A DNA stretch of 64,000 bases from an uncultured Anaerolineales bacterium (lineage in GTDB: Bacteria; Chloroflexota; Anaerolineae; UBA7937), in contig CAYLIE010000001.1 in assembly GCA_964383935.1 (NCBI GenBank), positions 11,073-75,072 of the forward strand, given 5' to 3'. The number at the start of each line of letters is the position of its first letter. Within the stretch, counting starts at the first letter, position 1. The translations under genes were made by a program, and so were the position numbers. Under the pieces are notes generated by a model, which was not told the origin of the DNA, did not search any database, and worked only from the letters and a program-made list of their open reading frames with translations. Of this stretch, positions 1 to 64,000 are shown piece by piece.

Positions 1-1
1 G

Positions 2-130
2 GGCACCATCACTTTGGCTCAGGTGCGGGATCTCTTCTCCACCAGTCGCAAGTACGCCCAAGCCTTCCTAGAAGATTTGGATGCCCAAGGGATCACCAGA
101 AGGGCGGGGGATGAGAGAGTGCTTAGGTAG
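2..130 (+). CDS. selB: selenocysteine-specific elongation factor SelB, C-terminal winged-helix fragment (5' partial, gene runs off window start)
   Basis: Frame-2 translation ...[42 protein letters not shown] matches the conserved SelB C-terminal WH4 motif (RKYA..LE.LD..GiTrR.GD.RVL). Stop TAG at 128-130. Confidence 0.6.
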
Positions 131-139
131 GAGGAGACC

Positions 140-1309
140 TTGCCTCTTGAGTTAGGCCTCATAAGTGAACAGTTGGAGGAGATGGCTCGTGCTTTAAGAG
201 GGATGAAGAGCCAGGAGATAGAGCGGGCTCGCCTCCTATTGAGGGAGACCGACCCTGACAAGTTGAGGGCCAAGATAGAGAAAGCCAAGACCTCTTGGCT
301 CCTGGCTTGGCCTGAAAACACCCTTTCTGGAGCCTATCCTGCCCCGGAGCCTCCTTTGAACTTCAGCGTGGCGGCCACCGATGGCTCTTATATCAGACCA
401 GACCGACACATTCCGGCTCGCTTCGTGGTCATCAATATAGGTTCGGCGCTACTCACCTATGGCGATGACCCTATGGCGCGGCTAGATTCGAAGAGCCATT
501 TCTATTTCCGGGAGGAGGAACTCCGCATCCCCCACCCCTTCAAAGACCTTCATCTGGAGGGAGAGTTTCTGGGGGCCAGACGGACGGTCTTAGAGTTAGA
601 GGCTTTGGTAGAGGTCGCCGCCCAAGGTACAAAACCGGTGGTGGGCCTTCAAGACGGTAGCCTCATCCTTTGGGGGCTGCCTACCACCGATGACCCGGAT
701 GATATCTCGGTGCGAGACCATTTCTTGCATCCTTTTTTGGGAGCCCTCCAAAAGTTGCGGGCCCAGGGCATACCGGTAGCCAGTTACCTCAGTCAGCCTC
801 AGAGCAAAGATGTGGTTAATTCATTGCGAGTTGAGATCTGCGATAACGACCCGGTCAACTGCGATAAGTGCTCTTATGTGGCCCAGCGCCAGCGGCCTAT
901 CTGCAGCCACTTGGCGGGGGTCTTAGACCGTCAGATTTTCGCCACCTTGAAGCCAGGGGAGCGTTCGGATATCTATAAGGGCTCATCGAAGATCCTTCGA
1001 GTGGGATACGGCGGGCAGGGGATATATTTCTTCTACTTGAACGTGGGGCAGGAGATCGTCCGATTGGAGATTCCCCAATGGGTGGCCGGCGATGAGGAGA
1101 AGTTGAACCTCCTCCAGGCCTTGGTTTACGACCAATCTCGGCGGGGTCGAGGGTACCCTTCTGCCTTGCAGGAGGCTCATGAGCAGGCGGTCATCACCGG
1201 GCCCGAGAGACGGGTGGTGGAGAGCCTGGTGGAGCAGGCATTGGCTAGGGAGGGGGTGGAGTTTTTCAGGTCGGGGAAAGCCACCAGCAAAAGGGAGCGA
1301 GGGGTATGA
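140..1309 (+). CDS. nurA: NurA-domain 5'-3' nuclease
   Basis: TTG start 8 nt after a GGAGGAG RBS. NurA-like N-terminal motif 'SVAATDGSYIRPDRHIPARFVVINIG'. Sits in an operon ending in a HerA-like ATPase. Stop overlaps the next start (ATGA at 1306-1309). Confidence 0.65.
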   Translation: MPLELGLISEQLEEMARALRGMKSQEIERARLLLRETDPDKLRAKIEKAKTSWLLAWPENTLSGAYPAPEPPLNFSVAATDGSYIRPDRHIPARFVVINIGSALLTYGDDPMARLDSKSHFYFREEELRIPHPFKDLHLEGEFLGARRTVLELEALVEVAAQGTKPVVGLQDGSLILWGLPTTDDPDDISVRDHFLHPFLGALQKLRAQGIPVASYLSQPQSKDVVNSLRVEICDNDPVNCDKCSYVAQRQRPICSHLAGVLDRQIFATLKPGERSDIYKGSSKILRVGYGGQGIYFFYLNVGQEIVRLEIPQWVAGDEEKLNLLQALVYDQSRRGRGYPSALQEAHEQAVITGPERRVVESLVEQALAREGVEFFRSGKATSKRERGV

Positions 1310-1896
1310 GGATTGGGGAGATCATCCAGACGAGAAGCACCGGTTTCGTAGCCGAGAGTTACCAGTTGCATCAGCCTCCCGCCTTGGGTAGCCTGGTCAA
1401 AGTTAAGGTGGATGATCACCGAGAGATCTACGCCGTGGTTTCCTATGGGGAGACGGGGGGCATCGAACCCGGCCGACGAGCGGTGCGCTGGAGCACCGAT
1501 GAGGTCTTCGATGAGGCGATCTATAAGGAGCACCCAGAACTGAGGCGCACCCTGCGCACCGAGTTCACCGCTCTCCCCGTAGGGAGTGTGGAGGGAGAAG
1601 AGGCGAGGCAGGGGTTGCCTTCTGAGCCTCCACCTATGCATTACTCGGTCTATTTATGCCAGTCGGAGGAGGTACATCGCTTCACCGAGGAACTCTACTA
1701 CCTCCGTCTCCTTCTGACTGGTGAGGGACCGGTTCCCAAGGAGCAACTCTTGGTAACCCACCTGCGAGAGGTCTATCGGGCTCGGGGCAAAGATGAGGAG
1801 TGGCTCTCGAGGGCGGCGCGGGAGATCGCCAGATTGTTAAAGCGGGACTATGACCGGTTGATGACCGTGCTTTTGGGGATAGAGTCAGCTAGTTGA
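1306..1896 (+). CDS. hypothetical protein, NurA/HerA-operon associated; possible small beta-barrel (HAS-barrel-like) protein
   Basis: 196-aa ORF translationally coupled to nurA (ATGA overlap). N-terminus MRIGEIIQTRSTGFVAESYQ...LGSLVKVKVDDHREIYAVVSYGETG resembles a HAS-barrel beta-rich pattern. Codon usage matches the neighbours. No firm homology recognised. Confidence 0.45.
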   Translation: MRIGEIIQTRSTGFVAESYQLHQPPALGSLVKVKVDDHREIYAVVSYGETGGIEPGRRAVRWSTDEVFDEAIYKEHPELRRTLRTEFTALPVGSVEGEEARQGLPSEPPPMHYSVYLCQSEEVHRFTEELYYLRLLLTGEGPVPKEQLLVTHLREVYRARGKDEEWLSRAAREIARLLKRDYDRLMTVLLGIESAS

Positions 1897-1932
1897 GCTA
1901 AGCCAGAGCAATAGATGTGAGAGGCTATTGAA

Positions 1933-2697
1933 GTGGCAAAAGGACGGTATAGATTAGAATTCCCTTTGGAGTCATTCCTTACCTCGGGCAAAGAAATTGG
2001 CTCGCAGGACAAGGGTATCAGACTAGTTCCAAATCCAGACAGGAATAACTTGCTTGACAAAGGAATCGTTGAAATTGAAGCTCGTTCGATGGAGCAAGCG
2101 TGGGATGAAGCGCATGACACTCTATCAGGCTATCTCAGCATTTTGTCTTATGAATATGACTGCCCCATCCGGATCTCAGACCCACCTAGCTGCCACGAAA
2201 TTTCGCCTGCCGCTAGTGGAAGAACCACTCGCAGCGTTTCGCAGACCGCAAGGGCGTATATTGCTGGCTCAGCGCGCATAGACCGTTTACCCGATGTTGC
2301 TAAATATCAATCGATGCAAGTTGCCTTAGCTTGCTATAGGGAGGCCAGAAGTTCTACCAACGAATTTCATCAGTACCTGAACTACTACAAGGTGATAGAG
2401 AATCTTTTGGACGCGAAGGGCACGCCGGGGAAGAAAGGAAAGAAGACCGTGGATGTCCTTCACGAGAAATTGAACGAGGTTGGCGTCACTATTGATAGTA
2501 AGCGTATCAGCCAAGACCAGGCAAAAGAGATATACAAGGATTCCCGGTGCGCTTTAGCCCATGCTGGTAAGCAACCGACTTTGACTAGAGACAGGATAAG
2601 GGATGTGAGAAGAGTTCGCAAAGGGGTGCCAGTAATAAAGGATATTGCGCGGCAGTGTTTAGAGTGGAAAAAGCGATCACTAGAGGCAAGTCCGTAG
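1933..2697 (+). CDS. hypothetical protein with C-terminal Rx4H (HEPN-like) motif; low-GC insert
   Basis: GTG start after a GAGAGG RBS (an ATG at 2089 is an alternative start). GC is about 45% against about 60% for the flanks. C-terminal 'KDSRCALAHAGKQ' matches R-x4-6-H. Confidence 0.5.
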   Translation: MAKGRYRLEFPLESFLTSGKEIGSQDKGIRLVPNPDRNNLLDKGIVEIEARSMEQAWDEAHDTLSGYLSILSYEYDCPIRISDPPSCHEISPAASGRTTRSVSQTARAYIAGSARIDRLPDVAKYQSMQVALACYREARSSTNEFHQYLNYYKVIENLLDAKGTPGKKGKKTVDVLHEKLNEVGVTIDSKRISQDQAKEIYKDSRCALAHAGKQPTLTRDRIRDVRRVRKGVPVIKDIARQCLEWKKRSLEASP

Positions 2698-2706
2698 GAG
2701 AAACTG

Positions 2707-4329
2707 ATGGCACGTAAGCGCTTAGGTGTAGTAACCGATGGAGCCTTCGAGGCGGGGCTCACGGTGCGGCTGGATCCGGGTTGTTCCACCGAGGATTTGC
2801 GGATCGGCAGTTTCGTGGTTGTGGAGGGACGTAGCCATAGGTTCTTCTGCACCATCACCGATATGCGACTGCAAGCCACAGATCCCGGACTTCTGGCTGA
2901 CCCACCTCGTGATGCCTCTCCTTTCGTCACCAGGGCCTTGGCGGGGGTAAGTAGTTACGCTACGGTACAGGTGAAGCCTCATCTCATGCTGGATATATCG
3001 AAAGGAGTGGGAGAGGAGACCCCGCCGGAGCCGGTGCGCACCATCCCCATGCATTTCGCCGAACTCTACGAGGCCTCGGGACTCGATTTCGCCACCGTCT
3101 TCGGCGAGGAGGGAGGGATGAACTTCGCTATGGGGGCTCCCCTCACCATGGAACTCCCCATCTGCCTCCGGCTGGATCGATTCGTGGAGCGTTCCAACGG
3201 CGTCTTCGGCCAGACGGGGACGGGGAAGAGTTTCTTGGCCCGCCTTCTCCTGGCGGGGATCATCAAATCTAAGGCGGCGGTGAACCTGGTCTTCGACATG
3301 CATAACGAGTACGCTTTCGGAGCCCAAACGGAGGATGGGGGGTGGGTCAAGGGGTTGCGCGACCTCTTCGGCCCCCAGGTGCTTGTCTACTCCCTAGATG
3401 AGGAGTGGGGAGCCCGGCGGAATGTGGATGTGACCTTGAAGGTGGGGCTCAACCAGATGGAGTTGGGGGATGTCTTGCTCCTGGCTGAGGAGTTAGAGTT
3501 GAGCCCCACGGCGGTCACCACCGCCGAGTTGGTCTATGCCCGCTTCGGAAGGGGCTGGATGAGAAGGCTGGTGGCGCTGGAGAGTGGCGATAGCGAGGCG
3601 CTGAAGGAGTTTTGCGACCTCACGGGCGCCCAATCGGAGTCCCTGAAAGCCCTTCAACGTAGGGTGAAGCGGATCGCCGGTCGGGAGTATGTGCGAGACG
3701 AGGTGGCCTTCTCCGCCATCGATGAGATGGTGGCCGCTTTGGATAGGGGGCAACATGTGGTCTTGGTTTTTGGCCGCCACGACACACCTCTCGATTATAT
3801 GTTGGTAGCCAATATCGTGGCTCGAAGGGTGCGCCGGCTATATCAAGAGAAGGTAAACAGGTACGAGGGGACGAGAGACGAGGCGGACAAGCCGCAACCT
3901 CTCCTCATCACCTTAGAGGAGGCCCACAAGTTCTTGAGCCCCCAGGTCTCCAGACAGACCATTTTCGGCACCATCGCCCGGGAATTGAGGAAGTTCTATG
4001 TGACCCTCATGGTGATCGACCAGAGGCCCAGTGGGATAGACCCGGAGGTGATGAGCCAGTTAGGGACTCGAGTGACGGGGAAACTCACTGACCAGCGGGA
4101 TATCGACAGCGTTTTCACCGGGGTAGGAGGGCGGAGTTTCTTGCGTGGGGCCTTAGAGAGTCTAAATACCCGTCAAGAGATCCTCATTCTAGGCCACGCC
4201 GTCCCCATGCCCATCGTTCTCAGGACCCGTCAGTACGACGAGGGGTTCTATAGGGCTATGGGGGCTAGAGGTAGGGAAGGGAAAGAGAGGCAGGCTCTCA
4301 AAGATATCGCCGACCTATACGGGGATTAG
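2707..4329 (+). CDS. herA: HerA-like (DUF87/FtsK-HerA superfamily) hexameric ATPase/helicase
   Basis: N-terminal HAS-barrel-like region (GVVTDGAFEAGLTVRLDP...GSFVVVEG). Walker A 'GIFGQTGTGKSF' and Walker B 'LLITLEEAHKFL'. Good RBS AGGAGAAACTG-ATG. Same operon as nurA. Confidence 0.75.
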   Translation: MARKRLGVVTDGAFEAGLTVRLDPGCSTEDLRIGSFVVVEGRSHRFFCTITDMRLQATDPGLLADPPRDASPFVTRALAGVSSYATVQVKPHLMLDISKGVGEETPPEPVRTIPMHFAELYEASGLDFATVFGEEGGMNFAMGAPLTMELPICLRLDRFVERSNGVFGQTGTGKSFLARLLLAGIIKSKAAVNLVFDMHNEYAFGAQTEDGGWVKGLRDLFGPQVLVYSLDEEWGARRNVDVTLKVGLNQMELGDVLLLAEELELSPTAVTTAELVYARFGRGWMRRLVALESGDSEALKEFCDLTGAQSESLKALQRRVKRIAGREYVRDEVAFSAIDEMVAALDRGQHVVLVFGRHDTPLDYMLVANIVARRVRRLYQEKVNRYEGTRDEADKPQPLLITLEEAHKFLSPQVSRQTIFGTIARELRKFYVTLMVIDQRPSGIDPEVMSQLGTRVTGKLTDQRDIDSVFTGVGGRSFLRGALESLNTRQEILILGHAVPMPIVLRTRQYDEGFYRAMGARGREGKERQALKDIADLYGD

Positions 4330-4358
4330 CGAAGAGGCGGTTGCCATTTCCATATCGA

Positions 4359-4382
4359 GCCCGACCTGAAAAATGGTCGGGC
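4359..4382 (+). terminator. GC-rich hairpin downstream of herA (possible terminator, no U-tract)
   Basis: GCCCGACC-tgaaaaat-GGTCGGGC perfect 8-bp stem, 30 nt after the herA stop. Confidence 0.35.
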
Positions 4383-4587
4383 AGTTGACATGAGGTGGAT
4401 GATCTAACCCAAACACGAAAGGGAGTTCTAGGGAGGGGGAGGTCGTCATTTTGAAAGATGTCCGTCTAATACGCCGGTGGGGGGAATAGACGGAAAAATC
4501 GCGGCCTAATACCGAGTTAGGCGGCGTAGTACACATTCCGGGGATGGCACTCAGCCATTCGCGTAGACCCCCAAAAGGAGGTTTACC

Positions 4588-4959
4588 ATGAAAGAGCAAC
4601 ACAAGTACACTATCAACTTGGATTCAGAGTTCGGTTTCCTTGAGCTAATTGACGTACCAAGCCTCGTTGCCGCCTGCCAGGAGCAATGGTACAACCAGAC
4701 TCTTTGTCAGGTGAATGACTGTGTAGTTCGCCTCGGCGTCATGCAAGGGGAATTTCATTGGCACAAACATGATGAAGAAGACGAGTTCTTTTTCGTCCTC
4801 CAGGGCAAGTTTCTAATCGATCTAGAAAATGAGACGATAACACTTGAACCCCACCAGGGTTATACTATCCCGAGAGGGGTCGTACATCGTACCAGAGCAC
4901 CGGAACGGACGGCCATCCTTATGGTGGAGGCGAGTTCGGTAAAGCCAACTGGGGACTGA
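4588..4959 (+). CDS. cupin-domain protein
   Basis: Strong RBS AAAAGGAGG 7 nt before ATG. Cupin motifs G-EFHWHKHDEEDEFFFVLQG and PRGVVHRTRAPERTAILMVE. GC is about 45%, below the flanks. Confidence 0.7.
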   Translation: MKEQHKYTINLDSEFGFLELIDVPSLVAACQEQWYNQTLCQVNDCVVRLGVMQGEFHWHKHDEEDEFFFVLQGKFLIDLENETITLEPHQGYTIPRGVVHRTRAPERTAILMVEASSVKPTGD

Positions 4960-5151
4960 AATTAGCCTTCCCTGGTAGTTCGAGCGTGATAAGTGGCAAC
5001 TACTGCAAGCACGTCTTTATCGCTCCGGTCTTGCCTGGCTTAACCGCCTTCGCTCCGCGGGTGAACGATAGCCAGAGAATCGGTACGGCGGGTTTCCCTG
5101 GCCCAACGATGCCAGGACGGGCGAAACCTGCTCTACTACCAGATAGTAAAC

Positions 5152-5172
5152 CGTCGCAGGTAAACTGCGACG
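5152..5172. terminator. bidirectional-looking hairpin between cupin gene and permease gene 3' ends
   Basis: CGTCGCAG-gtaaa-CTGCGACG perfect 8-bp stem, about 45 nt beyond the minus-strand permease stop. A/T runs on both sides (ctcaaaaagg / ggtttact). Confidence 0.4.
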
Positions 5173-5215
5173 CTCAAAAAGGTGTAACCCCACCATTGTC
5201 TGAGAGCCCTCCGGA

Positions 5216-7492
5216 TTACCCCCGTATAGTGATCTCCCGTATCCAGGATCTCACCGGCCCTTGATACCTCTTGACCATGATCACCGTCTTAGAGCACTCC
5301 TCAGCCACCCGGCGGGGGATAGCGCCAAGAAGCAATTGGTCGAAGAGCCCTTCTCGCGTGGCCCCCAGGATCACTAGGTTGTACCCCCCAGCCTCTTTTA
5401 GGATGCCGGCGACCGCATCGGGAGCCGTGACCACTTTAGTTTCCAGGGGGTAATCATAGGGGGCTATGGTCTGCTTCAACATTTTCCCTGCCCACCTACC
5501 CTTTTCCTCATCTCCCTCTCGAACTACATATAGTGCGGTTATAGTGGGCTTGATCCCCTCTTGCTCTTCGTATTGACGGGCTTGGGAGATAGCCAACTCC
5601 AAGGCCAGGGAGGTGTTGGGCCCTCCGGCGGTGGGGACTAGGATCCGGCTCAACCCTTCCCTCTTCCTGAACCTGACCACAGCGAGATCGCAAGGTGGGT
5701 TCCTGCTCACGTAATCTATCACTTGGCCGAAGGCTTTATCCTTGCTCTCCGTGTAGCCCAGCCAACCTAGAAGGATGAGGTTAGATTCCCTCTTGATGGC
5801 GGTATCGATGATCGCCTTCCCTACATCATGTCCCATGCGTATCATGGTGTGAACCGGGACATCCACCTCTTTGGCGTGCCTTATGACTTCCTCTAAGAGA
5901 GGTTTCCCTTCGCGCAAGAAATGGCGACCCTCGGAGAGGGAGAGTTGCAAGGGCACCCTTACTACATGGAGGGCGAAGAGTTCTCCGGCTTGGTCTTTGG
6001 CGATGGCGCTTCCCAAGATGCTCAACATATGGGCCTGCTGCTCATCGGCGACGGGGATGAGGACCGAATACTCCCTTACCGCCACTACCTCTTCGTGGAT
6101 GATCTCAAATAGTTCCTCCATGGCCTCGGTGCGGGAGGCGTAGACGTAGTAGAAGAGGAGCCCCCCCACTATCCAAAGGAGAGTAGTGTACCAGGCGATA
6201 GGGCTCAGCCGGAAGAGATAGAGGGCCAGGAATATTTGGCTGCCTATAGCGGCCAGAGGGACAAAGGGGAGCCAAGGAACTTTGTAGCCGCGATCGAGGT
6301 CCGGCCGCTTCTTGCGGAGGCTAATAAGGGCCAGATTAACCATCATGAAGAGGAGGAGGAACATGATATCGGCTGCGCTGGCCACATCTTTGATGGGCAA
6401 GGTAGTCACCATCAATATCACCAAGCCTGTAGAGACGGCGATGGCCCATTGAGGGGTTCTGTGCTTAGAGTGAACCTGGGCGAAGAAGGGTGGCAAGTTA
6501 CGGTCTCGCCCCATGGCGAAGGATACCCGAGAGGAGGAGTAGATGGTGGCGTTGAGGGCGGACATGGTGGACATCAGCCCCCCGATGATTATCACCGCTG
6601 CCCCCCCAGGTAGCAACTGCTTTGCCGCTTCCACCAATGCCACCTCTGCGTGCTTTCCCAAGTATAGCCAGGTGGGGAGATCCCCGGAGTCGATGGCTCC
6701 CAAGGCTACGAAGGCTACAGCCAGATAGATGAAGACCACGATAGCCACAGAGAGGAAGGTGGCGCGGGGGATGTTGCGCTTGGGGTCTTTGACCTCCTCC
6801 CCCGATTGGGCCACGATCTCATACCCCTGGAAAGCGATGGCGGTCAACCCCATAGCCCCCAAGATGCCCCCTAAGCCGCGGGGCAAGAAGGGGTAAAAAT
6901 GTCCTTGCCAGGTTTGATTGGTCATAGCGCGGAGACCAAAGAGTACGAAAACCGCCAGGATGACTATCTTAGCCAAAGTTACGATATTGCCCACCGCCCC
7001 CGTCTCCGAGGCCCCCAGGTAGTTTATATAACCGAAGAGAAGAGCCATGCATATGGCTAGGAGTATAGCCGCCTGGGGTTCGGGAAGACCGAGGAGGGAG
7101 AGGTTTCCTAAAAAGAGGAGATGGGCAGCGTAGGTCCCGAAACCTAGCGCATAGAGGCTACAGGCTAAAGAGTGGGCAAACCACGACATCCAGCCGCTGA
7201 GGAACCCGAAGATATTGGATAGACCTTCTTTGATCCAGAGGTAGCCCCCTCCAGCCTCGGGGAAGCAAGAACCTAGTTCGGCGTAAGAAGCAGCGGTGCA
7301 AAGGGTTACCAACCCATTGAGGAGGAAGGCCAGAAGTAGACCGGGGCCTGCTTCGCCCGCGGCGATGCCGGTCAAAACAAAGATGCCAGCCCCGATCATA
7401 GCTGCCACGCCGATCATGGTGACATCAAAGAGCCCCAGATCGCGGCTGAGCGAAACCCCTACCCTCTGCCTAGCCCTAATCACTCCGCCCAC
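5216..7492 (-). CDS. APC-family amino acid permease fused to tandem C-terminal universal stress protein (UspA) domains
   Basis: 758 aa. N-terminal 12-TM APC permease sequence (GVAAMIGAGIFVLTGIAAGEAGPG...). C-terminal UspA-like repeats (VLIPVADEQQAHMLSILGSAIAK... and LVPTAGGPNTSLALELAI...). Confidence 0.8.
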   Translation of the reverse strand: MGGVIRARQRVGVSLSRDLGLFDVTMIGVAAMIGAGIFVLTGIAAGEAGPGLLLAFLLNGLVTLCTAASYAELGSCFPEAGGGYLWIKEGLSNIFGFLSGWMSWFAHSLACSLYALGFGTYAAHLLFLGNLSLLGLPEPQAAILLAICMALLFGYINYLGASETGAVGNIVTLAKIVILAVFVLFGLRAMTNQTWQGHFYPFLPRGLGGILGAMGLTAIAFQGYEIVAQSGEEVKDPKRNIPRATFLSVAIVVFIYLAVAFVALGAIDSGDLPTWLYLGKHAEVALVEAAKQLLPGGAAVIIIGGLMSTMSALNATIYSSSRVSFAMGRDRNLPPFFAQVHSKHRTPQWAIAVSTGLVILMVTTLPIKDVASAADIMFLLLFMMVNLALISLRKKRPDLDRGYKVPWLPFVPLAAIGSQIFLALYLFRLSPIAWYTTLLWIVGGLLFYYVYASRTEAMEELFEIIHEEVVAVREYSVLIPVADEQQAHMLSILGSAIAKDQAGELFALHVVRVPLQLSLSEGRHFLREGKPLLEEVIRHAKEVDVPVHTMIRMGHDVGKAIIDTAIKRESNLILLGWLGYTESKDKAFGQVIDYVSRNPPCDLAVVRFRKREGLSRILVPTAGGPNTSLALELAISQARQYEEQEGIKPTITALYVVREGDEEKGRWAGKMLKQTIAPYDYPLETKVVTAPDAVAGILKEAGGYNLVILGATREGLFDQLLLGAIPRRVAEECSKTVIMVKRYQGPVRSWIREITIRG

Positions 7493-7544
7493 TTTCTATA
7501 TGGTTATAAATCAAATCATCTATGGGCATCGGTAGAGGCCTCTT

Positions 7545-8747
7545 CTATAGACCTAGGAGGCGAAGAAGGCAGCCCTCTCCCCCGGGAGAGGGCGTAACCG
7601 GGGTTAGTTCTTCTAGGTAAGCGGCGTAAGCATCGGCCCGGCCTGACCCCTGGTCGTTGGGTGAGAGTCCTAAATCTAGAGCCGTCTCCATGAGAAGGGC
7701 TTTCAGTTGGGCGGGGGTCAACTCCGGCTTCGCTTGCAGGATGAGGGCCGCTATCCCTGAGGCGTGGGGGGTGGCCATACTGCTTCCCGAGAGTTCGGTA
7801 TAATTTTCGCCTGCCGGGTTGCCCAAAGAGGTATCCTTAGCCCGGCAGGAGATGATGCTCGCACCGGGGAGAAGGATATCCGGCTTGATCCGCCCATCGG
7901 TGGTAGGGCCTCGGGAGGAGAAATCGGCCACCTCATCCTGGTCGGTGGAGGCCCCCACGGTGATCACTTGCTTCGCGCATCCTGGGGGGCCGATGGTATA
8001 AGGTGCGGGCCCTCCGTTCCCGGCCGCCACGCAGACCACGTACCCCTTCTCCACCGCCACGTCACAGGTCTCAGAGAGGGCATCGGTGCCATCGCAGGGG
8101 GGGGCGCCCCCCAAGGAGAGGTTGATGATATCTACCTCTTGCCCTACGGCCCACTCGATGCCGGCCATCACATCGCTCATCAGGCCGGCCCCTTCCCGGC
8201 CTAGGACCTTGGCGATATAGAGGCTCGTCTCTGGCGCCAGGCCGCGGTACCTGCCCTCTGAAGCGCGCCCGCTACTGGCGGCTATCCCTGCTACATGGGT
8301 ACCATGGCCATCCCGGTCTTGTGGCCCTTCGCCGGTGAAATCGGCCGTAGCCACGATCCGTCCTGCGAAGTCGGGATGGTAGGGGTCTATCCCCGTGTCC
8401 AAAATGGCGATTTTCACCCCTTTCCCGGTATAGCCTGCTTCCCACACCCGAGGCGCGCCGATGAGAGGGACCGAGGCGTCGAGGCAGACGCGGACGGGGA
8501 GATCTGGCCATATCCTCTCTACATCCGGATCACGGCTCAAACTCTCAATAACTTTCGGGGTGGTGGTGAGGGCCGCCGCGGGGATGATCCGGAAGGTGCG
8601 CGAGGGACGTATGCCGACCAGAAGAGTCTCCAGGGGGCGCTTGCGGAACTTCCCGTATTTGACGATGACCGGGATCTGGGCATCCACGGGCTTAATTTTC
8701 ATATCTCGGAGCAGAGAATGAGCGATCTTCTCCATAACACCCTTCAT
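7545..8747 (-). CDS. subtilisin-like S8 serine peptidase with N-terminal I9 propeptide
   Basis: Catalytic triad motifs DTGIDPYHPDF, HGTHVAGIAAS and GSSMATPHASGIAALIL. Confidence 0.85.
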   Translation of the reverse strand: MKGVMEKIAHSLLRDMKIKPVDAQIPVIVKYGKFRKRPLETLLVGIRPSRTFRIIPAAALTTTPKVIESLSRDPDVERIWPDLPVRVCLDASVPLIGAPRVWEAGYTGKGVKIAILDTGIDPYHPDFAGRIVATADFTGEGPQDRDGHGTHVAGIAASSGRASEGRYRGLAPETSLYIAKVLGREGAGLMSDVMAGIEWAVGQEVDIINLSLGGAPPCDGTDALSETCDVAVEKGYVVCVAAGNGGPAPYTIGPPGCAKQVITVGASTDQDEVADFSSRGPTTDGRIKPDILLPGASIISCRAKDTSLGNPAGENYTELSGSSMATPHASGIAALILQAKPELTPAQLKALLMETALDLGLSPNDQGSGRADAYAAYLEELTPVTPSPGGEGCLLRLLGL

Positions 8748-8760
8748 ATCAGGGATAGGG

Positions 8761-9018
8761 CTAGGTTAGGGCTCGCACCTCCCTATCCTCTTCCAGGGAA
8801 ACGACCCACCCCTCTCGCAGAAGAGCCAAGGCAGAGGAAGCCTCACATTCGATGGCTAGAGCCTTGATGAGTGCCAGTTCTCGCTTTACTTTAATTCCCT
8901 TCCTAGCCAAGAGAGAACGGTAGGCTTTAGGTTCGCCTCTGGTGCGCACGAGGAGCCGAACCTTGGCCTCAGGCTCCTTCATCAATCGTCGCTTGAAAGA
9001 TCTATCGATTTTTCCCAA
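8761..9018 (-). CDS. small I9 propeptide-like protein upstream of the S8 protease gene
   Basis: 85-aa ORF whose pattern (KVRLLVRTRG...LARKGIKVKRELALIKALAIE) resembles the protease N-terminal inhibitor domain. Co-directional, 14 nt upstream of the protease gene. Confidence 0.35.
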   Translation of the reverse strand: MGKIDRSFKRRLMKEPEAKVRLLVRTRGEPKAYRSLLARKGIKVKRELALIKALAIECEASSALALLREGWVVSLEEDREVRALT

Positions 9019-9095
9019 CTATCTTTCCTCTCGAACTACATGGAGAGATAATACCACCGCCTTACCTTACCGTCAAGGAGCGTGCGTAGGTAAGC

Positions 9096-9499
9096 CAAGA
9101 GATGGTGACCGCTCTTCTTGCAGGACCAGGGGGTGTTTAAGAGAACATCTCGTCTTAAGGGAGGACCGGTTATATGAGAGGCTCTTAGAGGGCTCGGAGT
9201 CGGTTCTCAGAAGGGTAGAGGCGGCTCGGGAGGTGCAGAGAGGGGTTCGAGGGGATGCAACTTACCTGCAACGCTGAGATGGGGTCAGCAGAGGTGAGGG
9301 AGTATTGCCGACTCGGCGATACGGGGAGGAGCCTTCTTAGATCGGCGATGCACCGGTTGTAGATGAGCGCCAGGGCCTTTCATCGTATCTTGAAGTTGGC
9401 TCGTACCATAGCGGACCTGGCTGGAGGGGAAGAGATCACCACCGCTCATCTGGCGGAGGCTATTCTGTATCGGCCAAAAGGCAGATATGAACCAGGATA
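9096..9499 (+). pseudogene. comM: comM/yifB (Mg-chelatase-like competence ATPase) C-terminal remnant, 5'-truncated and frameshifted
   Basis: Three frames give ...SESVLRRVEAAREVQRGVRGDATYLQ, then MQLTCNAEMGSAEVREYCRLGDTGRSLLRSAMHRL*, then [40 protein letters not shown]. Together these match the last roughly 110 aa of ComM/YifB (cf. ...RVMAARERQ...LNAWL...LKVARTIADI...LQEAVSYR). N-terminal roughly 400 aa absent. Confidence 0.6.
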
Positions 9500-9616
9500 G
9501 GCTCAACCCTCCTCGGGGTTGTGGGTCGTGTTCCCAGTTGGCTGTAGTCGATGCTGAGGGAAAGAGGGGAATGCAGCCCTGCGCCTGCGCACAAGCAAGC
9601 GTTCCTCGGCTCTTCG

Positions 9617-10591
9617 CTACTCTGTAACGAAGGGCCTACCCAAGGCTGACGGCGGGGCTACCCGCAACGCTTCCCTTAGCAGGCGGCGTATCCGAGGCGG
9701 GAAGAGGGAAAGGAGACGCTCCAGAGCCCCCCCACTTACGAAGAGAAGAACTAAAATCATGAGAGCAAAAGGCGCTGCCTGGAAGACCTGGGTAGGCACC
9801 CCGGGGATGCTCCGCTGTAGAATGCCACCTAGTGATATTAGCGCCCCGAAGAGGTAGGCTCCAAAGGCCACTCGAAGTGGGTGCCAACCTCCAAAGATGA
9901 CGATAGCCAGAGCGATCCAGCCATTGCCCAGGGTGTGTCCTTCGCTCCAGCCTAATTTCACGCTCAAGGAGTAGGCAGCGCCGGCGATCCCTACCAAGGC
10001 GCCGCCCGTCATCGTGTAGAGATACCGCAGTCGGTTGACGTTAACCCCCCGGGCAAAGGCCGCCTCTGGCCTCTCCCCAACCCCTCGTAGCCTGAGCCCT
10101 GCCTGGGTCTTGAATATCCAGAACCAGACCACGACTATGAGCACGATACTGGCGTAAACCAGAATATCATGTCTAAAGAATATCTCCCCCACGACAGGGA
10201 TATCACGCAACAGGGGGATGGGCATATGGGGAACCCTAGGGCCCGGTCGGCGAACAAAGGGCTCACCCAGGAAGTTAGCCAATTCAGCGCCCAGGAGGGT
10301 GAGCACAAAGCCCACCGCTACCTGGTCCTGATGCAAGGTAATACTAGCGAAAGCGATGAGGAGCGCAATAAGGGCTCCCACCATCATGGCGGCCAAAAAG
10401 CCCAAAACCACATTTCCGGTCAGATAGGCCACCGCGAAGCCACTCATGGCCGAGAGCATGATGGAGCCATCCAGGGAGAGGTTTATAACCCCTGCCCTCT
10501 CACTGATCGTCTCACCCATGCCGGCTATGACCAGCGGGGAGGAGTCAGCCAACACCGAGCCTAGAATGCGAATCAGAAAAGCGATCTCCAT
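9617..10591 (-). CDS. ABC transporter permease (BMP/nucleoside-type uptake system)
   Basis: 324-aa polytopic membrane protein with overlapping stop/start to the upstream permease. Shares an operon with a BMP-family lipoprotein and a duplicated-ABC ATPase. Confidence 0.75.
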   Translation of the reverse strand: MEIAFLIRILGSVLADSSPLVIAGMGETISERAGVINLSLDGSIMLSAMSGFAVAYLTGNVVLGFLAAMMVGALIALLIAFASITLHQDQVAVGFVLTLLGAELANFLGEPFVRRPGPRVPHMPIPLLRDIPVVGEIFFRHDILVYASIVLIVVVWFWIFKTQAGLRLRGVGERPEAAFARGVNVNRLRYLYTMTGGALVGIAGAAYSLSVKLGWSEGHTLGNGWIALAIVIFGGWHPLRVAFGAYLFGALISLGGILQRSIPGVPTQVFQAAPFALMILVLLFVSGGALERLLSLFPPRIRRLLREALRVAPPSALGRPFVTE

Positions 10592-11622
10592 CAGTCCCCT
10601 CTAAGGAGCCTCGTCCTAAGGCCAGCCACCAACAACACAGAGAGCACCAGACCGGCCTCCAGTACACCCGCCAGTGAAGGGTCCAGTTGCATCCGTAGGT
10701 GAAGCCGGGCTGCGCCCACCCCGATGGCGGCGAAGAAGAGGGCCACGGGGGCCACCCCTAAGGCCCTGAAACCAGATAGCATAGTCACTAAAAGGGCCAG
10801 ATAGCCGATACCGCCAGAGATCTGAGGTATGTCCCTCCCCCAAACACCGGAGACCTGAACCACCCCTGCCAGTCCAGCCAGGGCCCCACAGAGGGCGAAG
10901 GACAAAAGCATATGCCGGTTGGTGGCTATGCCCAAGAGATAGGCTGAGCGGACGTTCTTGCCTATAGCCTTTAACTGCAAACCCCATAAGGTGCCTCGTA
11001 GGATGAAGAAAACCACCACCACGGCCATGACAGCCAGGAGCAAAGAAACCGGACTAAGCCGCAACCCGGCCAGGCGGGGCAGCCAGGCCGCCGGTTGGAA
11101 GGGGTCCGTGCCTTGCATGGTGGCCCCCAGGTCCGGCCTCCAAGGCTTGGCGATTAACCAGATGTTGGTGGTCATGGCTATGAAATTCAGGCCCAGTCCC
11201 GCGAATATTTCGTGCACGCCCCCGTAGACCTTCAATGTCCCGGCCAAGAATCCCCAGAGAGCACCTCCGATCATCCCGGCCACTATCATGAGGGGGAGTA
11301 AGAGCATTACTGGGAGATAGATGTTACGGGCTACCCAAGTAGCGAATATGACTCCAAAGATGATCTGGCCCTCAACGCCGATATTCCAGAGGCCAGCGGT
11401 AAAAGTAAAGAGAAGGCCTGCAGAACAGAGCACCAGGGGCACCCAGACTACCAGGACGTCGGCTATCTTGGCCGGGCTCTCCGATGCCCCCTGTAAAAGA
11501 TGCTTATACGCCTCCAAGGGAGGAGCGCCAGCAGCGATGAGAACGAGAGTAGAGAGCATCAAGGCCAAGGCGATAGGAGCCAGGCCAAGGAGCAGATTCG
11601 CTAACCTGTGAGAGTAGGTCAT
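10591..11622 (-). CDS. ABC transporter permease (BMP/nucleoside-type uptake system)
   Basis: 343-aa polytopic membrane protein. 4-nt overlap with the ATPase gene upstream. Confidence 0.75.
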   Translation of the reverse strand: MTYSHRLANLLLGLAPIALALMLSTLVLIAAGAPPLEAYKHLLQGASESPAKIADVLVVWVPLVLCSAGLLFTFTAGLWNIGVEGQIIFGVIFATWVARNIYLPVMLLLPLMIVAGMIGGALWGFLAGTLKVYGGVHEIFAGLGLNFIAMTTNIWLIAKPWRPDLGATMQGTDPFQPAAWLPRLAGLRLSPVSLLLAVMAVVVVFFILRGTLWGLQLKAIGKNVRSAYLLGIATNRHMLLSFALCGALAGLAGVVQVSGVWGRDIPQISGGIGYLALLVTMLSGFRALGVAPVALFFAAIGVGAARLHLRMQLDPSLAGVLEAGLVLSVLLVAGLRTRLLRGD

Positions 11623-13151
11623 CCTCTTTTTCCCCCGATCAAGTAGCCCAGTTGCTCCACGTCCGTCTGGTTGGCATCCAAGATCTCAAGCATCCTTCCC
11701 CCTGAAAAGACCAGAATCCTATCGCTGCGCTCCAAGATCTCGTCCAGATCCGCGGAGGTAAAGAGTATGGCTGTGCCTTCTTCTCTACGCTCCAGCAACC
11801 TATCCCAAACCCACAGCGCCGACTCCACATCTAGGCCACGGGTGGGGTGCTCGAGGAGAAGAAGCCGCAAGGAATCGGGAAGTAGAGCCAAAAGTGCTCG
11901 CTGCTGGTTGCCGCCGGAGAGCCCCTCCACGAGGGTGGAAGGGCTGCCTATAATGTTGAACTCTTCGATTTTGCGCGCGGTATCCCCTCTAGCCAAAGCC
12001 CAGTTAATGAAGAAGGGAGACCTTCCCTTTCTAGCCAGCACGAAATGCTCCGTCAAATTCAAGCCTGGGATCAGACCCTCTTCTAGTCTCCCTGCAGGGA
12101 GGTAAGCCCCTCCCGCATCTAAGAACCTCTGGTACGATTTGCCACTCATATCCTTTCCCTGGAGGGAGAGAGAGCCTCTACTGGGCTTGATGAGGCCCGC
12201 ACAGGCTCGCAAGAGGAGCCTCTGCCCGCTACCCTCCAAGCCCGCCAGCCCGATCACCTCACCAGCCCTTACCCGCAAGGAGATGGGGGAAAGGTCAAAT
12301 CTATAGGTGTGCACACCCAACTCCCTCAACTCAAGAACTGGCTCGCCCAGGGAAACCTCCTCGGCGACACGCGTGGTGATTGCCTGTCCGAACATAAGGC
12401 GCACCAGCTCCTCGGAGGTACAGGGCATGGTTATTTCCCCGGCCACTTTCCCCCTCCTCAAGACGGTGACTTCAGAACAGAGTTCCAGCACCTCCTCTAG
12501 TTTATGAGAGACGAAGATCACCGACTTACCCTCTTCCTTCGTCAGCCGGTGCAGGGTGGCAAAGAGGGTCACCTTCTGCGGAGTGGAGATCCCGGTGGTT
12601 GGTTCATCGAAGATCAACACCTCCACACCCAGGGAGAGTAACCGTACGATCTCCAACTGCTGCCTTTCCCCCACGGCAAGGGTATTCACGTAGGCTTCAG
12701 GATCTAGGGCGAACCCAAACCTCTCCGAGAGTTCCAAAAGTTCCTTCCTCGCCGGCTGTCTCTTCTGCAAGAAACCGCTATCTCGTCCGAAAAGGAAGTT
12801 ATCTAGCACCTTCAAAGGGGGGAAATCCAAAGGATCTTGATGAAGCATCCCTATCCCCTTTTCAATGGCCTGGGCTGGAGAGGAGAAGAAGGTCTCTTTT
12901 CCGTCTAGAAGAACCCTTCCCCCCTCAGGACTCAAGAAGCCAGAGAGAACTTTCATGAGGGTGGTCTTGCCAGCGCCATTCTCCCCCAACAATCCATGGA
13001 TGGTCCCCGGCTCCACGTTCAGGGAGATACCATCGTTGGCGCGAACGCTGCCAAAGTATTTCTTGATCTCTTTCAGTTCGACTTTCATCGCTTCTCTTGC
13101 CAATGCCAAGGGAGGGGCAAAGCGACAGGCCGTCACCTCCCCCTCCCTCAA
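11619..13151 (-). CDS. ABC transporter ATP-binding protein with two fused ABC domains
   Basis: Walker A GENGAGKTTLMKVLSG, signature LSGGNQQR, and a second domain GLAGLEGSGQRLL ... LLLEHPTRGLD. 510 aa. Confidence 0.85.
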   Translation of the reverse strand: MREGEVTACRFAPPLALAREAMKVELKEIKKYFGSVRANDGISLNVEPGTIHGLLGENGAGKTTLMKVLSGFLSPEGGRVLLDGKETFFSSPAQAIEKGIGMLHQDPLDFPPLKVLDNFLFGRDSGFLQKRQPARKELLELSERFGFALDPEAYVNTLAVGERQQLEIVRLLSLGVEVLIFDEPTTGISTPQKVTLFATLHRLTKEEGKSVIFVSHKLEEVLELCSEVTVLRRGKVAGEITMPCTSEELVRLMFGQAITTRVAEEVSLGEPVLELRELGVHTYRFDLSPISLRVRAGEVIGLAGLEGSGQRLLLRACAGLIKPSRGSLSLQGKDMSGKSYQRFLDAGGAYLPAGRLEEGLIPGLNLTEHFVLARKGRSPFFINWALARGDTARKIEEFNIIGSPSTLVEGLSGGNQQRALLALLPDSLRLLLLEHPTRGLDVESALWVWDRLLERREEGTAILFTSADLDEILERSDRILVFSGGRMLEILDANQTDVEQLGYLIGGKRG

Positions 13152-13162
13152 AGCGAAGATCT

Positions 13163-14356
13163 CTACTCGCTCGGCCCCTCCATGCCTTCCAGGAGTTGCC
13201 TCAGGTACCAGATCTGCTCATCGGTGGCTACCTGGCCCTCCGCCAGATAGGTGGTGCCATCCTGGTAGTTGAGGGGGCCTACAAAGAGCTTGATGTCGCC
13301 GGAAGCCAGCCCCGAGATGTACTCTTGCACTTGCGCCTTCTGAGCCTCGGGCAGCCCATCCCCGAAGAGGAAGCCCGCGTGGCTAGTGTCGGGGTTGTTG
13401 ATGTCGCTCCAATCGGGGCCGTTCCAATCCCAGCTCTGTTTCCAGGTGCCATCCACCACCGCCTTGACCGTGGAGAGGTAAGCCGGACCCCAGTTGAAGT
13501 AGGGCACCCCCAGGCAGATATCAGGGGCTTCGTCGCAGGCATAGATGTAGTCATAGGGGATGGCGAAGACGCGCGCGCCCTGATCAGCCCGTTGTTTGGC
13601 CACCACCAGGCCCTCCGTGGTGTCGATCCCGGAGATCACCACATCGGCTCCCTCATCGAAGAAGCCGTTGGCCACCACGGTGGGATCGAGGGTAACTCCT
13701 GGGAGATGGAACCAGAAACCGATCCAGGTCACGATGAAGCGCAGATCGTCAGGGTCCAATCCCTGGTAGTGCTCATAGCAGTAGCGAGCCCCTAGATAGG
13801 CCGCTGAGGCTAGCCGGCGGGTCTCGTCGTTGATCAGGGGGCCCAGGTAAGCGATGGTCCCGCTGTCGGTCATGAGGGCGGCGGTGCAGCCAGCGACGCC
13901 CTTCATATACTCCATCTGGCCCATAAAGTTGCCTTCGTTGGATGGGGCTTCCCCGGTTAGCACATCGTCGCCCGAGACGTTGATGAAGACGATCTCCGGG
14001 TACTTCTCGGCCACCCCGATGGTGTCCTCTTCAAAAGCATCGGAGGTGGTGAGGATCAGTTGAGCCCCCTGGGCCACCATATCGTCCACCACCTGTTCCA
14101 GGGTCACCTCGCCTCCGGGGATGAGGCTCTCATAGACGATGAAATCCGACCCGGGAACGTGCTCTTTTGCGTATTCAGCCGCGATATAGTGGGCCTCGCT
14201 CCATCCATGGTCGTCTTTGGGGCCCACCAGAACGATGCCGAAGAGGAACTCCTCGGGGGTAGGGGTGGCTGCCGGAGTCGCTGGTCCCGCACAACCTGCT
14301 ACTAGAAGAGCCACCACTACTAGAAGCGCCCATAGGCCAATGACACGTTTAGACAT
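13163..14356 (-). CDS. BMP-family (basic membrane protein) ABC substrate-binding lipoprotein
   Basis: Lipoprotein signal MSKRVIGLWALLVVVALLVAGC with a Pro/Thr linker. Start set at the internal ATG 14356, preceded by AAGGAGGG RBS; the ORF track extends 22 codons further upstream. Confidence 0.75.
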   Translation of the reverse strand: MSKRVIGLWALLVVVALLVAGCAGPATPAATPTPEEFLFGIVLVGPKDDHGWSEAHYIAAEYAKEHVPGSDFIVYESLIPGGEVTLEQVVDDMVAQGAQLILTTSDAFEEDTIGVAEKYPEIVFINVSGDDVLTGEAPSNEGNFMGQMEYMKGVAGCTAALMTDSGTIAYLGPLINDETRRLASAAYLGARYCYEHYQGLDPDDLRFIVTWIGFWFHLPGVTLDPTVVANGFFDEGADVVISGIDTTEGLVVAKQRADQGARVFAIPYDYIYACDEAPDICLGVPYFNWGPAYLSTVKAVVDGTWKQSWDWNGPDWSDINNPDTSHAGFLFGDGLPEAQKAQVQEYISGLASGDIKLFVGPLNYQDGTTYLAEGQVATDEQIWYLRQLLEGMEGPSE

Positions 14357-14823
14357 CTTCTCCCTCCTTAAGTGCACTAATAGACCCACTTCAGTGCTCT
14401 GCTCTCCGCTCCCTTCTATCACCTCCCTTTCGCTGCTTGAGGCCTGCTAATGCTGCTAGGCGCAGAACCTTATCTCAGGCCGCATCAGCCTCCCAGCCTA
14501 GTCGCTCTTTCGAGCCCTCCAAACTGAAGTGTAGCACAATCCGCCATATTTGGCAATGGCCAGAGGCCGAGAGAAAAAATTTTCAAATTACCTTACTGGT
14601 CCTTGGAGAATGGACTGATACTAAGCAATTCAACTGGCATCGTTTCAGCTACGAGTTGGTCAAAAGATGGCGAGGAGATGACTCTTGTGGTACACTAGCG
14701 AGAGTTGCCATGGGGCGGGGAGGAAGAGCGAATTCTCTGTATGCACGGATCGAGGCCACTCTTCTGATAGGGGATGTGAAGATCAGGCCAGGCCGCTCGG
14801 AGCAACGTTTGGGAGGGGAATAG

Positions 14824-15801
14824 GTGATCAGGCCATCCTTTAGGGATATCTTGGCTGCGCAACGAAATGTGGGGGGACTCATAAGGAGGACACCTTTAGA
14901 ATATTCCCCCCTCCTCAGCCGCAAAACCGGCTGCCAACTCTATTTGAAACTGGAGAATTGGCAGAAGACCGGCTCCTTCAAAGTGCGGGGGGCCACTAAC
15001 AAGGTAGCTAGCCTCTCGGAGGCGGAAAGAGCCGAGGGTTTAGTTACCGCCTCCTCGGGGAACCACGGACTGGGGGTCTTCTACGCTGCTCGGGCCCTCG
15101 GTGGCTTGAAGGCAACGGTATTCGTTCCCACCAATGCTCCTCGGTCGAAAGTGGAGAAGTTGCAAGGGTTCGAAGGGCAACTTTTTCTGGAGGGCAAGGA
15201 CTACGACGAGGCGGATACGATAGCGCAAGAATTCGCCCGGAAGCAAGGGGCTACCTATATCCACGCTTATGAGGATTCGGAGGCTATCGCTGGGCAGGGC
15301 ACTGTGGGGCTGGAGATCATGAGCGACCTACCGAAGGTAGAAGCGCTTCTGGTGCCTGTAGGTGGCGGCGGCCTCATCTCTGGGGTGACTATCGCTGCCA
15401 AGACGATTAACCCTGGGGTGAGGGTGATCGGCGTTCAGTCAGAGGCCTCGCCGTCGGGCTATCTCTCTCTGAGGGATGGCCGTGCCTATGAGAGGTACGA
15501 GGCAGCCCCTACTATAGCCGAGGGGTTGGCAGGGGGGTTCGGGAGACTACCCTTGGAACTGATTAAGGGACGTGTGGAGGAGATAGTTCTCGTCACCGAG
15601 GAGGAGATCCGGGCAGCGGTGTTGGCTCTCTTGGAGTCAGACCAACTGGTAGTGGAGGGGGCTGGGGCCGTAGGTGTAGCGGCGCTTCTCGCGGGGAAGA
15701 TCGACCTTGAGGGCAAGAAGGTGGCGACGATCCTCTCGGGGGGCAACATCGACACCGACCTCCTCTTCCAGATAATGGCTGAGCGTTATGGAGGGGAGTA
15801 G
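14824..15801 (+). CDS. threonine/serine dehydratase-like PLP-dependent enzyme (fold type II)
   Basis: PLP-lysine motif 'SFKVRGATNK' and glycine-rich loop 'VPVGGGGLISG'. 325 aa. GTG start after a GGGAGGGG RBS. Confidence 0.75.
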   Translation: MIRPSFRDILAAQRNVGGLIRRTPLEYSPLLSRKTGCQLYLKLENWQKTGSFKVRGATNKVASLSEAERAEGLVTASSGNHGLGVFYAARALGGLKATVFVPTNAPRSKVEKLQGFEGQLFLEGKDYDEADTIAQEFARKQGATYIHAYEDSEAIAGQGTVGLEIMSDLPKVEALLVPVGGGGLISGVTIAAKTINPGVRVIGVQSEASPSGYLSLRDGRAYERYEAAPTIAEGLAGGFGRLPLELIKGRVEEIVLVTEEEIRAAVLALLESDQLVVEGAGAVGVAALLAGKIDLEGKKVATILSGGNIDTDLLFQIMAERYGGE

Positions 15802-15802
15802 A

Positions 15803-16616
15803 ATGAAAGTCTATATCTCCTGCGATATGGAGGGCATCTCTGGAGTAGTAAGTGGCGAACAGACCCACATGGGCAACAAGGAGTATGAACGGGCTTGCAA
15901 ACTTATGACCGAGGAGGCTAATGCGGCCATCGAGGGGGCGTTGGTTGGCGGAGCGACGGAGGTCGTGGTTAACGACGTCCAGGGGGAAGGACGGAATATC
16001 CTCATCGAGGGGTTGAACCCCAGGCCCGACTCATATCGGGTTGCCCCCAGGCCTTGGGGCATGACGCAAGGGATAGACGGAACCTTCGGCACCGCCTTTT
16101 TCATCGGATACCACGCTCAGGCGGGGACGAGAGATAGCGTCATCGCTCATACCGTTAGCGGCCGCATCTATCAGGTGAGACTCAACGGAGAGCCGATAGG
16201 CGAGACAGGGCTCAACGCCGCTCTAGCTGGCTACTTTGGCGTTCCCGTGGTCTTGGTCACAGGGGATAGTTGCTAGTCGAGGAGGCTAAGACCTTTCTGG
16301 AGCCTTCTTTGGAGACGGTGATCGTCAAAGAGGGGTATGGCACTCGGGCCGCCAAGTGCCTGTCGCCCCAAAGGGCACAACAACTGATCAGGGAGGCAGC
16401 AGAGAGTGCTTTGGAGGGGGGTGGGAAGCCCTTTAGGGTTTCCCCTCCTCTCCCCTCACTTTGAGTGTGGATTTCGCAAGGGGGGTACAGAGTGAGATGG
16501 CTGGACTGATTCCCGGCGTGGTGCGTCTTGAGAGCCGCCGGGCAGGGTATGCTGATGATGACTATTTAACCATCTACAAGGTCTTCCGGGCTATGAACAG
16601 CCTGGTGGCTCGATGA
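15803..16616 (+). pseudogene. dppA: D-aminopeptidase DppA (peptidase M55) split into three frames
   Basis: MKVYISCDMEGISGV...VLVTGDS* at 15803-16276, then LLVEEAKTFLEP...KPFRVSPP* in the -1 frame at 16270-16464, then MAGLIPGVVRLESRRAGYADDDYLTIYKVFRAMNSLVAR* at 16497-16616. All three match consecutive parts of DppA. Two frame disruptions, the second in a C/G-rich run. Confidence 0.5.
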
Positions 16617-16632
16617 CCTTAGGGAGGGGAGT

Positions 16633-17628
16633 ATGTCTCGGGAGATCCGTGTTATCCATTATGGCCTGGGAGCCATCGGTAGTCAGATAGCCAGGCTAGT
16701 CCTTTCCAGGGAAGGGATGCGGTCTGTGGCCGCCATCGATATCGACGAGGGAAAAGCGGGCCGGGATCTGGGCGCGGTGATCGGTCTTGACCGACTTTTG
16801 GATATACCCGTCTCTAAAACCTTGGCCTCCGCTCTGGAGGGGAAAGAGGCTGAGGTGGTTCTCCATTCCACAGGCTCCTTCTTGGAGAAAGTGATCTCCC
16901 AGTTGTGGGAGGTTATCAGCGCTGGCCTCCATATCATCTCCACCTGTGAGGAACTGGCCTACCCCGCGGCTCAGCACCCCAAACTTGCGGTCGAGATCGA
17001 TGCCTTGGCTAAGGAGCGAGGGGTTACGGTCTTAGGCACCGGTGTTAACCCTGGATTCATAATGGACACCCTGCCTCTAGTTATCACCGGGGCTTGCCAG
17101 GAGGTCCAACGGATCTATGTTAGGCGGAGGGTGGATGCTGGTCGCCGCCGGCTCAGCCTGCAGCGGAAGGCGGGAGCGGGGCTCACCCTGACTGGGTTTC
17201 AGGATGGGGTGAAGGCTCGCCGGGTGGGACATATAGGCTTGCGGGAATCGGTGGCCATCATCGCTGGGGCCCTGGGTTGGGAACTAGAATCCATAGAGGA
17301 GAGCCTGGAGCCGGTGATCGCTGAGCGGCCGATGCGTACCCAGTTCTTGGAGGTGGAAGCAGGTCAAGTAGCGGGTGTACATCAGATCGGGCGGGGGATC
17401 AAGGATGGACAAGAGGTGATAACCCTTGACCTAGAGATATGTGTGGGTCTGGAGGGGGCAAAAGATACCATTTCTGTGGAGGGGAGACCCTCTGTCAAGT
17501 TAACTATTGAGGGGGTGCAGGGCGATATCGCCACCGCGGCTATGGTGGTGAACGCCATCCCCCGGATGGTCGATGCGCCGCCGGGCCTGGTGACTATGGC
17601 CGATCTGCCCCTCGTTTGCGCCCCCTAG
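16633..17628 (+). CDS. DapB-like NAD(P)-dependent dehydrogenase (dihydrodipicolinate reductase / 2,4-diaminopentanoate dehydrogenase family)
   Basis: N-terminal Rossmann motif IRVIHYGLGAIGSQIARLV. 331 aa. Co-directional with amino-acid catabolic genes. Confidence 0.55.
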   Translation: MSREIRVIHYGLGAIGSQIARLVLSREGMRSVAAIDIDEGKAGRDLGAVIGLDRLLDIPVSKTLASALEGKEAEVVLHSTGSFLEKVISQLWEVISAGLHIISTCEELAYPAAQHPKLAVEIDALAKERGVTVLGTGVNPGFIMDTLPLVITGACQEVQRIYVRRRVDAGRRRLSLQRKAGAGLTLTGFQDGVKARRVGHIGLRESVAIIAGALGWELESIEESLEPVIAERPMRTQFLEVEAGQVAGVHQIGRGIKDGQEVITLDLEICVGLEGAKDTISVEGRPSVKLTIEGVQGDIATAAMVVNAIPRMVDAPPGLVTMADLPLVCAP

Positions 17629-17814
17629 GGCCAGGCAGGCCTTTACAGATCGCCGCCTAGTCTCTAGTTAGGGGTTATATCTGCCTCGGCAAGGGAGGCT
17701 CTCTCACTTGAGGGAACCTCCCTTTAGGTCTGTCGGAGCCATTTGTGATATAATGAACAACAGTAGCGAACTGTCTTCACATAGTTGTGGGGAAACGATC
17801 CAAGGGAGGATGGA

Positions 17815-18747
17815 ATGCCACTCTTGAGAAGCCTGCTTTTGCGTCTTTCCCGCAGCACGACCCTTCGAGATTTCATCGTGGGGTTCAGTGTCTCCCGGCG
17901 GATGAGTCGCCGCTTCGTGGCTGGGGAGACCCTGGAGGAAGCGATCGAGGCGATCAGGTCTCTGAACCAGAGGGGGATCCTAGCCACCATCGACCACTTG
18001 GGGGAGAACGTCACCTCCCAAGAGGAGGCCCATCAGGCGATGGAGGAGTACCTGAGAGCCCTGGATGGGTTGGCGGATTCGGGGGTGGATTCGGGGGCGA
18101 GCCTCAAACTTACCCAGATGGGGCTTGATATCGATCGTAGTTTCTGCCAAGGGAACGTAGGCCAGATCGTGGAGAAAGCCAAAGGGTATGGTATCTTTGT
18201 GCGGATAGACATAGAGGGCTCACCCCATACGGAGAGGACAATCCAGGTCTATAGAGCCTTGCGGCAGAGGTACGACAACGTGGGGATCGCCATCCAATCC
18301 TATCTTTATCGTTCAGAGGATGATGTACGGCAGATGATACCCCAGGGGTTAAACGTTCGTTTGTGCAAAGGGGCTTACGACGAGCCGCCCGACATCGCCT
18401 TCCCCGATAAGAGGGATGTGGACGCCAACCTGATAAAACTGACGGAGATGCTCCTCACCGAAGAGGCGAGGAGGGCAGGATGCTACCCGGCCCTAGCCAC
18501 TCACGACGAGAGGATCATCAACTGGTGCAAGGAGCACGTTCAAAAAGAGGGTATCGGCAAAGAGGAGTTCGAGTTCCAGATGCTCTACGGCATCCGCCCT
18601 CAGTTACAGCAGGAGTTGGCAGACCAGGGTTATCGGGTTCGGGCCTATGTCCCTTATGGGAATTCTTGGTACCCCTATCTTATGCGCCGCTTGGCTGAGC
18701 GGCCAGCCAACCTCTTTTTCCTTTTGGGGAACCTCTTTAAGGCTTAG
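17815..18747 (+). CDS. proline dehydrogenase (monofunctional PRODH)
   Basis: Start set at MPLLRSLL, which follows an AAGGGAGGA RBS. Conserved PRODH C-terminal region ...YGIRPQLQQELADQGYRVRAYVPYGNSWYPYLMRRLAERPANLFF. Confidence 0.8.
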   Translation: MPLLRSLLLRLSRSTTLRDFIVGFSVSRRMSRRFVAGETLEEAIEAIRSLNQRGILATIDHLGENVTSQEEAHQAMEEYLRALDGLADSGVDSGASLKLTQMGLDIDRSFCQGNVGQIVEKAKGYGIFVRIDIEGSPHTERTIQVYRALRQRYDNVGIAIQSYLYRSEDDVRQMIPQGLNVRLCKGAYDEPPDIAFPDKRDVDANLIKLTEMLLTEEARRAGCYPALATHDERIINWCKEHVQKEGIGKEEFEFQMLYGIRPQLQQELADQGYRVRAYVPYGNSWYPYLMRRLAERPANLFFLLGNLFKA

Positions 18748-18849
18748 TGAGGCGACATTACCAGGTGGTATGGATGAACAGTGTTTGCGATTCGCGGAGT
18801 TTATCCTGACCCCGCAACCTCCCAAAAGATTCGGAGCAAGGAGTTACAA

Positions 18850-20398
18850 ATGAGACCTGAGTTCAAGAATGAGCCCATAATCGATTTTTCCCAGCCGGCC
18901 AACAGGGAGGCGATGGAGAAAGCCCTGGCCCAGGTGGAGTTAGAACTGGGTAGAAGGTACCCTCTCATCATCGGGCGGAGAGAGGGTGGAAACGGGGGAG
19001 GGGTTTGATTCCACAAACCCCTCCCACCCCCGGCAGGTGGTAGGGAGATTCGCCCAGGCGGCTCAGGTGGTGGCTAAGCGGGCGGTGGAGGTGGCTAACG
19101 AGGCGTTCCAGAGGTGGAAGAGGGTAGAGCCAGAGGTGCGAGCCCGTTACCTCTTCAAAGCGGCGGCTGAACTGAGGCGGCGAAGGCTGGAGTTCGACGC
19201 CTGGATGGTCTACGAGGTAGGCAAGAACTGGGTGGAAGCGGATGCCGACACCGCCGAGGCGATAGATTTTCTGGGGATCTATGGTCACCAGATGCTCCGC
19301 TTGGCTTTGCCCCAGCCAGTGACCACCATAGAAGGAGTGGAAAACGAACTGGTCTATATCCCCCTTGGGGCGGGGGCGGTCATCTCTCCCTGGAACTTCC
19401 CTTGTTCCATCATGGTAGGCATGACCATGGCCTCGGTGGTGGCGGGCAATACGGTGGTCTTGAAGCCGGCCTCCACCTCGCCCACCATAGCCGCCAAATT
19501 TATGGAGATATTGGAGGAGGTGAGCCTCCCCCCAGGGGTAGTGAACTTCCTCCCTGGCCCAGGCGGGGTGATAGGTGACACCTTGGTCACACATCCCAAG
19601 ACCCGGTTCATCGCCTTCACCGGTTCCAAGGAGGTGGGGCTGCGGATCAATGAACTTGCGGCCAAGCCCCAAACGGGCCAGGTTTGGATCAAGCGCACCA
19701 TCCTGGAGATGGGAGGCAAGGATGCGGTGGTGGTGGATTCCAGTGCTGACTTGGAGGCGGCCGCGGAAGGGATCGTCACCTCCGCTTTTGGGTACCAGGG
19801 GCAGAAATGCTCCGCAGGCTCTCGAGCCATCATCTTGGATGATGTCTATGATCAGGTGGTGGATAGAGTGGTGGCCCTTGCGGCGAAACTCACCATCGGC
19901 CCGGTGACAGACCCCCATAACTACCTAGGTCCAGTCATCGACCAAGCGGCCTTTGACAAGATAATGGGGTATATCGAGATCGGGAGGAGGGAGGCCAACT
20001 TATTGGCAGGTGGCCAGCGCGCCATAGAGGAAGGTTACTTCATCCAACCCACCATCTTCGGGGATGTGCCCCCTGAGGCTCGCATCGCCCAGGAGGAGAT
20101 TTTCGGGCCGGTGCTTTCCATTATAAGGGCCCGAGATTTCGATCATGCTCTGGAGATTGCCAACGCCACCGAGTATGGTTTGACGGGGGCGGTCTATAGC
20201 CGCAACCGAGAACATCTGGAGCAGGCCCGCCGAGAGTTTCATGTAGGCAACCTCTACTTCAACCGCAAATGCACCGGGGCCCTGGTGGGGGTGGAGCCTT
20301 TTGGAGGCTTCAATATGAGCGGCACTGACTCCAAAGCCGGGGGCCGAGATTATCTCTTGCTCTTCACCCAAGCCAAATCCATCTCAGAGCGGCTCTAA
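18850..20398 (+). pseudogene. 1-pyrroline-5-carboxylate dehydrogenase (ALDH family), interrupted by a 1-nt frameshift near 18995
   Basis: N-terminus MRPEFKNEPIIDFSQPANREAMEKALAQVELELGRRYPLIIGRRE in one frame, body (V)ETGEGFDSTNPSHPRQVVG...470 aa in the +1 frame. Join lies in the G-run gagagggtggaaacggggg. Removing one G restores a continuous RocA-like protein. Confidence 0.6.
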
Positions 20399-20402
20399 GA
20401 GT

Positions 20403-21011
20403 TTGTGGGAGGATGATGTGGAGAAGACGCCCAGCACAGACAAGAGCCTGGAGGAGTTGACGGACCGGGCTCGGCGGATGGCTCTCCGCTACGTGGAGGT
20501 GAGCCCCTATCGCCTGAACCCCGACCAGGATATCTGGGAGGGGATCGTCAAGGGTATAGGTCGACAGGCTTATACCTTCGGTTGGCCCTACTGTCCTTGA
20601 CAGGAGCGGACCGGCGATCCCGTGGAGGATCGCAAATTCATCTGTCCTTGCTACCGCCACGAACAAGATATCGCCGAGACCGGCCATTGCATCTGCCACC
20701 TCTTCGTGAGCGAGGATTATCGACCGCCGAAGATGGAGAGCCCACCTATCCGAGAGGAGGGTAGCCCCTGGCCTCGCATCGTGGTCTATGGCACATACTG
20801 GTGTAGCGACACCATCCGCACCAGGCGTTTCCTCAACCGCCATGGTGTTCCTTTCACCCTCATCGACGTGGACAAAGATCCCCAGGCAGCCCAGAGAGTG
20901 AAGGAGTGGAACCGAGGTTTCCTCTCCACCCCCACGTTGGATATCGAGGGGCATATCGTCACTGAGCCCTCGGACGAAGAGCTAGCGAGACTTCTGGGGA
21001 TAGAGGCGTAG
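20403..21011 (+). CDS. candidate selenoprotein: ferredoxin-thioredoxin reductase catalytic-subunit-like domain fused to a glutaredoxin-like domain; in-frame TGA (20598-20600) read as Sec
   Basis: ORFs 20403-20600 (...YTFGWPYCP*) and 20622-21011 (FICPCYRHEQDIAETGHCICHLF...VVYGTYWCSDTIRTRRFL...) share a frame. Reading through gives GWPYCP-U-QERTGDPVEDRKFICPC...CHC, the FTR-C pattern CPC-x15-CPC-x-CHC with the second Cys of the first CPC replaced by TGA. selB is present in the window. TTG start 20403 or GTG 20418. Confidence 0.55.
20614..20633 (+). promoter_or_regulatory. candidate bacterial SECIS hairpin 13 nt downstream of the in-frame TGA
   Basis: GCGATCC-cgtgga-GGATCGC, 7-bp perfect stem with a GU-containing apical loop. 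Position fits the bacterial SECIS window (+11 to +37 from UGA). Confidence 0.45.
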
Positions 21012-21072
21012 GTTCTTGGGAGAGGTGAAAGTGGTGGTTTAGTAGTCCGTCTGAGGGTCAGAAGGGAGGCCT

Positions 21073-21942
21073 TTGATGCAGATAGATTTCTTTAGCCTAC
21101 TATGGATCGTCTTCATTATCATGACCTTGATCCCGGCCATCAACCGCAGGCTCGTAGAGAGGAGCCGGCAACGGTTGATGCGGGCCATGGAGGAGAAGCG
21201 AGGATCGAGGCTCATCACCCTCATCCATCGCCAAGAGGCCTTGAGTTTCTTGGGGATAGCCTTCTCTAGGTACATAGACATCGAGGACTCGGAGCAGGTT
21301 CTGCGGGCTATCCGCCTCACCCCCGAGGATCTGCCTATAGACATCGTCCTCCATACCCCGGGAGGCTTGGTCTTGGCTGCGGAGCAGATCGCCCACGGCC
21401 TGGTGAAGCATAAGGCCAAGGTCACGGTTTTTGTGCCCCATTACGCCATGTCGGGAGGGACTTTCGTGGCCTTGGCGGCGGATGAGATTGTGATGGAGGA
21501 GAACGCCGTTCTGGGCCCCGTCGATCCTCAGTTGGGGAAATACCCTGCCGCTTCCATCCTCACCGTCTCCGAGGTTAAGGATATAAACGAGATGGACGAT
21601 GAAACCCTCATCCTCTCCGATATGGCTCGCAAAGCCCAGAAACAGGTGCACGCGTGTCTGGTGGAGATCCTTGTGGCCAACGATATGCCTCAGGATAAGG
21701 CGGAGAAGATAGCCACGACCCTAAGTTGTGGCCAGTGGACCCATGACTACCCCATCACCTTTGAAGAGGCGAAGGAACTGGGGTTACCTGTCTCCTCCGA
21801 CCTGCCGAACGAGGTCTATCAATTGATGGAACTTTTCCCCCAGGCAGCAGGCCGGCGACCCTCGGTGGAGTATATCCCTCTCCCCTACCGCCGCGAAGAA
21901 CCGCCAGAGAAGCAGAAGGGCCAGAGTTGGAGATACTCTTAG
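21073..21942 (+). CDS. SDH-family / ClpP-SppA-fold serine protease-like protein (S49-like)
   Basis: N-terminal TM segment, then 'IVLHTPGGLVLAAEQIAHGL' and 'HYAMSGGTFVALAADEIVM', typical of the Clp/S49 fold. Confidence 0.55.
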   Translation: MMQIDFFSLLWIVFIIMTLIPAINRRLVERSRQRLMRAMEEKRGSRLITLIHRQEALSFLGIAFSRYIDIEDSEQVLRAIRLTPEDLPIDIVLHTPGGLVLAAEQIAHGLVKHKAKVTVFVPHYAMSGGTFVALAADEIVMEENAVLGPVDPQLGKYPAASILTVSEVKDINEMDDETLILSDMARKAQKQVHACLVEILVANDMPQDKAEKIATTLSCGQWTHDYPITFEEAKELGLPVSSDLPNEVYQLMELFPQAAGRRPSVEYIPLPYRREEPPEKQKGQSWRYS

Positions 21943-22616
21943 ATTTCGACTTGGAGTTGGAAACCTCTCGCATCCTGGAGCTCCTGGGCGGCACGACCCT
22001 AAAGGAGGAGCGCTATCTACAAGTGATCCAGGGGATGATCCATCGGGCCCGGGGACTCCTGGAGCCGGTGATCCTCTACGACCTCTTCTCCGTGGAGGAG
22101 ATACACCCTGGAGAGGTGGTGTTGAAAGAGGCGAGACTGAGGAGCAAGGGGCTGGCCAAACTTTGGGTTCAGGCCCGTGAGATAGCCTTGATCCTCTGCA
22201 CCATCGGGCCGGCCCTGGATGAGCAGGTCTCCGCCTACTTCATCGCCTCCGACCCCCTTGGGGGCCTGGTCCTAGATGCTATAGGGACCGCCGCCCTCGA
22301 GGAGTTGGCGGAGGAAGCTTGCCGCCTCATAGCGGAGATAGCCAAGGAGAAGGGTTGGGAGGCCAGCGCCCCCCTCAGCCCGGGGAACCTGGATTGGGAT
22401 CTAGAGGAGCAGCGAGTCTTCTTCGCTCTCTTGCCCGCAGAGGGGATAGGGCTCCGGTTAAAGGAGAGTTACCAGATGACCCCTCTGAAATCGCTCTCCC
22501 TGGCCATGGGGCTGGGAGAGGAGGTTCTTCCTTCCATAGAGGAGTCACCCTGCGCCTACTGCTCCTTGGGTGGGAGGTGTAGATATCGCCGAGAGATAGA
22601 GCCCCTTCCAAGGTAG
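21927..22616 (+). CDS. methionine synthase B12 activation-domain-like protein
   Basis: 229 aa. Motif 'YQMTPLKSLSLAMGLG' resembles the M.P..S.SG..F signature of the MetH activation domain. TTG start overlapping the previous gene's end. Confidence 0.4.
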   Translation: MEILLDFDLELETSRILELLGGTTLKEERYLQVIQGMIHRARGLLEPVILYDLFSVEEIHPGEVVLKEARLRSKGLAKLWVQAREIALILCTIGPALDEQVSAYFIASDPLGGLVLDAIGTAALEELAEEACRLIAEIAKEKGWEASAPLSPGNLDWDLEEQRVFFALLPAEGIGLRLKESYQMTPLKSLSLAMGLGEEVLPSIEESPCAYCSLGGRCRYRREIEPLPR

Positions 22617-22656
22617 GAAGGGGCATCTTATATGGCAGGGTTAGGAGAGGTTTTAA

Positions 22657-23043
22657 CTAGGCCGGCTGTTTCGCCTTCTGCTTTTCCAAGTAATCCTCAA
22701 TGGCCGCATGGATGGCATCGGCCGCCAGGTTAGAGCAGTGCATCTTGATGGGGGGAAGGCCGTCCAAAGCCTCGGCTACCGCTTTGTTAGTTATCTCCAT
22801 CGCCTCTTCTATAGTTTTCCCCTTCACCATCTCCGTAGCCATGGAACTAGTGGCGATAGCCGCCCCACAGCCGAAGGTGCGGAATTTGATATCCGCTATG
22901 CGGTCATCTTTTACCTTGATGAAGATCTCCATCAGGTCGCCACAGACGGGGTTCCCTTCTTTCCCCACACCATCTGGATCTTCTATTACCCCCACATTGT
23001 GGGGGTTCATAAAATGCTCCATCACCTTTTCAGAGTACATCAA
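22657..23043 (-). CDS. nifU: Fe-S cluster assembly scaffold NifU/IscU
   Basis: MMYSEKVMEHFMNPHNVG...NPVCGDLMEIFIKV...FGCGAAIATSS...HCSNLAADAI, the three conserved Cys of IscU-type scaffolds. Confidence 0.85.
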   Translation of the reverse strand: MMYSEKVMEHFMNPHNVGVIEDPDGVGKEGNPVCGDLMEIFIKVKDDRIADIKFRTFGCGAAIATSSMATEMVKGKTIEEAMEITNKAVAEALDGLPPIKMHCSNLAADAIHAAIEDYLEKQKAKQPA

Positions 23044-23064
23044 GAGGGTTCCTTTCTCCCTAGT

Positions 23065-24240
23065 TTACGGAGCCGTGGTGTAGAGGGGTGACATGGAACG
23101 GAGCCGCTCCACTATCCCCGGCAAGAGTTCCAGTAGATAGCCCACATCCTTCTCGCTGTTCTCGTGGCCCAGGGTGAGGCGTAAAGAGCCATGGGCTACC
23201 TCGGGAGGGATGCCCATGGCCAAAAGGACGTGGGAGGGCTCCAGGGAGGCCGAGGTACAGGCGGAACCGCTGGAAGCGGCTATGCCCATCATATCCAAGC
23301 CCAGAAGCATCCCTTCCCCCTCTACGTAATTTATGGTAAAACTGGCGTTATTGGGCAGCCTCTCTTTAGGGTGACCGGTCAACTGGGTGTCCGGGATGGA
23401 GGAGAGGATGTCCTCGATTAAGCGGTCTCGGAGGGCTACGAGTTTGCGATTGTTCTCCTCCCGGTGCTCTTGGGCCAACTTGAGCGCCGTGGCCAACCCC
23501 ACGATGCCGGCCACGTTCTCCGTACCCGCCCGTCGGTTCAGTTCATGGGACCCGCCGGTCTGGGTGGGGAGAAGCCGCACTCCTCGCCGCAGGTAGAGAA
23601 CCCCCACCCCCTTGGGCCCGTAGAGCTTGTGGGCCGAAAGCGAGAGAAGATCTGCCTTAAGGGCTTTTACATCTAGGTCTAGGGCTCCTCCCGCCTGGAC
23701 GGCGTCGGTGTGGAAGGGTATCTTGTGGGCTCGAGCGATCTCCCCTATCTCGGCGATGGGCTCGATGGTCCCCACCTCGTTGTTGGCATACATAATGGTG
23801 ATGAGGATCGTCTTTTCGGTGATAGCTTTCTCCACATCGGCGGGATCGACACGGCCGTACTTATCTACCGGCAGATAAGTGACCTGAAAGCCAAAATGCC
23901 TCTCCAGTTGCTCGCAGGTGTGACCCACGGCGTGGTGCTCGATGGAAGAGGTGATGATATGGTTCCCCTTGCCCCGGTCCATGAAGGCTATACCTCGGAT
24001 GGCCAAATTATCGCTCTCCGAGCCGCAACTGGTGAAAACTATCTCTCTGGAAGTGCAGTTTAAGATCTGGGCCACATCGGCCCGGGCCTCATCTATCGCT
24101 TTGCGTGCCTCCTGTCCTAGGCGATAGACGCTGGAGGCGTTGCCGTACCCCTCGGTGAGGTAGGGGAGCATAGCCTCCACCACCCGGGGGTCCACCGGGG
24201 TGGTAGCCGCATGATCCATATATACCGTACGCTTGGCCAT
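23065..24240 (-). CDS. nifS: cysteine desulfurase (NifS/IscS family)
   Basis: PLP-dependent class V pattern with active-site loop 'SSGSACTS'. 391 aa. Confidence 0.85.
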   Translation of the reverse strand: MAKRTVYMDHAATTPVDPRVVEAMLPYLTEGYGNASSVYRLGQEARKAIDEARADVAQILNCTSREIVFTSCGSESDNLAIRGIAFMDRGKGNHIITSSIEHHAVGHTCEQLERHFGFQVTYLPVDKYGRVDPADVEKAITEKTILITIMYANNEVGTIEPIAEIGEIARAHKIPFHTDAVQAGGALDLDVKALKADLLSLSAHKLYGPKGVGVLYLRRGVRLLPTQTGGSHELNRRAGTENVAGIVGLATALKLAQEHREENNRKLVALRDRLIEDILSSIPDTQLTGHPKERLPNNASFTINYVEGEGMLLGLDMMGIAASSGSACTSASLEPSHVLLAMGIPPEVAHGSLRLTLGHENSEKDVGYLLELLPGIVERLRSMSPLYTTAP

Positions 24241-24243
24241 CTT

Positions 24244-25173
24244 TCAGACTCCTTCGAAAAGTTCGGTGCTTAGATACCTTTCCCCTGTATCGGGCAGGAC
24301 TGCGACGATCAGTTTGCCTTTGTTCTCTGGCCTCTTGGCTACCTCTAAGGCGGCGAAGGCGGCAGCGCCAGAGGAGATACCTGCCAGGATCCCTTCCTCC
24401 TTGGCTAGCCGCCGAGCCATGGTTGCGGCATCCTCGTTTTTTACCTGGAAGACCTCGTCTACGAGGTCCAATTGTAAGACGTCGGGGACGAAGCCAGCAC
24501 CTATCCCTTGGATAGGGTGGGGCCCTGGCTCTCCGCCCGAGAGGACCGGGGAGGCGGCTGGCTCCACGGCGATGGCCTTGAAGTTGGGTTTGAGAGGTTT
24601 TATCACCTCCGCCACGCCGGTGATGGTTCCTCCTGTTCCCACGCCGACCACGACAATATCTACTTTCCCCTCGGTATCCTCCCAGATCTCTTTAGCCGTG
24701 GTTCGGCGATGGATCTCCGGGTTGGCTGGGTTCTTGAACTGCTGGGGGATGAAATACCTGGGATCCCGGGCCGCTAACTCTTCGGCCTTCCTTACCGCCC
24801 CGGGCATCCCTTCGGCTCCGGGAGTCAAGATGAGTTCCGCACCGAAAGCCTTAAGCAACTTTCTCCGCTCTACCGTCATCGTTTCGGGCATGGTGAGAAC
24901 CAGCCTATACCCCTTTGCTGCGCAGACGAAAGCCAGAGCGATGCCCGTATTGCCGCTGGTTGGTTCCAAGATGATGGTATCCTCTTGGATGAGACCTTCC
25001 CGTTCCGCGGCCTCGATCATGCTAACTCCGATCCTGTCCTTGACGCTGGCCAAAGGGTTGAAGGACTCCAGTTTGGCAAGCACGGTGGCCTCCACCCCCC
25101 TTGTGACCTTGTTTAACCTCACGAGAGGTGTGTTGCCGATAGTTTCAGTGATATCTTCGTAGATCCTTCCCAT
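24244..25173 (-). CDS. cysK: cysteine synthase A (O-acetylserine sulfhydrylase)
   Basis: [10 protein letters not shown]...ASVKDRIG...[10 protein letters not shown], classic CysK motifs. 309 aa. Confidence 0.85.
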
Positions 25174-25175
25174 GC

Positions 25176-25955
25176 TCAGGCCTCACTTTCTCGCTCTATT
25201 GTCCCCTCTTGGCTAGCGAGAGCGTTCTCTAACTCCTGAACCCTCCCTTCCAAAGTGGTAATTTTCGATGCCAAGCCGTTGATCGCCTCTACTACCGGGT
25301 CGGGGAGTTTACCATGTTCCAGGGTCAGAAAGGTAGGCTCCTCAGCCCCTTCTCCCTTCACCACCCTTCCGGGCACGCCCACCACCGTCGCTCCTGGGGA
25401 CACGGGTTTAACCACTACTGAGCCAGAGCCGATCTTGGCATGGTCCCCGATGGTAACGGCTCCCAAGACGATGGCATCCGACCCCAGAACCACACAATTC
25501 CCGATGGTGGGGTGGCGCTTTGTCTTCCTCAGAGATGTCCCTCCCAATACCACCCCTTTATACATGAGGACATCGTCGCCAATCTCCGCCGTCTCCCCGA
25601 TCACTATACCCATCCCGTGGTCGATGAAGAGTCGGCGGCCGATCTTAGCCCCGGGATGGATCTCTATACCGGTAAGAAAGCGGTTGATATGGGAGAGGAG
25701 ACGGCCCCAAAAGAGCAAATTACGCTCCCAGAGGAGATGGGCTACCCGGTGCATCCAGATGGCGTGGAGGCCGGGGTAGAAGAAGAGTACCTCCAGTGTG
25801 CTTTTGGCTGCCGGATCTTTGGCGAAGACGGTGTCGATATCCTCTCGAAGCCAAGCGAGCATCTCTTGCCACCGACCTAGAACCCCTCTGGAGCGAGGAT
25901 CGCTCTCCTCGGCTGGTTCTGGGGTTAACCTTTCTACCCTGTCGCACTCGACCAT
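25176..25955 (-). CDS. cysE: serine O-acetyltransferase
   Basis: SATase N-domain followed by hexapeptide repeats [45 protein letters not shown]-terminal extension present. Confidence 0.8.
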
Positions 25956-25957
25956 TT

Positions 25958-26362
25958 TTACACTAACTCCGCTAAGGTGGTGGAATCCAGTATCTCGGCA
26001 ATACCGTCGTGCACCCTTTTCCAGACTACCCGCGTGGAGCAGGTTTCGCTCATCTCACAGCACTCCAACTCTACCGACTCCAATAGACACTCCACAGGAG
26101 CGATGGCTACCTCCAGGGCTCGCATTATCTCGCCCATGGTAATGGCTTCAGGCTCCTGAGCCAGGGCATAACCACCCTTAGCCCCGCGCTTGCTCCTCAC
26201 CAGGCCAGCCTTTCTCAAGGGAGCGATGATCTGTTCCAGATAGGCCAGGGAAAGGCCCTGGCGTCGTGCCACCTCGGAGAGGGAGGTATGACCCTGGCCG
26301 AAATCGCGCGCCAACTCGGCCATCACCCGAAGCCCATATTCCCCTTTAGTAGTGATGCGCAT
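25958..26362 (-). CDS. Rrf2-family transcriptional regulator (IscR/CymR-like)
   Basis: [18 protein letters not shown]...[41 protein letters not shown] plus a C-terminal Cys triad (ECCEMSETC). First gene of the cysE-cysK-nifS-nifU operon. Confidence 0.8.
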
Positions 26363-26429
26363 AATTAATTCCTAGTAAAATAGTCGGAAATAATAATACC
26401 ATATTTGGTCTTATTTGTCAAGAGTGATC

Positions 26430-26458
26430 TTGACAGAGCCTAGAAAATGTAGTAGAAT
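26430..26458 (+). promoter_or_regulatory. consensus sigma70-type promoter for the 26537 gene, in the divergent AT-rich intergenic region
   Basis: TTGACA (26430-35), 17-nt spacer, TAGAAT (26453-58). An adjacent near-palindrome TTGTCAAG-n5-CTTGACAG (26415-26436) could be an operator. Confidence 0.55.
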
Positions 26459-26536
26459 TTAATTAGACCTTTCGCCGGTGTGGGGTGTTATACCCCACCT
26501 TTTTTGGAGATTATGTTTTTAGAGGTGATGGAGTAG

Positions 26537-26881
26537 ATGAAGACGGTCTATTTCAGGAGCGAATTGCTTTTCCCTCACGAGTGCGTCTCTGACCTGATGG
26601 ATATAAGGGACGGGAAGTGGCAGAAGTTAGTAGCCCGAGTGGCCTCCTTGCCGGACACCCATGAGGATAGTCTAGCCTTCTCCTTGATGATGATTAGGCT
26701 TTGTGGCTGCCTCAGGTGCAACCCAGGTAGTTATAAGGCCTCGTTGGGCTGCTCTGATTGCGCTCGACGGATGATCGGTATGCTCAAGCAATCGGACATG
26801 AAACTTATAGAGCGTTTTCGTCGGGCGAAGGAGGATGTCCGGCGCTATCTAGCGGGTGAGATGATGGAGATTCTGGAGTAG
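26537..26881 (+). CDS. Cys-rich hypothetical protein (putative zinc-binding), low-GC stand-alone transcription unit
   Basis: 114-aa ORF with LCGCLRCNPG...LGCSDCARR. Own consensus promoter and a textbook intrinsic terminator. GC about 47%. Confidence 0.5.
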   Translation: MKTVYFRSELLFPHECVSDLMDIRDGKWQKLVARVASLPDTHEDSLAFSLMMIRLCGCLRCNPGSYKASLGCSDCARRMIGMLKQSDMKLIERFRRAKEDVRRYLAGEMMEILE

Positions 26882-26900
26882 CGGGTTCTTCAAAGGGTGT

Positions 26901-26935
26901 GAGCCGCCTATCGTATGAGAGGCGGCTCTTTTTTT
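26901..26935 (+). terminator. rho-independent terminator
   Basis: GAGCCGCCT-atcgtatgag-AGGCGGCTC followed by TTTTTTT. Confidence 0.8.
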
Positions 26936-27111
26936 GGCTTCCCGCTCGCTCGTCTCGGTGATATAATGAATTGGAGGAAGAGGAAGAAGGCCGACATCCT
27001 TATCTTGGAGACCTCCGACTACCGGGATTTGGCCTATCGCTTCGGTGGCAACCTGGTGGCCGGGGCCTTCAAGGGAGGTCGATCTGTCTGGCCCCAGGAG
27101 GTTGACTGACC

Positions 27112-27768
27112 TTGCGAATCGACCTCCACGTGCACACCGCCTATTCCTACGATTGCTGGATGTCCCCTCAGGCGGTGATGAGGGCCGTGCAGCGGAATAA
27201 CAAGGTAGACGCCATCGCCGTCCTGGACCATGACGAAATAGAAGGGGCCCTTAGGCTGGCCGAGGTCGCCCCCTTTCCGGTGATAGTGGGGGAGGAGGTG
27301 CTCACCAAAGAGGGAGAGATAGGGGGGATATTCCTTAAGGAGAGGATCCCTCCAGGGCTGCCTCTAAAAGAGACGGTGGATAGGATCAAGGAGCAAGGGG
27401 GGCTGGTATATGCCACCCACCCTCTGGCTCGGGATGTGCCCAAGAGCGTGGGGCGCGAGGCTCTGGAGTCGATCATAGATAGGATAAATATCATCGAAGG
27501 TTTCAACGCTCGCATCCGGCATAAATCCGATAACGAAGAGGCGAAAGAGATAGCCCAAAGGCACGGCATCGCCGTGGCCGCAGGGAGCGATGCCCATTTC
27601 CCCTGGGAGATCGGGCGAGCAGGTATCGAGATAGCCCCCTCCTCTACCCCCCAAGAGTTCTTAGAAAACCTCCGTCAGGCCCGAATATTTGGCCGGCGAA
27701 CTCCTTATATCTTCGCCGGCCTCACATACATCATCTGGTGTGCTCATAGGTTTCTAAAGCGGTTATAG
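27112..27768 (+). CDS. PHP-domain metal-dependent phosphoesterase
   Basis: MRIDLHVHTAYSYD...AVLDHD...YATHP, PHP histidine/aspartate motifs. TTG start. An extended -10 (TGATATAAT near 26955) lies upstream. Confidence 0.7.
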   Translation: MRIDLHVHTAYSYDCWMSPQAVMRAVQRNNKVDAIAVLDHDEIEGALRLAEVAPFPVIVGEEVLTKEGEIGGIFLKERIPPGLPLKETVDRIKEQGGLVYATHPLARDVPKSVGREALESIIDRINIIEGFNARIRHKSDNEEAKEIAQRHGIAVAAGSDAHFPWEIGRAGIEIAPSSTPQEFLENLRQARIFGRRTPYIFAGLTYIIWCAHRFLKRL

Positions 27769-29298
27769 GCGAGTCTCCAGCAACCCCTCGATCTGAGCCA
27801 TCAGTTCCTCTGTCCTATCTTCGAAGCCTCCTATCTGCTCCTCGAAGGCTCTAGCCAGGTCCTCATCGGCGAGGGAGGTGGCGTTGGTGCGCACGTTGAG
27901 GGCTGAGCCGCGCACCGCGGCCTTCGCCATCTGGGCCGCCGTCCCTGTGTCGGGCAGGACGTTGGGGTTACCTTTCTCGGCCACGGTGAGCAAGACCTCT
28001 AAGACTTTCACCGCCCTATCGGCCACGGCCAAAGGGACGCTAGCCGCACCACGGAGGGCCATCTGAACGGCCATCGTCCGGCTCTCTTTTTCCTCTTCTG
28101 TATCCTTAGGCAGGCTGTAGGCCGCCAGCAACGCCTCGAAGGCTTGGGCATCCTCCTCGATAAAGGCGAAGAGATCCTTTTGGAGACCTCGTGCCTGTTC
28201 CAAGGCCGCCCTCATCTCCTTCTCCGCCTCGGCGTACTCCTCTTTCCCCACCGTCAATTGGCAGGCCATGCTGGCCAGGGCCGCGGCTAAAGCCCCGGAG
28301 AGGGCGGCTACGCTCCCTCCCCCCGGGGTGGGTGAAGGGCTTGCCACCTCCTCCAAGAAGGCCCTCATATCCGCTTTGGGCTCCGCTACCAGAGCCTCCT
28401 CTGGCACCTCCAGTTGCCTCTCCAGAACCTGCTCCTCGGAGAGATCTTCCAGTCGCAAATAGTATTCCGCGCTCTCTAGGAGGGCTCCCTCCGGCACCAG
28501 CCCCACGATCTCGCTTCCCACCACTGTTACCCCATACCGGGCTGCCTCTCGTCTGATCATCTCGAAAACGCGATAGAGAGGCGTCTGGTGGTAGTTGGTC
28601 ATGTTCATAGAGACTTGAGCCAGCCCCCGCTGGGCGATATAGAGCCCTAGGGCTTTCACATATCTTAGGCCTCCAGAGGAGTGGCGGATGGCTCTAGCGA
28701 TCTTTTGGGCGACCTCCACATCGTCGGCATTCAAGTAAACGTTATAGGCGATGAGAGGGTCGCGGGCTCCCACCACCGTGGCCCCGGCCTTGCCTAATTG
28801 CCGTGGGCCGTAGTCTGGCTCTCGATCCAGATCGGTCTCGATCGTCTCCTTGAGCCCCTCGTATTCGCCGCGGCGGATGTAGGCCAAATCTTTTCTCTCT
28901 GGCCTGGTGGCGGCTTTCTCATAGAGGTAGACCGGTATCGAGAGTTCGGCGCCTATCCGCTCCCCTAGCCGCCTAGCCATCTGGACGCACTCTTCCATGG
29001 TGACCCCCCTCAGGGGGATCAAGGGCACGACGTCCGTGGCGCCGACCCTAGGGTGCTCTCCCTGATGCTCTTCCATATCTATCAGTTCCGCCGCCTTTTT
29101 CACGGCCCGGAAGGCTGCCTCCTCCACCGGCTCTGGCTCGCCAGCAAAGGTCACCACGGCCCGGTTGTGATCGGCGTCCATCTGAAGATCTAAGAGTTGG
29201 GCCCCCCTAACTCCTGTGATCTCGGCCATTATTTGATCGATGACCTCTTTCCTTCTCCCTTCGCTGAAGTTGGGGACGCATTCCACGAGCCTTCGCAT
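27763..29298 (-). CDS. glutamate formimidoyltransferase / formiminotetrahydrofolate cyclodeaminase (bifunctional FTCD-like)
   Basis: N-terminal MRRLVECVPNFSEGRR...HPRVGATDVVPLIPL (formiminotransferase) and a C-terminal helical cyclodeaminase-like domain. 511 aa. Confidence 0.75.
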   Translation of the reverse strand: MRRLVECVPNFSEGRRKEVIDQIMAEITGVRGAQLLDLQMDADHNRAVVTFAGEPEPVEEAAFRAVKKAAELIDMEEHQGEHPRVGATDVVPLIPLRGVTMEECVQMARRLGERIGAELSIPVYLYEKAATRPERKDLAYIRRGEYEGLKETIETDLDREPDYGPRQLGKAGATVVGARDPLIAYNVYLNADDVEVAQKIARAIRHSSGGLRYVKALGLYIAQRGLAQVSMNMTNYHQTPLYRVFEMIRREAARYGVTVVGSEIVGLVPEGALLESAEYYLRLEDLSEEQVLERQLEVPEEALVAEPKADMRAFLEEVASPSPTPGGGSVAALSGALAAALASMACQLTVGKEEYAEAEKEMRAALEQARGLQKDLFAFIEEDAQAFEALLAAYSLPKDTEEEKESRTMAVQMALRGAASVPLAVADRAVKVLEVLLTVAEKGNPNVLPDTGTAAQMAKAAVRGSALNVRTNATSLADEDLARAFEEQIGGFEDRTEELMAQIEGLLETRL

Positions 29299-29361
29299 CG
29301 GTATCCTCCCTCCCCATGAATGGTAAAAATCATAATATCATAACAAGAGGTGATCTTCAAC

Positions 29362-29390
29362 CTTGCTTGGGGTTGACTTCTGGGTTATAA
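29362..29390 (+). promoter_or_regulatory. sigma70-type promoter for the 29422 gene
   Basis: TTGCTT, 17 nt, TATAAT (29385-90), 31 nt upstream of ATG. Confidence 0.45.
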
Positions 29391-29421
29391 TAGGCGAAAG
29401 GATCGGGAAGAAAGGTCGTTC

Positions 29422-30069
29422 ATGGCCAAACGGAGCCGCGTACTCGACCCCCAAGAGTTGGAGGGGGCCATCAATCAGGTTCAAGGTGTGGTCGCCAACC
29501 GGGTAGTCCCCGGCGATAAGGACGATCTCTCCGAGATCCATGTTATGGCCTCCACGGAGCGGGCTCCGAAGCAGATCGTCAGGGACATCGAGTCGCTGCT
29601 TTTCGTCAAGTTCGGTTTTCGAGTCGACTACCGGAAGATAAGTCTCGTCCAGTTGGGGGAGGAACAGATTTTGCCGTTGGGTCTCTCCCGTCTCAAACTT
29701 ATCTCTGTGCATTGCCAGGCCGGGCCAGTTGGCGCGGAGGCGGAGGTTCAAATCGGGAGCCCGGAAGGGTTGCATGTGGGTTTGGCCCAGGGTGAGGGGA
29801 TAGGGGAAGCGGAACTGGTAGTCCAAGCCACTCTTAACGCCCTCCAGCAGGTGGTGGGAGCCAAAGCGGAACTGGCTCTACAAGGAGTGGAGCGGTTCGA
29901 TTTGGGAGGGAGAGAGATCATAGTGGTGCAGGTCTCTTACCTCTTCCCCGCTGGCGAAGAGACCCTTTTGGGAGTTAGTTTCGTCGGAGGCGAGGGAGAG
30001 AAGGAGGCCAGCGCAAGGGCGGCCTTAGACGCTGTGAACCGCCGCCTACCGGTGATGAGACTTTCCTAA
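29422..30069 (+). CDS. hypothetical protein (two-domain, beta-rich)
   Basis: 215-aa ORF with its own promoter. No family recognised. Confidence 0.45.
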   Translation: MAKRSRVLDPQELEGAINQVQGVVANRVVPGDKDDLSEIHVMASTERAPKQIVRDIESLLFVKFGFRVDYRKISLVQLGEEQILPLGLSRLKLISVHCQAGPVGAEAEVQIGSPEGLHVGLAQGEGIGEAELVVQATLNALQQVVGAKAELALQGVERFDLGGREIIVVQVSYLFPAGEETLLGVSFVGGEGEKEASARAALDAVNRRLPVMRLS

Positions 30070-30146
30070 CCTTTCCTAGCGCTATCCCGTTACTCATCTC
30101 TTCTAATTTATAGAAAAAGGTCCTCTTTTTTAGTCCCTTTGAGGCA

Positions 30147-30175
30147 TTGACATCCTCTTCAGGATATGATAGAAT
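30147..30175 (+). promoter_or_regulatory. consensus sigma70-type promoter driving a structured leader and small ORF
   Basis: TTGACA (30147-52), 17 nt, TAGAAT (30170-75). Confidence 0.55.
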
Positions 30176-30313
30176 GCAATAGGCCGGTGAGAGGCGTGCC
30201 TGGGTGGTCTAACCTCTCCTAGGGAGGTGCAGGCGGAAGCCTGAAGCGGAGAGAAGGGGAATCTAACTTGGGCTCTTCAGGGGCCCAAAATGAGCGAAAG
30301 GAGATTCCCCGAC

Positions 30314-30409
30314 ATGAAATGGCGCACCGTCTACCTGAGAGCGCTATATGTGTTGCTCACCATCACAGCACTAGTGCTCGCCAGCGGCGCCGGCAGCAAG
30401 TGGAACTGA
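30314..30409 (+). CDS. small hydrophobic peptide (31 aa) in the leader of the HD-GYP gene
   Basis: AAAGGAG RBS 10 nt upstream. MKWRTVYLRALYVLLTITALVLASGAGSKWN*. The RBS lies in a 9-nt inverted repeat (GGGGAATCT...AGATTCCCC, 30271-30279 and 30302-30310). Hairpin GAGCCT-n7-AGGCTC overlaps the stop. Confidence 0.35.
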   Translation: MKWRTVYLRALYVLLTITALVLASGAGSKWN

Positions 30410-30499
30410 GCCTCCCTGGCAGGCTCTCACCGGCTCTTTCTTGCTGCCCAGGCGAGTCTCTTCATCAAGGTTGATAGTGGGCTAATATATGGTAAGATA

Positions 30500-30527
30500 G
30501 GAAGAGCCTCCAATGGGAGGCTCTTCC
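30500..30527 (+). promoter_or_regulatory. perfect 12-bp GC-rich hairpin 25 nt upstream of the HD-GYP gene start (attenuator/terminator-like)
   Basis: GGAAGAGCCTCC-aatg-GGAGGCTCTTCC followed by CTTTG. Confidence 0.5.
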
Positions 30528-30552
30528 CTTTGCCCAGTGGAGGGGAATCCCA

Positions 30553-31851
30553 GTGAGAGCCTTGCCCAGAGCCGCTAAACTATATATCGTTGCTCTAGTC
30601 CTTATAGCGGGCTTTATCATAGCCACCTCCATCCCGCTCTTGCCTACCACCCCCTCCGGGCTAGCCACCTTGGGCCTCTTTGCCCTCATGTTGTGCCTTG
30701 CTGATCTCCTTCCCATCGTTATGCTGGCAGAGAGGGGAGAGGTCGTCATGTCCACGGCTATTCAGATCGGTTCCATCATCCTCTTCGGGCCGGCTTTCGC
30801 CGCCTTCGCCACCATACTGGGTACCCTGGCCGCCGAGATCATCAGGCGAAGGGTTTGGTACAAGGCAGCCTTCAACGCGGCCCAGTTTGTTATCACGGTG
30901 GCTACCGCGGGCATCATATATATGGGCCTCGCCGATGAGACCCCCGCCCATTTGAACTCCTTGCCCGACTTGATGGCTCTCTTGGTAGCCGGGCTAGTCT
31001 ACTATTTTATGAACGATTCTCTGGTCGTAGTGGCAGTGGCTCTGGCGGAACACAGCCCTGTCCTAACGGTTTGGCGGACGGCTTTTAGAGATGTGGCTTG
31101 GCACAATGTGGCCATGATCCCTTTGGGGGCTATGTTCGCCCTTCTCTGGCAAATCCAGCCTTGGAGCGTTGTGCTGGCCATCCTCCCCGTGTTCGTCGTT
31201 CGCTCATCGATGGGGCTGGTGCGCCAGTTGCGGGATCAAACCAAAGAGGCCTTGATAGCCCTAGCGGACACCATCGACGCTAGGGATTCTAGCACCTACC
31301 AGCACTCCCAAAGAGTGGCTGAGTATGCGGAGATGATCGCCCGCCAGATGAGGCTCCCCTATGATGAAGTCGAACTGATCCTCACCTCCGCTCGGTTACA
31401 CGACCTGGGAAAGATAGGGATGGACAACGCGATGCTATACAAACCGGGTTCCCTTTCCAACGAGGAGCGGAGGAAATTCCAGCGGCATCCCTCTATCGGG
31501 GAGTCTCTGGTGGGGTATTTCCCCGCTTTCGGCGCCGGTCGCGACATCGTGCGTCATCATCATGAGCATTTTAATGGTAGGGGCTACCCTAACGGCAAGA
31601 AAGACGAGGAGATACCTCTAGGGGCCAGGATCCTGGCCGTGGCCGATGCCTACGACGCGATGATTTCGGATCGTCCCTACCGCCCGGCCATGTCCGAAGA
31701 GAAAGCGATAGCGGAACTGAAGGCTGGAAGCGGCACTCAATTCGATCCCCAAGTGGTGAAGGCATTCCTTTCGGTCCTAGAGGGAAAAGAACAAGAGAGG
31801 CGCGTAGCCCAGTCAAAATCGGAGGCTCTCTCTGAGGCTAGCGAGGTATGA
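30553..31851 (+). CDS. membrane-anchored HD-GYP domain c-di-GMP phosphodiesterase
   Basis: N-terminal multi-TM sensor region. HD motif 'RLHDLGKIG' and 'HHHEHFNGRGYPNG' (GYP). Confidence 0.8.
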   Translation: MRALPRAAKLYIVALVLIAGFIIATSIPLLPTTPSGLATLGLFALMLCLADLLPIVMLAERGEVVMSTAIQIGSIILFGPAFAAFATILGTLAAEIIRRRVWYKAAFNAAQFVITVATAGIIYMGLADETPAHLNSLPDLMALLVAGLVYYFMNDSLVVVAVALAEHSPVLTVWRTAFRDVAWHNVAMIPLGAMFALLWQIQPWSVVLAILPVFVVRSSMGLVRQLRDQTKEALIALADTIDARDSSTYQHSQRVAEYAEMIARQMRLPYDEVELILTSARLHDLGKIGMDNAMLYKPGSLSNEERRKFQRHPSIGESLVGYFPAFGAGRDIVRHHHEHFNGRGYPNGKKDEEIPLGARILAVADAYDAMISDRPYRPAMSEEKAIAELKAGSGTQFDPQVVKAFLSVLEGKEQERRVAQSKSEALSEASEV

Positions 31852-32783
31852 CTTTCTTTATCGTCGTCTCCATACTCGTCGCCCTGCTGAGGGGAGGGGG
31901 TCTCCTACGGCTGGGTGAACTCCGTCTCCGCCACGGCTACCTCATCCTCTTGGGACTAGCCTTGCAGTTGTTCGTCTTCTCCCCTCTCGGGGCTCGCTGG
32001 GAGCCTTGGATCGGCTACCTCTATCCAACCTCCTTGGCTCTCCTTCTCCTGGCCGTTGCCCTTAATCGGGATCTTCCGGGGATCAGGCTCCTCGGTTTAG
32101 GGCTTTTTTTTAACCTCTTGGTGATAGCGGCCAACGGCGGCCTCATGCCTATCTCCGTCGAGGCTGCGCGTCGGGCGAGACTCTTCGACGTGATAGCCAC
32201 GCTACAGGCTACGGGCCGCCACAGGCATATGGCTCTTATGGATGAGGGGACCAAACTTTGGTTTCTGGGGGATACCATCGTCTTGGGGTACCCCTTGCCT
32301 TCGGCCCAGGTCTTCAGTCCCGGCGACATCCTGGTGGCTCTGGGCGCTTTCATCTTCCTGCAATGGGCGATGCTGGGCCCCAACTGGCTGCCCCGTTACC
32401 TCCAGGAAGGGAAGCCGGTCGCCTATCTTCTCTCCTTAGGCCAGACCTCCTGGGTCAAGGGGGCTGCCATATTCGGCCTAGGGCTGCTTTTGGGTTGGCT
32501 GATTATAGGATGGGTTCTATGGCCGGTGGAGTACTGCGATACCGATCCTCCCGACCTTCGGCGGAATCACCAGGAGGTCTATATCTCGTTGGTGGCCGAC
32601 TCCTTTGGCCTTAATGGGGACGTACAACTGGCCAGAGAGCGGCTGCGAGATTTTAACGAAGAGGAGATAGGGGATATTATCTTGACTCTCTTGGAGAGGC
32701 AGGAGGAGGATCTTGCCAAAAGCCAAAGGCTCCGCGATCTGGCTCAGGCTCTCGCCTTGTCTCTAGCCCCTGGTGGGGAGTAG
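31848..32783 (+). CDS. DUF5317-like integral membrane protein with cytoplasmic C-terminal extension
   Basis: ATGA overlap with the HD-GYP stop. Multi-TM N-terminal region. Such membrane proteins are commonly paired with c-di-GMP enzymes. Confidence 0.45.
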   Translation: MTFFIVVSILVALLRGGGLLRLGELRLRHGYLILLGLALQLFVFSPLGARWEPWIGYLYPTSLALLLLAVALNRDLPGIRLLGLGLFFNLLVIAANGGLMPISVEAARRARLFDVIATLQATGRHRHMALMDEGTKLWFLGDTIVLGYPLPSAQVFSPGDILVALGAFIFLQWAMLGPNWLPRYLQEGKPVAYLLSLGQTSWVKGAAIFGLGLLLGWLIIGWVLWPVEYCDTDPPDLRRNHQEVYISLVADSFGLNGDVQLARERLRDFNEEEIGDIILTLLERQEEDLAKSQRLRDLAQALALSLAPGGE

Positions 32784-34919
32784 TTTTTCCATTTGGGCGA
32801 AGCTGACCAGAAGCCTTTTGGGCTTCATCCCCACGAAGGCCACCACTACTTCCTCATCGTCCCCTGCCAACTTACTGGAGACGACTACCCCCTCTCCGAA
32901 TTGAGGGTGGCGGACTTTGTCGCCAGGATTGAACTGGCGCACTTCCACAGCCGCGGGACCCCTTGGAAGCCAAGTCGCGCGCTCATATTCGGTGCTTCCC
33001 CTCACTAACTGAGGGGGGATGTCGAGGAGGAAGCGGGAAGGGGTATTCACTTGGGAGAGGCCTCGCAAGGTGCGACGGAAGGTGTGGATCAGGTAAAGCC
33101 GTTCCTTGGCCCGGGTGATCCCCACGTAACAGAGGCGACGTTCTTCCTCCATCGCTTCCCGATCATCGAAGGAGCGGCTGTGAGGGAGGACCCCTTCCTC
33201 CAAGCCCACGATGAAGACCACCGGGAACTCCAGCCCTTTGGCCATGTGGAGGGTGAGGAAAGTGGGGGCGTTAGCCCGCTCATCATAGTTGTCTACATCG
33301 GAGACCAGAGCCACCTCTTCCAAGAAGGTCGTCAACCCCACCTGGGGAGCGAGATCGGCGTACTCGCTGGCTACGCTCCGCAACTCCATCACGTTATTCC
33401 ATCGCTCTTCGCCTTGCTCTGTGCCGTCCCTTACATACTCGGCGTATCCTGTCCTCTCCAAAATGAGATCGAAAAGTTCAAGGAGATCTAACCTCAGGCC
33501 GGCATCGACTAGCTCCTCTAGGAGATTGGCGAATCCTGAGAGGATGCGCTTACTGCGAGGGTGAAAGGGTGTCTCCTCTTTCTCCCGTCCTTCGGATAGC
33601 CGACCTAGGGCGGTGTGTATAGGGACCCCTAGCCGGTTAGACCACACCATAAGTTGCTCTAGAGTCTTTTTCCCTATAGCCCTGCGGGGCACATTGATGA
33701 TCCGTAACAGGCTAAGAGCGTCATAAGGGTTATGGACGAGGCGCAGGTAGGCGATGATATCCTTCACCTCCCGCCGCTCGTAGAACCTGGTGGCCCCCAC
33801 CAGACGGTAGGGCACGCCAGCCCGCACGAAGGCGTCCTCTAGGGCCCGAGATTGGGCGTTGGTACGATACATAACCGCGCAGTCGCCGAGATCGCATACC
33901 CCTCGTGCTTCCAACCGTTGTATCTCGCCCAGGACGTATTGGGCCTCCTCTTCCTCGTCGTAGGCCTCGATGATGGTGAGGGGGAGACCACACTCTTCCT
34001 CTGTCCAGAGCCTCTTCTCCACCCGCGCCTCATTTTTGGAGATGACCGCGTGGGCTGCGTCCAAGATGTTCTGGGTGGAGCGGTAGTTCTGTTCCAGGAG
34101 GATGATCTTCGCCTCTGGGAAGTCCTTCCGAAAACGGCGGACATTGCGGAAATCGGCCCCCCGCCAGGTGTAGATGCTCTGGTCCTCATCCCCTACTGCA
34201 AAGAGGTTCCGGTGCTCTAAGGTCAAGAGTTTCACCAGTTCATATTGAACCATATTTGTATCCTGGAATTCGTCCACCAGGACATGTTGGTAGCGCCTTC
34301 GGTACTTATCCAGAACATCTCCCTCATTTCGAAAAAGATCTACGGTCTTGGTGAGAAGGTCATCGAAATCTAGGGCGTTGTTTGTGGCCAAGAGTTCCTG
34401 ATAACGGTGGTAGACTCTCCTTGCTATCTCATGCCAGTAGGTGGGAGAGGGGAAAGCGGAAGGGGGGATCAGTTCGCACTTGGCGTGGGAGATGGCGGCC
34501 AGGAGCGCTCTGGGGCGATAGCTCTTCTTGTCGAGCCCTAATTCATCTATCGCTTCGGCTACTAGGTTAGCCTGGTCGTTCTCGTCATAGATGACAAAAC
34601 TTCTCTCTATCCCTGCTCGTTCGCTCTCCCGGCGGAGGATGCGGACACAGGTGGCGTGAAAAGTGCCTATCGTTATCTCCCGAAGCCCATGGCCCAGGAG
34701 TTGGAAGAGACGCTCTTTCATCTCTCGGGCCGCCTTATTGGTAAAGGTAACGGCCAAGAGGTGGTAGGGTTTTACGCCTCGCTCCTTGACCAGATAAGCC
34801 ACTCGATGAGTAAGCACCCGGGTCTTGCCGCTGCCCGGCCCCGCCACCACTAAGATGGGTCCCTCAGGGCCTTCTACAGCCTGGCGTTGAGCGGGGTTAA
34901 GACCTTCCAAGATATTCAT
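32763..34919 (-). CDS. pcrA: ATP-dependent DNA helicase PcrA/UvrD
   Basis: Motif I 'AGPGSGKTRVLTHRVAYLV', UvrD motifs throughout and a C-terminal Tudor-like tail. 718 aa. Confidence 0.85.
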   Translation of the reverse strand: MNILEGLNPAQRQAVEGPEGPILVVAGPGSGKTRVLTHRVAYLVKERGVKPYHLLAVTFTNKAAREMKERLFQLLGHGLREITIGTFHATCVRILRRESERAGIERSFVIYDENDQANLVAEAIDELGLDKKSYRPRALLAAISHAKCELIPPSAFPSPTYWHEIARRVYHRYQELLATNNALDFDDLLTKTVDLFRNEGDVLDKYRRRYQHVLVDEFQDTNMVQYELVKLLTLEHRNLFAVGDEDQSIYTWRGADFRNVRRFRKDFPEAKIILLEQNYRSTQNILDAAHAVISKNEARVEKRLWTEEECGLPLTIIEAYDEEEEAQYVLGEIQRLEARGVCDLGDCAVMYRTNAQSRALEDAFVRAGVPYRLVGATRFYERREVKDIIAYLRLVHNPYDALSLLRIINVPRRAIGKKTLEQLMVWSNRLGVPIHTALGRLSEGREKEETPFHPRSKRILSGFANLLEELVDAGLRLDLLELFDLILERTGYAEYVRDGTEQGEERWNNVMELRSVASEYADLAPQVGLTTFLEEVALVSDVDNYDERANAPTFLTLHMAKGLEFPVVFIVGLEEGVLPHSRSFDDREAMEEERRLCYVGITRAKERLYLIHTFRRTLRGLSQVNTPSRFLLDIPPQLVRGSTEYERATWLPRGPAAVEVRQFNPGDKVRHPQFGEGVVVSSKLAGDDEEVVVAFVGMKPKRLLVSFAQMEKLLPTRG

Positions 34920-34959
34920 ATTTTCATTTTATCACCTTTCGTCCTCCCTGGCCAAAGGT

Positions 34960-34988
34960 TTGACAAAGAGCCATTCGAGGGCTATAAT
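34960..34988 (+). promoter_or_regulatory. perfect-consensus sigma70 promoter for the lysE-like gene
   Basis: TTGACA (34960-65), 17 nt, TATAAT (34983-88). Confidence 0.6.
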
Positions 34989-35037
34989 CTCCCAAACCTC
35001 CCGTTATATGAAATCGCGCTCTACCCCGAGAGAGAGA

Positions 35038-35654
35038 TGGAGATCGGTTTCCTGCTTAGAGGGTTCATCATCGGTTTCTCAATTGCTGCCCCTGTCGGGC
35101 CCATCGGTGTGTTATGCATACGTCGCACATTGGCTGAAGGTCGCACCTCTGGTCTCGTCTCTGGTCTGGGGGCTGCCACGGCTGATGCCATCTATGGCTG
35201 CATTGCTGGATTCGGTCTGACCTTCATTTCGAGCAGCTTAATCAGTGGACAAGTATGGCTTCGCCTTATCGGCGGTATGTTTCTCTGTTATCTGGGCCTC
35301 AAGACCTTCCTGGCTCGGCCTGCTCAGCAAGCGGCCTCAGCCAAAGGAGATGGGCTCCTTGGTGCCTATGCCTCAACTTTTTTCCTGACGCTCACAAATC
35401 CGATGAGCATCTTTGCTTTTGCGGCGATAGTTGCCGGGTTGGGGGTGGCAAGCGCAAGTGGGAACTATCTCTCTGTGGGAGTATTTGTCTTAGGTGTATT
35501 TATCGGCTCAACCCTATGGTGGCTTATCCTAAGCGGTGGTGTCGGCGTGTTTCGGGCAAAGTTCAGCCCTCATGGGTTGCGGTGGGTGAACAGGATTTCA
35601 GGCGTAATCATCACGGGGTTTGGTTTGCTTGCGCTCCTGAGTCTGAGAGTATGA
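35038..35654 (+). CDS. LysE/RhtB-family amino acid exporter
   Basis: 205 aa from MEIGFLLRGFIIGFSIAAPVGPIGVL. Six TM segments typical of LysE translocators. GC about 50%. Confidence 0.75.
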
Positions 35655-35674
35655 GAGCACAACTTCATATAGTA

Positions 35675-35785
35675 GTGGCGTGTTTGCGGTCCGTCCCGCT
35701 GAAAGCGGGGCTCACCCGAATCTCGCTTTGCGGGGCTTCGCAAACACGCAGGTCGACAGGTTTGGCGTTCCTTTTCTTTGGCCAC
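35675..35785. repeat. nested inverted-repeat element between lysE and the adenine deaminase gene
   Basis: Outer GTGGC...GCCAC. 11-nt perfect inverted repeat GCGTGTTTGCG (35678-88) / CGCAAACACGC (35739-49) enclosing hairpin CCCGCT-gaa-AGCGGG and a GCGGGGCT direct repeat. Confidence 0.45.
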
Positions 35786-35965
35786 TGGCGGGGCGATCTC
35801 TATCGATGGGTAGTCAATCAACTACTCTTCTAAGGAGAGCCCATGGCGACTGAACTGGCATGCCCAGCCCTCTATAAAGTGTCGTCTCGGACACCATATA
35901 CCCCATGCTACAGCATCGGTATGGGGTCTTGATATAAAGGACCTTCAAGGGCGAAGGAGGCGAAA

Positions 35966-37675
35966 ATGGAACTCGACCAGCTGATCAAAGTGGCGCGCGG
36001 CGAAGAGAAGGCCGACCTGCTTCTCAGGAACGCCCAACTAGTGAACGTCCTCTCTGGGGAGATCCATGAGGCTGACGTGGCTCTCTTCGGTAGTTTGATC
36101 GTGGGCCTGGGGGCTTACGAGGCCCGGGAGGTAATAGACTTGGAGGGCGATTATCTCTCTCCCGGCCTCATCGACGGCCACGTACACATCGAGAGTGCCA
36201 TGATCCGCGTCCCCGAGTTCGCCAGGGCGGTGGTGCCCCATGGGACTACTACGGTGGTGATCGACCCCCATGAGATCGCCAACGTTATGGGCCTGGACGG
36301 CATAAGATATATGCTGGAATCGAGCAAGCATAACCCCTTAAGCGTTTATGTAATGGTGCCTTCCTGTGTCCCCTCTACGGAGATGGAGACGGCAGGGTCT
36401 CACCTTACGGCCTATGATATATGGCCCCTCTTGAGCGATGAATGGGTTTTGGGGGTGGCGGAGATGATGAACTACCCCGGCGTGTTAGAGAGGGAGCCAG
36501 ATGTCTTGGAGAAGATAAGGATCGGTCAGCATAGTCGTATAGACGGACACGCTCCACGCCTCACCGGTCGAGATCTGAACGCTTATGTGGCGACTGGTAT
36601 CTCCTCCGATCACGAATGCACTACCCTGGAGGAAGCGCGGGAGAAGTTACGCCTGGGGATGTATATCATGATCCGGGAGGGGAGTGTGGCCAGGAATTTG
36701 GAGGCCCTACTCCCCTTAGTAACCCCGAAAAACGCTGGACAATTCATGTTTGTGAGCGATGACCTCCTTCCCGGGGACCTTTTGGACGAGGGGCATATCG
36801 ATCATATAATCCGGAAGGCGGTCGGTTTGGGACTTGACCCCCTCCTCGCCATTCAGTTAGCCACCATAAACACCGCTCGGTACTTCGGTTTGAATGATCG
36901 AGGGGCCGTCTCCCCCGGCTACAGGGCTGATCTGGTGGTCTTCGACAACTTCCAAGATCTCAACATCAAGAAGGTCTTCCGGGGAGGTCAACTGGTAGCC
37001 CAAGATGGACAACTCATGCCCGGGGTCTTTGCGCCTCGGGAGGTGCCCTTGCGGAGTTCCATCAATGTGGCCAGGATATACCTAGAAGATTTCCAGATAA
37101 AGGCGGAGGGCAAGCGGGCTAGGGTAATCGGGCTGACTCCCCAGCAAGTGGTGACCCAGAGATTGGTGGAGGAGGTGAGGATAGAGGATGGCCTGGCGGT
37201 GGCCGATGTGGGGCGAGACATTCTCAAGTTAGCGGTCGTCGAAAGGCATCAAGCCTCAGGGAGCATAGGGTTGGGCTTTGTCAAGGGGTTCGGCCTCCAG
37301 CGAGGGGCTCTGGCCTCCTCCGTGGCTCACGACTCCCATAATATCATAGTGGTAGGGACTAGCGATGCCGATATGCTCAAGGCGGCGGTGGAGATCGTGA
37401 AGATGCGCGGGGGGTTAGTCGTAGCGGCTGACGGTGAGGTGCTAGCCACCCTTCCTTTGCCTATCGCCGGGCTCATGTCTGACAAGTCGATCGAGGAGAC
37501 GAGGACTGAACTGGATGAATTAGAGACTGCGGCCCAGGGTCTGGGCTGTCAGGTGGATAGCCCCTTCATGGCCATGTCGTTCTTGGCCCTTCCCGTCATC
37601 CCCGAACTCAAGTTGACAGACAAGGGGCTAGTGGATGTGACCCAGTTCAAGATAGTCTCTCTGTTTGAGGAGTAG
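35966..37675 (+). CDS. ade: adenine deaminase
   Basis: RBS GAAGGAGG. SPGLIDGHVHIES amidohydrolase metal-binding motif. 569 aa. Confidence 0.85.
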   Translation: MELDQLIKVARGEEKADLLLRNAQLVNVLSGEIHEADVALFGSLIVGLGAYEAREVIDLEGDYLSPGLIDGHVHIESAMIRVPEFARAVVPHGTTTVVIDPHEIANVMGLDGIRYMLESSKHNPLSVYVMVPSCVPSTEMETAGSHLTAYDIWPLLSDEWVLGVAEMMNYPGVLEREPDVLEKIRIGQHSRIDGHAPRLTGRDLNAYVATGISSDHECTTLEEAREKLRLGMYIMIREGSVARNLEALLPLVTPKNAGQFMFVSDDLLPGDLLDEGHIDHIIRKAVGLGLDPLLAIQLATINTARYFGLNDRGAVSPGYRADLVVFDNFQDLNIKKVFRGGQLVAQDGQLMPGVFAPREVPLRSSINVARIYLEDFQIKAEGKRARVIGLTPQQVVTQRLVEEVRIEDGLAVADVGRDILKLAVVERHQASGSIGLGFVKGFGLQRGALASSVAHDSHNIIVVGTSDADMLKAAVEIVKMRGGLVVAADGEVLATLPLPIAGLMSDKSIEETRTELDELETAAQGLGCQVDSPFMAMSFLALPVIPELKLTDKGLVDVTQFKIVSLFEE

Positions 37676-37693
37676 GCAAGGGTTGTCTATCTT

Positions 37694-38337
37694 TTAAGTT
37701 ATGCTTGCTGGGCAGTTATAGCCTGTGAAACCTATACAGGCTTCAAGAGGAGTGGCGGGTGCTTTTACCCCTACCCTCTTTAAGGCTGTGTAGAGGTGGC
37801 ACAACGGCAACCCCATGACGTTGGCGTAGCACCCCTTCACCTTAGCCACCGGTCGAAACTCCTTATCTTGTATAGCATAACCTCCTGCTTTATCGAAAGG
37901 CTCCCCTCGCCCTATATAGCGCGTTATCTCCTCCTGGGAATAGTCCCTCATCCATACTTGCGTATCGGCCACTTCCTCTCTTTTCTCTCTTGTGGCCGCA
38001 TTGAGAACTATCACGCCGCTGATAACCCGATGCTTCTTCCCCCTCAGCGCCTCTAGGACGGCCACTGCTTCGTCTCCATCCCCTGGCTTTCCCAGGATCT
38101 TATCCCCTAGTATGACCAGGGTGTCGGCGGCCACGATGACAGCCTCCGGGTGGCTCATTGCCGCTTTTTGAGCCTTGGCGGAGGCCAGACGCAAAGCGGT
38201 GCTCTTCGGGTTTTCCCCCTCCAAGGGGGTCTCTTCTACTTGGGGATCGACCACCTGAAAGGGCAGGCCCAAGAGGGCGAAGAGTTCCTTTCGCCGGGGT
38301 GAACTGGAGGCTAAAACTATCATTGATTTCTCGACCA
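37694..38337 (-). CDS. maf: Maf-family nucleoside triphosphate pyrophosphatase
   Basis: MVEKSMIVLASSSPRRKEL...VIVAADTLV...YIGRGEPFDKAGGYAIQ. ORF extends to 38365; start here set at the Maf-typical position. Confidence 0.75.
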
Positions 38338-38528
38338 TGCCTCTTATTGTATCCTCTTTTGGCATTTCCTCAAAGGGTGGTATACTTGATATCGTGATAT
38401 ACCCAACCCTCTCTTGAAGGAGAAGAACGAACTCGATTTCGGCTCCCTGGAGCCCGGTGATCTCTTGTTAGTGGCCAACCCCACCGAATTCTTGCGGCTC
38501 GTTGTTATAGAATAGATAGGAGGCTCAC

Positions 38529-39353
38529 ATGCCGGTCATAGATTTTCACCTGCACCCCGTGAAATACGAGACCTATCAGCCCGGGGCTAAGGGTTATCTG
38601 GAGTCGGTCATCGGCGAGGATCTGGAGGGGTATATCGAACGGATGGCTACCCCCGAGGCAGTAGTGGAGATGCTGGAGGAGAGCGGAGTGGATTATGCCG
38701 TAGTCTTGGCGGAACTGAGCCCCATCACCACGGGTATGATGAGCAATGAAACGATAGCGGAGTTCTGCCAGGCATCGGAACGGCTCATCCCTTTCGCCAA
38801 CATCAACCCCTATCTGGTGGCCAGCCCGGCGGAGGAACTGGAACGGTGTGTGAAGGGAGTTGGCTTCCGGGGCCTGAAACTCTACCCTACCTATCAGCAT
38901 TTCTACCCTAACGAGAGTGCGCTCTACCCTCTCTATGCCCGGGCTGAGGAACTGGGGATACCGGTGATGATCCACACCGGCTCTTCTGCTTTCCGCGGAT
39001 CGCGGCTAAAATACGGCGATCCCCTCTTCATAGACGACGTGGCCGTGGATTTCCCTAACCTAGTGCTCATCCAGGTGCATAGTGGCCGAGGCTTCTGGTA
39101 CGACCGGGCTCTCTTTTTAGCCCGGCTCCATGAAAACGTCTATATGGAGATAGCCGGGCTGCCGCCTCAGAAACTTTTAACCTACTTCCCTGATCTGGAG
39201 AGGAACTCGGCAAAAGTGCTCTTCGGCTCCGACTGGCCGGGGGTGAAAAGCATCAAAGCCAATATCGAGGCCCTGAGAGCCTTGCCCATAAGCGAGGAGG
39301 CCAAGAGAAAGATATTGGGGGGAAACGCGGCTCGGATTCTGGGAGTTGAGTAG
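38529..39353 (+). CDS. amidohydrolase-2 (TIM-barrel metal-dependent hydrolase) family protein
   Basis: MPVIDFHLHPV...IHTG...GSDWP pattern of PF04909-type hydrolases. 274 aa. Confidence 0.7.
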   Translation: MPVIDFHLHPVKYETYQPGAKGYLESVIGEDLEGYIERMATPEAVVEMLEESGVDYAVVLAELSPITTGMMSNETIAEFCQASERLIPFANINPYLVASPAEELERCVKGVGFRGLKLYPTYQHFYPNESALYPLYARAEELGIPVMIHTGSSAFRGSRLKYGDPLFIDDVAVDFPNLVLIQVHSGRGFWYDRALFLARLHENVYMEIAGLPPQKLLTYFPDLERNSAKVLFGSDWPGVKSIKANIEALRALPISEEAKRKILGGNAARILGVE

Positions 39354-39357
39354 GTCT

Positions 39358-42204
39358 CTACTCCTCGATTCGGATCGTGGCTAAGATGACCCTATCCCCT
39401 TCTAGCCGGTTTCCCTCTTCATCGAAGGCGGGAAGGCGCGTCCCCGTTTCGGCTTGGTACATCCCCACCTCTAGGAGGTAGGAGCCAGAAGGAGCATTGG
39501 GGGGGACGGGGATCTCGTATTCGTCTCGTACCACCTCCCCTTCCAGCCAGCCGGTGGTGGGGTGTTTGCCCCCTTGTGGCGGGTTATCTTTCTGACCCCA
39601 GAGTTGCCCTCCTTCATTCAGAAGGTGGGTGAAGACGGTATAACTGGTGCTCATCTCCCTCTGGGCTTGCCAGTAAAGGACTAGGTGCAACTCCCCTCCT
39701 GGCTTAGCCACCTTGCTCTGCAAATCATATCCCAGAAGGGTAACCACCTCTCCCAGGTTGATCGTTAAGGGGTGCTCCGGGGAGGGGAGGGCGAACTCTC
39801 TAGGCCGCTCCAAGATGCGAACGGGACTGAGGACGATGCTCTCCCCTGAATCTCCGACTAGAGGAAGATACTCCCCCGTTTCCATATCGAAAACCCGAAG
39901 CAAGAGGCGATATCCCCCTGGGGGGGTTTCGGGAGGGATGGCGTAGTCAAAACGGTCGCGGACGATCTCCCCGGCCTTCCAGCGGCTGGTAGGGTAATCC
40001 CCATCTAAGGGTTGGCGGCGGAGTTCCCCGAACCCATTTCCTTCCTCATCGGCGAGGAAGACGGAGAGGGCGTAATCTCTCTTTGGTTGGCCTTGCGCTT
40101 GCCACCAGAGGGAGATGTGTATTCTCTCCCCAGGGCCCGCCCGGCGACGGCTGACCCCCCGCCCCAAGAAAATCAATTTATGGTCCAAGTTGCCCCGACG
40201 AGGCTGGGGTATCTCCAAGGCCTCTAAAGGAACGGAGGTCGCCTTGGCTACGACGAGGGGTTCGGAGGAGAGAGCGTCCAGGTAGGGTTCTTCCGCCATC
40301 TTAACCCTCTTTCCCGTAGCCCGGTCATAGAGGCCTATTTGGAGGCGATATTCTCGGGGCGGCGTATCGGGGGGGATGGGGAGAGTGAACCACTCTGCTA
40401 CCAGGTCGCCCTCTTGCCAACTGGAAGGGGGATAGCCCAAGGAGTCGGCTTGGGCCCAAAGGTAGCCTCGCAGATCCACCAGATGGAGGAAGAAGGAGTA
40501 ATCTATATCCCCTCTTGCCCTGCTGAGGGCGCGCCAGTAGAGGACGAGTTGTAAGGGCTCCCCGGCTCGAGGCAGGGAGACGAGATCATATCCCAAGATC
40601 TCGATCTGGTTATCGAGATTGGCTGAAAGGGGATAGTGGGGTTGGATCTTTTGGAGACCAGCCAGATCTCCTAAATCCAAGCGGTAGGCCTGAAAGGCTG
40701 GCTCTCCCTGGGGGTCGAGGACGCTATCCGCTACTGGCAGGCTAGAGAAATAGTCGTCTTTCCATTCCTCTCGCAAGGGGCCGGTGGCAGGGAAGATATA
40801 GGTCACCTCCTCGCGGGCAGGGAAGACGAGGGACCTCTGTCCGTTGAACCATCTGATGAAGCGGGGTTTCCCCAACATATAGTTTAGGACTTGTTGATCT
40901 AAATCGGCGGCGAACTCCGCGGAGATGCAGATGGTACCCCCCTCTAACTGGCTCAAGTACCGGGCCACCTCTGTCAGATCGGCTCGATAGATCTCCCGCA
41001 CCCCAGGGTTTTGAGCCCAGAGGAGAAAATAATCGCGGTAGGTGAAAAGGGCTGTGGCCAAGAAGAGGGCACCTATAGCCCCCATAGCTACCCTTTTGGC
41101 GGTCTCCCCCTTCCTCTGAGTGAGCCACCTCCAAGCGGCCACGATGGCTATCGAAGGGAGGGTATATATCGCTCCCAGGGCGCCGATGGCCCTCAGGGTA
41201 GAAGGGCTGGCCCGAGTTATGGCGCTGGTTATGAGGTTTAAGGGCAGCCAGAGGAGAAGAAAAGCGTACTCTGGTCTCTTGAACCTGGCTAGACAGATAA
41301 GGAGACCTCCATAGAAGAGGAGAGAAGTTAGGGGGTCGAAGACCGGACGCCCCGCCAGGTTGTATCGCCACTCTGGGTCGCCGCGAAGGCTGAACATCCC
41401 TAGAACATTCAAGGCGTCTTTGAGTACAGGTCGGGGGTCGCCTTGGAAGAGGAGGTGGAGGTGGTCGCTGAGATCGCGCACCCTGGCCGTGGAAGCGAGG
41501 GGATTTCTCTGCAAGTGATAGCCCATGGGGAGAAAGACCACCGAGGCCACGATGAAGAGGAGGACGATACCCTTAAGGTTGCTACGGAGGAGATCTCTGT
41601 GCCAGATGAAAAGGTAGAGCACGAAGAAGGCAAGAGTTGCAGCCACCAGGGGAGCCGAGGTGTAGGTATACTGAGCCAGGCCCAAAATGAAGCCCGAGGC
41701 CAGGAACCATGTCGTACCTCTCTTTAGCCCCTGCCAAGAGAGGTAGAAGCAGGCGAGTTCCAGGAGAAGGAGGGTAATAGGGCGCAACCCCACGCGACTA
41801 TCGAAGATATGCCAGAAAGAGATCGCTACCCCGGCGGCGGTGAGGAGGGCTACCTCTGAGCCGAAGAGTTCCTTGGTCAAGCGGTAGAGTATGGCGATGC
41901 TCACGACCCCTGAAAAGACGGCCACCAGGCGGAGGGCGAAATAGTTCTCCCCCAGAAGGGTGATAGAAAGAGCCGTTAGATAAGGGTAGAGGGCCTCCTC
42001 CCCGCCGTTGGCATCAAAAAAAGCGGGGAACTCTCCTTTAAGGATATAGGTGGCGAAGTTGGCTTTGAATATCTCATCGTGCTGAAGGCCAGGGGGAGCG
42101 GCCTGGAAACGGTAAGTCCGAAGGAAGGTGGCCAGGAGAAGGATAACGACGATTAGCCAAAGGGTTCGTCGATTTGCCGAGGTCTGAACACCGCTCTTTT
42201 GCAA
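39358..42204 (-). CDS. GT39/ArnT-PMT-family membrane glycosyltransferase with three C-terminal repeat domains
   Basis: N-terminal multi-TM GT-C region (LQHDEIFKANFA...). C-terminus has three roughly 110-aa repeats with LxLYWQA...F.HL.D..G..W.Q.D..P..G.YPTS.W..GE.V.D.Y.IP. Confidence 0.7.
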   Translation of the reverse strand: MQKSGVQTSANRRTLWLIVVILLLATFLRTYRFQAAPPGLQHDEIFKANFATYILKGEFPAFFDANGGEEALYPYLTALSITLLGENYFALRLVAVFSGVVSIAILYRLTKELFGSEVALLTAAGVAISFWHIFDSRVGLRPITLLLLELACFYLSWQGLKRGTTWFLASGFILGLAQYTYTSAPLVAATLAFFVLYLFIWHRDLLRSNLKGIVLLFIVASVVFLPMGYHLQRNPLASTARVRDLSDHLHLLFQGDPRPVLKDALNVLGMFSLRGDPEWRYNLAGRPVFDPLTSLLFYGGLLICLARFKRPEYAFLLLWLPLNLITSAITRASPSTLRAIGALGAIYTLPSIAIVAAWRWLTQRKGETAKRVAMGAIGALFLATALFTYRDYFLLWAQNPGVREIYRADLTEVARYLSQLEGGTICISAEFAADLDQQVLNYMLGKPRFIRWFNGQRSLVFPAREEVTYIFPATGPLREEWKDDYFSSLPVADSVLDPQGEPAFQAYRLDLGDLAGLQKIQPHYPLSANLDNQIEILGYDLVSLPRAGEPLQLVLYWRALSRARGDIDYSFFLHLVDLRGYLWAQADSLGYPPSSWQEGDLVAEWFTLPIPPDTPPREYRLQIGLYDRATGKRVKMAEEPYLDALSSEPLVVAKATSVPLEALEIPQPRRGNLDHKLIFLGRGVSRRRAGPGERIHISLWWQAQGQPKRDYALSVFLADEEGNGFGELRRQPLDGDYPTSRWKAGEIVRDRFDYAIPPETPPGGYRLLLRVFDMETGEYLPLVGDSGESIVLSPVRILERPREFALPSPEHPLTINLGEVVTLLGYDLQSKVAKPGGELHLVLYWQAQREMSTSYTVFTHLLNEGGQLWGQKDNPPQGGKHPTTGWLEGEVVRDEYEIPVPPNAPSGSYLLEVGMYQAETGTRLPAFDEEGNRLEGDRVILATIRIEE

Positions 42205-42448
42205 CTGCTCTCTCCTATCGTTGGGAACGCATGAAGGATTATAACAAACCTCGTGACTAGGGGGTAGATATGGTTGCGCAGGAGACTAATAGAGTTCTAC
42301 TCAAAGTTCCCTCGAAGAGGATATCGAAAGCCTCATCGTAGTGTAACAAGTCTCATACAGCCGGAAGAAGGTGGCTATTAGTATAGCCAAGACCAGAAGC
42401 GCGATCTTCGACACAGAGGTTTGTGAGACCATACGCTTTGCCAGCCTC

Positions 42449-45307
42449 TTAGCGCACCAGTCGGATGGGCGTCTCCCCCAAAAGGAGCCTCTCTCCTATA
42501 TGGTTCCCCTCTTGGTCGTAGATGGGTAGCCGCATTGAGGTCGAAGCATCGTACATACCGATCTCGATGAGGTAATCTCCGAGAGGTGCATCCTCTTTAA
42601 GGGGGATCTCATACTCATCTACGATGTACTCCCCTTCGATCCAACTGGTGGTGGGGAGGGTCCAGTCGCCGGGAACAGCGTCTTTCTGTCCCCAGATGCC
42701 ATCTTCTTCATCGACGAGGTGAGTGAAAACGGTATAAGAGGTCCCCATTTGAGCCAGGGCCTGCCAGTAGAGGGTGAGATGCAAACTCCCGCCGGGACGG
42801 CTTTCTGTCGATGTCAGGTCGTAGCCCAAGAAGAGGACGCTGTCCCCCAAGCGGGCCCAGAGCGGGTGTTGGATGGCTTTAGGTGGCTCAGTGGAATGGG
42901 CTCTTCCTTCCACTTCGATAGTGGTAAGGGCCAGTTCCTGGGCTCGCCAGAAGGGCCAGCGACCGATGGTCAAACGGGTTCCGTTCTCTGAGCGTTGGAG
43001 TCCCAAAAGCAGGCGGTAGTGGCCAGGAGGCAGATTAGCCAGTAGCAGCAGTCGATAGGGATCGCGAGTGAGACTATCAACCGGCCACCGACTGGTAGGG
43101 TAGGTGCCATGGATGGGGGCTTTCTCTTCCTGGACCCAGGTTTTGCCGCTCTCATCCTCCAGATGCAAGGAGACTTTATACTCTTCCATCTCAGTCAAAG
43201 CCTGCCAAAAGAGGGTCACCTCTGTCTCCTCGCCGGCAAGGTAAGGACCCTCGCCCAGGCTATAGCCTAAGAGCCGCATCCCTCCTTCGAAGTCGGCTTG
43301 CTGAGGGTACTGGATGGGGAGCGCCTCCACCGGTGGCTGGCGAGCGGGTAGAACGACTTTCACCTCTCCCAATATCGCTTCCACCCCCAGAGGTTCTCCT
43401 AGCGATGTCACCTCCAGGGGAGCGCTTTCGGGGGCACTGTAAAGGGAGAGGCGAAGTTGGTAGGTGCCGGGAGGGGTTCCGGCGGGCACCAAGAGGCCTT
43501 GGCTATCCCTAAGAGTGGCCCCCAGGGGTAGTTCGGAGAAAGGGCGGAGCCCAGCGAGGGGCTCGCTATCGTGACTGGCCCATACATAGCCACTCTTGTC
43601 CGTCAGACGCAAGGCTACTCGATACCTCTCTTGGAAATGGTCTATCCTTTGCCAAAGGAGATCCACCCTTATCACCCCCCAGGCGGCTTCCACCGGTTGG
43701 GCACTTATCCCATAGGCTTGGAGAAGCATCAGGCCTCCAAATTCCAGTGACCGATCGCTGGCGGTGAGGGAGGCTTGGCTGGCGTAGGCGGCAAGTTTCG
43801 TGCTCTGGCTATACCACTCGGCGAGGAAGGGGTAATATTCTCGACTCAGGTACTCCTCGACCTCGCTCTCCAAGATCCTCCCCAATACTTGATGGGTAGG
43901 GAACCAGAGACGGGGGTGTTGGGAAAGTAGCCCATCTAGCCCCTGGCCCATGAGATGGGGGCGCTCCATCCACCGCTCCTGTGTCACGTCGGTCTCTTCC
44001 TTGGGGGTGAGGTAAAGGAAGGGCAAGGGGGCTGGGTAGTAACTGCGAAAGTAGCCCACCTGCCAAGGGTGGACGACCAAGATCACATCTTTCGGTTGGG
44101 CTAGCGCCTCCATTCGGGCGATAAGGGGGCGGTAGTCGTCTTCTGCATACCGCGGGATGGTATAGAAATAGAAAAGAGAGAGGCCGCAAACGGCGATCAA
44201 GATCAACCCCGTCAAATATAGAAGGGTTCTCTTTCCCTTTAGAGAAGAGAGACCCAAAGCCACTAAGATATAGAAGGCCGGCGTGGCCAGGAGGAGGAGT
44301 CGCTCTATCCCTATGGCTCTAAAGGGGAAGCGGAGGTTGATGAGAAACCCCGAAAGTAGGGGAACGAAGAGGTAGAGGAGGAGGAAAACGATGCCTTCTT
44401 CTCCCTCCTGCTCCAGGGAAACCCTCGAAGCGGGAAGAAGAGCGCTTCCCACCCCTAGAGCAGCGAAAAGCAAGGGTATGATGCCCAACCAAGCCAGATA
44501 GGTAGGCTCAGGCAGATGTCCTATGCCAAAGGCGGCTAGATGGCTTCCCATATAGGTAGCGAAGCCCAGGGGAAGGTCGGCCTCCTTCACTAACTTGGTA
44601 GCCACGTAATCGATCAATTTGCTCCCCGCAAAGAGGATCCAAGGGGCATAAAGGAGGAGCCAGATCGCTTGAGCGACGAGCCATTTGAAGATCAGGAAAC
44701 GGTAACGACGAGCCAGGATGAGGAAAAAGAGCGTCTGGGCTAAGGGTATAAAGGCCGCATAGTATTGAGTGTATGCCGCCGCGGTAGTGGTCAAGATGTA
44801 GGCTACCCAGAGACCTATTGAGAGTTGGCCTTCTTTCAACCCTTTCCATATCTGCAAGGCGAAAAGAGTAGATAGGAGTCCTAGGAAAGTGACCAGGGCG
44901 TACATGCGGGCCTCTTGGGAGTAGTAGATAGGAAAGGGGGCCACAGCCCAAACCAGAGCGGCCAGCAGACCTATCGAGGGGTTAAAGAGGCGGCGGGCCA
45001 CGAGGAAGATGACAGTGACCGAAAGAACGCCCACCAGGAGGGAGAAGAAGCGGATGGCGAAAGGGCTAGGCCCCAGGAGTAGTACCCAAAGGTGGAGAAG
45101 TAGATAGTAGAAGGGAGGGTGAATATCGATGGCCGTGCGGGCCATCATGGAGAGGATATCGCTGGTGGCGAAATAGACCGTCCACCCCTCATCCCACCAG
45201 AGAGGTTGAAACTCCAGCCTGGCGATGCGGAGGGCGAAGGCCAAAAAGGTGATCAAGGTGAGCCAATAGGCCAAAGGTACTCTTTGAAGGATCGAATATC
45301 TTCTCAT
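42449..45307 (-). CDS. GT39/ArnT-PMT-family membrane glycosyltransferase paralogue with three C-terminal repeat domains
   Basis: Same architecture as the neighbour. Last repeat about 50% identical to that of the 39358 gene (LGYDL.S...PGG.LHL.LYWQA...SYTVFTHL...G..WGQKD). Confidence 0.7.
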   Translation of the reverse strand: MRRYSILQRVPLAYWLTLITFLAFALRIARLEFQPLWWDEGWTVYFATSDILSMMARTAIDIHPPFYYLLLHLWVLLLGPSPFAIRFFSLLVGVLSVTVIFLVARRLFNPSIGLLAALVWAVAPFPIYYSQEARMYALVTFLGLLSTLFALQIWKGLKEGQLSIGLWVAYILTTTAAAYTQYYAAFIPLAQTLFFLILARRYRFLIFKWLVAQAIWLLLYAPWILFAGSKLIDYVATKLVKEADLPLGFATYMGSHLAAFGIGHLPEPTYLAWLGIIPLLFAALGVGSALLPASRVSLEQEGEEGIVFLLLYLFVPLLSGFLINLRFPFRAIGIERLLLLATPAFYILVALGLSSLKGKRTLLYLTGLILIAVCGLSLFYFYTIPRYAEDDYRPLIARMEALAQPKDVILVVHPWQVGYFRSYYPAPLPFLYLTPKEETDVTQERWMERPHLMGQGLDGLLSQHPRLWFPTHQVLGRILESEVEEYLSREYYPFLAEWYSQSTKLAAYASQASLTASDRSLEFGGLMLLQAYGISAQPVEAAWGVIRVDLLWQRIDHFQERYRVALRLTDKSGYVWASHDSEPLAGLRPFSELPLGATLRDSQGLLVPAGTPPGTYQLRLSLYSAPESAPLEVTSLGEPLGVEAILGEVKVVLPARQPPVEALPIQYPQQADFEGGMRLLGYSLGEGPYLAGEETEVTLFWQALTEMEEYKVSLHLEDESGKTWVQEEKAPIHGTYPTSRWPVDSLTRDPYRLLLLANLPPGHYRLLLGLQRSENGTRLTIGRWPFWRAQELALTTIEVEGRAHSTEPPKAIQHPLWARLGDSVLFLGYDLTSTESRPGGSLHLTLYWQALAQMGTSYTVFTHLVDEEDGIWGQKDAVPGDWTLPTTSWIEGEYIVDEYEIPLKEDAPLGDYLIEIGMYDASTSMRLPIYDQEGNHIGERLLLGETPIRLVR

Positions 45308-45344
45308 AGGTATATCGGGCTGTATTATAACACACAGGATGTAA

Positions 45345-45373
45345 GGGAGAAAACTTGAGTTTTCTCTCCTTTT
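45345..45373 (+). promoter_or_regulatory. terminator-like hairpin in the rplI leader
   Basis: GGGAGAAAAC-ttga-GTTTTCTCTCC (10-bp stem with one G-U pair) followed by TTTTGG, 20 nt before the L9 start. Confidence 0.4.
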
Positions 45374-45392
45374 GGTGTATGATAGTAAAGGT

Positions 45393-45851
45393 ATGGATAT
45401 ACTTCTCCTTCAAGACGTGGAGGGGGTAGGGAAGGCTGGTGAGGTTCGCGCTGTGGCTGGAGGATACGCCCGCCATTTCCTCATCCCTCGAGGCCTAGCC
45501 GTGGTGGCTACCGAGGGCGCTCTCAAGGAAGCGGAGGGTTGGCGCCAGGCCCAGGCGCGGCGCGAAGAGCGGCAGAGAGCCAAGTTTGAGGACTTGGCGG
45601 CGCGGATGGAGAAGACAACCCTTAACTTCAAGGCCAAGGTGGGCGAGAAGGAGAGACTCTACGGCTCGATCACCAGCGGGGATATCGCGGAAGCCCTGGA
45701 GAGGGAGTTGGGAGAGGGCATCGATAAGCGAAAGATCGACCTTCCAGAGCCCATCCGGGAATTGGGAACCTATCAGGTGGCCGTACGGCTCATGGGAGAT
45801 CTCTCGCCTGAGGTCACTGTAGTGGTGGAGGAAGCCTCGGAGGGAGGGTAG
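45393..45851 (+). CDS. rplI: 50S ribosomal protein L9
   Basis: MDILLLQDVEGVGKAGEVRAVAGGYARHFLIPRGLAV, a near-consensus L9 N-terminus. Confidence 0.9.
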   Translation: MDILLLQDVEGVGKAGEVRAVAGGYARHFLIPRGLAVVATEGALKEAEGWRQAQARREERQRAKFEDLAARMEKTTLNFKAKVGEKERLYGSITSGDIAEALERELGEGIDKRKIDLPEPIRELGTYQVAVRLMGDLSPEVTVVVEEASEGG

Positions 45852-45852
45852 C

Positions 45853-46200
45853 GTGGAAGAGGATAGAGAGCGGTATTTTCTCATCAAGCATCTCATCAGC
45901 AACATCAGGTGTGCGGTCTGTAGCCAGCGGTATGAGCCCAAGGATGTGCGGATCCTGGGCCGCCAGGATGACCTCTGGATCATGGGGGTGACCTGTGCCC
46001 ATTGCGATACGCAGGGGATGATCTTCGCCGTGGTGCGCGAGGGCCAGCCCCCAGAGGTGATCACGGAGATGACGCCCGAGGAGTTAGCCAGAATCCCGGA
46101 ACTCTCCCCCATCGATGCCGACGATGTTCTGGATATGCACCGGCTCTTGAGAGATTTCAAAGGCGATTTTTACGATCTTCTGGGGGAGAATGAGACTTAA
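45853..46200 (+). CDS. hypothetical zinc-ribbon-like protein coupled to rplI
   Basis: GTG start 1 nt after the L9 stop. Paired CxxC motifs (CAVCSQ...CAHCDT). Confidence 0.45.
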   Translation: MEEDRERYFLIKHLISNIRCAVCSQRYEPKDVRILGRQDDLWIMGVTCAHCDTQGMIFAVVREGQPPEVITEMTPEELARIPELSPIDADDVLDMHRLLRDFKGDFYDLLGENET

Positions 46201-46218
46201 GGACAGAGGTTTAAGAGA

Positions 46219-46246
46219 AGCCACCGCCGACAGGCGGTGGCTTTTT
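46219..46246 (+). terminator. rho-independent terminator after the rplI operon
   Basis: AGCCACCGCC-gaca-GGCGGTGGCT followed by TTTTT. Confidence 0.75.
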
Positions 46247-47309
46247 AATATGCCCGCGATAGGAGGTGGCGGTTCCCGATATGAACGTTAGTCAGACCGG
46301 CCTGGCGAGCTGCACGTTCGGCCTCTTCCGCATGGCGCACTGAGGTGCGCGGCAGATCATGGATATAGAAGTGGGGGTGGAACCCCAAGAGAGAGTAAGG
46401 GATATTTGGATCTAGGGAGGCGATGAAGCGGGCGATACCACTTACCTCTTGGGCATCGACATACCCTGGAACTAGAAGGGTGCTAGCCACCACCAACGAC
46501 GGTTCGGGGCGTTGCGAGATATACCTGGCAGTCAGGGCGAAGTTCTCTAACGTCTGTCTGTTCGTCACCCCCGTGAGGGCCAGATGTAGGTTTTCATCAT
46601 AGGCCTTAAGGTCGAACTTCACGCATCCCCCCGTCTCCAAAGACAACCTCACCGCTTGCTCTAAGGCCTTCGGTTCTAGGGAGCCGTTGGTCTCCCAGCA
46701 AACCCTCACCCCCCGTCGGGCCAGGATGCGGGAGGTAGCCAGGGCGTGAGGGATTTGCGGCGTAGGGTCGCCCCCGAAATAGCAGATACAGAAGGTCCGT
46801 GAATCGGCCTTCTCCGCTAACTCTTGAGCGCTCAGGCCATTGTCCCGAGGCGACATCTGGCGGTAATGCCAGTTCTGACAGAAGAGGCAGTTGAAAGAAC
46901 AGGCCCCGTAGAAGACGGCTAGGTTATGGTAGCCGTACATCTTGCTCCCTTCACAGACCCAGGCGGCCACACAGTTGGTGGGCAAGGGGTCATAATACCA
47001 GTGGAGGATCCCCTTCTTGGCGGTTCCCGCCAGGTGAACCAATTTTCCACCTTCGTTAGTGCGCAGGCCACAGAACCCCCGCCCGCCTTCTGGGATCAGA
47101 CATTCATTGACACAAAGGGGACATCGTACCCCTTTATCATCCCGGGGCGGCTCCGGGGAGAGGTTGAACTCCCAGCGCGTGGCGTGCTGCACCTCCCTTA
47201 TGGAGGGAAGAACCTCATTTGGGAAAGCGCGGATACAATCCACACAGGCCCCTAGTGTGGAAGCGATGAGAGGGGAAGATCTCCCACAATGCGAGCAACG
47301 CCCAGCCAT
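46245..47309 (-). CDS. radical SAM protein (PflA/AmrS-like) with extra N-terminal Cys cluster
   Basis: CxxxCxxC 'GACSFNCLFCQNW' plus an N-terminal CSHC...CVDC cluster. 354 aa. Confidence 0.6.
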   Translation of the reverse strand: MAGRCSHCGRSSPLIASTLGACVDCIRAFPNEVLPSIREVQHATRWEFNLSPEPPRDDKGVRCPLCVNECLIPEGGRGFCGLRTNEGGKLVHLAGTAKKGILHWYYDPLPTNCVAAWVCEGSKMYGYHNLAVFYGACSFNCLFCQNWHYRQMSPRDNGLSAQELAEKADSRTFCICYFGGDPTPQIPHALATSRILARRGVRVCWETNGSLEPKALEQAVRLSLETGGCVKFDLKAYDENLHLALTGVTNRQTLENFALTARYISQRPEPSLVVASTLLVPGYVDAQEVSGIARFIASLDPNIPYSLLGFHPHFYIHDLPRTSVRHAEEAERAARQAGLTNVHIGNRHLLSRAY

Positions 47310-47312
47310 GAT

Positions 47313-48413
47313 CTATTCAGTCTCTATCTCCAGCGTGGGGGGGACGACCTCTATCCAGGAGTTACCTTCGGCCAAGGAAATGGGGTTTCCTGCCTCGTCG
47401 AAGAAGGAAAGCATATTCCCCGTGCCCGCCCAGACCCAATGGGCAGGGACGAGATAGCCATCCCTGAAGATAACCGCTTTCCCCTCGCCGTTAAGGACGA
47501 TGCGAAGCGAATGCACATAGTTGTACTCATCCTCGATGATGTCAGTCTCTTCGTGCTCAGCCCAGATGACGATCACATTTGCGGCGTTGATCTGTTCCCC
47601 GCTGGAGGCTTCGAAGGAAAGAGCCTCATTGAGGAAGCGAAGGTTCTTTTGCGAGGCAGCATCCCAGCGCCAGCCCACGCGGTTGTCGACGAAGTAGGGG
47701 ATGATGATCTCACTTCTGGTCTCCTTAGAGATGGCAGGGTCCAGGGGGCCGAAGAGAAGCGGGGGAACCCGCATAGGGTGCTGCCACTTTTCCCTCTCTT
47801 CGGCGATCTGCCAGAGGGTGAAGGTGCTGGTGAAAGTGTTGTAGGGCCATCCTTCCTTTGGGCCCTTGTTGAATCCGGGGTCGCCGCGAGTCTCATCTAA
47901 CCTGGGGAAGTTGGTCTCGTTGTTGAGCACCCAGAGCACCCCCGGGCTGGCCCCAGTATGGGCCACGATGCCGTCGAAGAGATAGGCTAGGGGGATATCG
48001 ATGAGACGAGCGCTCCTCACCGCCCCGATCTTCTCGAAATCCTGACAAAGATAGACAGCATCGAGGCGGGTTATCCCCCCCTCGGCGAGATGCTCGATGA
48101 TTATATCCGCCTTATGGAGCCCGGACTGGGGGCGGGATCTTTTGTCGTTACCTATTTTGACTATCAGAGGCCTGCGCAGCGCCTTTTCCGGTTCCTCCAT
48201 CGCTTCCCCGGTCAAGGGGCAGCGATCGGATTGTGGGGTCGGTGTAGGAGTTGGTGGCTCTGGGGTGTTGGTGGGAGCGACGGGGGTGACCAGGGGTCGA
48301 GGGGTCTTGGTGGGGGTAGGGGTAGCGATGGGACCGCTCGGCCCGCAGCCCCCAAGGAGGGTGACCAGAAAGCCTATTAAAAGGAGCGAAATCGCTCCCT
48401 TCGAACGTGCCAT
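47313..48413 (-). CDS. DUF3048-like secreted lipoprotein
   Basis: Lipobox LLGGC, a Pro/Thr-rich linker, then CPLTGE, typical of YerB/DUF3048 proteins. Confidence 0.5.
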   Translation of the reverse strand: MARSKGAISLLLIGFLVTLLGGCGPSGPIATPTPTKTPRPLVTPVAPTNTPEPPTPTPTPQSDRCPLTGEAMEEPEKALRRPLIVKIGNDKRSRPQSGLHKADIIIEHLAEGGITRLDAVYLCQDFEKIGAVRSARLIDIPLAYLFDGIVAHTGASPGVLWVLNNETNFPRLDETRGDPGFNKGPKEGWPYNTFTSTFTLWQIAEEREKWQHPMRVPPLLFGPLDPAISKETRSEIIIPYFVDNRVGWRWDAASQKNLRFLNEALSFEASSGEQINAANVIVIWAEHEETDIIEDEYNYVHSLRIVLNGEGKAVIFRDGYLVPAHWVWAGTGNMLSFFDEAGNPISLAEGNSWIEVVPPTLEIETE

Positions 48414-48810
48414 ACTCCTGACCTCCAGCTCAGATACTGGTCAGATTATAGCATATCCTGCTCTGGCTATCGAGTCAAAGAGGGGGGACAAGTAGGGCAG
48501 AGGGTCTCGATCTCTTGGGGCGCCTATGCTTGAGGCTCCTGCTCTCCTATGATATGATAAAATTAGCCGCCGACCTTGGCGGCGGTGAGGAAAAGCGGGA
48601 CAAAAGGTCGCTTGGATCGCAATCGCGACCGAGACGGTGGGGGATAGGGATGAAGTTTGGCCTCTCGGAGCATTGGGAGGCCATTTCGATCTATAGAGGG
48701 GCTTTTATAGCGAGGGAATAGAATCAGGACGCTGGGGGGGGAGCCACCGTTCTCATCACCTTGGCGGTGATCCTCCCCTGGCTTCCGAATAACATATCTT
48801 GGAGGGGGAA

Positions 48811-49803
48811 ATGGCTAAGAAACTATATAATGCCATCACCGATGTGTCCGGTATCCGCGTGGGTCACATCACCGATGCTCAAGCGCTGACCGGCTGCACC
48901 GTGGTGCTCTGTGAAAGAGGGGCTGTGGTAGGAGTGGATCAGAGAGGTGGGGCTCCTGGCACGCGCGAAACGGATCTGGCCCGACCTTTGCATCTGGTGC
49001 AAGAGGCTCACGCGGTGGTCCTTTCAGGTGGGAGCGCTTTTGGGCTAGATGCAGCCAGCGGTGTAGTTCGCTACTTAGAGGAGAAAGGGGTGGGCTTCGA
49101 TGCTGGTGTGGCTCGAGTGCCTATCGTGCCCGCTGCTATTTTGTACGACCTGGATGTGGGAGATCCCAGCATTCGTCCCGATGCTAAGATGGGATACGCC
49201 GCCTGCCAAGCGGCGACATCAGGTCTCATAGAGGTGGGGAACGTTGGTGCCGGCACGGGTGCCAGTGTGGGTAAGATCCTCGGGCCCGGCCGGGCTACAA
49301 AGTCAGGGCTGGGGACAGCGAGCATCGACTTGGGTGGGGGGCTTATCGTGGGCGCCTTAGTGGCGGTCAACGCCTTTGGCGATGTGATCGATCCCTCCAC
49401 AGGGGAGATCATCGCTGGGGCCAGGCGGTTGCGCGGGGGTGGGTTCGCCGATACCCTAAGCACCATGAGGGGTTTTGTGGGCAAGGCCATCATGCGCTTC
49501 GCTAGCCGGGGGCATACGATTATAGGTGTGGTGGCTACCAACGCCCGGCTGAACAAAGAGGGGGTGAATAAGGTAGCCCAGATGGCCCACGACGGTGTAG
49601 CCCGGGCCATTCGTCCCTCTCACACCATGTTCGACGGGGACACACTTTTCGCCCTAGCCACCGGCGGGAAGAAGGCTGATGTCAACCTGGTAGGGGCGTA
49701 CGGCGCGGAGGCTATGTCGGCAGCCATCCTCTCTGCTGTGCGCCAGGCGAAAAGCACTGGGGGGCTTTTAGCCTGGCGGGATCTGCAATCCAGCCCTGGC
49801 TGA
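48811..49803 (+). CDS. S58/DmpA-family (P1) aminopeptidase
   Basis: ITDVSGIRVGHITD...TGCTVVLC...GGAPGTRETD...LSGGSAFGLDAASGV. Start ATG 48811 after a GGAGGGGG RBS. Confidence 0.75.
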   Translation: MAKKLYNAITDVSGIRVGHITDAQALTGCTVVLCERGAVVGVDQRGGAPGTRETDLARPLHLVQEAHAVVLSGGSAFGLDAASGVVRYLEEKGVGFDAGVARVPIVPAAILYDLDVGDPSIRPDAKMGYAACQAATSGLIEVGNVGAGTGASVGKILGPGRATKSGLGTASIDLGGGLIVGALVAVNAFGDVIDPSTGEIIAGARRLRGGGFADTLSTMRGFVGKAIMRFASRGHTIIGVVATNARLNKEGVNKVAQMAHDGVARAIRPSHTMFDGDTLFALATGGKKADVNLVGAYGAEAMSAAILSAVRQAKSTGGLLAWRDLQSSPG

Positions 49804-49957
49804 AGCCAGCGTCGTTACCTCTGGCTAGGATAGATGTCAAATCACCCTGGTCTTCAATCTCGTGGCAGACGGCTACGCCAGGGCAAAAGAGCTGAACCTT
49901 CTCCCGCTGCCCGATCTGCTTGGGTTCCCGCCGGAATAATACGCTCAACAAAAATGA

Positions 49958-49974
49958 GCGGCCTCTTCGGCCGC
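49958..49974 (-). terminator. hairpin with U-tract on the minus strand downstream of the recombinase gene
   Basis: GCGGCC-tcttc-GGCCGC. On the minus strand it is followed by TCATTTTTGTTG. Confidence 0.4.
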
Positions 49975-50065
49975 CCATCTCACGTTGCCACCCACTCTAG
50001 AAGCTTCGGGGCGTGGCACTTATGCCCCCGACTGGAGATGAGGGCGTAGATAACCGCAATGTCGT

Positions 50066-51628
50066 CTAGTCGCATTTTATCTCGAATTTCTCCGCATTTT
50101 CTTTCAATATCCCGATTTCTCGGAAAAGCGGCATAAAAGCGAGCTTGGGTCTGAGGGCGACTAGCCTCTTTTGGACCGGATCGCAATAGACCGCCTCAAA
50201 GAGAGCAGAGAGAATCTCGCTCCTCTCTTTTTTGGTCGCACTTTGCCAGGCCATCCTCATTGTCTTCAATTGATCCGCCGTGATGTCAATCTTGGCTCTC
50301 GGGGGCGGATTCAAGTTAGCTAGGGCCGCTTCGACTTCCGCCTTGCCTCGCCGGAATTGCTCTTCGTCTATCAGAACTTCCAAATAGAGGCTCTTAAGCC
50401 TCTTCAGTTTCTCCTCTAGCCTCGCTCGTTCTTGCTCTACGTTCGTTGTCTGCTCCCTTGCATTGACCAATTCCTCTATGCGAGTTTGCCAGTCAGGGGG
50501 CAGTTCAAGTCTAGTGATAATCTGCCCGATTTGCTCCTCAAGTCCTGATTCGTGAACCCGCCATCGGGGAGCGGTACAAGGGATTTGCTTGAAGTATGAC
50601 ATACAACGGTAGAAACTGACCCCGCTGCGGCTAGTCTCGCCCGTCATAGCCTTACCGCAGCCCTCGCAGATAAGCATCCCCCGGAAGAGATAGGTGCGAA
50701 ACTTAGGAGTGAAAGTTCGTGCCCTCCTCCGGTTGCGAATGCGAATCTCCTGGCACCTGTCCCACGACTCTTGAGAGACAATGGCCTGTTGCTTGCCTGG
50801 GAACCTCTGGCCCTTGTGGGTTACGTAGCCGAGATAGATTGGGCTCGTGATGGCTTTCTTTACGGTATCTCCTATCCAGAGTCTTCTACCCCAGCGAGTA
50901 TTCATCTGATAGCCCAAACGAGTCAATTCACGCGCCACACTGTTGTAGGAATACTGCCCTGTGGCGTAGAGTTCAAAAAGCTTTATCACCCCTTCACTGT
51001 CCACAGGATGCACAATCGGAATCCGCCCATCTCCTTGATCTTCGTGGCCCAAGTTGGGGCAAAGATGGTCTCCGCAGTTCGAGCACAGGCCAAGGCAATA
51101 TCCGGTTGCTAGATTGCCGAGCCACAACCCTTCCCTGGCTCGTTGGCTGAGCCCCTTCTTGATCTCCTGGCCCAAGTTCTCCGAATACCATTGGGCTAGG
51201 GCTGCAAGAATGTGCATTTGCAGTCGGCCCTCGGGCCGGGTGTAGTCGAAACGCTCTTGGATCGACACAAAGCCGATACCGTGGTCCGCCAACTGCCCCA
51301 GGTAGGTGATCGTATCTCGGAGGCTGCGGCTGAAACGATCCAACTTGTGGATTACCAAGACATCAAAAAGGCCAGCCTCTGCGTCCTTCATCATCTGCTC
51401 GAACTGTGGACGCCGAGCTGACCTTCCTGAGAAGCCAGGGTCAAGGTATTCGGAGACTACTTGCCAGCCTTCGGACTCGCAATACTCCCGGCAGCGCCCT
51501 ATTTGGGCGTCAAGTGAATAGCCCTCGGTCTGCTCTTCAGTTGATACACGCGCGTAAAGAACAGCCCTCACGATTGCACCCCAGGCTATTCTACCCGGAA
51601 GGTTGCACCTTGTCAACCCCTTGGTCAA
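50066..51628 (-). CDS. large serine recombinase (resolvase/invertase N-domain + recombinase + zinc-ribbon)
   Basis: VLYARVSTEEQ (catalytic Ser), DRFSRS, LGYQMNTRWGRRLW recombinase domain and a CEGCGK zinc ribbon. TTG start at 51628 or GTG at 51571. Confidence 0.85.
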   Translation of the reverse strand: MTKGLTRCNLPGRIAWGAIVRAVLYARVSTEEQTEGYSLDAQIGRCREYCESEGWQVVSEYLDPGFSGRSARRPQFEQMMKDAEAGLFDVLVIHKLDRFSRSLRDTITYLGQLADHGIGFVSIQERFDYTRPEGRLQMHILAALAQWYSENLGQEIKKGLSQRAREGLWLGNLATGYCLGLCSNCGDHLCPNLGHEDQGDGRIPIVHPVDSEGVIKLFELYATGQYSYNSVARELTRLGYQMNTRWGRRLWIGDTVKKAITSPIYLGYVTHKGQRFPGKQQAIVSQESWDRCQEIRIRNRRRARTFTPKFRTYLFRGMLICEGCGKAMTGETSRSGVSFYRCMSYFKQIPCTAPRWRVHESGLEEQIGQIITRLELPPDWQTRIEELVNAREQTTNVEQERARLEEKLKRLKSLYLEVLIDEEQFRRGKAEVEAALANLNPPPRAKIDITADQLKTMRMAWQSATKKERSEILSALFEAVYCDPVQKRLVALRPKLAFMPLFREIGILKENAEKFEIKCD

Positions 51629-52698
51629 GCACCCTTCGAAGGATTGTCGCTATCAACCTGCAAAGTTGCTCAACTTCCGCCGACATGATCCCGCCTCAAA
51701 GCCAAGCCGTCACCAGCGACGCCACACCAGGGAACCCGAAGTTCCCTGTACCTCCAACGGGGGTACCTCGATTCCATCGCCTTCTTCTACTCTGCCGTTT
51801 TCTCCCTTTAGGCGGAAGCCCGGCCTCGTCTCTCACATCTCACCTCAGCCGTGACTAGGCTACTTGAACCATCCGTATGCAGCGCACACTTCCGCTTCCG
51901 AATCATCTCGCTATGTCAGAACGCATCAATGCCACTCACTGGCACCAAGTCAGCAGTCTCTTCCTCAGGCCACGGTTGTCCTTCCTGTCGGCCTTCTTGC
52001 GGAAAATGAGGTCCCGGGCCGCATCTTTTCCGCTCAATAGACCTCGGCACCCTCCAGGCAGGTGCAACGCCTCATTGTCTCAACAAGCCTCCTAATCCAC
52101 GCGGCAAACTACAAGAGGGCCATACGGCTGATTGGAGGTTTTCTCGCACTCAGGACGAGGATCACCCTTCTCTCTTCTTAGAGCTCTCCGAATGTCAAGT
52201 CTCTTCCTGTTGTGCCTGATCCTACAGCTCATCCTGCATCTGGTTCGAACCGAGAAATTTACGTCGTAAAACTGGGACATCCGCCCGTACGTCAACTTTT
52301 GGATGAGCAGCCGACTGAGAAGGTACTGCCCCGGGACCGCCTCGAGCGCGGGCCGATGCTACGTCAGCGCTATGGGCTGGTCGGCCGCGCGCTCCCGTCA
52401 ACCTCGCCGACCCCCCGGCTCTTGGTCTTCTATGTTCATCTTCTTCCACAGATTGACCGATGAGTAACGCTTTCAAGGGCGACACCCTTTCCCCTGCGTC
52501 TCTTCCGATGTCACGAGCGACCTGGTGCGATACTTCTCGCACCAGGGTGGCCATCGTAGTTCCTCTCCGGAAACGCCCGTTCGCTGTCAAACAAAAAACC
52601 TCGCCATTTCGGCGAGGCAACGGATCAGCGCATCCTCTAGGGCCAGCCTTGCTGGGGAGCCAAAGCGGGCCCGCCTCCGGGGGATTTTCGTACGACCG

Positions 52699-53150
52699 TC
52701 AACGTTTCTTCTCTGGAACTGCGCCTTTGTTGACGATGTCGGCATGATGAGTTGGCGCTCCAATGATTTTGTGGTCCACCTTGGTCATAATGATAGATTT
52801 CTTGCCAAGGACACGCTCTCGCATCGGGCCTACATGAAGATCTCGGTCACCTGAAAGTGATCGGCCATCTCCGCGAGGTCCATCCGTTGAGCGAAGCACG
52901 CCCTGGAACAGGTCTCGGGACATGGCCACTTCGGCCAGCTGGAACACCAGCCGCCGGGCGTGGCGCACCAGGCGACCCCCAACCTTGATCAATTTCACCT
53001 GCACGCTGCGGAGCGACCAGTCCCTTACGGCCCGAGGAAGCCCCACCCGCCGGAGGAAGTTGCCCAGGTTGTACCCCAGGATGAACAGGGCCAGCCGCGC
53101 TTGGTTGGCCAGATATCGGTGGCACGACAGCCCAGTCCACTTGAGGGCCT
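52699..53150 (-). mobile_element. DDE transposase C-terminal remnant (IS4/IS1380-like), N-terminally truncated
   Basis: Continuous minus-strand frame ALKWTGLSCHRYLANQARLALFILGYNLGNFLRRVGLPRAVRDWSLRSVQVKLIKVGGRLVRHARRLVFQLAEVAMSRDLF, the conserved C-terminal helix region of DDE_Tnp_1-type transposases. Stop codon immediately upstream, no catalytic domain. Confidence 0.6.
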
Positions 53151-53572
53151 ACTTTGCTTTCACTGACGTACACAAACACCTTTGTCCGACGCAGTTGGGC
53201 CTCTCTTGAGGAGCGATGCCTCGGGAAAGTGTTCTCTCTATTGAGTTATGGGTAGACCTTTCGGTCGCGTATTCAGCCTATAAGCAGTTTGCTCCTGGCT
53301 GTTCGGCCCTTGACAGTTACTCAGGGGAGCTGAGCTCATTCAGCCTTCTCCGGCTTACCTTGAGCTTCTGTCTCGGATCGTCGCCTCCTTGGTAAACTAG
53401 TCGATAGTGATCGATCCTTAGGATTCCATCGGGAGCTGAGCTCTACCGACCATTTATCTGGCGGACCGATGAGAACCCTCAGAAGGGAAACAATCTGTTG
53501 GGCCATCCCTCCTGTTATGCGGCTTTTCCGGGGAGCCGCACAGAAACCCATTCACATAGACTAACAATAGTA

Positions 53573-53588
53573 TAGCACAGGTGTGCTA
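53573..53588. repeat. 16-bp perfect palindrome TAGCACAGGTGTGCTA
   Basis: TAGCACA-gg-TGTGCTA in the non-coding stretch between the transposase remnant and the tandem repeats. Confidence 0.4.
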
Positions 53589-53689
53589 ATCTGTCAAGGG
53601 GTTCAGTGAAAAAGACAGCCCGATTGATACCCGTAGGCAAGTCCGATCGGGGCTAGCGAGCTCTTGCGCATCGCGGTGAAGCGAGCACA

Positions 53690-53850
53690 GAGGGAGACAC
53701 GAACAAGAGATTTACGGCGTAAATTTCTTTGGTCCTGCTGCCTACCGGCCAGAGAGAGAGTGACGAGTTTTACGCCGTAAATCTCTCGGGGGCTCCTATT
53801 CGCCGTTGAGGGAGACACTGTGATAGGTTTTACGCCGTGAATCTTACATG
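53690..53850. repeat. three tandem roughly 58-60-bp imperfect direct repeats, each carrying a 13-15-bp palindrome TTTACG(G/C)CGTAAA
   Basis: Unit 1 agggagacacgaacaagagATTTACGGCGTAAATttc (palindrome 53710-24). Unit 2 ...gagTTTTACGCCGTAAATctc (53769-81). Unit 3 agggagacactgtgataggTTTTACGCCGTGAATctt (53829-41). Confidence 0.6.
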
Positions 53851-53940
53851 GCGCTTCGGAGAGTCTGCAAAGAAGGATAGCCGCCTTGCAGAAGATACAT
53901 GCTGGTCGGCTTCGGTAGGGCTGACAGTTATAGTATCTAA

Positions 53941-54144
53941 CTACCACTCACACTCACCACACGCCTCTTTTCCTTCACTGACAACCGTCCCGTCACCTAG
54001 TGATGCTCTCCCTCCTGCATCGACCCAAGTATCCAGCATCAGATTCTGGAACTCCACTCCATTGTAAGGCCTATGATGATCTTCTCCTCGTAAGATGCAT
54101 CGATCATGGATATGGATATCCATCTTCCTTATCAATCTCACCAT
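53941..54144 (-). CDS. small hypothetical protein (67 aa) downstream of small peptide C1
   Basis: Strong RBS AAGGAGGAA-ATG. MVRLIRKMDIHIHDRCILRGEDHH.... The 137-aa track ORF is more likely two genes. Confidence 0.35.
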   Translation of the reverse strand: MVRLIRKMDIHIHDRCILRGEDHHRPYNGVEFQNLMLDTWVDAGGRASLGDGTVVSEGKEACGECEW

Positions 54145-54215
54145 TTCCTCCTTTCTTGTGGTCTTCCCTTGGTAGTCATGTACATTGCTTTGTGAGACTC
54201 CAAGGCACGACTCTC

Positions 54216-54317
54216 CTACGGGCCGTCTTTCTTCCGCTTCTTCCCAAAACTCAGGGCTAGAGCCATAAGGATGATGGCAACCACCATGCCGAGCAACAGG
54301 CCGGGGATAGTTGGAAT
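54216..54317 (-). CDS. small hydrophobic peptide with basic C-terminal tail (paralogue C1; type I toxin-like)
   Basis: Frame gives (I)PTIPGLLLGMVVAIILMALALSFGKKRKKDGP*. Synonymous changes relative to C2 at 58127-58216. AAGGAGGTG RBS 9 nt upstream of an ATT codon. Canonical ATG (MVVAIIL...) 10 codons in. Confidence 0.45.
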   Translation of the reverse strand: MPTIPGLLLGMVVAIILMALALSFGKKRKKDGP

Positions 54318-54970
54318 AGATCACCACCTCCTTACTACTTTTCGACTTTAGCAAAAGCGTGTCCGGCGGTCAAGGGTCAGTCTCAGACGGTTCGTCATTG
54401 TGGGGCCTGAAGGCGGCGGTGCACCGCGCCCACCCCCACGGGCCGGAGCCGAAGTCCCCGCTGGAAACCCGCTCCCGAGACAGAGGGCTACTTAGTAGAT
54501 CAATCTTCTCTTATAGGAGGATGAGCGGCGGCTTTGGCAAGCCTAGCAGAGGTCGAAAACAGCTTGCCGACAGCCGACTCGGAGCGGGCGGACTTTCGGC
54601 TCTGATGAGAGGAGGCCTCTCGCAGGGGGCGAGAAGGCGTCCATATCCCCCACCGCCGTCAACTTTTCGATGTCAAAGAGAGCGGATTTCGAAGGATATA
54701 TCCCAAGAGGGATTTATCCCCCCCGGTTTTCGGGGCTCTCCGGGCTTCTAGGAGGCCGACCGTGCTCAGGAAAGCACCCCGAGCTTGCTTAGGGTTCACT
54801 TGCCCCTGCGCTTCGCTCACGGGGTGCTGAAAACAACCCTCCGGCCTTCGGCGGGCAACTCCCCCTTCCCAGGCGGAGATGACGGGCTGTTCTCTCCTTC
54901 GCGCGCTTCTACCATTTGACTCCAATTCTAACTATGCTACAATACATGCAAAGCTATGGAGGGAAGGCGA

Positions 54971-56770
54971 ATGCACATCACCCACTTCAGGGCTAAGCAC
55001 TTTCGCTGCCTCTATGATACGGACTGGATAGCAATCCACGATTTGACCGTTCTGATCGGTGAGAACGATGGAGGCAAGACGGCAACGATTGATGCCCTTG
55101 AGATTCTGCTCACCATTAAGCCCCCCGACACAGAAGATTTTTCTTTCGTGCCAGGGAGCCAGGAGCAGCACGAACAGGAAATGGTTTTGGAGGCAAAATT
55201 CACCCTTGAGTCGAACGACGTTTCTGCGTTGCAGGAGTTCTGCAGGTACAGTAGCGAGCAGCTAATCATTCGTCGGGATTTCTCCCCGGATTCTGCTGGG
55301 CCATGGACATATAGAACGATGGTTCACGCTGATGAAAGGCTGTCTGCAGATCTGGCCGCCTATACCGTAGCTACACTCCGTGAGATAGCGGAGGAACACG
55401 GGATAGACGTCCCCTTGAGTCCAAAGGCCGACATCGTCGATGCTATCGAGACATGGCTCGCCACTCAGCCGTTGTTTGAGGGATACCGAGAGTTGCCGCG
55501 TGCCGCTCGCGACCTGCTTCCCCAGGTTCAAGTGTTCAGGTCAGCACAGGCACTTGACCCGCAGAGAGAGGTAGACGCTGTTCTCCGAACTGTCTTCGTT
55601 GCCGAGATAGATGGTGAAACATATCGGGGTAAACTGGGTGACATATCCGCTCAAATTGAAGCTAGCCTCAACGAGCGTGTGTCCAGGTTAACACCCGTCG
55701 TTCAAAAATATCGTCCTGAGATCACGGAAGTACGCGTGGATCCTCGTTTCGACTATTCGCGCGGGCTAGCCACGTCGCGCCTCCAACTCATCGGACAGGA
55801 TGGCCACCCCATAAGCCTTGACAAACGCGGAGAAGGCATCAAGCGCCAAGTGACACTGGCTGTCTACGAGTGGAATTCGGAGCTTCTAGCCGCTCGTCCG
55901 GAGGAAGGTGCCCGCCCTCTCCTCCTGGCTTTCGACGAACCCGATAGTCATCTCGACTATTACTCTCAGCGCAAGATATTTGAGATTATACGGAGTCTCG
56001 TCAAACCGGGGATTCAGATAGTCGTCTGCACCCACTCGCTTAATCTCATAAACCGCGTCCCCCTAACCAACATAAATCATTACTGCTTGGACGATCACTA
56101 TTGCACGCGGGTGACCGCTTTGCAGAGCGATGATCCCGCCACGCTTGAGTATTTCGTCGACGACATAGGCAAGAATATGGGCTTGGAAAACAGCCTCATG
56201 TTTCACGAGCGTTGTTTTCTCGTTGTGGAGGGCCCAAGTGAAATGAACGCTTTACCCCCGCTCTTTCGCGTTTGGCACGAGGACGGGCTCAGTCTAACAT
56301 CTGCTGGTATCCGGTTGCTGAACGGTCAGAACAACGTTGGAGCGAGGAATTTCGCCAAGTTCCTTAACGACAATAATCGCAATGTCGTCTTCATGCTCGA
56401 TTCGGATTCTCGAACAGATCCCACAGGCCGCGTCTTCTCTGAGGAAAGCCTTCGTCGCGCAGGTTTTGATATCGATCGCCAGGTCTTCTTCGTCGGAGAT
56501 AGGGAGTTCGAGGATGCGTTCAGTGACACGCTTTGGGCCAGAGTCGGCAATACTAGATGGCCTCCAGAAGACGGGCGACCTTGGCAACCGGATGATTTTT
56601 CAGGCCGCAGGTCCCAAGACAAGAAATTCTCCGATGGCCTTTGCGCCGCATTCCGAGCGTCCAAGCCCAAAATAGCTTATGAACTTGCGAAGCGTGTAGC
56701 CGACCCCACTGAGATCCCCGCTCAAATCCAACGGTGTTTTAAGCACGCACTGGCGTTGGCGAATTCCTAG
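54971..56770 (+). CDS. OLD-family ATP-dependent endonuclease (N-terminal AAA_15/21 ATPase + C-terminal TOPRIM)
   Basis: RBS GGAGGGAAGG. MHITHFRAKHFRC...IHDLTVLIGENDGGKTATIDALEIL (Walker A), LLLAFDEPDSHLD (Walker B), TOPRIM CFLVVEGPSEMNALPPLF...VVFMLDSD. Confidence 0.75.
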   Translation: MHITHFRAKHFRCLYDTDWIAIHDLTVLIGENDGGKTATIDALEILLTIKPPDTEDFSFVPGSQEQHEQEMVLEAKFTLESNDVSALQEFCRYSSEQLIIRRDFSPDSAGPWTYRTMVHADERLSADLAAYTVATLREIAEEHGIDVPLSPKADIVDAIETWLATQPLFEGYRELPRAARDLLPQVQVFRSAQALDPQREVDAVLRTVFVAEIDGETYRGKLGDISAQIEASLNERVSRLTPVVQKYRPEITEVRVDPRFDYSRGLATSRLQLIGQDGHPISLDKRGEGIKRQVTLAVYEWNSELLAARPEEGARPLLLAFDEPDSHLDYYSQRKIFEIIRSLVKPGIQIVVCTHSLNLINRVPLTNINHYCLDDHYCTRVTALQSDDPATLEYFVDDIGKNMGLENSLMFHERCFLVVEGPSEMNALPPLFRVWHEDGLSLTSAGIRLLNGQNNVGARNFAKFLNDNNRNVVFMLDSDSRTDPTGRVFSEESLRRAGFDIDRQVFFVGDREFEDAFSDTLWARVGNTRWPPEDGRPWQPDDFSGRRSQDKKFSDGLCAAFRASKPKIAYELAKRVADPTEIPAQIQRCFKHALALANS

Positions 56771-56778
56771 GAGGGGCC

Positions 56779-57039
56779 ATGAACAGAAACGAAATCGTCG
56801 ACACCATAAGACGTGCCGGAAGAGAAAAAACAATTCTCTGGATACGAGCATACGAAGCCGATGGCTCAATCGAACCCAGAGAGGTTGAGCCCTATAGCTT
56901 TCGTCCATCAGGCACCACGGAGTGTTTCTTCTTTTACTGCCTGCTCCACAAGGGAACTCGTAACTTCCTGGTTGACAAGATCATTGAAGTGCGACTCACC
57001 GACAAGCGCTTTGAACTGCGCTGGCCCATAGAACTATAG
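56779..57039 (+). CDS. stand-alone WYL-domain protein coupled to the OLD nuclease gene
   Basis: ATG 8 nt after the OLD stop, with RBS overlapping the stop. EVEPYSFRPSGTTECFFFYCLLHKGTRNFLVDKIIEV matches the WYL ligand-sensing fold. Confidence 0.6.
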   Translation: MNRNEIVDTIRRAGREKTILWIRAYEADGSIEPREVEPYSFRPSGTTECFFFYCLLHKGTRNFLVDKIIEVRLTDKRFELRWPIEL

Positions 57040-57261
57040 ACGTTCATTCAGCTCGAATAGCCAGTCGGCCAAGAGACACGTTTCTTCGTCAAATGACACT
57101 TAGACGAACAAAAAGCCCGTGGGCCCGCGATCGCTTTCCGATCCTTTCAAACCTTCTCATCTTGCCAGAGCCAGTAAAACCAGGCCGGGTGAAGTGGACG
57201 GCTTCGCCTTTTAAGAATTGACCCTCTCGCTCTTTTCAAAGACTTTGCAGGAAATAAAAAC

Positions 57262-57286
57262 CGCACCCCGAAGGGTGCGTTCTGTT
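57262..57286. terminator. bidirectional rho-independent terminator between the OLD-WYL operon and the NYN gene
   Basis: AAATAAAAAC-CGCACCC-cgaa-GGGTGCG-TTCTGTT. The minus strand reads hairpin then GTTTTTATTT. Confidence 0.7.
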
Positions 57287-57345
57287 AAACCAATATATTT
57301 ATATCACAGCATGACATTTTTGTCAAGTTTTTCAAGTAGGATCAC

Positions 57346-57888
57346 TTATCTTCGTTGAACCGTTTGTTGTATATCCTCAAGGAATCGGTATTCTTGGCAG
57401 GCAAGCTTTAGCTCCCAAGAGAGGGTTTTGCGAGAAGAGAAAACCACCAGCGTTTTCCCCAAATCCCTCAGGCGCTTTCCAAGATCGGCAAAGTCACTGT
57501 CCCCCGAGAACAAAATGACGCAATCCAAATCCGCCCTCTCTAGAAGAATATCAGCGGTCATCTCCACATCGAAATTGGCCTTGTATACAAAGGTGTATCC
57601 ATACAACTTCCAATAGGGATGGTCCTTGTCAATGGCGATCTTTTTGAGAGGTTTAGTGATGGTGGTAAAGCCGATCTTATCCAAATACCGCAAATATTTG
57701 GGCATTTTGCGATCGCCCTTCTTTAGGCCGGTGTAGTAGCGAAACTCCAGCACGTCAAACTCTTGTTGAACAAGGGCTTTGACCTTCTCCCAGTCGATAC
57801 TCCAGCCCAGCTTGCGCTGGGTGTAGAACATGTTGGCGCCGTCAATATATACTTTTGCTCTGGGTTTTTCCCGAGAAAGATGGGCCAT
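57346..57888 (-). CDS. NYN-domain (LabA-like, PIN-fold) putative RNase
   Basis: KVYIDGANMFY...DCVILFSGDSDFADL NYN motifs. Leaderless arrangement, TGCTATAAT -10 ending 6 nt before ATG. Confidence 0.7.
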   Translation of the reverse strand: MAHLSREKPRAKVYIDGANMFYTQRKLGWSIDWEKVKALVQQEFDVLEFRYYTGLKKGDRKMPKYLRYLDKIGFTTITKPLKKIAIDKDHPYWKLYGYTFVYKANFDVEMTADILLERADLDCVILFSGDSDFADLGKRLRDLGKTLVVFSSRKTLSWELKLACQEYRFLEDIQQTVQRR

Positions 57889-58057
57889 GGGTCTATTATA
57901 GCACCCAGCCCCTTACTTCAACAAGTTGACTAGCGAGGAGCACCCCGGGGGTTCTAAGGCAGAAGTAGAAGCCCAAGCCAAAATTTCAAAATCAACCCAA
58001 CCGATCTGCCACTTGCCACCACGACGGCGCGCCTCTATAGAGACTTAACACCACGAT

Positions 58058-58082
58058 GGCATGCTTGTATATACAGCATGCC
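58058..58082. repeat. 25-bp near-perfect palindrome between small peptide C2 and the NYN promoter
   Basis: GGCATGCT-TGTATATACA-GCATGCC (one-base bulge). Confidence 0.45.
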
Positions 58083-58126
58083 ACAGACGGTCAAGCGCGC
58101 TCACGAAAGCCACCGGCCCCGCCCAT

Positions 58127-58216
58127 CTACTTTCGTTTCCTGCCGATAGACAGTGCCAGCCAGATCAGTATTGTGGAAAGCAGCATGCCCAGCAACAGTC
58201 CAGGGATAGTTGGAAT
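58127..58216 (-). CDS. small hydrophobic peptide with basic tail (paralogue C2)
   Basis: (I)PTIPGLLLGMLLSTILIWLALSIGRKRK*. GGAAGGAAG RBS 9 nt upstream of ATT. First 10 codons identical to C1 at protein level with synonymous nucleotide changes. Confidence 0.45.
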   Translation of the reverse strand: MPTIPGLLLGMLLSTILIWLALSIGRKRK

Positions 58217-58383
58217 GAATCATCACTTCCTTCCTCTCTCATCGTAGCATAGAGAAAACGGGCCGATCAATATGAAGAGGTGTTCGCAACTAGGGCAGGA
58301 AAGTCAGGGATGGGACCACCGGAGGAGACCACCTCGGCCCACTGCGAATTGATCATTGACAGGGGTATCCTCAATTTGCTACT

Positions 58384-59166
58384 GTGAGAATGGAGGGGAT
58401 GCCCGGAGCTATCCATTGGGCTTCTGGAGGGCGCACCAGCCATGCAATGTGCCACAACCAGCCGCCCGGGGAAGCCGAATCTGTTCTCATGAAGGAAAAG
58501 CAACCCGTTCACCACACATCTGACGAACACGCTGTGTCATCGGAGCAGAGGAAAGAATATCCCCTCGGCAGAAGCATCGTTAGACGGCTCAAGAAAACAC
58601 TCAACGAAGAGTGGGACTCTTGGCTGGTGGAGGAAGACGAGGATACCTTCAAGACCCTCTACCTGACAGAGCGACGGGTGTGCATCCCCGAACATCTGCT
58701 TAGCGGCGAGATCATGGAGGACATCATGAGTCTTTTCTACTACCCCCTCTCCACCGTCAGGGAGGAGCTCAAGGAGCGCACAGAGGCAAAGGAGTTCATC
58801 TCTATCTTTGTCCAACCCTCATACACGGACACCTCTTTTGCCGTGATGGTGGCCGGAGAAAAAGCTCTGTTGACCGTCTCTGACAAGGCGTGGAACTTCT
58901 ACTGGGATAGTGAAGAGGAGATGGTGAAGGAGCTGGAGAGTTGGTATCAGATTGCTGAAGCCAGGCTCAAGGGCGGACCCAGGCTCTTCGGCGGTGATGC
59001 CTGGGCACTTGAGACCCTGCTACGGCAGGTGAGGGAAGAGGACATTCCCAGGCTGCAAGAGGAAAGCCGCTGGCGGGCTGACGAACTCCGCAGAGCCCTT
59101 GATCTTCTCTCCCGCTTGCTTGAAGAGCCACGGGATAGAGAAGAATCGCTCCAGGACCTCAGCTAG
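58384..59166 (+). CDS. hypothetical protein (acidic, helical)
   Basis: 260-aa ORF in the island. Start uncertain (internal ATGs at 58443 and 58492). No family recognised. Confidence 0.4.
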   Translation: MRMEGMPGAIHWASGGRTSHAMCHNQPPGEAESVLMKEKQPVHHTSDEHAVSSEQRKEYPLGRSIVRRLKKTLNEEWDSWLVEEDEDTFKTLYLTERRVCIPEHLLSGEIMEDIMSLFYYPLSTVREELKERTEAKEFISIFVQPSYTDTSFAVMVAGEKALLTVSDKAWNFYWDSEEEMVKELESWYQIAEARLKGGPRLFGGDAWALETLLRQVREEDIPRLQEESRWRADELRRALDLLSRLLEEPRDREESLQDLS

Positions 59167-59261
59167 GGGAGAGCAGGGAACAGAGGAGACCCCAGGCTCC
59201 CAGGAACTTGTTCCTTTGCAGGGCGAGAAAGGCCGCGAGCTACTTATACTATTATATATAT

Positions 59262-59822
59262 ATGAAGGAACGTGAACCCGATTTCGAAAACGAGAAGATA
59301 CGGGCCTGGCTGATAGGGCCTTCCTTAGAGGGTCCCGCGGAAAAGGAGCAAGATCTTGAAGGTCTCGAGAAAGACCCAACTGTCATAACCATTGATGAGG
59401 AGACCGAAGAGATATTCGAGAGTCGCGCCTATCACTTCAGGCCTGGCCCGGAGACCTTCTCTTTTCTCCTTGGCTCGCTAGCCAAGACGATGGGTGAGAA
59501 TCTTGCTGAGATCCCTCCGGAGGAGCTTGTGGATCATGTGATGGACATGATCGAAGGCACTGGTATCAAGTTCCTGGCCAAGCGGCGCAAGGAGGATGGT
59601 CGAATCACCTTTATTTTGGTGGGGATCAGTTGCCATTCACGGTCGCTCCTCGATCGCCAGGAATTGGTCAAGGAGGCCGGTTATCGCAAGGCGGTCCAGG
59701 AGTTTGAAGAGCTCCCCCTTTCAAGGGCGATCCTTTCGCCACCGGCAGTGGTCACCCTTGAGGAGTGGCGCCGCTATGCTGAGGAAGGTCCCCTCTCAAG
59801 AAGCGAACGCGAGGGAGAATAG
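59262..59822 (+). CDS. hypothetical protein
   Basis: MKEREPDFENEKIRAWLIG.... 186 aa from ATG 59262; track ORF starts at 59208. No family recognised. Confidence 0.4.
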   Translation: MKEREPDFENEKIRAWLIGPSLEGPAEKEQDLEGLEKDPTVITIDEETEEIFESRAYHFRPGPETFSFLLGSLAKTMGENLAEIPPEELVDHVMDMIEGTGIKFLAKRRKEDGRITFILVGISCHSRSLLDRQELVKEAGYRKAVQEFEELPLSRAILSPPAVVTLEEWRRYAEEGPLSRSEREGE

Positions 59823-59874
59823 AAAGAGCCAGACTTGAGCTGGGAAGGAAGAAGCCTCCAGGCCACGTTGATGC

Positions 59875-59982
59875 CTACCTGGGCTTTCTCTTCCGTCCCT
59901 TCTCAACCATGACCGGAAGAGCCAGTAACCATATGAAGACCGTGATTCCTACAAGAAGCCATTCTAGAGGCGTCAAGGCCAT
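59875..59982 (-). CDS. small hydrophobic peptide with basic tail (paralogue C3, canonical ATG)
   Basis: AAGGAGGTG RBS, 9 nt, then ATG. MALTPLEWLLVGITVFIWLLALPVMVEKGRKRKPR*. Same RBS spacing and architecture as C1 and C2. Confidence 0.55.
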   Translation of the reverse strand: MALTPLEWLLVGITVFIWLLALPVMVEKGRKRKPR

Positions 59983-60501
59983 ATGTTCAATCACCTCCTT
60001 CGGAGAAAGAGACAACTCATCAAGTATCCAGATATAAACAGGGTCAGTCCTATGAGTGTCACTCGAAAGGAAAACCCTCGCTCGGAAAGAATCTGTCCGA
60101 AGACGAGGGCTCCAATCGCTATATTTGCCAGATCGACTAACTTGTCCGCAGAAAGCCTTCGATGATCCTCGTTGAAGCGGATAACCATGCACTCTGATGT
60201 TAGCACATTGAGCGAGATGCTGTCAATACCACAATACGGAGTATCCTAGGCGAAGCATAGACAGCCGACCTGCACATAGCGATCTGGTCTACATTTCCCC
60301 CCTTTACCGCCTTTTCCTTATTTTGTTTTCCCTCGCGCCCGCGCGAAAGAGGGGATTGAGAGAGCTGGGGGAGGGTAGACGATATGCCTATGTGCAATCC
60401 GATTCCACTGACATCCGCTAATGAGAAATGCTCAAGGTGTCCCTGAGTAATAGTCTGATCAGGATGGAGCTTATGCGCCTTTGTATGACTCTTGGTAATA
60501 G

Positions 60502-60530
60502 TTGACTGTTACGGTGCCATAGGTTATACT
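60502..60530 (+). promoter_or_regulatory. sigma70-type promoter for the PAPS-reductase-like/PLD/NTPase operon
   Basis: TTGACT (60502-07), 17 nt, TATACT (60525-30), 65 nt before the ATG. Confidence 0.5.
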
Positions 60531-60595
60531 GGTTGCAAACCTAAATCCTTCTCTGCAGGTTCGCAATCTCGCACGCTACAGAAACGGGCAGGTGA

Positions 60596-61321
60596 ATGCA
60601 GGTACCAGAGTGGCTGGGGCATCTGCAAGAGGCTGAAACCGCGTACGTGCTGTTTTCGGGCGGCAAAGACAGTTCGGCGGCCCTGGTGTACACCAAGGAG
60701 CTGAGTGACGAGTTTTGCGAATCTCCTCGATTAGTAGCGGTCCATGTGGATACGACGGCGGGACTTCCTGCTGTTGAAGAGTTCTCAAAGCAGTTCTGTA
60801 GTCATGTTGGCGTGCCTCTTACGGTTTTGAGGCCTGAAGAGGACTATTTTAGTCTAGTGAAGCGTTGGGGCGTGCCGCGCCCTAGGGCGAGGTGGTGTTG
60901 CTTCCATCTGAAAATAGAGCCGATCAAGTTGTTCCTTGATGGGCAGAAGAATTACGTGGTCTTGGACGGGATGCGAAGGCAGGAATCACGGAAGCGCTCC
61001 CAGTATCCGCCCACCTACGATCATCCCCATTTTGGGCTGGTAATTCACCCAATTATAGATTGGACAAAGGACAGAGTTGAAGATTTCATTGCCTCAAGGG
61101 ACTTGCCTATCAATCCAGCGTACGAAATGGGATTCAGTTCCTGGGAGTGCTGGTGTGGTGTGTTCAAGCGAAAGTGTGAATTTGAGAAACTGCGGGATGT
61201 GGATAGGGACTTCTTCATGAAACTGGTGGAACTGGAGGATTCCCTTACAAGTGGGTATGCTTACGCCTATTTTGATGGCAAACCCTTCTACCTAAAGGGT
61301 CTACTACAGGAGAAAGATTGA
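60596..61321 (+). CDS. PP-loop ATP pyrophosphatase of the PAPS-reductase/DndC-SspD-like family with Cys cluster
   Basis: PP-loop 'VLFSGGKDSSAAL'. Cys-rich segments RARWCCFH and WECWCGVFKRKCEF suggest an Fe-S site. 241 aa. Confidence 0.65.
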   Translation: MQVPEWLGHLQEAETAYVLFSGGKDSSAALVYTKELSDEFCESPRLVAVHVDTTAGLPAVEEFSKQFCSHVGVPLTVLRPEEDYFSLVKRWGVPRPRARWCCFHLKIEPIKLFLDGQKNYVVLDGMRRQESRKRSQYPPTYDHPHFGLVIHPIIDWTKDRVEDFIASRDLPINPAYEMGFSSWECWCGVFKRKCEFEKLRDVDRDFFMKLVELEDSLTSGYAYAYFDGKPFYLKGLLQEKD

Positions 61322-61322
61322 T

Positions 61323-61859
61323 TTGCAAGTGGAAGTTGTGGCAAACCAGCATCATCGTGGAGTGATAGAACGCTTATTGGAAGGAAGGCCGTTCCGCGTG
61401 CGGCTGTACGCACTACACGTTCATGATGTCCAACTGATCAGCTCTTCGCTAGGATTGCGCTTAATCAGGCTATTGGGGTCAGATTGTACAGTAACGGTAG
61501 CTTTTGGAGACAGGCTTTGGGACACGGAGACGGGCAGCCCCAGGAACGAGTTATGTAGGCAAGTCCTCGACTTCTTGAAGGAGATCGAGGATTATGGGGC
61601 AAACGTGTGGCACGTACCAGATCCCTTGCTACACGCAAAAGTCCTATATGTTGAGGAAGAAATGCCGGGTGCCGGGCGAACGAGTCGTGCGTTGGTGAGT
61701 AGCGCGAACTTCACGGAGACGGGTATTGGCGGTAGCAACTTTGAACTGGGGATCGGTTTCGAAGACTTAGAGGCGTGCCCAATCCTGGCACAGAGCATAA
61801 AGAAGTTCACCGATGGAGTACTCGGTGCAGCCAGACCTATACCTTGGGAAGGAGTTTAG
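61323..61859 (+). CDS. phospholipase D (HKD)-like nuclease-family protein
   Basis: Single HKD-like motif HAKVLYVEEE...GRTSRALVSSANFTETG. Start 2 nt after the previous stop. 178 aa. Confidence 0.55.
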   Translation: MQVEVVANQHHRGVIERLLEGRPFRVRLYALHVHDVQLISSSLGLRLIRLLGSDCTVTVAFGDRLWDTETGSPRNELCRQVLDFLKEIEDYGANVWHVPDPLLHAKVLYVEEEMPGAGRTSRALVSSANFTETGIGGSNFELGIGFEDLEACPILAQSIKKFTDGVLGAARPIPWEGV

Positions 61860-62978
61860 ATGATGTGGTTCGAGAGGTACAACTTCAAAGAAGATCCCTA
61901 CGTGGTGCGCGATCCATTCGAGACTTCACTAGAGTTCATCCAATGGGATAGGGAGGACCTCGTACACAAGAAGAATCTTGACTTTTTCATAAGGGATGTC
62001 GTAGGTGGCTATCGCGTTGGATTGAAGGTGTATGGCGCCAGTGGCAGTGGGAAAACCTGGTTGCTGAGATATCTCCAGAAAGAATTGGTGCGGCAGCTTG
62101 GTGACGAGGTAGTTGTTCTCTATGGAAAGATTCCGCGGTTTGATCCCACGTTCTGGGTCTTCTATGACATGGTAGTGAAGGGTTGGCTCGACCATCGAAG
62201 TAGAATCCTAGAGACCATCGCAAGGACAGCCGGTGACGTGGAATCCGCATGGCAGGAGCACATAGGAGACGCTGACTTGGCAAGCTGTCTATGGAGGCTA
62301 AAGTACAAGGCTGACGAAAAGGTAACAATCAGCCTTTGTGAGCATTGGTTAAGGGGCACAAAGATTCCGGTTCGTGACCTGAGCCAAGTCGGTGCAACGG
62401 CTTCACTGGATCGCGACTACTCGAGGTATTCCGTCCTTGTCCAATTATTGGACCTAGCCTTGCAGGCTTTCGGCACATGCGTCCTCATGGTTGATGAGCT
62501 TGAGAATGCTCCTGGGTCACTCGCTCGGGCGCTCGGCGATGCCCTCAGAGACCTCTTGGATAGCTTCTCCGAGCGATTCGCATTGGCATGCAGCTACACA
62601 GCTCAAGCGGCGGACGAGTTGCTCGATAGGGGATACGGAGAGTTCTTGTTCAGGCGCTTGGAGTGGCACGTAAAGCTTGATCCAATCACGCCTGACAACG
62701 CTCCTGGCGTTTTTAGGGTCCATCATGGCACGTACCGAAAGCCTGGACATGAGGGCGATCAATTGGCTCCCTTCACGGAGCAAGCACTACGCAGGTTGTT
62801 GAGGGAAATGGAGCCAGAAAAGTGGTATCCGGGGTTCATATTCCCTAATTGTGGAGTCTTAGGGCGTCTAGCGAGTGAAGCAAGTGCTGATACGATAGAC
62901 GAGACTTTTGTGGAGACGACGGCGTTTCAGAAGCGGGAAGTCTTTCCATACCTGGGGCCAGAGTCCAGACTTATATAG
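61860..62978 (+). CDS. P-loop NTPase (AAA/ORC-like) of unknown family
   Basis: ATG immediately after the PLD stop with an AAGGAG RBS. Walker A 'VYGASGSGKTWLLRYL' and Walker B 'CVLMVDELEN'. 372 aa. Confidence 0.55.
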   Translation: MMWFERYNFKEDPYVVRDPFETSLEFIQWDREDLVHKKNLDFFIRDVVGGYRVGLKVYGASGSGKTWLLRYLQKELVRQLGDEVVVLYGKIPRFDPTFWVFYDMVVKGWLDHRSRILETIARTAGDVESAWQEHIGDADLASCLWRLKYKADEKVTISLCEHWLRGTKIPVRDLSQVGATASLDRDYSRYSVLVQLLDLALQAFGTCVLMVDELENAPGSLARALGDALRDLLDSFSERFALACSYTAQAADELLDRGYGEFLFRRLEWHVKLDPITPDNAPGVFRVHHGTYRKPGHEGDQLAPFTEQALRRLLREMEPEKWYPGFIFPNCGVLGRLASEASADTIDETFVETTAFQKREVFPYLGPESRLI

Positions 62979-63967
62979 GAGAGCTTGCCGTCCCGACCAG
63001 CTATGGCTGACTGCACTATGCCTTCATTCGCCAATCGCCTAATTAGCCGCCGCAAAGTCTTCTCTTCGAGTACGCAGTACCGTTCTATCAGTAGGCTCAT
63101 ACAGACATATACACTGATGGAACGTACGTCAGACAAGCGCAGCTGTGGTCTCTCAAAGAGGGCGTAGGCCTTACGGAACAGCTCGAGAAAACGCGCGCGG
63201 CTAGGCTTGTGCTCATATCGAAAGTCAGGGAGACATCCAGGCGCGTCACCTACGTAGGCAGATGCTGCCCAATAGATCTTCTCCTGCAGTTCAGCGCCCT
63301 CCTTGGAGAAGAGACCGAGCAGCTTCTGTGCCATGCTTGTTAACTGAAGCCGTTGAGGATTCACGAGGCCCAGTTGCTGCAACCAAAATCGGAAACAATC
63401 AAAGTTGTTCCGCACTTTCCTTGGTGGGGAGTCTGGCTGCCTAGAGAAGTGCAAGGACAAATACGCCTTGTCCTCCCAGGTGCTACAGGTGCTATTGGAC
63501 AAGACCCTTTGGCCGTAAGACGTGATGACTCGTTCTATGGGTCCGCCTGCATTCTGAGAGATGGCTCCTAGAGCAGAACTGAACTGCAACGGGAGGTACA
63601 GGGCAAGAGCGCGAAAATAGAATACCTTTTCTGCAAGTTCAAGGGTTTTGTTTGACTTTGCAGGCACCAGAGCGCAAAGCGCTTTTCCCTCGCTGGAAAG
63701 CACATAGCCGCCATTCTCGCGCGTCACTAGTCCGAGTGATTCCATGGCGCGCAAATGCCTCTTGATCACCTTGACATTCGTCAGACCCAGCTCTTTCTGA
63801 ATCAAGGGCACAAGCATATCAGTTTCCATAAGTCCTTCGGGGCGCATGATGTGGCAAATTCCCGTGAAGCGGTGCAATTGCCCCTCTGACGTGGTCAGGT
63901 CTGCCAGGAATCCAGTGCGCGAGACTTCCATGCGATTGGTATTCGCTTCCTTATCTACTATGTCCAT
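62927..63967 (-). CDS. hypothetical protein with winged-helix (MarR/HxlR-like) DNA-binding region
   Basis: LIQKELGLTNVKVIKRHLRAMESLGLVTRENGGYVLSSEGKAL. 346 aa. Convergent with the NTPase gene, ends overlapping by about 50 nt. Confidence 0.4.
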   Translation of the reverse strand: MDIVDKEANTNRMEVSRTGFLADLTTSEGQLHRFTGICHIMRPEGLMETDMLVPLIQKELGLTNVKVIKRHLRAMESLGLVTRENGGYVLSSEGKALCALVPAKSNKTLELAEKVFYFRALALYLPLQFSSALGAISQNAGGPIERVITSYGQRVLSNSTCSTWEDKAYLSLHFSRQPDSPPRKVRNNFDCFRFWLQQLGLVNPQRLQLTSMAQKLLGLFSKEGAELQEKIYWAASAYVGDAPGCLPDFRYEHKPSRARFLELFRKAYALFERPQLRLSDVRSISVYVCMSLLIERYCVLEEKTLRRLIRRLANEGIVQSAIAGRDGKLSYISLDSGPRYGKTSRF

Positions 63968-64000
63968 ACCAAACTAGGCTATAGACATATTGTACGCACA

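Follow-up and report, generated by a model that had tools for sequence, protein, structure and literature searches.

The machinery minimally required for DNA phosphorothioation (PT) comprises the functions of SspD, SspB and SspC (PMC12914056, PMC10853773). SspC is an AAA+ ATPase of the Cdc6/Orc clade that scans with the triple winged-helix (wHTH) protein SspB (PMC10853773), which belongs to one structural class with the FokI DNA-binding domain (DBD), BrxA and DndG (PMC12839542, PMC10853773). BrxP has been described as a PAPS reductase with an Fe-S region and DUF4007 (PMC12839542, PMC12914056), and BrxP, BrxC and host SufS were shown experimentally to suffice for PT synthesis (PMC12914056). A dedicated cysteine desulfurase is dispensable for Dnd, Ssp and BREX-4, and housekeeping IscS or SufS can replace it. 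[quoted passage not shown]

The locus described here lies at the end of the window, the whole 64,000-nt stretch of DNA from an uncultured Anaerolineales bacterium that was analysed. PAPSr (60596..61321, + strand, 241 aa) encodes a PP-loop ATP pyrophosphatase of the PAPS-reductase family that resembles SspD, has a predicted [4Fe-4S] site and is the predicted DNA-modifying enzyme. It is followed after 1 nt by PLD (61323..61859, + strand, 178 aa, TTG start), a single-HKD phospholipase-D-fold protein and predicted nuclease effector, and then, with a gap of 0 nt, by AAA (61860..62978, + strand, 372 aa), a standalone Orc/Cdc6-clade AAA+ ATPase predicted to be a DNA-loading or scanning motor and a functional analogue of SspC/BrxC. 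The multi-wHTH protein (wHTH; 62927..63967, − strand, 346 aa) is convergent to AAA, and the ORF coordinates of their 3' ends overlap by 52 nt (62927..62978). The four ORFs of the preliminary description, with their tight coupling (0–1 nt) and the convergent wHTH, were thus all recovered, as was the low-GC island beside OLD and WYL genes in which it had placed them: GC content is 0.47–0.53 in the island vs ~0.57 elsewhere, and OLD (54956–56770), WYL (56779–57039) and NYN (57346–57888) genes lie upstream. The promoter it had proposed fared less evenly. A sigma-70-like candidate (TTGACT-17-TATACT; 60502..60530, + strand) does stand upstream of the PAPSr-PLD-AAA operon and matches 10 of 12 consensus positions, but the region contains two promoter-type sites vs 2.6 ± 1.7 in shuffled sequences; because this count is no higher than in the shuffles, the support for the candidate is positional.

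PAPSr matches Pfam PAPS_reduct (2e-25) and, among PADLOC models, BrxP (7.7e-19), SspD (1.4e-18, over 6–215/277) and DndC (1e-7), and scores 28 bits on the NCBIfam DNA_S_dndC model vs a cut-off of 290. Its family aligns with an authentic SspD, taken from a locus with DUF4007 and SspC, over 197 columns, C-terminal segment included (hhalign 99.35%, E 5.5e-21). The SGGKDS motif, C68, C101-C102 and C185xC187 are invariant in 24 homologs; the CC pair and the first C align with the ECC and SIGC of the APS reductases 2goy and 7lhr, whose CC...C positions, matched by these invariant cysteines, we take to be [4Fe-4S] ligands. PAPSr differs from the SspD compared (RWCT...CxxC) in its C-x-C and in the additional cysteine at position 68, which is invariant. 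By score, its nearest named relatives are PUA-PAPS-reductase fusions of archaea and viruses, themselves uncharacterised (NCBIfam PRK08576 and PRK13795, ~92 bits; a protein of virus SMV2, 31% identity, 9e-33).

The ATPase exceeds the Pfam cut-offs for AAA_16 and AAA_22, and across its family AAA_22 is found in 22/22 members, AAA_16 in 20/22, ORC-CDC6-like in 10/22 and BrxC_BrxD (PF10923) in 8/22, the last with weak or sub-threshold matches (best 1.2e-7); DUF499 has no match in the family. The Walker A (G-S-G-K-T) and Walker B (D-E) motifs do not vary among 22 homologs. The AF2 model (pLDDT 93) has an Orc/Cdc6 AAA+ fold, its best PDB matches being archaeal Orc1/Orc2/Cdc6 (E ~6e-7, TM ~0.5). At the sequence level the family shows no family-level match to the 1200-aa SspC of locus L064 (hhalign E 0.27), and with a strong PF10923 protein (L051, 4.6e-60) only the P-loop aligns (E 0.011).

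The model of the wHTH protein is of moderate quality, one of five models exceeding pLDDT 51, and its sole multi-domain structural matches are the FokI DBD and BrxA; as modelled, it is a DNA binder with several wHTH domains, of the FokI-DBD/BrxA class. No sequence-level homology to DUF4007 (PF13182), the domain that defines SspB, was detected. Its true start may be the methionine at residue 13, because homologs are ~327 aa long and residues 1–20 have pLDDT <50. One homologous protein, P0135, is a natural fusion of PAPS_reduct, Fer4 and wHTH encoded in a locus that also carries PLD and AAA; this arrangement resembles that of BrxP (SspD plus SspB), although the wHTH part is not DUF4007.

PLD reaches 20.4 bits on PLDc_2 vs a cut-off of 27 (5e-4), and homologs pass that model (43.5 and 51.3 bits; 3.6e-11 and 1.3e-13). 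Its HxK (H-A-K), SxN (S-S-A-N) and ExG motifs are invariant in 14 homologs, with the D of HKD replaced by E. Nuc and BfiI, which share the fold, act as dimers. PLD also matches DrmC, at 3.3e-7 in PADLOC and at 22 bits vs a cut-off of 133 in NCBIfam. At loci L003 and L006 other small proteins occupy the PLD slot, as expected of a swappable effector. The SGGKDS, cysteine-cluster, HAK/SSAN and Walker A/B motifs that had been picked out in the window are therefore each invariant among homologs.

PLD, AAA and wHTH retain their order and orientation at 17 distinct loci in metagenomes and metagenome-assembled genomes; of the 15 loci where this can be judged, 13 have a PAPSr gene beside the core or fused to it. 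The convergence of AAA and wHTH, usually with an overlap of a few to 52 nt, is seen in most type-A loci having both genes. Because independent loci show this arrangement even at identities as low as 36–48%, the gene set lies far beyond chance. The unit had originally been drawn as the three genes that run in one direction; what stays constant is instead the core PLD-AAA-wHTH, with wHTH an integral subunit (fused to PAPSr in P0135) and PAPSr near-constant but exchangeable. The PAPSr genes of the module derive from at least two lineages, two loci (L049 and L053) have the triad with no PAPSr nearby, and a nucleoside 2-deoxyribosyltransferase-like gene stands in L049 where L051 and L052 hold PAPSr. 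The hosts span many phyla, all uncultured, and the module adjoins an integrase or transposase or sits on a serine-recombinase-bounded island. It is a conserved, mobile and rare defence-island module, apparently undescribed, and the defence-like logic of modification enzyme, nuclease and ATPase first suggested for it is supported.

The preliminary description could name no matching system and regarded the proteins as much smaller than Ssp, Dnd and BREX-4 components. The size difference holds, and PADLOC v2 recognises no system here; nevertheless, judged from sequence comparisons and models, PAPSr, wHTH and AAA appear to map one-to-one onto the functions of SspD, SspB and SspC (BrxP plus BrxC), with a predicted nuclease built in. 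The assignments of the SspB and SspC roles rest on fold class, context and fusion, because no sequence homology to DUF4007 or SspC was found and the alignment of the ATPase to a PF10923 (BrxC_BrxD) protein covered only the P-loop. The ATPase is 372 aa long compared with ~1200 for SspC, and by sequence is not SspC, DUF6079 or BrxC. As in Ssp and BREX-4, a dedicated cysteine desulfurase would not be required; none (SspA or aminotransferase-V) is present in the annotated loci L001, L005, L057 and L059–L061 or in the flanking genes scanned, which takes away a direct link to sulfur. A methyltransferase (MTase) is often nearby, as at the Pseudanabaena Ssp locus. The module differs from both in carrying an HKD/PLD nuclease within the operon and a PAPSr with CC...CxC and Cys68; PglZ, BrxL, SspA, SspE and SspFGH are absent from it, and PADLOC also gave no PglZ or BrxL matches at the loci. 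BrxP joins a PAPS reductase to a triple-wHTH module in one protein; in the window PAPSr and wHTH are encoded separately. The locus has neither an ABC-type DndD nor an RHH DndE. The mobile Orc/Cdc6 operons, by their description, likewise pair an ATPase of this family with a triple-wHTH protein that evolves rapidly, include a nuclease and lie in mobile defence neighbourhoods, but their nuclease is REase-ASCH where a standalone single-HKD PLD is found here, and the present module has a PAPSr modifier attached. Unlike FokI and BfiI, the module has different proteins for recognition and for cleavage, with an AAA+ ATPase interposed; it also lacks a PD-(D/E)XK domain.

We therefore propose with moderate confidence, and as a prediction, that this mobile module is a compact DNA modification-restriction system of the Ssp/BREX-4 type, complete in itself. 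The 346-aa multi-wHTH protein would pick out DNA sites, and together with it the 372-aa Orc/Cdc6-type ATPase would load on or scan DNA. The SspD-like PP-loop/[4Fe-4S] enzyme would then mark host DNA, drawing on ATP and on sulfur from a housekeeping cysteine desulfurase, the mark most likely being backbone phosphorothioation, and the single-HKD PLD, dimeric like Nuc and BfiI, would cleave DNA without the mark. We infer that DNA is the substrate, that phosphorothioate is the mark, that PLD cuts unmarked DNA and that the proteins act in a complex. Since PLD-AAA-wHTH persists where PAPSr is swapped or missing, the wHTH and ATPase pair probably serves modifier and nuclease alike, by analogy with the specificity subunit of Type I systems. 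Should the proposal be confirmed, the module would be the smallest Ssp/BREX-4-type system known (~1140 codons in total vs ~1200 for SspC alone), and with each function on its own small protein, nuclease included, it would offer a tractable phosphorothioate model in which to address how Orc/Cdc6 and triple-wHTH proteins choose sites, how the PP-loop/Fe-S enzyme is targeted and how the mark is read in restriction. The wHTH protein and the ATPase would also bring into the defence repertoire two families that have no Pfam assignment.

Phosphorothioation is not the only chemistry that this architecture could serve. The PP-loop/Fe-S enzyme might instead place a non-PT mark on DNA or RNA, such as base thiolation or another adenylate-activated modification, on which PLD-AAA-wHTH would discriminate. 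Dnd-like cores have been argued to mediate other modifications as well (PMC10853773), PAPSr scores about as well against the archaeal PUA-PAPS-reductase fusions as against SspD/BrxP, its C-x-C and Cys68 depart from the SspD compared, and the deoxyribosyltransferase-like gene of L049 fills the PAPSr slot. However, the sole characterised DNA-acting members of this branch (DndC, SspD and BrxP) all make PT, and a triple wHTH with an Orc/Cdc6 ATPase is a PT-specific partner set; we consider a different mark unlikely, if the most serious of the alternatives. A slightly smaller probability attaches to the four genes not being autonomous: the adjacent SNF2 helicase (BrxHII/HmaA/DrmD-like) and large N6-adenine methyltransferase (DrmMI/type-IIG-like) would then be the core of a larger BREX/DISARM/Hma-like system, the four genes its accessory half and methylation the self mark. 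Past position 64000, the wHTH strand continues with a 1333-aa type-IIG-like MTase (DrmMI, 4.7e-122), a 1016-aa SNF2 protein (BrxHII, 7.4e-185; HmaA, 1.3e-139; also a strong match to DrmD) and a 236-aa gene; large MTases, in some cases accompanied by SNF2, are found beside L005, L045, L047 and L065 too, the SNF2 stop overlapping the PAPSr start in L045; and the weak DrmC matches of PLD, like the DrmD and DrmMI matches of these neighbours, recall DISARM, which is made up of DrmA, DrmB and DrmC together with either DrmD and DrmMI or DrmE and DrmMII. Yet in L057, L059/L060 and L061 the module has only housekeeping genes around it, and in L053 and L003 its neighbours are unrelated genes; the MTases differ among loci in family (type IIG-like vs type III Mod), position and orientation; and the DrmA helicase, DrmB (DUF1998), PglZ, BrxL and the DUF499 ATPase of Hma/BREX-related systems are all missing. 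The SNF2 helicase and large methyltransferase are accordingly frequent but optional neighbours.

Two further explanations move away from DNA as the substrate. QatABCD likewise has four components, namely an ATPase, a nuclease, a PP-loop enzyme and a small partner protein, and QatC has been proposed to act on QatB as its substrate (PMC13376578). PAPSr could by the same token modify a protein partner or small molecule and so regulate an abortive-infection-style ATPase and nuclease effector, and it weakly matches the PADLOC QueC model (1.4e-5) and, in the PDB, Cap9. This is improbable, given that the enzyme falls in the PAPS-reductase/SspD rather than the QueC branch, that the protein encoded next to it or fused to it is a DNA binder with several wHTH domains and not Qat-like, and that TatD and a KAP-type ATPase are both absent, a PLD protein being found instead. 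That PAPSr is an ordinary CysH/APS reductase or tRNA-thiolation gene lying by chance beside unrelated genes is still more improbable: although the solved structures that it matches best belong to CysH/APS reductases (1e-13 to 4e-9) and its cysteine pattern is APS-reductase-like, it scores far below the NCBIfam cut-offs for cysH (49.9 vs 154 bits), APS_reductase (48.2 vs 235) and CysD, and ends ~55 residues past the CxC with an SspD-like segment in place of the C-terminal ECGLH tail. Sulfate-assimilation genes were not found nearby, and the strict co-conservation with wHTH, the fusion to wHTH and the mobile-island location also speak against a metabolic role.

Beyond the preferred reading of a single Ssp/BREX-4-type system, it is conceivable, though rather doubtful, that Orc/Cdc6 and triple-wHTH proteins form a shared targeting core with interchangeable modifiers and nucleases, at least one of the modifiers making a DNA mark chemically unlike phosphorothioate. 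The modifiers would then be two PAPS-reductase/Fe-S lineages and possibly a nucleoside deoxyribosyltransferase-like protein, and the nucleases PLD or unrelated small proteins. Such a core would amount to a minimal Type-I-like modification-restriction chassis with new chemistry.

The PAPSr clade also occurs in a second operon, ParB-ParB-DUF6602-PAPSr, which is widespread among uncultured bacteria and archaea and apparently undescribed. This operon has no ATPase, and the chemistry of the clade may therefore not need an SspC-like partner.

The operon begins with a gene for a 241-aa PAPS-reductase-like protein (PAPSr; 60596–61321, +), which is followed after a 1-nt gap by a gene with a TTG start for a 178-aa phospholipase-D-fold protein (PLD; 61323–61859, +) and, with a 0-nt gap, by a gene for a 372-aa P-loop ATPase (AAA; 61860–62978, +). 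A convergent gene encoding a 346-aa winged-helix protein (wHTH; 62927–63967, −) overlaps the ATPase gene at its 3′ end by 52 nt. All four open reading frames (ORFs) lie where the preliminary description placed them, and its domain calls are backed by Pfam and PADLOC. The promoter that it proposed at 60502–60530 is present as TTGACT-17-TATACT (10 of 12 positions matching), but such matches are no commoner in the region than in shuffled sequences. The low-GC island in which it set the module next to an OLD/WYL pair was recovered, with a GC content of 0.47–0.53 in 57–64 kb compared with about 0.57 elsewhere. A gene for a large CcrB/XisF-like serine recombinase (50066–51628, −) marks the left edge of this lower-GC island, which carries all the defence genes. 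They include a translationally coupled pair for a 604-aa OLD-family ATPase/TOPRIM nuclease (GajA/AriA/Old-like) and an 86-aa WYL-domain protein (54956–57039) and, on the opposite strand to this pair, an NYN-domain RNase-like gene (57346–57888, −). The ORFs at 58384–59166 and 59208–59822 had no match in any library searched. Between 51800 and 54900, about 3 kb without a long ORF hold four copies of a palindromic motif of about 24–33 nt with the core TTTACGCCGTAAA, one inverted at 52250–52273 and the others at 53694, 53752 and 53812 with a spacing of 58–60 nt; the stretch could represent a decayed element or a group of binding sites, and an rRNA reading was ruled out by zero Rfam matches.

Relatives of the module were sought in loci drawn from genomes, metagenomes and assemblies, the ORFs of which were scanned with seed sequences and profile HMMs. 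The PAPSr family comprises 52 close clusters, beyond which E-values jump from 1e-47 to 4e-9, and the ATPase family 31 clusters; a set of 1.84 billion proteins contained just 87 representatives of the wHTH protein, nearly all of them standalone and 310–335 aa long. The unit proposed in the preliminary description recurs elsewhere, but its conserved part proved to be PLD-AAA-wHTH (the triad), combined with an exchangeable PAPSr. In the type A architecture, PAPSr-PLD-AAA with a convergent wHTH gene, the order and orientation of the triad are identical in 17 distinct loci with ATPase identities of 36–71%. PAPSr was found in 13 of the 15 triad loci that could be judged, counts that are small and subject to contig-length bias, and is mostly the first gene of the operon. 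It is positioned behind the wHTH gene in loci L051, L052 and L061, is divergent and 359 aa long in L047, where a small HTH_ParB gene lies upstream of it, and is fused to the wHTH protein in L065, while L053 and L049 contain the triad without PAPSr. Directly behind the wHTH gene of L049, in the slot held by PAPSr in L051 and L052, lies a gene for a 184-aa nucleoside-2-deoxyribosyltransferase/SLOG-like protein (L049:3397–3951, −), which could be an alternative sensor or modifying enzyme. NurA-HerA genes are close by. Beside the triad of L051, a second-lineage PAPSr has as its partner a 391-aa ATPase with a strong match to the BrxC_BrxD family (4.6e-60; L051:4003–5993), which adds one more ATPase-PAPS reductase pairing. 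The type B architecture, found in a Dehalococcoidia MAG adjoining smpB (L003), consists of a wHTH homolog, a 221-aa protein, an AAA homolog and PAPSr. The 221-aa protein (L003:8158–8823), an unrelated protein that occupies the slot of PLD and is flanked by the wHTH and AAA homologs, has no Pfam match and may be an alternative effector. The module is rare: its protein clusters number in the tens and come exclusively from uncultured organisms, represented by metagenomes and MAGs of sediment or groundwater type. It spreads horizontally across phyla.

PAPSr matches Pfam PAPS_reduct (2e-25) and the PADLOC profiles BrxP (7.7e-19), SspD (1.4e-18) and DndC (1e-7). The PP-loop and Cys cluster noted earlier are intact, with SGGKDS, C68, C101-C102 and E184-C185-W-C187-G invariant in 24 homologs. 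Its W-C-C aligns to the E-C-C of the Mycobacterium tuberculosis and Pseudomonas aeruginosa APS reductases and its S-W-E-C to their S-I-G-C, the positions of the [4Fe-4S] ligands in those two enzymes. DndC is likewise a [4Fe-4S] PP-loop enzyme (PMC10853773). A canonical Ssp locus on a Pseudanabaena plasmid encodes a DUF4007 protein, a 1200-aa ATPase, a PAPS-reductase-family protein (SspD) and a 'phosphorothioate (PT)-associated methyltransferase', the last in parallel to the methyltransferases (MTases) that neighbor the module. Comparison of the PAPSr family profile with this SspD by hhalign gave a probability of 99.35% (E 5.5e-21, 197 columns), and the match takes in the segment after the Cys motif, outside the generic domain. 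Scores against CysH, APS reductase, CysD and DndC were far under the NCBIfam cut-offs, and the named relatives that come next are PUA-PAPS-reductase fusions of archaea and viruses, which are uncharacterised. Weak matches to the profile in the PDB were 21fy_C ('PptA', E 6.5e-3) and 9nto_B ('Cap9', E 1.2e-3).

The commonest context of the PAPSr clade is a different operon, type C, in which ParB_N, HTH_ParB and DUF6602 (or another small gene) precede a PAPSr of about 330 aa, the N-terminal extension of which contains Cys. It is carried by about 20 MAGs of Woesearchaeota, Promethearchaeota and numerous bacterial phyla (L006 and L011–L033; for example, L006:7854–11002), and contains neither an ATPase nor any triad member within the fetched flanks (up to 10 kb on each side). 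This operon appears to be undescribed; DUF6602 is mentioned in a single paper of the open-access literature searched, and the type-C ParB protein matched none of the other chains of PDB entry 21fy. A rough neighbor-joining tree resolves the PAPSr of type C and those adjacent to the triad in types A and B as two sister clades, neither of which includes the far or divergent PAPSr of L047, L051, L052 and L061. PAPS-reductase-like enzymes have therefore become partners of the triad on at least two occasions.

The PLDc_2 domain scored a sub-threshold 20.4 bits on the PLD protein of the window and 43.5 and 51.3 bits on homologs, and PADLOC gave a DrmC match for the window protein (3.3e-7). It is a single-HKD protein, as read earlier; H-x-K, S-x-N and E-x-G do not vary in 14 homologs, and Glu stands in place of the usual Asp. 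The single-HKD proteins Nuc and BfiI dimerise into one active site, and by analogy a PLD dimer would do the same. The Walker A and B motifs reported for the ATPase are both invariant in its homologs, and the window protein matches AAA_16 and AAA_22. Its AF2 model (pLDDT 93) has archaeal Orc1, Orc2 and Cdc6 as its best solved folds; ORC-CDC6-like matches were obtained for 10 of 22 family members and weak BrxC_BrxD matches for 8 of the 22. The wHTH structure model is of moderate confidence, and nothing specific emerged from the PDB when it was searched by sequence with the wHTH and ATPase profiles. Using hhalign and Pfam, the ATPase was rejected as a member of SspC and of BrxD (no family-level match, in the latter case to a strong BrxC_BrxD protein), as was the wHTH protein as a member of DUF4007/SspB. 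The fusion protein of L065 (P0135, 827 aa) joins PAPS_reduct (128–299), a 4Fe-4S ferredoxin-type segment and the wHTH module of this family (505–825), and genes for PLD and an AAA homolog (39% identity) converge on its gene. The same architecture is seen in BrxP, described as a PAPS reductase, a Cys-rich Fe-S region and DUF4007. BrxP is effectively an SspD-SspB fusion, and BrxP and BrxC with host SufS were shown experimentally to suffice for PT synthesis (PMC12914056).

By analogy with SspBCD and BrxP-BrxC, the module would provide the three BrxP/BrxC-type functions on three small proteins, with a PLD nuclease added. In this mechanism, which we infer entirely by computation, the wHTH protein and the ATPase would assemble into a site-finding core, the SspD-like enzyme would place a mark on host DNA, phosphorothioate being the most likely one, with a housekeeping desulfurase as the sulfur source, and DNA lacking the mark would be cleaved by the PLD dimer. 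Because the triad outlives the swap or loss of PAPSr and the nuclease slot is replaceable (L003, L006), the targeting core probably serves both modification and restriction. What the analysis shows directly is the gene structure, its conservation, the folds, the intact motifs, the fusion and the mobility; the inference extends to the substrate, the chemistry, the polarity of discrimination and the formation of a complex. The module is also in keeping with the 'Orc/Cdc6 + triple-wHTH + nuclease' theme of PMC10853773. Membership in DISARM, Dnd, BREX-4 and Hma was excluded by missing hallmark genes and membership in Ssp by its defining components. PADLOC v2 returned no matching system, and a full-text search of the open-access literature retrieved no prior description of this gene combination, a result that is not proof of absence. 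We rate the module as a new, compact relative of the known Ssp/BREX-4-type systems.

A modification chemistry other than PT is credible: PAPSr has an affinity to the PUA-PAPS-reductase clade and differs in its C-x-C and Cys68, the type-C operon dispenses with an ATPase, and L049 carries a different, deoxyribosyltransferase-like enzyme. Modification of a protein by the PP-loop enzyme, as proposed for Qat (PMC13376578), is unlikely in view of the affinity of PAPSr to SspD and its DNA-binding fusion partner. A role in sulfur metabolism is rejected, a CysH/APS reductase identity being excluded by the NCBIfam cut-offs, the genomic context and the fusion to wHTH. The module could also be an obligate part of a larger BREX/DISARM/Hma-like system with an SNF2 helicase and an MTase, since large MTases with or without SNF2 adjoin five loci (the window, L005, L045, L047 and L065, the last with an Eco57I-type MTase upstream) and the SNF2 stop codon overlaps the PAPSr start in L045. 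The families and positions of these neighbors vary between loci, however, and L057, L059/L060, L061, L053 and L003 contain the module by itself. The SNF2 and MTase genes are thus rejected as obligate parts and read as frequent, possibly cooperating, but optional neighbors.

Genes past 64000 were read from contigs encoding identical module proteins, L008 being the window's own contig. There, directly after the wHTH gene and sharing its strand, L008:2006–9742 contains genes for a type IIG-like N6-adenine MTase (1333 aa; PADLOC DrmMI, 4.7e-122) and an SNF2 helicase (1016 aa; BrxHII 7.4e-185, HmaA 1.3e-139, DrmD 8.7e-120), together with a 236-aa gene; the three may form a separate helicase-methylase defence system. 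Farther out on L008 are a 468-aa gene and a Peptidase_S24 fragment. At the other end of the window, distant from the island, a gene for a HerA-like ATPase (2707–4329, +; NCBIfam anti-phage HerA 2e-21, under the cut-off) may be part of another defence gene pair.
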